This document shows, piece after piece, positions 1 to 32,088 of a DNA stretch of 32,088 nt. Below the pieces are notes generated by a model. That model saw only the letters and a list, made by a program, of their open reading frames with translations. It did no database searches and was not told where the DNA came from. A program made the position numbers and the translations under genes. Within the stretch, counting starts at the first letter, position 1, and each line of letters begins with the position of its first letter. The DNA is from Thraustochytrium aureum (lineage: Eukaryota), in the NCBI GenBank assembly GCA_012862495.1, contig BLSG01000211.1, positions 1-32,088 on the forward strand, read 5' to 3'.

Positions 1-131
1 GTCATCCACGCCGCGGCCTCGTCCACCACCACCTTGGTCGACCGACCGAGGACGGTAGACTTCCAGTCGTACGAGATCATGACAAATGTCCGGCGCGCGG
101 CGCTCGCGGGGCGCGCCGGGGGCGCCGCCAT
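1..131 (-). CDS. 5' end of a TIR-like domain protein, truncated by the window edge; probable paralog of the gene at 24273-28006
   Basis: Not in the ORF track. Hand translation from ATG 131 gives MAAPPARPASAARRTFVMISYDWKSTVLGRSTKVVVDEAAAWM. FVMISYDW resembles the first beta strand of TIR_2 domains. The segment aligns without gaps to TVVVLYDVESVVHGQAATEVVEALVGWM of the 28006 gene. Confidence 0.6.
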   Translation of the reverse strand, partial: MAAPPARPASAARRTFVMISYDWKSTVLGRSTKVVVDEAAAWM

Positions 132-1019
132 CTCGCTCGCCACCTAGCCACAAGCTTCGTCCTGCTCTGCTGCGTTCGGTGTCTGCCAGTGCTGCATGGC
201 TGCGGAGCGAGCACTCGGCATCGGCGCACTGCGCACACCTCTGCAGACGGCGGCGCCCCATGCAGTGGGCGCACCTCCCGCTGCCAGTGGGTTTGGCACA
301 CGCAGCGATGCCATTTGGCCCACACATTTCCAGCATTGTTGGTGATTGATTGTTCAATGTTGTTGCAAGGAGGGTTGCTGGCCTTGAGCCGAGCGCGCTC
401 TCGCCAGGTGCGTTGCGCAGGTCGTTTTTGTTGGGTCTGGCTCCGTAAGTCTGATGAGGACAGGTAGTACTCTACCTGCTGTGACTGTCCTTACTCGAGT
501 ACACCGAACGACTGATCAATCATCGGCGAGCGACTGACATCGGCGAACTCCGAGTCGTGTCGACGATCTCCCGCGGATGGAAAGAGTTGCACCACTGGCA
601 GGCAACCTCTTTGCGGGAATCAACTATCCAAGGCCACGGTCACGGAGCAGGACGCCTTGCCGGAGAGCGAAAGGCCAGCTGCGAGTCTGTTGGCTGCCCC
701 GCTTCGTGCCAACGTGGCCCGCGCCGGTTGGTCAAAAAGAATGCTGGCCGCCGTCGTGTTTGTCATGGATGCGCCGCGCTGATTGGGGCGCACGACCGTT
801 TTTACGGCGCGAGGAACAACTTGCGCAGACTTGTCTGCGACGGGCCGGCAGGCTTGCTGTGCTTGCGCTGTTCTGTGTTGCATGGTGCTGGCGCTCGCTC
901 CCCGGGAGCGACAACCGGGCAAGTCCGCGGAGGCAGAGAACAGCGTCAACGATCGCCGACGAGCTGCGAGTAACAAAGGGCTCGTTCGACTGCTAGCTAG
1001 CTAGAGTACAACACTACTA

Positions 1020-2227
1020 CTACAAGTAGACCGAGCGGTCGTGCGAGAGCTCGGCTTCTTGCCGCAAGCGCGGGCCGTCCTCCGGGTGAAAGTGCAAGAC
1101 CTCCAGGAGAATCTGGTCCTGAATGTCGCGCTTGCGCAGCTCGCTGTCCGGCTTGTTGTCGTCGAAAAGGAAGATCCGCTCGCACAGCGGCTCGTCGTCC
1201 GGCTGGTGCATCGACTCCAAGTAGGGGTGGCGCAGCGCCTCGTCGACCGAGATGCGCTTGGCCGGGTTGAACTGCAGCATTTGGTCCAACAGGTCGAGCC
1301 CCGCCTCGGAAGCGGCAGGAAACATCTCCGCCATGCGGCGCTTGCGGCGCAGCGGCTGGTTGCGCATGAACCGCTTGGCCTTTTCGCTCGTGATGAAGGC
1401 CATGTCGCTCTCGGAGGGCGTGCCGAGGACGTCGGTGATGAGCTGCAGCTGGTGGATGTAGTCTTCGCCTGGAAAGAGCGGCTTGCGGTCCAAGAGCTCG
1501 GCAAAGATGCAGCCGAGCGCCCACACGTCGATCGCCTTGGTGTACTCGCGGCAAGCGAGCATGATTTCGGGCGCACGGTACCAGCGCGTCACCACGTACT
1601 CGGTGAGCTCGAGTTTCGTGTCCTCGAGCCCGCGCGCGAGCCCAAAGTCGCACACCTTGAGGTCGCAGTTTGCGTTGAGCAGCAGGTTGGAGGGCTTGAG
1701 GTCGCGGTGGATCACGTTGGCCGAGTGGATGTACTTTAGCGCGCGCAACGTCTGGTAAACAAAGTACTGCACGTGGTCGTCCGTCAGCTTTTGCTTCGAG
1801 TAGATGACGCGGTGCAGGTCGGTCTCCATCAGCTCGCTCACGATGTAAATGTCCTCAAAGTCGTTGTACCCGCGCGGGGCCAGCAGATCGCGGATGTGAA
1901 TCACGTTCTCGTGGTCAAAGTGCCGCAGAAGCTTGATCTCGCGCAAGATGCGCTTGGCGTCCACCAGGTCCTCAAAGGCGCGCGTCACCTTCTTGATCGC
2001 CACCTGCTCGCCGCTCTCGCGGTCCTCTGCGCTCACGACGACGCCGTACGCCCCGGTTCCGACCGGTCGGATGAACGAGTACCGTGTGTCCACCTCAAAT
2101 GTGGTCGCAGGCGTGGAGAACTTGTGCGTTGGCCGCCGTTGCGCGACGGGTCTGGATTCCGCTGCACTCGTGCCCCACGCCGACACGGACCCCTCGCTGC
2201 CGTGCCGCTTTGCGCGTGCCGAAGGCG
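1020..2227 (-). CDS. Mitogen-activated protein kinase (TEY activation loop); 5' end runs into an assembly gap
   Basis: Motifs GTGAYGVV, VAIKK, AKRILREIKLL, HRDLKPSN, CDFGLAR, TEYVVTRWYRAPE, and HPY near the C-terminus. The track start at 2186 is a GTG, and the frame stays open to the N-run at 2228. Confidence 0.97.
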
Positions 2228-2397
2228 NNNNNNNNNNNNNNNNNNNNNNNNNNNNNNNNNNNNNNNNNNNNNNNNNNNNNNNNNNNNNNNNNNNNNNNNN
2301 NNNNNNNNNNNNNNNNNNNNNNNNNNNNNNNNNNNNNNNNNNNNNNNNNNNNNNNNNNNNNNNNNNNNNNNNNNNNNNNNNNNNNNNNNNNNNNNNN

Positions 2398-2961
2398 GCT
2401 CCACCGCGACGAGAGTCCGCGGCTGCGCGCTCCGCTGCCGACGCTGCTGGCGCTCGTCTCGCTTGCGTTGCTGTTGCGGCGTCGGTGCTGCTTGAGCCGC
2501 TTGAAGGCGTACCTGCGCGTCCGAGCCCTCCCGAGCCGGACCCGCCCCGATACCTTGCTCTCTTCCTCTTCGCTGCCGCGGCCCGGCTCGTTCCTCATGC
2601 CAGGGACTTGGCCACCCGCTGCGGACAGAGGCTTGGTGCTTGTTCGCTGCGTTCGAGCGAGCTCGATGGCGCGCCCCAGCGCTCGAAGCCAGTCCGCTTG
2701 CGCCTCAGCCGTCTCGGCGCAGATGATGAGCACCTGGCGGTTCGTCGACAGCTCCATGCTGTGCGGTTTGTAGTGGGAGGCCTTGACGAACGAGTTGCTC
2801 GTGATGTGCAGCTCGCCGCGGGGCCGCGCGTCCCCCTCGCTGCGAAAGTAGAGCAGCGCTGTCCCTTCGAGCACGAAATAGCGTCGCTTCCAGGTGCGCC
2901 CAGACTTCATCGTGCGTTTGACGAGGTAGCCCTCATGCCGCATCGTCGCCGGATCGGCCAT
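2398..2961 (-). CDS. Pleckstrin homology (PH) domain; probably the N-terminus of the MAPK gene
   Basis: ATG 2961: HEGYLVKR...TWKRRYFVLEGTALLYF...PRGEL...LIICAETAEAQADWLRALGRA is a PH consensus. There is no stop before the gap, and the strand matches the MAPK. Confidence 0.88.
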
Positions 2962-3419
2962 GTTCTCGCTCGATGCCGCTGCGCTTCCCCGCACGCCCCT
3001 TCCAGGCCCTTACCAAGCGCACGGCCAACGAAAAAAAGAGAAGCGCACCCCGCGAGCAGGGGCCGCGCACCGTCCGATACCGCGCGCCGCCGCAAGGCGC
3101 AGCAGCACGAGTCGATCGTCTGGCCGCCCGACGGCCGCTTTCCAGCCCGCCCGCCTGCCCACTGGCCAGCCCCGCTCGGCGCAGCGTTGGCTTCGCGCTC
3201 GTCGGCCTGGAGGAGGGCGGGAGGCCACGACGCCCAGCGGGGCACAAGCCAACCGACAAAACCAGCCGACCAACCGACCCGGCAAGAACGAGCAAGCAAG
3301 CAGGCAATCGCACAAAGCCAACGCAGCTGCGGGGCCGCGCAGCGCCTTCAGCCGCGTCCGAAGCGGCGTCGTGTTGCGACTCTGCCGCGGCCGCGATCGT
3401 CGCCAAAATTGCACCAGAA

Positions 3420-3443
3420 AACAACAACAACAACAACAAACAA
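3420..3443. repeat. (AAC)n microsatellite
   Basis: acaacaacaacaacaacaaacaa. Confidence 0.85.
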
Positions 3444-3703
3444 CACCAACAGCACAGCAACAGGCAAATCAGACAGTTTCAACTTCGAGCGCCACTCCAC
3501 CGCAGCTCGGCACAACTTCAGCACTTGATCGTAGGCTTGGTTTGCGCGCCTGGGGGACGCGACTTGCGCGGTGCACCGGTCAGTGCTGTGATGGACGTCG
3601 GAGAGGCTGCGCTTGCGACTGACTGCCTGCCTGCCAGTCTGCGTCAATCACCTCGAGTGGAAAGCGTCCGACAATCGTCATCGCGAGTCTTCGCCGTCAG
3701 GAG

Positions 3704-3775
3704 TGGATGTATGCATGGATGGATGATGGATGCATGGATGCATGGATGAATCCTCATCGATCGATCGATCGATCG
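3704..3775. repeat. Compound microsatellite: imperfect (ATGG)n followed by (ATCG)5
   Basis: ggatgtatgcatggatggatgatggatgcatggatgcatggatg, then atcgatcgatcgatcgatcg at 3756-3775. Confidence 0.85.
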
Positions 3776-5318
3776 GTGTATGATCAATGATGCGGAAGCC
3801 CTTCCGTTTGGCGCACGGAAAGGGTTGTTTGCACCGCCAAACCTACTGGCCTTTGCTTCTCTGCGAGCAGGAGGGCGAGCTTACCGCTGCTGGGACGAGG
3901 CGGATGTGGCGGGCGCGCTGTACGCCTGTCGTCGCGCCCTGCTGCTGTGCTACTGGAGCTAGTAGCGTGAAGGGCCGTTAGAGGAGGCGTTCCGCAGCTG
4001 AGGAACGCCTTGGCGCACCCTAACCTGGCGTGTCAACTCGCACATTCACACTTTTTGCGATGGCAATTGGACCGGCCAGAGCTCGAACGCTTCGAAGACG
4101 CGCTGCGCCAGCCGCGTCTGCTGCGCCAGCCGCGTCTGCTGTGCCTGCTGCCGGCGACCCCGCGCACGCAACGCAATGGAGGCCATTGACCGTTCNNNNN
4201 NNNNNNNNNNNNNNNNNNNNNNNNNNNNNNNNNNNNNNNNNNNNNNNNNNNNNNNNNNNNNNNNNNNNNNNNNNNNNNNNNNNNNNNNNNNNNNNNNNNN
4301 NNNNNNNNNNNNNNNNNNNNNNNNNNNNNNNNNNNNNNNNNNNNNNNNNNNNNNNNNNNNNNNNNNNNNNNNNNNNNNNNNNNNNNNNNNNNNNNNNNNN
4401 NNNNNNNNNNNNNNNNNNNNNNNNNNNNNNNNNNNNNNNNNNNNNNNNNNNNNNNNNNNNNNNNNNNNNNNNNNNNNNNNNNNNNNNNNNNNNNNNNNNN
4501 NNNNNNNNNNNNNNNNNNNNNNNNNNNNNNNNNNNNNNNNNNNNNNNNNNNNNNNNNNNNNNNNNNNNNNNNNNNNNNNNNNNNNNNNNNNNNNNNNNNN
4601 NNNNNNNNNNNNNNNNNNNNNNNNNNNNNNNNNNNNNNNNNNNNNNNNNNNNNNNNNNNNNNNNNNNNNNNNNNNNNNNNNNNNNNNNNNNNNNNNNNNN
4701 NNNNNNNNNNNNNNNNNNNNNNNNNNNNNNNNNNNNNNNNNNNNNNNNNNNNNNNNNNNNNNNNNNNNNNNNNNNNNNNNNNNNNNNNNNNNNNNNNNNN
4801 NNNNNNNNNNNNNNNNNNNNNNNNNNNNNNNNNNNNNNNNNNNNNNNNNNNNNNNNNNNNNNNNNNNNNNNNNNNNNNNNNNNNNNNNNNNNNNNNNNNN
4901 NNNNNNNNNNNNNNNNNNNNNNNNNNNNNNNNNNNNNNNNNNNNNNNNNNNNNNNNNNNNNNNNNNNNNNNNNNNNNNNNNNNNNNNNNNNNNNNNNNNN
5001 NNNNNNNNNNNNNNNNNNNNNNNNNNNNNNNNNNNNNNNNNNNNNNNNNNNNNNNNNNNNNNNNNNNNNNNNNNNNNNNNNNNNNNNNNNNNNNNNNNNN
5101 NNNNNNNNNNNNNNNNNNNNNNNNNNNNNNNNNNNNNNNNNNNNNNNNNNNNNNNNNNNNNNNNNNNNNNNNNNNNNNNNNAAGGCAGCCCCGCTCGTCA
5201 GTACTCGTCAAATGGTGGATGCCACGGGCATCCCGGGCCCACGGGGCTCGGGGTCGGCCCGCTCGCACGGCGGCTCGGCTCCGAGCCGGCCGCCTTTTCC
5301 CCTGCCAACGCTCGCCGC

Positions 5319-6356
5319 TCAGGCAGACTCCTCGGCCTCCGGCTCCGCCTCGACCTGCTCCGCTTCCGGCTCCGCCGCCTCCTCTTCGTCATCAAGGTCG
5401 GCGTCCGGCCCGTCGGGGTAGACGACAAACTTGTTGATGAGCTCCTCGGCGTTGCCGGCCGCGGTGATGCCCGCGGTCACCGCCTCCATGGCCGCAAGGT
5501 GGGCGAAGACCTCGCCCACGGTGAACTGCTTGGCCAAGAACGCCGGAAGCATGCCCTTGAGGAGCGTGTGGCAGAGCACGGTGGCCTCGCAGCCCTCGAC
5601 CTCGGACTTGCCGCCCATGAACGAGGACTTGGTCACCGTCTTGGGCTTGAACTGCACGCCAAACAGGAGCACCGCCGAGCGCACGGCGCCGGGGACGGCC
5701 TTGGCAGGGATGTTGCCCTCGACCGACTTGGCGGCCACCGTGATGGTGCCGTCCTCGGCCTCCTCCCAGGTCTGGAAGAGCGCTACGTCGCGGAGCGCAA
5801 TCATGGAGGGGCCAAAGTTCTTCACCTGGTGGAACAGCGAGGTCTTGCCGCCGCGGAACGTGTAGTGCTCGCGCATGTACACGAGCGAGGGGTCGCACTG
5901 CCCGTTGAACTCGGCGCGGATGTGCGTCAGCAAGGCCATGCGAGGGGTCACGGGGACGTCCTTTTTAATGCGGAGGAGCGCGACGCCCTTCTCGGCGCGG
6001 TCGGAGCTGACCTCGACGGTGCCGCCGCTCTTGGACGAGGGGGCCTCGAACGCGCCGCCCTGCACGAGGTCCTTGACTTGGTTCATGGCGGTCTTGGCGA
6101 CCTCGTCCCAGGCCATGCTCTCGCCCGAGCTCAGCTTGAGCGTGCGCGGCACTCGCGAGGCCTTCTCCCAAAAGTTGTACCACTTCTTGCTCGAGGCGAG
6201 CTGGACGTCCTGGCCGGCGGCGTGCACCTTCTCAAAGCCGGCCTTCGAGAAAACATTGGCGTGCTTGGCGTGCTCGGCGCGGGCCTCCTGCAGGTTGGCC
6301 TTGGCCGCGAGCAGCGACCGCCGCCTGTCCTCCACAACCGCGAGCTCGTCGCCCAT
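5319..6356 (-). CDS. START/SRPBCC-like lipid-binding domain protein with an acidic C-terminal tail
   Basis: 345 aa with strong GC3 bias. START-like segments: MIALRDVALFQTW, DGTITVAAKSVE, PGAVRSAVLLFGVQFKP, CEATVLCHTLLKGMLPAFL. Just upstream, CTGAT...AAG|ATG could be an intron acceptor, so an upstream exon is possible. Confidence 0.75.
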   Translation of the reverse strand: MGDELAVVEDRRRSLLAAKANLQEARAEHAKHANVFSKAGFEKVHAAGQDVQLASSKKWYNFWEKASRVPRTLKLSSGESMAWDEVAKTAMNQVKDLVQGGAFEAPSSKSGGTVEVSSDRAEKGVALLRIKKDVPVTPRMALLTHIRAEFNGQCDPSLVYMREHYTFRGGKTSLFHQVKNFGPSMIALRDVALFQTWEEAEDGTITVAAKSVEGNIPAKAVPGAVRSAVLLFGVQFKPKTVTKSSFMGGKSEVEGCEATVLCHTLLKGMLPAFLAKQFTVGEVFAHLAAMEAVTAGITAAGNAEELINKFVVYPDGPDADLDDEEEAAEPEAEQVEAEPEAEESA

Positions 6357-6599
6357 CTTTTGGTATCAGCTCGTCGACTGCCGCTCAGANNNNNNNNNNN
6401 NNNNNNNNNNNNNNNNNNNNNNNNNNNNNNNNNNNNNNNNNNNNNNNNNNNNNNNNNNNNNNNNNNNNNNNNNNNNNNNNNNNNNNNNNNNNNNNNNNNN
6501 NNNNNNNNNNNNNNNNNNNNNNNNNNNNNNNNNNNNNNNNNNNNNNNNNNNNNNNNNNNNNNNNNNNNNNNNNNNNNNNNNNNNNNNNNNNNNNNNNNN

Positions 6600-6653
6600 C
6601 TGCTCCTGCTGCTGCTCCTGCTGCTGCGACTGCTGCTGCTGCTGCTGCGACTG
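6600..6653. repeat. Imperfect (CTG/CAG)n microsatellite beside a gap
   Basis: ctgctcctgctgctgctcctgctgctgcgactgctgctgctgctgctgcgactg. Confidence 0.85.
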
Positions 6654-8058
6654 GGAGGCACGGCACGTACTGAGACTGCCGCACCATGACCAGAGCGATC
6701 ACATGCCATTCGTGCAGCAGCCTGCCAAGTAGTCATCACCAGTGATGCGCAGCATGATGCAGCCTTGCGGCTCGTGCCGCATCCCTTCACACCGACCGCC
6801 AAACTCGCAACCGCCTCCTCTGCGCGCAGAGGAAAGTAAAGACCGGTGTGCGCCCGCATGCGCCGCGCCACGCAGGCATTACTTTCGGGAAGGGAGGTCG
6901 ACGCGGTGCGCACCCCAGCCTCCTCGCGCGCTTTCACCTCATCAGGCTCAACTTCGTCAAGAAACAAGTCAACCACTGGCAAATGGAAGGCGAGCGAAGG
7001 AAGAAGGCAGGCGACAGTGTGCGCCGCCGCCCGCGGGGGCGTCTGGCGGTCATCCGCCGTCTGCAGGCCGCCAGAGTCGATGGTTTCCAAGCGCATTCTA
7101 CCCTTCGATCTCCGCGATTCTCGCGTGGCACACCTCCCGCTGTCATCCCTTACCACTCACTCCCTCCAATGGACGGACAGATGCTGTCCCTGAGCGGTCC
7201 GGCGCCCGGCCGACCTGCGCTCGCCCTCGTGGGAACGGCGAATCGCTGACACAAGGCGAGCTCGGCGCGGGGTTCGGGCTGCGCTGCCCACCAGCACGAG
7301 CAGCACGAGCAGACGGCCCACTGCGGCCGCTTCTTTCAATGATGCAGAGCTCGGGGACTCTTCCGAGCGCCAACATACGGTCGCCGCAAAAAACGCATGG
7401 CGTGCAAAGCCGCCAGTCTTGCCTCGAACGGCTTCCGCTCAGTAGCGTCCGCGCCAACACGATGCACGCCTCTGCAAGGCGGGGCTGCGCTCGTCGACGA
7501 CGAGTCTGCTCCATCAAACCACCATTTGGGTTGGGCGCTAAAAGACGGGATTTGATTTGTAGTTGAGCACTCGGTCCCCAGGCCGACTGGCAGGTCGGCA
7601 TCCGCAGCGTGTCAGCGAGCCGCAGATCAGAAATCAGCGAGCGCTGCTGCGCCGAATATCTTGTCCTGACCGCCGCGCACTTGGCAGATTGTGACACAAC
7701 GATGCGAAGAATTCGCTCACCGGCCTCGAGTCCCACGAACGGTGTCGCGCTACACAGTCTGCAAGCCGCCCGCCTGTTTGCGCCACAGCGCTCGTCGCAA
7801 CTGGTCTCAGGCGCGGACACCAGTCGCGAGCGAGTCGGGAAGACGGGCCTTGCAGAACCCCTCGCAGCAACGTCTGGAGCAGAAGCTCGCTCTGCTGGTT
7901 TCGTTTTGCTTGTTTGATTTTGCTAAAGAAAGTAACAGTCTGCGCGGGAGCAGCAGACTCCCGCAACGAGCGCGGCCCGCAGTCCCAAGATGCCCAACGG
8001 CTGCGACGGGGATGCCCCCGCGGCGCCATTGCCGCCCACGCCCCCCTATGGCTCTCGA

Positions 8059-9583
8059 TCAAAAGGCTCCTGTACAGCCCCAATGGTTGGCTTTGCGAAA
8101 GTCGTGGCTGTGGATCCAGTGGTTGGAGGCATACTTGGTGCCCTTGCTCACAGGGAGCGCGGCGTGGTAAGTCCGCGGGTCCTGCTTGTACGGATCGTCG
8201 TTCATGACGCTCGGCCAGAGGACAGCACGGCCGCGCCGCGGATCCACCTTGATCCCACCCTTGACGCGCGGAAAGTTCGTCTCCCCGCCCTCTTCCACGT
8301 CGCTCAGGTACAGGAAGAAGGTGAGAATGCGCGGCCCCGCCGGCTCATCGCGCGCGCTGGGAGACATGTCGTGGTGCACGCGGTAGTACTGGCCGTGGGT
8401 ATACTCGAGCAGTTGGAACGATTCGTAATTGCGGACCGGCACGCGCGTAATGCGCTCTATCTTTTCGGTGATGCCGCGCACGACAGGGTCGCGCTCACAA
8501 TCGTTCGAGCACCAAGTGTTGGAGGGAGGTGCGTTGCAGCGATACAACCTTGGTCGTCTCGCCGCGCTCGTTCTGCTCACCGACGTCCGTGCTGCGCTCG
8601 TAGCCGAGCTTGCGGCCCCACTTGAGCATGGTGTCGATCTCTAGGTCGGTCAAAAAGTTGTCGAAGACGAGAATCCAGGGCCCATCCGGGGGCTCGCTCT
8701 CGATGCGGACCTCGAGGTCGGCAAAGTCCTCCACGATGCGCTGGAACATCTTGTCCAGGTCGCCAGGCTGCCAGACGTGCGCGTCGGTGATGTTGAGGAA
8801 GGATCGCTGGCAGCGCTTCTTTGCGTCCAGGAGGTCGCACTTGTTGCACGCCTTGGGGCACATGACGATCATCCAGCCCGGGTTCTCCTCGCACTCGCCT
8901 TGCTTGGCGTAGTTCTGGCACCGCTTCGGGAACCGGTCCGCGCAGGGGTCGGCCACCTCGGCGAGCCGCTTGGAGTCGGCACCCAGCACGTAGGTCCTCT
9001 GGTCGGGATCGATCTCCACGATCTCGCCAACCTGGTCCTGGGTCCCCTCGCGCGCAAACATAAACCTGTGCCCCGCATACGTGTTGATGTTCGTAGGGCC
9101 CTTGAACGACTTGACCACCTCGACCCACTCGTCCTCCTGGCTCTCCCAGTAGAGCGCCACTGATGCGCGCCACTGGTTGTCGAACACCACCGGGATCGAC
9201 TCGGACGCCGCGGCGTCGTGGTCCTCGCCCCCATCGCTCGCCTCGTCCTCCTCGTCCTCCTCGTCGCTGAGGAGGTCGTCGCCGCTGAGCGCGGCCTCAG
9301 CGCGCCCACTTTCCCCGTCTATCCCGGCGCGTCGCAGCTCGCCGTTGAGTTGAGCAAGCGGGGCGCTCACGCCCGAGGCCTGCGGCCTCGCAAGCAGCTG
9401 CTTGACGCTCTCGCTCCTGCTGCTCACCGCGACCGCCAGCACGACGCCAAGCATCGCGCGCATCAGAAACCCTTTCGACCCAGTCGCCGGCGCCTCGTCG
9501 GGCCCGTCGCGCTGCCCGCGTCCCTGGCCATCCTGCCCGGGGGCCGCCACCGGGCCGCCGTCCCGAGCCTCGTTCTCGCCCAT
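8059..9583 (-). CDS. Prolyl 4-hydroxylase (2OG-Fe(II) dioxygenase) with ShKT domain, VHL-beta-like domain and N-terminal hydrophobic segment; one frameshift at about 8524-8526
   Basis: Catalytic motifs YYRVHHD, RILTFFLYLSDVEEGGETNFP, YHAALPVSKGTKY. ShKT domain CADRFPKRCQNYAKQGECEENPGWMIVMCPKACNKC at 8837-8944. Removing one G from GGG at 8524-8526 joins the two track ORFs as VVSLQRTS-SNTWC. Start is ATG 9583 or 9463. Confidence 0.9.
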
Positions 9584-10092
9584 TCCCGCACCGAAATCCA
9601 AACCCAGCACACCGGCAGAAAGCCCGAAACCAGGCGCGTATCCTGCGCCGCACCAGCCGCAGCAGCTCGCCGCGCCTCGCGCCGTACGCGGCCCCGCGCA
9701 GCCGCTCCTGCCGCTCTAAGTAGCGCACCCGCACCGTCTTCTTCCTCTCTCTCTGGGCTATCATTTTCAGAATTAAGGTATACGGTTAAGGCGATGAACA
9801 TATTTAATGTACGCCTCCGCAGAGCGGTCCTTGCCGCTGGCATTGCAAAGGGCGGAGCGGATTGCGCTTGTTAAGATAAAAAGACCCGCAGTGTGCATAA
9901 TAAAGGGGTTTAGTGCCGTTGAAGGCAACCGTGGCATCGGCAGAGCTGCAAGGGACTGAACGCCGGCCGCATCGCAGGACGCGCCGAGCGGTCGAGGCCG
10001 CGGGTCGACGCTGCGCGTGGTGTTCCTGCTGGAGCTGGTGCTGGGTTTTTCTGCTGTAGGTGGCGCCGTTTCTGGGCTTTGGACGCGCCGAG

Positions 10093-10986
10093 ATGGGCCA
10101 GGGCGAGAGCAAGTCCGGCGAACGCCGGCGGAGCTCGTGGCGGCTCGGCGGCAAGCGAGGCGAGGAGGCCAGGGCGGAGCGCGGCGAGGAGGACGAGGTT
10201 GTTCTGCTAGATGAGGTGGACGAGCTCGAGGATGACCGCGAGTTTTGCGAGCAGCTGAGCAGGAATATCAAGCGGCTCATTGCCTACGCGCACTCGGCAG
10301 ACACACAGCTTCAGCGCGAGGTCGCAGAGACGCTCGCCAACCAGGCTGTCAGGGCGTCGCGTCAGTCGATGATCGTAGAGAATGGCGGTCTGGATCTCCT
10401 GCTCCCCTTGACAGAGAGCAGCGACAACGAGGTCCGCCGCCTTGCAGCGCACGCGCTGGCCAACCTCTCCGTCGACGAGGCCAACCAGGTCTCCATGGCA
10501 CAGCAAGGCGGGATCGAGATGATCGTCAGCCTGATTTCAAACCCAGAGGAAGCGCCAAACACCCTGCGTCAGGCCGCGAAGGCGATCGCCAACCTCGGCG
10601 TCAATTCGGACAACAAGGCGCTCATCGCCGAGAAGGGGGCGATCGGCCCGCTCGTCCGTTTGATGCGCGACGAGGACGAGGCCGTGCAGGTTGAGGCTGC
10701 CGCGGCACTCGCCAACTTGGCTGTTGACGATGACAACGAGCGGCAGATCGCCGTGCTGGGGGGTCTGGAGCCGCTCCTGCGCGCCATGGCCTCTGTCGAC
10801 ACCGAGCTCGTGACGCAGGCTGCTCGAGCGCTGCGGAACCTCTCTGTGCATCCGGAAAACAAGGACGAGCTGCTCGCACTGGGGGCGCTGGACGCTGTGC
10901 GCGAAACCATGAGCAACATGGACGACACGGTCGGCGTTCAGTGCAAGCGGATTCTGGTCAACTTGACCGCTTCGACCAAGAAGTGA
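10093..10986 (+). CDS. Armadillo-repeat protein (Vac8-like) with a possible N-myristoylation site
   Basis: Repeated ARM units such as GGLDLLLPL...EVRRLAAHALANLS and GAIGPLVRLM...VQVEAAAALANLA. First ATG 10093 gives MGQGES (G2, S6). Confidence 0.9.
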   Translation: MGQGESKSGERRRSSWRLGGKRGEEARAERGEEDEVVLLDEVDELEDDREFCEQLSRNIKRLIAYAHSADTQLQREVAETLANQAVRASRQSMIVENGGLDLLLPLTESSDNEVRRLAAHALANLSVDEANQVSMAQQGGIEMIVSLISNPEEAPNTLRQAAKAIANLGVNSDNKALIAEKGAIGPLVRLMRDEDEAVQVEAAAALANLAVDDDNERQIAVLGGLEPLLRAMASVDTELVTQAARALRNLSVHPENKDELLALGALDAVRETMSNMDDTVGVQCKRILVNLTASTKK

Positions 10987-11658
10987 AACCGCGACGCTCT
11001 GTCCTTGGGCAGACGCAGCATGAATGGATTTTCTCATCTTTTACAGATCTTGATTGAAAAAGTTGGTCATCGATGTGGTCCGGCTTTCTGCGCAAGGCTG
11101 CGCGAGCAATCTACGAAATCAAAAGTGGGTGTTGCCTGGAAAGGTCGCTTCAGCGCGAAATGACACAGCAGCTCAGAGCAGATCGCCGCCAACTGTGGTG
11201 CGCTGCGTCATTCCAAAGCCATTCTCGGGCCCGCACCGATCGCTCCAACACGCTCGTTTCCGGCCGCGCTCGCTTCGCTTGCAGTTGATGCTCGTTCATT
11301 GGGCCTTTCCCCTCAACTGCGTCACCTCCGTCTCAACTGGCCTCAAGGCGAATGAATCCCCCTCTGTTCAAACGAAGACAGAAGCTCGTCCGAGCTCGGC
11401 CATCAACAGAAAAATGGGTGGTCGCTTGGCCCGCGAGTCGCAAAGCGATGCTCGACGCGGCGGCGATACATAATCGCCGCCGCGTCTCTCTACGATGTTG
11501 ATTGATCACAACTCGGGTCTCTCATCCTCCACGACCATCTGTCCTGATTGATGGACGCCAGCGCCACAGGCCCAGGCTGCACCGAGCGAGCACTCCACGT
11601 GCCAGGTGATGCCTGTGGGGACATGGCGAGCTGGCCATGAAATCAACCATCCAGTCAT

Positions 11659-11687
11659 CAGCCAGCCAGCCAGCCAGCCAGCCAGCC
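11659..11687. repeat. (GCCA)n microsatellite
   Basis: cagccagccagccagccagccagccagcc. Confidence 0.85.
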
Positions 11688-12706
11688 GGCCGAGCACCAG
11701 AAGTAGAGGTACTCTCCACCGGCCACGCCAGGCCGGCCAGCCAGCGGGCCAGCCAGCAGGCCGTCCGAGTACGCACTGGCGGGCAGGCAGGAAGAAGGCA
11801 CAAATTGGAAGGAGGCGAAAGCGNNNNNNNNNNNNNNNNNNNNNNNNNNNNNNNNNNNNNNNNNNNNNNNNNNNNNNNNNNNNNNNNNNNNNNNNNNNNN
11901 NNNNNNNNNNNNNNNNNNNNNNNNNNNNNNNNNNNNNNNNNNNNNNNNNNNNNNNNNNNNNNNNNNNNNNNNNNNNNNNNNNNNNNNNNNNNNNNNNNNN
12001 NNNNNNNNNNNNNNNNNNNNNNNNNNNNNNNNNNNNNNNNNNNNNNNNNNNNNNNNNNNNNNNNNNNNNNNNNNNNNNNNNNNNNNNNNNNNNNNNNNNN
12101 NNNNNNNNNNNNNNGCATGCAGGCGGCCGAACGCCGCGCCGCCCACCGACCACGGCCCATGCGAACGCGCCTCTCGCGAGGCCACCAACGAGGCGCCCGC
12201 CGTGCCAGCGTCGGAAGCGAGGCCGAGCCGCAATCGCCATTCTATCGCCATTCTATCGCCAGTATCGCCAGGGCCGCGCAGGGCGGGCGGGCTGCAGCGG
12301 CGGCCGCATCGCCTCGGGTCGACTGGTGTCGTGAACGCGGCCGTGGTGCGTGAGGCGAGAGGGAAAAGAAGCAGCGGAGCGAGCAAGCGAGCGAGGAAGC
12401 TCGTCACTCGTCATTGTTGCTTGGAATCTGAAACGAACGAGGCCAGAGACCCATCAAGAACGACACCTCGCGCGAGGCTGCTGGCGAGCGGGAGCGGCTG
12501 TTGGCGGACTGGCAGCGGTCGTCGCGCCCGGTCTCCGGCGTCTGCGCGGCTGCCCTGGAGTGTGTGGGCCAGGCTAGCAGGCGGGCCGGTTTGCTCGCGC
12601 GTGGCCGCGGATCGTCGAAGAATCTGCGACGTCGCCTGGCACGTGCGTACGCGCCAGTGTGGGCGCGGCGCGGTGGCCTGCCTGAACAGCGGAGCTCGCA
12701 CATAAC

Positions 12707-13456
12707 ATGATGTCTAAGGCAAGCAACGCCGCCGGGCTCAAGCTGTCGCTTGGGAGGCTTGCGGAGGTGCGGCCGGAGCTGGCCGGGCAAAAGACGATAC
12801 TGTGCGGCATGGTGGATGTGACGCCTTCCAAAGTGCTGGAACGGAGGGTGCACGGCAAGTCGGTGCGGAACTGGCGCAGGCTGCTGAGCCAGTACCTGAG
12901 CGATGGCCAGTGCGCCCCGGCGGTGGTGATCCGTCGGGACAGCGACTCGTTCATTGTGTCCGCGTACTCGAACGACTTTGACGCTGTCGTTATGCTGCGC
13001 TTCCCGAGCTCGCTCGAGCTCGCGCACGACCTCGCGCTGGGGTCGCGCCTGCTCGCCGTCAACACATACGTGGACATGTCGTACTGGCTCGCCGAAGACA
13101 TCACCCCAGGCGATCAAGTGTTCCAAGGATGCAGGTGGGGCAACTTTGAGCCAATCATTGCAGACTTTTTGTCTTCGCAGACCGACAAGCTGGCACTGGC
13201 CAAGCGCAAGATCGACCCTGCGCTCTGGCGCCGCACCGAGACCCTCGGCCGCGAGTATTTGCAAAACCGCTCGGGCTGGGTTCGCGACGGCCGCCCAGGG
13301 TACGCTATCCACCCGCGCAATGAGAAGGGCATGTCCATGGACAGCCGAACCGTCGAGGCGATCAAAGACTCGATGCACGGCCCGGAAGACGAGTCTGGAA
13401 GGGTGCGGCTTTCGACGGCGTCGACGGCGTCGTCGTTGACAAACATCAAAATGTAG
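12707..13456 (+). CDS. Hypothetical globular protein, 249 aa
   Basis: ATG-initiated intronless ORF with natural composition and conserved-looking motifs (PAVVI, VSAYSNDFDAVVMLRFP, GSRLLAVNTY, WGNFEPIIADFLS, RDGRP). Function not recognised. Confidence 0.7.
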   Translation: MMSKASNAAGLKLSLGRLAEVRPELAGQKTILCGMVDVTPSKVLERRVHGKSVRNWRRLLSQYLSDGQCAPAVVIRRDSDSFIVSAYSNDFDAVVMLRFPSSLELAHDLALGSRLLAVNTYVDMSYWLAEDITPGDQVFQGCRWGNFEPIIADFLSSQTDKLALAKRKIDPALWRRTETLGREYLQNRSGWVRDGRPGYAIHPRNEKGMSMDSRTVEAIKDSMHGPEDESGRVRLSTASTASSLTNIKM

Positions 13457-13701
13457 GGCCTGCCTGCCTGCCGGCCGGCCAGCCCTCGCCAAGTCACCCT
13501 GCTTGAGATGCTTGAGAATAAGAGCCGCGCCAGGGCCACGGCGCCTCTCGATTGCCACGGCGCCTCTCGATTACCATATTTCCAACGATTCGGATACCCC
13601 ACCCAGCTTGCAAAAACAACCCCCCTTCGCTGTTCTCGTTTCGCTGCGTTGCGCTTTGGCGGCTTGAACCTCGCCGGCGCAGCAGCTCCTGCGTCCTGGG
13701 G

Positions 13702-14259
13702 TCACGCGTTCATCATCATCTTGATGTACTCGGCGTAGTGAAAGTGCCCGCTAGAGTCCGTCTCGAGGTGGCGCATGAGGTCCTGGATCTGGTCCGTGCT
13801 GATCGTCTCGCGCGAGCAATACTCTGTGAGCGCGTCCTCGAGCGCCTGCAAGGGGATCGTGCCGTTGTTTGTGGTCGAGAAGAGCCGAAAAGCGTTGCGC
13901 ACCTGGTCAGCCGTGTACGTTGCGCTTGCCTTGCGCGACATTACTTCGACAAACTCCTCAAAGTCGATCTCGCCGTTCGAGTCCTGGTCAATCTCGTTGA
14001 TCATCAGGTCAATCTCCTCTTGCGTCGCCATGATGCCGAGCGTGTCCATCAGCTCGCCGAGCTCTTCGTTCGATATCGACCCGCCGCCGTCGCGGTCCAC
14101 CAGGTTGAAGATCTCCCTGTACTCGCTCAGCTCCTCTTCGCTCAGCTCGTTGGCGGTCACGGTCGTAAACTTGCCGTTCGCGGAGGCGGCGTCAGCGGCG
14201 GCCGCCTCTTCGGCCCGCTCGTCAGCCTCCCCAGCGCTCGCCGTCTCCACAGCCTCCAT
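13702..14259 (-). CDS. Calmodulin-like EF-hand protein, resembling outer-arm dynein light chain LC4
   Basis: Canonical EF1 (DRDGGGSISNEE) and EF2 (DQDSNGEIDFEE), degenerate EF3 and EF4. The segments EYREIFNLVD and MSRKASATYTADQVRNAF recall flagellar LC4 (from memory). Start is ATG 14259; an alternative in-frame ATG is at 14436. Confidence 0.85.
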   Translation of the reverse strand: MEAVETASAGEADERAEEAAAADAASANGKFTTVTANELSEEELSEYREIFNLVDRDGGGSISNEELGELMDTLGIMATQEEIDLMINEIDQDSNGEIDFEEFVEVMSRKASATYTADQVRNAFRLFSTTNNGTIPLQALEDALTEYCSRETISTDQIQDLMRHLETDSSGHFHYAEYIKMMMNA

Positions 14260-14912
14260 CTCGTCGTGCTCTCGCTGTCGCTCCGCGTTTGGGGCGTTGC
14301 CGCCTGAGCCGCGACGACGACGTGGGCGTTTACAACGGCTCTCCCTTCCGTCAACAACCTCCCCGTTGTCGCGTGAAAGCGCGGCGGCGTTTACCTGGCA
14401 CGCCAGCAAAAACAGGCCGATGGCGCCGAGCGCCATAGGCGGCCAGGCACTTTCGCAAGCCGTGTAGCGAGCTCTGTGCCGCGTGCACGGGCTTCCCAGA
14501 CGTCCGAGCAACCCAGCAACGCGAACGAAAGCGGCAAACACGCCGTGGGCCTGCGCTGCCACGGCATCCTGCAGAGCGAGCCCTCCGCCACGCAGCGAGC
14601 CCAGCCCTGCACGACATCGGCGACATCGGCGCAAGGCGGCTCGCGGCGCGCAAAACGACCTCGAGGGCAGGTTGTGGGCCAGAATATCGAGTCGCGCTGC
14701 CGTCCGGCACAGGTTTCTCCCGCCAAGACCCAGAGCGTCGCCAACGCTCCTGGCGCCCAAGAGCATACGGACTTGCTGCGTCCCGCTCCTCAGGCGCCGG
14801 TGCGGTCCTTGGTCGACGTGCGGCGCCTCGGCGCAAGGGACCTGAATGCTAGCAAAAAAACGAAGAAAGCATTTGCTTCAGGAGGGAATTGAGGACTTCA
14901 GGGTGCCGTGGA

Positions 14913-15954
14913 TCAGGGCGTCGAGGACAACGGGGTCGAGGACGACGGGGTCGTAGCCCCACGCCTCGCGCGTTTTGCTTCGTAAAGGCGGTCGCCGACT
15001 GGAACACACGCTGGGTAGGGGATCTGGGGCATGGAATGCCAAATGTCCCAGCAGGTCCTCTTTGCCATCTTGCAGAGCGGGACGTCGCAGACCGAGCACT
15101 TGTACGCAGTTTGGGCGGGATCGCGGACGCCGTGCGTTGTCTTCGTGTCGCAGCTTTTGCAACACACGACGCATCGGAACCTCTTCTGTCCGCGCTCGGC
15201 CGTAATTGTGTGCTCGGCAGACTTGTCGAGGCGCAATCGAACCATGGACGGATCCGTATTCGCGTGCTGCAGTCGACGCCTCTTCGGCTTGACGAACGCA
15301 GACCCAGTGGAACTTGGGACCAAAGGTCTAGCGCTGACCACGTCCATGGGGGGCGGTGTGTCTGTCCGAAAGCGCTTTGCGTTGATCTCCCTCAGCTCGT
15401 GTATTTTCGCCAAGAGTGGTTGCGGCTCGTCGAGGCCTCTCCAGAGCTTGAACAAGAAAGATCCAAAAGTCTCCGTACGGCGGCGGGCCGCAGCGAGTTC
15501 CCGAAACGTCTTGAAGCTGTCGAGGTCTGCCCGGAGCCTGTCCAACTGGTACACTCTGAATGCGTTGTAGAGAATGTAGCCAAAGTGAGCCATCCAGAGC
15601 TGCTGAACAGGCTTTCCAACGTCGTACTTGGACTTGCTCCCGTTGACAGCCTTCCGCAAGAGGTCCAGGTTTCCCATGCACTTGCTCCACCACATGGGGA
15701 GCTCGGGAATGAGGTTTGAGCACGGTGGTGGCGTCCCATGCTCTGCAACATCTGCAGCGAAAACCCGAGCGAGCTGAACGAACGTCTCCAAAGTGTGGTG
15801 CTCATGGGCGAAAGCGTAGACGTCAGAGTGGTCGGACCCGATGCGTGGCACCGGCTCGGGGGTCTCGGCGAACATGAAACTCATGTACTCGTCTTGAAGA
15901 AAGGACAGAAGCGCCAGCCAGTTCCGGCGGCAGTCCTCCGAGAGGCGAACAAGG
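14913..15954 (-). CDS. Transposase piece 3: third catalytic Asp and piggyBac-type C-terminal Cys-rich domain
   Basis: IPELPMWWSKCMGNLDLLRK...QQLWMAHFGYILYNAFRVY resembles piggyBac P....YN..MGGVD..DQ......W...lf.......NA..LY. RCVVCCKSC...TAYKCSVCDVPLC...CWDIWH resembles the piggyBac CRD zinc ribbon. KPKRRR is a possible NLS. Confidence 0.78.
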
Positions 15955-16081
15955 NNNNNNNNNNNNNNNNNNNNNNNNNNNNNNNNNNNNNNNNNNNNNN
16001 NNNNNNNNNNNNNNNNNNNNNNNNNNNNNNNNNNNNNNNNNNNNNNNNNNNNNNNNNNNNNNNNNNNNNNNNNNNNNNNNN

Positions 16082-16908
16082 ACGCACTGCTCGGCCCCAG
16101 AAGGGCTGGCGAAGACCACAAGCGTGTAGTTCAATCCAAGAACTGCAGCGCTGTGAACGACCTGCGTTCGGAAGGACGGGTCCGGCACCGCCGCAGCAAA
16201 CGCAGCGGTCCCTGCGTCGCACACCACCTCTTTCGATTCACCGATTCGCTCGCGCAGCTCGGCGATTGTCCGCGGGGTGGTCGCGGTCTTGATCTTGATT
16301 GCGACCAGACCGACGTGCGAGTTGTCCACACGCGTCAGATAAGCAACGGCGTCCGGGGAGGTTGCGGCAAACCGTACTTTGCGATCGCATACGACACCAT
16401 ACTCTCGCAGGTTCGCCCTGAGCATTCGGTACGAGGTGTGCTTTTGAAGGAAAGCGCTCAGACCTTTCACGATGGTCGATTCGTTCGCAGAGCCGATGTG
16501 GAGGGGACGTTTTGACTTGTCGCTGCCGGGCTGGAACGGGCGCATGAACCAGCGTCGCACCATGAGTTGGAGGAAGCACCGCTGTCGCTCTCCACGGCTG
16601 AGCGGGCCAGAGTTCTGACTCGTGCTCACGTAGGTCGTCTGGGTGAAGGGAAGGTCCTCGTCGTCGCTGCCATCAGCGGACCCGAGCGAAAGCCTGCCGT
16701 CGTCAATGCTAGCCCCAGAGGTCCTGGCCGCGTCTGTGTCCGTGCCAGCATCCGCAAGAGGCGCGCCGGCTTTCTCAGCCTCGAACGCCGCGATCTGTTC
16801 GGCCAGTTCCTTTCTGGTGCATTTCTCCGAGCGTTGGAGGTTGCGCTGAGCGGCGGCTTCAGCAAGTGCTGGTTTGCTCTTTCCCATCCAGTACTTGCTG
16901 CTGGTCAC
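16082..16908 (-). CDS. Transposase piece 2: SAP/HeH-like motif, acidic linker and YqaJ (PD-(D/E)XK) exonuclease core
   Basis: LHIGSANE (G...E), LREYGVV, FAATSPDAV (SPD), VAIKIKT (ExK motif with E replaced by K), FRTQVVHSAAVLG (Q motif). Confidence 0.7.
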
Positions 16909-18536
16909 GTTGCCACGGCGTCCGCGACTCGGGCCGACGTACGCCTGCTCTTGGAGGGGGCCGTATTCGCGTCAAGGTTCTCGATGTTTTCTATCGACGC
17001 AGCGTTTCCCAGCGCGGCCTGGATAGGAGGGTTCAGTTGAGCAATGCCTTTGACGATGCCGTGTAGCCTCCGCGCTTCATTAGTGTGGAAGTAGGGCGAG
17101 CCCTCGCAGCTGAACGCGGCGTGCGTGTCCGTGCTCGATGAGCGGAACATGCGCGCCAAGTACCAATCCGGTGTGCCCTGCTCAAGCGTGAGACGGAAAA
17201 TCCTGGACTCCATGTCCTGAAATGCCACGTTCGCGTCCTGGACGTTCGCGTTGTAGGCCGGGGGCGCGGCGTTGGCGACACGTTTGACGCCACCCGGCTC
17301 GCTGCTGCTGATGCCAGCGCTTGTCTCGAAGGCCCATGCGTGGCCATCGAATTCTTGACGTGTGGTGATGAGCAGGGCACATCGCGGCATACCCTGGCCG
17401 TGTCGAGCCATCACAGCTCGGACACCCGTCGACCGCTCATTTGCAACGAATACGGCCCGCTTGCCATTCTGGCTCACCAGGGCCTGTTGGCCAGCGGTCG
17501 GCGCCTCTGGCGCACGCTCGGTTGCCAGGAACGGGAACGCCCTAGTCGCTTTGCAGGTTCCCAGGACCCGGACTCCGAGGCGGCCGAGCATCTGGACGAT
17601 GTTTGTGCCTTCGGCAGCGTCCTTCTGCTTTGCAAGTGCAAGGTGCTCGCGATCAATGAAGGCGAGCAGCGAGTTGCCGCGACCTCCGAGCTCGGTCGCC
17701 TTCGAGACGTTGTATAGGCCCAGAAAGAGTTGTTCCAACGACGAGCAGGGCGGGTTGCCCATTTGGTCGACGGACCCACCGAGAATCAGCCCCGTGGAGA
17801 CACTGGCCAATAGATGGACGACTGGCTTGGGCTTCTCGTCCTTTGCCGGCGTGCGCTCGGTGCCATAACTTGCCCAATCTTTGGCTGTGTGGGGGAGCTT
17901 GTCGTCGTCGCAGTCGACCCACGTGGTGCCCTCGACGAAAAACAACCCAGACCAATGCCTGCGGCATACTTCCTGAAGCTTTGCCACAATGGGCGACTCT
18001 GTGAGCGGCGCAGACCCCACATCCTCCAGAGGCGTTTCTGTGTAGTGCTCAGACACCTCCACCGCCTGAACTAGCCCCTGCACCTTCGCATGCGTGTCAC
18101 AGTCGTTGGGCTCGCCTCGAAAGCCCCCTTCGCGAACGCCCACGTAGTACCCTTTAGCGGATTGGCCATGGTAGCGCATGGCGATCTCGACGCGCAAGTA
18201 GGCGATGATCTCGAGGAACGACGCCGAGTTCCCAAGCCAGCCGGCAAACTCGACCAAAAACCTCGGGGGCAGTGCAGCTGCAAAGGCATCCAAAGCCGAC
18301 ATCTGGACACCGCCGACCAGGTTGTGCTGCTCGCGAACCCTGCTGACCACAGTCCTGGCTTCCGCATTGAACTTTGCCAAAAGCCCTGCATCAGCAGGGT
18401 TGTACCGGAGCTTGACTCTGTCCAATCCGACGACTGAGCCGTGAAGGTTGCCATGAAACTGGCTTCCTTCGTTGCTGTACGAGTCAAACGTCCATCGGCG
18501 GCCTTGGCTTTGCCCTTCCAGCCCTTCGTCAGCCTC
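16905..18536 (-). CDS. Transposase piece 1: piggyBac-like N-terminal and catalytic region (D1, D2) plus the start of the YqaJ domain
   Basis: LFFVEGTTWVDCDDDKLPH, KPVVHLLASVSTGLILG, LLAFIDREH and VRVLGTCK parallel the piggyBac DE, K...GY, DNxF and GT(V/I)R motifs. LEQGTPDWYLARMFRSSST matches the YqaJ N-terminal pattern QgT.eW...R...iTaS. Confidence 0.65.
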   Translation of the reverse strand, partial: EADEGLEGQSQGRRWTFDSYSNEGSQFHGNLHGSVVGLDRVKLRYNPADAGLLAKFNAEARTVVSRVREQHNLVGGVQMSALDAFAAALPPRFLVEFAGWLGNSASFLEIIAYLRVEIAMRYHGQSAKGYYVGVREGGFRGEPNDCDTHAKVQGLVQAVEVSEHYTETPLEDVGSAPLTESPIVAKLQEVCRRHWSGLFFVEGTTWVDCDDDKLPHTAKDWASYGTERTPAKDEKPKPVVHLLASVSTGLILGGSVDQMGNPPCSSLEQLFLGLYNVSKATELGGRGNSLLAFIDREHLALAKQKDAAEGTNIVQMLGRLGVRVLGTCKATRAFPFLATERAPEAPTAGQQALVSQNGKRAVFVANERSTGVRAVMARHGQGMPRCALLITTRQEFDGHAWAFETSAGISSSEPGGVKRVANAAPPAYNANVQDANVAFQDMESRIFRLTLEQGTPDWYLARMFRSSSTDTHAAFSCEGSPYFHTNEARRLHGIVKGIAQLNPPIQAALGNAASIENIENLDANTAPSKSRRTSARVADAVAT

Positions 18537-18985
18537 NNNNNNNNNNNNNNNNNNNNNNNNNNNNNNNNNNNNNNNNNNNNNNNNNNNNNNNNNNNNNNNN
18601 NNNNNNNNNNNNNNNNNNNNNNNNNNNNNNNNNNNNNNNNNNNNNNNNNNNNNNNNNNNNNNNNNNNNNNNNNNNNNNNNNNNNNNNNNNNNNNNNNNNN
18701 NNNNNNNNNNNNNNNNNNNNNNNNNNNNNNNNNNNNNNNNNNNNNNNNNNNNNNNNNNNNNNNNNNNNNNNNNNNNNNNNNNNNNNNNNNNNNNNNNNNN
18801 NNNNNNNNNNNNNNNNNNNNNNNNNNNNNNNNNNNNNNNNNNNNNNNNNNNNNNNNNNNNNNNNNNNNNNNNNNNNNNNNNNNNNNNNNNNNNNNNNNNN
18901 NNNNNNNNNNNNNNNNNNNGCCTGGCCTTGACTGCGGCGGCCTGGCCTTGACTGCAGCCGTGGCGGCGCGGCGCGGGCGGCGGCG

Positions 18986-20765
18986 ATGATGAGGAACAGG
19001 GCGAAAGGGCGCGCCAAGGGCGCGGCGGCGGACAGGTCGTGGAGCTCGACGAGCGAGGATGAGTTTGGTGAGGCTGGCGGTATGAGCTCGGCGACGGCGT
19101 CTGAGGACGAGTCGCAGGAGGAAGGGAGCGCGAGCGCCGGGAAGGCGTCGTGGGCGAAACGCGTCGCGAGGCGAGGCGCCGCGAGGGAGGGCAATCAGCT
19201 GGGGGTGACGCTGAACGGGCAGCGCGTGTTTGCGCTTCCGAAAACGACCTCGCACCTGCAGAGTCTCTTCGCCAAGTGGTACTCGCCCCCCGCGCTCGTG
19301 GCCTGGGCCGGGATCGCGGTCTCGGCGTTTGCCTTTTTCGCGTTCGCAGAGTATCCCGTCGTGATCCTCGTGGTGGCCGTTTTTTGGCGACTCTGCTACA
19401 ATCTGGGCGTCGGCGTGCTCCTCAAGCGGCAGAGCGAGAGCGGATTTCTGACCGCATGGATCATCGCGCTGCGCGAGGACCCGTTCGGGACGCGCAACAC
19501 GGTTTGGAGCTCTGTCCTGCGCAAGACCATGCCCGACAACCGCGACGTCCTCAACGACAACACGCTCCCGGCCTCGTTCCCGGCCTGGATCGCGTTTCGC
19601 AGCATCGTCAATATTGTCGAGAGCAACGACGTGGTGGCTTTTACGCTCACCGCCATCCGGTTTGGCCTGGCCGAGCGCGAGCGCCACCTGCAGTTCTCTT
19701 CCTCGTCGGGGTTTCCGCTTCTTGCCACGCTGAGCCCGCTGGCAGACCTGACGGGCCTGCTGCTCATTTGCCTCAGCCTCTACAGCAAGGTCGCGGCGCG
19801 GCGCACGGCGGGCGACTACGCCTGGTACTGGGGCGACTTTTTCTTCCTGCGGACCGGATCCGTCGAGCTCTCCTTCGACGGCGTTTTCGAGCTCTTCCCG
19901 CACCCGATGTACACGGTCGGCTACGGCTGGACGTACGGCTGCGCGATCCTGGCCCGCTCCTTTTCGGTCCTGGCCTGCGGCATGGCCTTCCACCTCTCGC
20001 AGCTTCTCTTCCTCACCCTTGTGGAGGTCCCTCACGTCGAAAAGCTGTACGGGACCCCCGCGGCGACGGGGCGGCCGCCCAGCTCGCCGAGTGGCGAGCT
20101 GCCGGCCTCGCTTCGCGCCGAGATCGGGCCGGCTGGCGACGAGGTCTCACCCATGACGCCAGACAGCGTCGACGGTGCTTTCTCGGACCAGCTCGAGCAG
20201 GACCAGGCCAACGTGTTTGTGATCAAGAACTTTGACATGTTTCGCGCCTCGGACATCAACTTGGCGCTCTCGCTGGTTTTCTTTGTGTTTGCGATGCAGG
20301 TTGGCTCGTTTCCTGGGGGCCCGCTTGACGACGACCGATTCTTCATCCTGCAGGCCGTGCTCTGGCACGTGGTCTCTTCCCTGCTAAAGTCGGTCATCCT
20401 GGTGGGCCAGGAACGCACCAAGTTTTGGACGCGCCACTTCGTCAAGATGGGCCGCGGCCGCCAAGACGCCTTCGAGTCCTGGAAGCGGATCTACAACATG
20501 CTGCAAAGCTTGCAGCATGTGGCCTTCTTCCTCTGCGCGGCGCGGCTGTTTTCCATGCCGCAGACCTGGCTCGAGTGCCTGCGTCCCGAGTACCTCTCGC
20601 AGCAGTTTTTGGGCATCATGCTGGTCCTCATCTCCGTGTGGTCTTTCTCTTCCTGCTACAACGTGTTGGGCGACTATGGGTGGTTTTACGGCGACTTTTT
20701 CCTCCCGCCGCCGCAGGTGGCCGAGCTGGCGCGAGCGCGCCGCCGCGCCTTGGTCGAAGACCGCG
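18986..20765 (+). CDS. CHO2: Cho2-type phosphatidylethanolamine N-methyltransferase (two PEMT-like units); 3' end in an assembly gap
   Basis: Multi-TM protein with GDYAWYWGDFFF, LSFDGVFELFPHPMYTVGY and EVPHVEKLY, plus a second unit LGDYGWFYGDFF. These are hallmark motifs of fungal Cho2/Pem1. Confidence 0.88.
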
Positions 20766-21120
20766 NNNNNNNNNNNNNNNNNNNNNNNNNNNNNNNNNNN
20801 NNNNNNNNNNNNNNNNNNNNNNNNNNNNNNNNNNNNNNNNNNNNNNNNNNNNNNNNNNNNNNNNNNNNNNNNNNNNNNNNNNNNNNNNNNNNNNNNNNNN
20901 NNNNNNNNNNNNNNNNNNNNNNNNNNNNNNNNNNNNNNNNNNNNNNNNNNNNNNNNNNNNNNNNNNNNNNNNNNNNNNNNNNNNNNNNNNNNNNNNNNNN
21001 NNNNNNNNNNNNNNNNNNNNNNNNNNNNNNNNNNNNNNNNNNNNNNNNNNNNNNNNNNNNNNNNNNNNNNNNNNNNNNNNNNNNNNNNNNNNNNNNNNNN
21101 NNNNNNNNNNNNNNNNNNNC

Positions 21121-21642
21121 AAGGACGATTTTCTGAGCGAGTCTGCAGAGCACATCGTGCGCGAGCTGCACAAGCGCGGCCTCGCGCACGCGGACGCGGT
21201 CATTTCGGGCTTGCCGTGGGCCATCTTCCCGTCTTCGCTGCAAGAGTCGATCCTGGACCAGGTCTACGCGTCGTTGCGCCCTGGGGGGCGCTTTTGCACG
21301 TTTGCCTACCTGCAAGGCCTCGTGCTGCCCGCGGGCCAGAACTTTAAGGCGTTGCTCGACCGCAAGTTTCACCGCAAGGTCGAGCGCTCGCACATCGTGT
21401 GGAAAAACCTTCCGCCTGCTTTTGTTTACGCTGCGAAAAGGCTGCGGAGGCGCGGTAGGCGAGATGCCAAACCACAGCAGGGCCGCACGCCACGGAGAGA
21501 GCGCAGGGCCCGTCAAGGGGCGCCGGGCACGTTTGTCGCGTACGCGGCTGCCGCCGCAAAGTGGGTCCTGCCTGAAAATATACGTGCCTATGTCAGTACA
21601 GCGCAAGTAGCATTCACCCAAAGCCAAAAAGCAAGTCCATAG
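21121..21642 (+). CDS. C-terminal half of a bacterial-type phospholipid N-methyltransferase (PmtA, class I SAM fold); 5' end in the gap
   Basis: DAVISGLPW, ILDQVYASLRPGGRFCTFAY and VWKNLPPAFVY are characteristic of Agrobacterium/Sinorhizobium-type PmtA proteins. Confidence 0.82.
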   Translation, partial: KDDFLSESAEHIVRELHKRGLAHADAVISGLPWAIFPSSLQESILDQVYASLRPGGRFCTFAYLQGLVLPAGQNFKALLDRKFHRKVERSHIVWKNLPPAFVYAAKRLRRRGRRDAKPQQGRTPRRERRARQGAPGTFVAYAAAAAKWVLPENIRAYVSTAQVAFTQSQKASP

Positions 21643-22634
21643 CAACCAAGTAAGCGTGCATGTGGGGCCGCTCCAATCGAGGCGGCGCTTCGCGGCGCGG
21701 GCGTGCAGCGCTGGCGTCACAATGTTGTGCGCGGGCAGGGGCCGAGATAGACCGGCGCCCTGGCGCCCCGCCCACGCATTCCTTTGTTTTCATTTTTCCA
21801 TTGTGCTCCTTCCGAGATCCTGGTCTTGCCACCGACCAGTCCTCGCGCACTGCGCGAGGCCAGCGTTCCATTCTTCCGGGCTCCCGCGCACTCGCCACGT
21901 CCAGCACCGCAAACGCGGGGCCCGCGCCATTGCACCCATCCGCCCCGTCCCTTTCTTGCGAAAGCCCGGCAGTCATTCTCGCAGCGGTCCGCAGCGAGCG
22001 CGTCGTCGGGCTCGCGACCGCGCTCGCGTGGGCGTGAGCTGCTCGCGCCAAGCCCGCGCAGCAGGAGGCATCAAACCAGGCCAAGCGAACCAACAAGCAA
22101 GCCAATCCAGGCGGCCGCCAAAGGACGCAAGAGCAAGCCCCGCAGAACACTTACGCAGAGCCCGCGTCCGCGTCGGCCATCGCCGTACCGCCCAGGACCG
22201 CGTTCATCCATTGGCTCGTATTCGCTCGCGTCAAGACCTCCTCGAACGCTGCGGGTTGCTCTGGCTAGCTGGAGTTCATCTTCGCGCCGCTGGCTGGCCG
22301 GCCAGCGTTTTGTGCTGATCCCCGCGTGAGCGAGCGAGATAAAACTGCCCAATCCATCAACCCATCAATCGCTCGCTCACCAGCATCGACCGAGCCTCAG
22401 CCATTCATGCGCCGCATCGCCGCCGGCGCATCGGGATCGACCGCGACAGTTGACGAGGAAGCGGCCCGCGCGCCGCCGGTGGCGTGCAGGGCGTGGCTCC
22501 TGCCGGGGAAGAGCCCTAGAAACGCCCCGTGGTGGCAGTCGGCAGCGAGACTGGCGCGACGCTGTGCCGCGAGCGGAGTACCGAGTGGTGGCATTGGCGC
22601 TCGGACTCGCGGCAGTCTGGTTGGCCATCCCTAA

Positions 22635-22681
22635 AATCGATTATTCAATAGTCCTTGTAATCGATTATTGAAAAGTCCCTT
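22635..22681. repeat. AT-rich direct repeat (about 22-nt motif, 2 copies) running into a gap
   Basis: aatcgattattcaatagtcct and aatcgattattgaaaagtccct, with an abrupt drop in GC relative to the flanks. Confidence 0.6.
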
Positions 22682-24272
22682 NNNNNNNNNNNNNNNNNNN
22701 NNNNNNNNNNNNNNNNNNNNNNNNNNNNNNNNNNNNNNNNNNNNNNNNNNNNNNNNNNNNNNNNNNNNNNNNNNNNNNNNNNNNNNNNNNNNNNNNNNNN
22801 NNNNNNNNNNNNNNNNNNNNNNNNNNNNNNNNNNNNNNNNNNNNNNNNNNNNNNNNNNNNNCCGGATCCGGTGTTTCCGTTGGATTGTCCCTGAATCCGT
22901 TGGTTGGTCGCGTGTTGAACGGGCTGGCGACGGTGGAACACGTCTCCGGCGGGGCCCCGGGAGACGCGCGAGTGCCGCGTTTCGGGTGCCGGTGGTGGCA
23001 GTCGGGCCGGTGGTCGTTGATGCGTTTCCTCTGCGAAGGCAAGCGGCCGCGGAGGTCCGACTCGGCGGCCGTGGCGCTTGATGCTGCTGTGCAAGCATGG
23101 AGAAGTGGATGCCCGACCTCCTGAGCGCTCGGGCGATGCGGCGGTTGGGTTGCTTTGCCGGCTGCTTGCTTTCGCGGGGTCGATCGACTGCCCTTTGGTC
23201 TAGCGGAGCGTTTCTCTTTTTCCTCTTTTTCGTATTATTAGTCGGAATAGGTGAAAAAGAGGATGAAGGTGAACAACGTCTCGCTTTGCACGAAGCGCTC
23301 GAGCAGCAGACCGCGAACCAGGAAAACGTATCGCAAGCAACCCGTGCAAGACACAAGCGAGAAGCGCGGCACAAGGACAACATCCGCGCCCACGCCGGCC
23401 ACGACAACAAAAGCAGCCACGAGCTCTCGCACCGCCAGGACAATTCCGGCACCACTGGCAACCAGTGACAACAAACCCGCAACGCGGAAGACATAGCGCA
23501 ACTTTTCCCTGGTCCGAAATGCCGCCCAACGCACGCGAGACGCTGGCAGAGACCGACTTGCTGCAGCGCATCCAAATGATTGCTTCTGACGCAAAGCGCC
23601 GCAACCCGAGCGGGTTCCGGCAGCCGACCTTGCAAAACCTCCATGAGGCAGCAGAGGCGCTTCCCTTGAAAGAGAGCGCGACGTACGTCAACCCTGCGAG
23701 CGGACAGCAGTTTTTGCTGACCTCAACTGCAGTCAACGTGCCGGCCTCGTTTCGCTTTATCTGAGCCGCCAACGCGCGGGCCGCGCTTGAACCGCGGTCA
23801 CGCCCCCACCTGATGCCTAAGGGTTGTGCCTGGCGAAGGGCGGCGCTCGTTTTGAAGCAGGGCGGTCGCCATTCCTACGCGCAGACGTTGAGATCATCGA
23901 CATGGTGCCTGAGCCACAAGGTCGGTCGCGCTTTGCAAGGCGACTGCCTTCCGTTTGCAAGGCGCTCTTTGCGAGGTCAGCAACGCCAAGTAGTTGCTCG
24001 CGCATCAACTATTGTACTCTCTCTTTTCTACCCTTTCTCATCCGCTTGCCTGCAGCTCAACTTAGGAATAGAGCTAGCTACTAGTAGTAGAGAGACGGCA
24101 TTCGATTTAGATACGATTGTCTGCGGTGCAGGCTCCCCAAGCGCACCCACAGATACTGATACAGATTATCTTTTAATTAAACCGCCGCCCGGGGCTGTAC
24201 GCCACGAGCTCCAGCAAAGCAGCGCTAGACCTCCGCGGCATCATTGTCACGCTTCGTCGAAGCCGCGTCCGC

Positions 24273-27200
24273 CTACAGCAAGGCTCGACCGTCGACACTG
24301 GTTTGTCCACTCGCTTGCGGGTACGACCTGCGCGGCACGAGCTCCAGTAAGCAGGCCTGATGCGAGCCGTCGAAAAGGAATGCGACCGATCCATCTGCAG
24401 CCATGACACTCGATTCGACACTCGAGTCACAAGAGAACCCCGCCACAAGTGCGTCGCTCACGGCGAGGCCGGAAACGGTGCTCCCAGCAACCTTGAGCGC
24501 CGGCTCGCCAGGAAACTCGCAGTTCCCGTCGATATCCTCGGCACGGAAACCCTCCGCTCGCTCGCCGGATCCAACCCACCATGCCAGAACGTGGCCAGCC
24601 GTGTCTCGCGATACCAGCAACTGGTCTTCGCACTGAAGAGAAACGTAAGCGACAGCGCGTGTGTGGCCCTCGAGACAGCGAACTTGCTGCCCGGTGCTGC
24701 CGTCCCAAACGCGCACGGTATTGTCCCAGCCGCCTGAAACAACTCGCTTGCCATCGCACGACAACGTCACGGCGGACACCCAGGCTGTGTGGCCTCTCAT
24801 GCAGCAGAGTTCCGCGCCCGTCTTCGCGTCCCAAACTCGCACCGTTTTATCCAAGCTCCCCGAAGCGAGTCTCCGACCGTCGCGCGAACGGGCCACGGCC
24901 CAAACGCTCTGCGTGTGTCCCTCGGGCCGGCGCATCTCCTGGCGACCGTGGGCGTCCCACACTCGCACGGTCTTGTCCCCGCTTCCTGACACGATACGAC
25001 GGCCGTCGCTCGAAAGGACAACGGCGGACACCCACGCAGCATGGCCTTCGAGACAACAGACCTCCCTGCCCGTATCGGCGGCCCAGACTCGCACAGTTTT
25101 ATCCAAGCTCCCTGATACGATTCTTTGGCCGTCACGCGAGATGGCCACGGCCCACACGTTTTCTGTGTGCCCTGCAAGGCAAAGCAGCTCCTGGGCAGTC
25201 TTGGCATCCCACAATCGTACAGTCTTGTCGCCGCTTCCCGAAACGATCTGCTGGCCGTCAGAAGAAAAGGCCACAGCAGACACCCACGCAGTGTGGTTCT
25301 TGAGGCAGTAGAGCTCCTGGCCCGTGTGGGCGTCCCAAACTCGTACGGTCCTGTCCAAGCTGCCAGATGCGATTCGCGTGCCGTCGCAAGACATGGCCAC
25401 TGTCCACACGTTATCCGCGTGGCCTTCGAGGCGATGCAGCTGCTGGCCAGTGTTTGCGTCCCAGACGCGCACCGTCCTGTCCAAGCTGCCCGAAACGACG
25501 CGCTCACCGTCTTGCGAAAGGGCCACAGCATTCACTGCCAGGCAGTGTCCTTCCAGGCGCCACACCTCGCGGCCGGAGTGAGCGTCCCATACCCGGACGG
25601 TTTTGTCTTGGCTGCTGGACACGATTCGCTGGCCGTTACTGGACAGCGCCACGGCGCTCACCCTGGCCGTGTGCCCCTCCAGGCGGCGCAACTCTTGACC
25701 GGTATTCGCATCCCAGACGCGCACCGTTTTGTCGTCGCTGCCAGACACAATGCGCTGGCCGTCGCTGGAAAGTGCCACAGCGTTCACCTCCCGCGCGTGC
25801 CCCTCAAGGACCTTGCGCAGAGGGTCGCTTGCGGGAGTCAAGGTCGCCCGTACGGGGCGCAGCCAGCCGAATTCGGGGTGCTGAAAGGCGTGCGCTTGCT
25901 CGGCGAGCGGGTGGTCCTCGGGAAGGCGGCCGATGAGCTGGCCGGGCAGCTCGCGCCAGTCGCGGTCGACCGCATTCAGGCTTTTCNCGAGGGCGCGCAC
26001 GGCGAGCTTGGCGTCGTCATGGAGCCCGTCGGCATTCTTGACGTCTTGCACAAGCTGCGCGGTGGCGCCGCCCTTGGCGATCATCAGGAGTACGCCAAGG
26101 TCAAGCACGTTGGCGGCCGCAGCCTCCCCTTGGCCGCTTTTCACGAGGTGGAACACCAGGTTGCGAGCGGTGAAAGGGGATTCCCTGTTTGGCCCAGCTT
26201 CGAGCGCCTGCGCAAGCCGCGCGTGACTCTGCTTCGCGTCTACCCCAGTGGCTCGCTCTGCTCAGCCTTGCCAGCTCCCTTGTCGTTCAAAAGAAATTCT
26301 CCCATCGACTTGTGGACAAAGGAGACGGCGTTCTCGCGCACGTCGAGCAAAACGCTTGCCTTGCGCAAAAGGGCCTTCAGCTCGGTCATTTCCACAACGC
26401 CGAGCAGCTCGCCTGCCACGGTGAGCGGGAGCGGCTCGCGAGCAACGGCCATGCCGCCGAGCAGGGCGCGATGCATTTCGAGATCGCCCGCGAGCGGGCC
26501 TTTCAAGAAACGCGAAAAGTTGCTGCGGTACGTTTCATGGAGGCAGTCCGGGAAGGTGTCGAGGTCATGCTGCAACTCTGTCAGGGTCACGGTTCTGGCT
26601 TCGTGCTCTGCGAGCCGCTCGACGATGCAACGCGCGTACAAGAACGAACCGTTGGCGTGGTCTTCCAAAAGACGCGTTGCTCGCGTCAGATCTCGTTCAC
26701 GGTTCTGCAGGCTGCGCATAACGTTGGCGCGCAGGTATTGCCTGACGTCCTCAGCGTTGCCCGCGTCGTCGATCCGGAAGACGCGCGGCTGGAACTTGTC
26801 AAGCGCATCTCGAATCGTGTCGTCCGGCCGCGACGAGACCAAGAGGCTCAGCCACCTCGGGGCGTGTTCGGCCCACTCGTTCTCGATGATCTGGACCATC
26901 GCGGTTTTGTCGAGAGTGTCGACCTCGTCGAGTGCATCCAAAACAACAACGACGCTCTGCTCTGGAGCACGGACAGCGTTGCAGGGCCCAGCGATGATTG
27001 CTCGGAAAAGGCCGCACAAGTCGGTGGTGGCGTCAAGCGCGCTCTGCTCAAGTTGACGAAGCTCCTCCTCGAGGCCCGGAATGACGCTGGCGAGCTGATT
27101 GGCGAGGGAGTAGAGGCAGGTTCGCGCGCTGGCCGCGCTCGCGTCGTCGAACTTGAAAAAGTGCGCCGCGCCGACCACGAACGATCCGGAATTGGCAGCC

Positions 27201-28006
27201 TCCCGTCGACTCTGGCCAAGACCGTCTCGATTCAAACCATGCTTTTCGATGGCCCTGGGCTTGCTGAGCAGGCCGCCATCGTGGCAGATTTTGGCCAGTA
27301 AAACGGACTTGCCAAACCCGAGCGGACCAATCAGCACCAGCACGTGGTGCTCTTTAATGTCGTCGACGAGCCCATTTTTGTGCCAGCGACGCACGTCTTC
27401 AAGGGTCGACTGCCGCGTCCCCTCTGCGTAGGCAAGATACTTGAGCTGCGCCGTGAGAAGCGGGTTGAAGCAAGTCGGAAGCGCGAAGATCCCAATTTGC
27501 TGCGTCGGGAGCACCTCATTTGGCGCTGCACGATGGCGCTTTATTTCGGACCTGGCCTTGCCCTCGATCACCTCGGCCAGACTTTCCATGGATGCATCAA
27601 AGCCATCCACGCTAAGCTTTTGAAATAGTGGTTCCTGTTCCAGAAAGGCTTCGACGTTGCCATTCCAGGGGCGGGGGCCGGTCTTGCGTAGAGCGTCCGC
27701 GGGTACAAGGGGCACAATCCAACCAGCTTTGTCCTTGGCGGCGTGCTCAACCTCGCGCTTGCAATATGCGCTGTCTCCTCCATCGTTGAATTTGCGAGTG
27801 TACTCGTTCGCCAGGAGCGCAATAACAGTGTCCGCGCCGTCCTGCGCGATGAACTGCTCGGCCGCCCCGCTGCCCGAGCGTCCAAGCCGCCCGGTCCAGC
27901 CCTTCGCCCTCGCCATCCATCCCACTAATGCCTCGACAACCTCCGTGGCCGCCTGCCCGTGCACGACTGACTCAACATCGTACAAAACCACGACAGTGAG
28001 CGCCAT
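24273..28006 (-). CDS. NLR-like STAND protein: TIR-like domain, NACHT-type NTPase, helical domain and WD40 repeats; one frameshift at 26243-26246
   Basis: ATG 28006. TIR-like VVVLYD...VIALLANEY...SAYCKREVEHA...IVPLV. Walker A GPLGFGKS (27305-27328), Walker B VVVVLDALDE (26924-26953), VSSRPD, GSFLYA, FVHKS. Adding one base to CCCC joins PLG-VDAKQSHARLA...NLVFHL into the WD40 ORF. Confidence 0.9.
24549..25808 (-). repeat. Coding tandem array of 126-nt (42-aa) WD40 repeats: 9 canonical plus 1 degenerate
   Basis: Consensus LEGHxxxVxAVAxSxDGxRIVSGSxDKTVRVWDAxTGxE, with exact 126-nt spacing from 25808 to 24674. Confidence 0.93.
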
Positions 28007-28010
28007 TTTC

Positions 28011-28033
28011 CCTTCCGACGCAGCGTCGGAAGG
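28011..28033. promoter_or_regulatory. Perfect 11-bp inverted repeat 4 nt upstream of the TIR-NACHT-WD40 start codon
   Basis: CCTTCCGACGC-A-GCGTCGGAAGG. The palindrome is certain; a regulatory role is inference. Confidence 0.35.
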
Positions 28034-30243
28034 ATGCAGCGCGCTTGACACTTTTGCCGCTGCCGTTCCTTGGCGCCAATTACGTCGTTCCCGGAGGCGT
28101 ATCTGTCGGATGCGTTTGGGGTCTGCCCATGATTCTTCCCTGGCTCGTTGGCGGTCGGTCGCACTCGCGGAATCTTGCCAGCTGCTCAACCCAACTTCGT
28201 TGCCTCGTTGAGAGTCCCACGCCCACGTCACAGGCGAGTACCTGTGACGAGGAACGTGGAAGCATGACGCGCTTCCCAAAGTTCGAGGTGAAATGGAAAC
28301 GAATCTCGCTGCGAGTGTCAAGCAAATTGCACGGAAAGGTTTCTGACGGGGACCGTCTCGCGACTTGCAAGGAGGACTGATGGTGAGATTCGTTCTGGGG
28401 GCTCGAAGAATTCGAGCATGCGAAACGCCAGCGCTGTCGTGGCTCGAGTGGGCATATTGTGCAGGAGTAGAGCGGCCTGTCGGCGCTGTGATGCGCCCGG
28501 GGTTGTCTCTAGAGATGGGAGGTTGGCAACTGTGCGACTCGGAGGAGTTGGCTTGCGCTAGGGACCTGCTGGAGGCTATCATGAGGTCATGGGGCGCATG
28601 GCTGGTGGTTGGTAAGGAGTAGGTGCAGAGGTCGTCCTCGCCAGTCTGCTCTGCTGCGCCCACTGAAAATGCGTTTGCCGGCCTGCTTGGGCTCGCAGAC
28701 CCTCCGCCATCACAAAAAAGAGAGTATTCCACACATCGGCAGCCGGACAGGCCCAAACAGGCCAACAAAGCACAAGCTTTTTTTTCTTTCTAAAGTTGTC
28801 GAGTACATTATCGATCTCTCTACCAACTGCCCATCATGGTCATTGTGCGACGCGCGGATTCGAGGGGCTCAATTTCGAGCATCGCCTCGCGCATGCCCCC
28901 CTGGCGAGCAAGACCAACGACAAACCGTCAAAAGGTTAGTCAAGCACTTGGCAGAGCTCATGTGCGCGGTTGGCCGTAAATTCGGACGGCATTTGAGGGA
29001 CATCGCAGCCCGGGCTTTGTTTGTGCTGCGTCTGTTCTTTCTCCTCGCCAGAGTGGAAAGATTCTCTCGAGAGGTCCATCGCATCCGCGGCATCGCGTCT
29101 GAGGCAGGGGCGCGCGCTGTCCTTGCTGTCATCCAAGCCGCGGCAACCTTCATAGCAGGCTTGCGGAGGGCCGCCCCCATCAACGACCGTTTGGTTTGGA
29201 CTCGCGTCGGACTCGATTGCAAAACCACAACGTCTTCGACAACGCTACACCCTGATGATGGTCGGAGCCTCGTTCGGCGCTTGGCCGGCTTTTGGGGCGC
29301 TGTCTTGTGCGTTGTTCTTTCAGGAGCAGGTGGAAGTGATCCGTTTGCCCTCCTCGATTCTACTCGTCCTTGTTCCCTCCACCCACACGCTCCTCCCCGT
29401 CGGGCCTCACCTCCCTGCACGCGATCGAGGACTTTCGAGTTGCTCTACTTACTCTGGTAGCACGCCTCGAAGGCTTGGTCGCGGCCGCAGCATCTCGCAG
29501 TCGCGACCGTTGCCAAGCGAGGTTGCTGCGATGCCCATGGGCAGAGCGCGTGATCCCTGCGGCGAAGCGTTTCGGTTTCCAGCTCTTTGCGCGGGCCAGC
29601 CACGGGCGACGGCGAGCGCGTAGCGACTCGGCTTGACCGCAGCAAGATTGGTTGAGGTCGAGCCACTTGGCTGAGCCTCGGTTGGCGACTGCACGTATCC
29701 GTTGGGCGGTTCGCGGCACGACGGTGGGTGCGTGACCTCGCCGCTCGGGCAATAGCGATNNNNNNNNNNNNNNNNNNNNNNNNNNNNNNNNNNNNNNNNN
29801 NNNNNNNNNNNNNNNNNNNNNNNNNNNNNNNNNNNNNNNNNNNNNNNNNNNNNNNNNNNNNNNNNNNNNNNNNNNNNNNNNNNNNNNNNNNNNNNNNNNN
29901 NNNNNNNNNNNNNNNNNNNNNNNNNNNNNNNNNNNNNNNNNNNNNNNNNNNNNNNNNNNNNNNNNNNNNNNNNNNNNNNNNNNNNNNNNNNNNNNNNNNN
30001 NNNNNNNNNNNNNNNNNNNNNNNNNNNNNNNNNNNNNNNNNNNNNNNNNNNNNNNNNNAGAGCTCGTGAGTTATGGCACAGTTTACTTGTTTTTAACTTG
30101 CTGGGCACGATCGTGCGAACCGGACAGGGCGGCCTCCATTCAGAACTTGGGCGCGCAACGGATCCCACCAAAGCCTCGTTTGTTTTGTGAGTACTCTGGA
30201 GTGAGTAGCCTCGATGAAAAGCGAGCGCAGATACCTACCAATA

Positions 30244-31990
30244 ATGTCGTCTGTGCAGGGCGAAGGCGAGGACGGCAGTGCGGTCGCACGCGCGAGAGAA
30301 GGGGCGCCAATCGGCGATGAGTGCCTGTCCGAGCAGCGCGAAGAGTGCCCCGACAGCGATTCTCCCGCGCCTGCCAAGTCTATAGGAAAGGTGGCGTCCG
30401 AGTCTCTGCGGCTCGCGTTAGAGCTAATTGCGTACTCGTACATTGGCTTTATTTCCATCGCGGCCGTGTGCCTGCCGCTGCGGCTCTCAGGCGCGCACAC
30501 GTTCTGGGCTGTCGACTTGAGCAGCAAGACGAAAATCCGCGTTCCCGGGATCGACGACTTGCTCCAAAGCGGGCTGCACCTGACCTCGTTCGACATTCCC
30601 TGGTTCTCCTACCTCCCCGTCGTCTTTCTCGTCTACCTGAGAGCGCCGAAGCGGCAATATGCGGTAGTGCTGGGCGCCCTGCTCCCGTGCGCAATTTTGT
30701 TCAAGATCGCCCAGCAGCAAGCTGAGACATCAGCAATAACGCACGCGGCCCTGGCGATACTTCCCCTGGTCCAAGTGCCATTTTTGCTCCGGTACTGCCT
30801 CCTCGGCCCAAGGTCTCGGGTCTCGTGGTACGCAGCCAGCCAGGTTTTGGTTTGTTGTTTCCGGCGTCGTGCTCGCTGGTGGGCTTCGCGTGGTGCCGAA
30901 ACGAAGACAGCCCAAACGACATGGCACTTGTTCTGGCTCCAATTGTGCGCGAGCTCACCTACTTTATGGCGAGAAATTCGGCGATGAACCTTGCCATCCG
31001 CTTCGACCCAGCAACAACCCGTGCGGTTCAGCGGCACACCGCGATCTTCTTCTTCTTCTGGATCCAGCTGTTCTGGGCTCTGTTCATGCGCTTCTTCTTT
31101 GCGACCTTTCACGACGACGCGTTTCTTGCCGCTGTGTTGACTGGGCAAGCCGCTTTGGAGCTACTGATGCGAGTCACGCTGATTTGGCGACTGGAGGCTT
31201 CGAACCGGCTCTACATGAGGCTGTGGAAGAGTGTTTGCAGCTTCTCCGAAGAAAAGCTGCAAGCAAAAGTCGCAACCGTCATCACTCCGTTGGGCACTCG
31301 GGCTGTGCCGACAAGTGGACGCAGGCTGACGGATGTGGTTCCGGCCCGCGTGCTGTTCAAGTCGAATACATCGAGGCTTGTGCTGAGCACCGTCGAAGCC
31401 ATGGACTCGCGGCGCAGGTTCTATGCGACGTGGTTGCTCGGGGAGAAGCTTGCAGAGCTAGTCGCCATCTTGTCCGTGCCAGCCGTGGTCGCCTTGTTCA
31501 ACACGCGCAAGCTGCAACTGCCTCTGGACTATTTTGCGACAATGAGCAAGCCTTTCGACGAGCCGTCGCATGCGCAAATGAACTCCCTCTTCACGTCAAC
31601 CGGCATCCAGGTCGTGTTCGAAATTGCGGTTGACGTGGCCTGCTCCATCATTGAACGCCGCCGGAGCCTTGAGATGCTGCAGCTCTGGCACCAGCGGCCA
31701 AAGGGGTTTGTGTTTTTATTTCTCTTCGCGGTCTGGTACTCGAATTCGCTTGTCTTTGCCATGGTCCTCAGCGGCGAGAGCGTGCAAGCCTGCGCAGGCG
31801 CGGATAGCTGCTGTTGCGCCCACGGTAAGTTTTCGGTTTCGCTTCGGTCCTTGCTGGCTCCGAGCCTGCGCTAACCTGTTTGAGAGCAGGGAACGGTCTT
31901 GCTGCTGGCGGTTTGCGCGAGAAATACTGCAGTTTCGTCTACGGCCAGGACCTCGTCGACTTTGATGTCGCGAATTGCACGGCGAGCTAG
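30244..31990 (+). CDS. Multi-pass membrane protein of unknown function; frameshift at about 30844-30850, intron 31825-31889
   Basis: Two overlapping hydrophobic ORFs join with one added base near CAGGTTTTGG. Splicing the intron gives CCCAHGNGLAAGGLREKYCSFVYGQDLVDFDVANCTAS*, with TAG at 31988-31990. Confidence 0.68.
31825..31889 (+). other. Spliceosomal GT-AG intron, 65 nt
   Basis: Donor GTAAGT at 31825, branch point GCTAAC at 31870-31875, acceptor CAG ending at 31889; splicing restores an open frame. Confidence 0.85.
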
Positions 31991-32088
31991 GCTAGGCAAT
32001 CGCCCGCGGCAGCCCTGGGCTTGGGGCGCTGCGTCGGGCCTGGTCTTTGCTGAGCGCGGGGCGGACTGTGCGTGCGATTTCCCCGCAC

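What the first reader, a model, noticed from the sequence alone, without database searches (positions are those of the whole stretch)
14913..18536. piggyBac-like transposase with a lambda-exonuclease (YqaJ) domain nested inside its DDD catalytic core
Seen, in order on the minus strand: acidic N-terminus; D1 (CDDDK); D2 (FIDRE); GTCK; YqaJ motifs (EQGTPDWYLARMFRSSST, GSANE, EYGVV, TSPDA, AIKIKT, RTQVVH); D3 (WWSKCMGNLD) with YNAFRVY; and the Cys-rich domain (RCVVC...KCSVCDVPLC...CWDIWH). About 1200 codons are visible. Established: piggyBac transposases are about 600 aa, with an insertion domain between the 2nd and 3rd Asp and a C-terminal CRD. YqaJ nucleases accompany other DNA transposon groups such as ISL2EU, there as a separate protein. 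Inference: a single two-nuclease polypeptide in which a 5'-3' exonuclease fold occupies the insertion domain. It could resect donor or target ends and couple transposition to recombinational repair. The interleaved order argues against two adjacent genes. I cannot exclude that it belongs to a divergent piggyBac group already in Repbase.
Basis: partly seen in the sequence, partly recalled or inferred. Interest (0 to 1): 0.86.

Follow-up and report, generated by a model that had tools for sequence, protein, structure and literature searches.

The report
PiggyBac-like transposase with built-in exonuclease
This protist gene is a copy of a jumping-gene enzyme family in which a whole domain predicted to fold like the DNA-end-chewing exonuclease of phage lambda sits inside the cutting core of a piggyBac-type transposase; the extra nuclease would likely steer repair of the empty donor site, but this particular copy has likely lost that activity.

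Summary
Observation confirmed. The three pieces are one gene: a contig of a public run keeps the frame at the A/B break and crosses the 127-N gap with no letters listed between. A search found 119 relatives; 17 of the 18 over 1000 aa have the order D1, D2, beta insertion domain, YqaJ/lambda-exonuclease (usually split by a SAP-like piece), D3, cysteine-rich domain. An AlphaFold model of the closest relative (pLDDT 86) superposes on piggyBac transposase across the insert (Z 24.5) and on whole lambda exonuclease within it (Z 12.7). Correction: the exonuclease follows the retained insertion domain and does not replace it. Named hosts are stramenopiles and Plasmodiophora. Most relatives keep both active sites; this copy keeps DDD but has K at the nuclease glutamate and shows no terminal repeats, so it is probably immobile. 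My best mechanism, resection of donor ends to favour homologous repair, is inferred only. Ten literature searches found no description; identity with Repbase piggyBacX could not be tested and is about even odds.

The parts
14913..18536 (-). Whole visible gene of the piggyBac-like/YqaJ transposase; its 5' end lies in the N run that begins at 18537
   Evidence: 1165 codons if break and gap are closed as in run X1
17949..18497 (-). N-terminal half of the dimerization/DNA-binding domain (T. ni 117-263 equivalent)
   Evidence: segment profile, aa 14-196 of P0001; family profile matches T. ni 130-247 weakly
17907..17909 (-). Catalytic D1 (T. ni D268 equivalent, inferred from motif and fold), intact
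   Evidence: D in 62 of 63 rows of A2 with a residue there
17652..17654 (-). Catalytic D2 (D346 equivalent, inferred), intact, but followed by REH where the family has RGY
   Evidence: D 53 of 57, G 50 of 57, Y 54 of 59
17319..17540 (-). Retained beta-stranded insertion domain
   Evidence: segment profile aa 333-406; strands 379-451 in the model of P0004
17028..17210 (-). Lambda-exonuclease/YqaJ N-terminal part with motif I (Q-x-T-x-D-W-x3-R)
   Evidence: family profile aligns to LHK-Exo 3syy 2-37, E 0.058; fold match starts at model 465
16938..16939 (-). One-base frame break in the window; absent in a contig of run X1
   Evidence: table 4; one contig, depth 3.7
16747..16917 (-). SAP-like helical segment, followed by an acidic low-complexity linker, inside the exonuclease
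   Evidence: BLAST to P0004 601-655; Pfam SAP in relatives P0060 6.6e-9, P0082 1e-7, P0112 1.6e-6, P0064 5e-6; the family SAP segment profile did not hit the window's piece
15759..16578 (-). Exonuclease core (G..NE, YG, SPD, ExK, RxQ), running across the N gap; the ExK glutamate is K here (16296-16294) and H851 is S
15955..16081 (.). 127-N gap; an X1 contig joins its two sides with no letters listed between
   Evidence: table 5; 93 letters on the short side
15663..15665 (-). Catalytic D3 (T. ni D447), intact; the N440 equivalent seven residues before it is S here
   Evidence: profile alignment to 6x67 433-506; D 21 of 24, N 21 of 25
15429..15662 (-). C-terminal half of the dimerization/DNA-binding domain (YNAFR helix)
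15036..15224 (-). Cysteine-rich domain
   Evidence: Pfam PF13842 zf-Tnp_2, E 1.6e-5, 25.8 bits against a cut-off of 24

Best explanation
This is a likely immobile, exonuclease-dead copy of a protist DNA-transposon family whose single ~1200-aa transposase is predicted to fold as a piggyBac-type DDD core with a complete lambda-exonuclease domain inserted between D2 and D3, and in intact members that domain would likely resect the 5'-phosphorylated donor ends left by excision. Shown: one conserved domain order in two deep clades; most relatives keep both active sites; the window copy keeps DDD and has K at the nuclease glutamate. Predicted: the RNase H core closes around the insert as in piggyBac. 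Inferred mechanism: the core excises through a hairpin as piggyBac does, leaving short complementary overhangs at the donor site. The tethered 5'-to-3' exonuclease sits next to the insertion domain, which contacts flank/target DNA in piggyBac. It would chew back those donor ends, block seamless religation and leave 3' tails, so the break is repaired from a sister chromatid or homolog that still carries the element. Cut-and-paste would then give a net gain of copies. The SAP-like piece would add non-specific DNA binding.
For: Architecture: 17 of 18 relatives over 1000 aa have all of D1D2, insertion domain, YqaJ motif I, YqaJ core, D3 and CRD in this order; P0006 lacks D3 and CRD. Of 123 proteins examined, 39 run 90 aa or more past the insertion domain and 38 of these carry motif I; 23 have the D3 segment and 22 of these have the YqaJ core, the exception being the window's own piece C. 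Locus L002 has the whole order in one 1248-codon frame with all catalytic motifs. Fold of P0004 (pLDDT 86.4, pTM 0.79): piggyBac 6x67 Z 24.5, rmsd 3.9, 379 aligned, model 92-1055; piggyBat 9c0f Z 21.6; lambda exonuclease 3sm4 Z 12.7, rmsd 3.9, 208 aligned, model 465-938 against chain 2-226; integrase cores span model 249-1015. Nuclease residues in A2: Q506 42 of 45, W511 44 of 45, R515 39 of 45, E737 25 of 26, D779 28 of 28 (one a misplaced tail of P0001), E802 24 of 28, K804 26 of 30, Q847 27 of 30. The hairpin-contacting Y439/N440 of piggyBac (PMC7351741, passages) align with W963/N964, 26 of 27 and 21 of 25. Lambda exonuclease digests the 5'-ended strand of dsDNA ends and leaves a 3' overhang (PMC3424549, table passage). 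Relatives look like transposons: a 16-nt inverted repeat near both ends of L004 (beat all 200 shuffles) and a shared CC(G/T)TA(C/G)TCC motif at 3 of 14 contig ends, after TTAG, TTAG or ATAT. This copy: 23 of 30 invariant exonuclease positions kept, against 25 of 28 and 21 of 24 in the two transposase parts; the K is also present in the X1 and X2 contigs, which list no difference there.
Against: No activity, expression or insertion polymorphism was observed; the mechanism is inference. The model is of P0004, not of the window's protein, and D-D distances could not be measured because coordinates are not provided. Lambda exonuclease works as a trimeric ring (recalled; the 1avq title says toroidal) and piggyBac as a dimer; I did not resolve this mismatch. 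Segment profiles were built from 18 of the proteins they were run on, and the query held motif I, so the counts are partly circular (20 of the 38 motif-I proteins were outside the training set, one of them the window's own). The terminal motif was drawn after the fact from two of its three hits, no locus gave both ends, and L002, L003 and the window showed no inverted repeat above chance. The frame evidence is one low-depth contig of one sample. The piggyBac RKTNRW stretch after D447 is not kept in the family profile. The window's 0.77 retention in the exonuclease equals that of P0012, which keeps all catalytic residues.
Confidence: 0.5

Rival explanations
1. The inserted domain works like Tn7 TnsA: it cuts the non-transferred strand at the element ends, replacing piggyBac's hairpin step.
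For: TnsA is a PD-(D/E)XK nuclease used in transposition (PMC3424549, passages). The insert is in nearly every long member and keeps its catalytic residues. The RKTNRW stretch is not kept. Putative target 4-mers are not TTAA.
Against: The hairpin-contacting Y439/N440 positions are kept as W/N. The best fold matches are end-loading exonucleases (lambda, LHK-Exo, R354), and motif I, recalled as the 5'-phosphate pocket, is conserved.
Confidence: 0.17
2. The exonuclease has a clean-up role: it trims flaps or overhangs at the integration site, or destroys abortive or competing linear DNA, without changing donor repair.
For: A similar clean-up role was proposed for the DEDDh exonuclease of KolobokD (PMC9587614, passage). 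The insertion domain of piggyBac lines the target channel, so the nuclease could face target DNA as well as donor flank.
Against: A processive 5'-to-3' enzyme is more than a 4-nt flap needs (inference). No direct evidence.
Confidence: 0.2
3. This particular copy is a domesticated host gene kept for DNA binding or DDD cutting, rather than a decaying transposon (compatible with the family architecture).
For: It sits between ordinary host genes (PEMT, calmodulin-like), 449 bases and about 650 bases away, with no terminal repeat or terminal motif seen. The frame is whole in X1, DDD is intact, and 6 of 12 coding differences from X1 are synonymous. Relatives P0016 and P0030 are full length with several catalytic residues lost.
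Against: GC at four-fold sites is 0.66-0.71 against 0.78-0.95 in seven of the eight neighbours scored in frame (the NACHT gene has 0.71), which fits a newer arrival. The window has a frame break. Twelve differences are too few to show selection. No orthologous locus was available.
Confidence: 0.3
4. The family is already catalogued as Repbase/Dfam piggyBacX (PiggyBac-X). This bears on novelty, not on mechanism.
For: Plasmodiophora brassicae has repeats classed DNA/PiggyBac-X (bioRxiv 10.1101/2025.07.30.667784, one passage) and encodes a member of this family (P0060). I recall, unverified, that piggyBacX is a protist subgroup with non-TTAA targets. An Atlas cluster of 56 members is mostly oomycete where the phylum is known.
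Against: No held paper contains 'piggyBacX' or links piggyBac to YqaJ. Public names of members are 'hypothetical protein' or 'SAP domain-containing protein'. The class label in P. brassicae was not tied to this gene.
Confidence: 0.5
5. The order is an artefact: separate genes, a nested mobile YqaJ element, or a mis-joined scaffold.
For: The window has a frame break and an N gap inside the YqaJ region. No X1 contig spans the whole gene.
Against: Single proteins of 1043-1391 aa from JGI, Logan, ENA, NCBI and EukProt, and one 1248-codon ORF, have the same order with the insert at the same place.
Confidence: 0.01

Closest known systems
piggyBac superfamily transposases (T. ni piggyBac PDB 6x67/6x68; piggyBat 9c0f; Pfam PF13843, PF13842)
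   Same: Acidic disordered N-terminus, split DNA-binding domain, DDD triad in the same motifs, beta insertion domain, Y439/N440 equivalents, C-terminal CRD; best fold match, Z 24.5.
   Different: About twice the length (mean 500 aa in PMC13461360, passage); a ~470-aa exonuclease/SAP insert before P433; RKTNRW not kept; putative termini CC(G/T)TA(C/G)TCC after TTAG or ATAT rather than TTAA. A survey of 13,693 subfamilies reported N- and C-terminal fusions, with no 'exonuclease' in the text or 'YqaJ' in the readable supplements (one picture-only file was not searchable).
Lambda exonuclease / YqaJ family (PDB 3sm4, 1avq; LHK-Exo 3syy; mimivirus R354 5yet; Pfam PF09588)
   Same: The whole fold, chain 2-226, aligns at Z 12.7; motif I, E, PD, ExK and Q are conserved in relatives.
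   Different: It is embedded in a transposase and split by a SAP-like segment and acidic linker; Pfam YqaJ hits stay below the cut-off (best E 0.001); oligomeric state unknown; this copy lacks the ExK glutamate.
KolobokE
   Same: A eukaryotic DDD/E DNA transposon with a lambda-exonuclease-like nuclease (PMC9587614, passages).
   Different: Another transposase superfamily (C/DxxH signature), and the nuclease lies downstream of the transposase domain, not inside it.
ISL2EU
   Same: Carries a YqaJ exonuclease of unknown function (PMC4122938, PMC4482050, passages).
   Different: PIF/Harbinger-related transposase; YqaJ is in a second ORF.
Repbase piggyBacX / Dfam PiggyBac-X
   Same: The class label occurs in P. 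brassicae, a host of this family.
   Different: Unknown: no sequence or description was available to me.

Membership tests
piggyBac superfamily | RNase H-like DDD core with D268/D346/D447 equivalents | tested here: met
   fold shown on relative P0004; all three D are present in the window
piggyBac superfamily | Beta-stranded insertion domain after the fifth strand | tested here: met
   strands 379-451 in the model; an extra domain follows it
piggyBac superfamily | C-terminal cysteine-rich domain | tested here: met
   PF13842 above cut-off in the window
piggyBac superfamily | Pfam DDE_Tnp_1_7 match | tested here: inconclusive
   none for the window's pieces; above cut-off in 2 of 24 relatives, P0110 2.4e-10 and P0057 1.4e-6
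piggyBac superfamily | Terminal inverted repeats of 12-19 bp starting with C | tested here: inconclusive
   none seen in the window, whose upstream flank is largely N; subterminal inverted 16-mer in L004 and a CC-starting end motif in L001, L002, L004
piggyBac superfamily | TTAA target site duplication | tested here: inconclusive
   no TTAA in window 13400-19300 outside the N runs; 4-mers at putative ends of relatives are TTAG, TTAG, ATAT, and no locus has both ends; rare ATAG/ATAT sites are reported for piggyBac (PMC5381638, passage)
piggyBac superfamily | Hairpin-mediated seamless excision | not testable with these tools
   only the Y439/N440 equivalents could be checked
YqaJ / lambda exonuclease | Lambda-exonuclease fold | tested here: met
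   Z 12.7, rmsd 3.9, 208 aligned on the model of P0004; best BFVD hit an exonuclease, E 2.6e-5
YqaJ / lambda exonuclease | PD-(D/E)xK catalytic residues in the family | tested here: met
   E802 24 of 28, K804 26 of 30, D779 in all rows with a residue
YqaJ / lambda exonuclease | PD-(D/E)xK catalytic residues in this copy | tested here: not met
   K at the glutamate
YqaJ / lambda exonuclease | Ring-shaped trimer and processive 5'-to-3' activity | not tested
   no complex prediction was run; activity needs the bench
KolobokE | C/DxxH-type DDE transposase with the exonuclease downstream | tested here: not met
   the core is piggyBac-type DDD and the nuclease lies between D2 and D3
ISL2EU | YqaJ in a separate ORF beside a Harbinger-type transposase | tested here: not met
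   one ORF
Repbase piggyBacX | Sequence similarity to Repbase piggyBacX consensus proteins | not testable with these tools
   Repbase/Dfam not available; no held paper describes the group

The most novel reading that the evidence does not exclude
An undescribed, widespread protist branch of piggyBac in which one polypeptide both excises the element and resects the donor ends, forcing homologous repair that restores the donor copy: the transposase itself turns cut-and-paste into copy gain. It would also show that a whole 470-residue enzyme can be built into the piggyBac core at the end of the insertion domain.
Probability: 0.28. Interest if true: 0.85.

Novelty: new variant of a known kind. Interest (0 to 1): 0.62.

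Why it matters
The role of YqaJ nucleases in eukaryotic DNA transposons (ISL2EU, KolobokE) is unknown; PMC4482050 says so for ISL2EU. A family with the nuclease inside a structurally understood transposase, with intact members at hand (P0004, P0008, the L002 ORF), makes the question testable with single mutations in a standard piggyBac-type assay. It bears on how cut-and-paste elements with seamless excision gain copies. It also points to a natural site, just before T. ni P433, where piggyBac may tolerate a large domain, which is of interest for engineering. The window's own copy is a poor reagent because its nuclease is probably dead.

Tried and rejected
Word-index protein searches with P0001 found nothing; with alignment A1 they found 8 proteins, 7 of them already known. 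No relatives in viral contigs or prokaryotic genome contigs. Single-sequence fold of P0001 was unusable, pLDDT 32, and single-piece PDB sequence searches gave nothing significant. PHROGs and NCBIfam gave only weak single-member hits, among them RecE-like exonuclease E 0.004 and TIGR03033 E 0.02. An intron at the A/B break was considered: a GT at 16942 has nearby AG ends that give 42, 45 or 49 nt, none of which restores the frame (read), whereas the X1 extra base does. No RNA holder was listed, which says nothing on expression. CpG decay as a cause of the substitutions was not supported: o/e 1.08 against 1.06-1.33 in neighbours. Summed contig depths in X1 are similar over the gene and its flanks but are not a copy number. 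No whole genome is held, so other copies and empty sites could not be sought. TnsA is not in the fold list, which does not exclude it. A trimer prediction of the exonuclease was not run. Literature: ten searches found no description of the nested form; the Kojima review (10.1266/ggs.18-00024) is not held and the supplement of PMC5381638 could not be read; both may bear on piggyBacX.
Full report
Setting. The window is GC-rich eukaryotic DNA with long uninterrupted ORFs and ten N runs. The gene lies between a calmodulin-like gene and a phospholipid methyltransferase gene. No whole genome is held. A protist host is inferred from the named relatives below.

Observation. The gene is in three pieces: A ends at a stop at 16905, B is in another frame, and 127 N separate B from C. 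A public DNA run, X1, holds this locus with about 1% differences. One contig has an extra base behind 16938 that puts A and B in one frame. Another joins 15954 to 16082 with no letters listed between. Each rests on one contig of depth about 4 from one sample. The intact relative P0004 has the spacing an empty gap predicts. Closed in this way the visible gene has 1165 codons. A loose end in X1 shows an acidic-codon trinucleotide run continuing upstream, which fits the acidic N-termini of relatives.

Family. Pfam sees only the cysteine-rich domain in the window's pieces. A phmmer search of 1.84 billion representatives with piece A gave 119 proteins at E up to 0.001, 47 up to 1e-10 and 20 up to 1e-30. 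Eighteen are longer than 1000 aa and align over their length. With segment profiles built from these 18, run on 123 proteins: 17 of 18 have the full order; 38 of 39 proteins that run 90 aa past the insertion domain carry YqaJ motif I (the exception, P0119, still has the YqaJ core); 22 of 23 with the D3 segment have the YqaJ core, the exception being the window's own piece C. The test is partly circular, as stated in the Against line. Among 24 relatives Pfam gave DDE_Tnp_1_7 above cut-off in 2, SAP above cut-off in 4 and YqaJ below cut-off in 4. Of 30 clusters looked up, named sources are Hondaea fermentalgiana (2), Skeletonema menzelii (2), Thalassiosira oceanica, Phytophthora fragariaefolia and Plasmodiophora brassicae; Skeletonema dohrnii appears; the rest are unnamed. 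The Atlas has one unnamed eukaryotic cluster of 56 members at score 0.98. A tree of the N-terminal part of 29 proteins splits them into clades of 18 and 11 rows (100/99 support); the window's protein is an unresolved branch in the larger one, and both clades carry the insert. No relative was found in viral or prokaryotic collections.

Structure. The window's protein could not be folded whole, so I folded its closest relative P0004 with an 85-row alignment: mean pLDDT 86.4, pTM 0.79. Foldseek ranked piggyBac first, then Tn5 and lambda exonuclease. Structural alignment gave piggyBac 6x67 Z 24.5 (rmsd 3.9, 379 aligned, model 92-1055 against chain 117-517), piggyBat Z 21.6, and lambda exonuclease Z 12.7 (rmsd 3.9, 208 aligned, model 465-938 against chain 2-226); integrase cores span model 249-1015. 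One superposition thus covers both sides of the insert, which is the prediction that D3 completes the RNase H core; I could not measure distances. The family profile finds T. ni piggyBac at E 4.6e-9 and its C-terminal match starts at P433, the published end of the insertion domain (PMC7351741, passages). Beta strands at model 379-451 show that domain is kept. So the exonuclease is added after the insertion domain, and is itself split by a SAP-like segment and a disordered acidic linker (model 557-705).

Active sites. In alignment A2 the three aspartates and the nuclease residues are strongly conserved (counts in the For line). The window's copy keeps D1, D2 and D3, but has K for E802, S for H851, EH for GY after D2 and S for N964. 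Against positions invariant in nine intact relatives it keeps 25 of 28, 23 of 30 and 21 of 24 in the N-terminal, exonuclease and C-terminal parts; intact relatives score 0.82-1.0, 0.77-1.0 and 0.86-1.0, and the degenerate P0016 and P0030 score 0.50-0.87. So it is mildly degenerate, most clearly at the nuclease centre.

Element ends. Seven metagenome loci were found. L002 has one 1248-codon frame with all motifs; L003 and L004 have the same order over several frames. L004 has a perfect 16-nt inverted repeat at 74-89 and 5847-5862 that beat all 200 shuffles; L002, L003 and the window had none above chance. A motif CC(G/T)TA(C/G)TCC lies within 100 nt of 3 of 14 contig ends, reading inward, after TTAG (L001, L004) or ATAT (L002); 0 of 20000 shuffles reached 3, but the motif was defined from these hits. 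It is absent from the window. These are hints of transposon ends, not a demonstrated target duplication.

Mechanism. piggyBac leaves complementary 4-nt overhangs at the donor site and its insertion domain contacts flanking target DNA. Lambda exonuclease resects 5' ends to leave 3' tails. A tethered copy of that enzyme would most simply resect the donor ends and push repair to homologous recombination, restoring the donor copy. I give this 0.5 together with the reading of this copy; the architecture alone I put at about 0.95. Rivals are TnsA-like second-strand cutting (0.17) and clean-up of overhangs (0.2). For this copy, domestication (0.3) competes with slow decay.

Known and new. YqaJ nucleases occur in ISL2EU as a second ORF and in KolobokE downstream of the transposase. 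A survey of 13,693 piggyBac subfamilies reported terminal fusions and does not mention an exonuclease in the text or readable supplements. Ten searches found no nested form. I read passages only of PMC4122938, PMC9587614, PMC13461360, PMC7351741, PMC5381638, PMC4482050, PMC3424549, PMC5718144, PMC12477816, PMC13565253, PMC8728181 and bioRxiv 10.1101/2025.07.30.667784, plus supplement searches of PMC13461360 and PMC9587614. The main caveat is Repbase piggyBacX: the label occurs in P. brassicae, a host of this family, and I could not see what it encodes. Eight earlier notes of this scan describe the same architecture in at least three other genomes; they are leads, not support. Verdict: real, a new variant of piggyBac-type transposons, interest 0.62.

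Noticed in passing
window 24273-28003 (minus strand): NACHT/NPHP3_N domain followed by a WD40 array with a regular 126-nt period (8 copies), an NLR-like (HET-E-type, name recalled) gene, with a single N at 25987. Its NACHT part has the same low four-fold GC (0.71) as the transposase.
   Followed up: partly
proteins P0016 and P0030: Full-length family members that have lost several catalytic residues in both domains; candidates for domesticated genes. P0016 shares three substitutions with the window's copy (G340E, E802K, N964S).
   Followed up: partly
L002:4984-5068 and 4663-4785: A hairpin with 31-nt arms just inside the putative right end, and 26- and 29-nt direct repeats.
   Followed up: no
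L004:5570-5663; L003:7-49 and L005 upstream flank: Three to four tandem 25-26-nt subterminal repeats in L004; a palindrome at the start of L003 and a 31-nt motif shared by L003 and L005 in opposite orientation.
   Followed up: no
window 17863-17931 and 15048-15186: Run X1 holds other contigs, one of 3937 bases, that match only the D1 motif or the CRD region; those at D1 look like further, divergent family members in that sample.
   Followed up: no
window 18986-21400 (plus strand): Two-domain phospholipid methyltransferase gene interrupted by a 354-N run, followed by a further open stretch with no Pfam match.
   Followed up: no
window 12707-13456 (plus strand): A 249-aa ORF with host-like codon bias and no Pfam match.
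   Followed up: no
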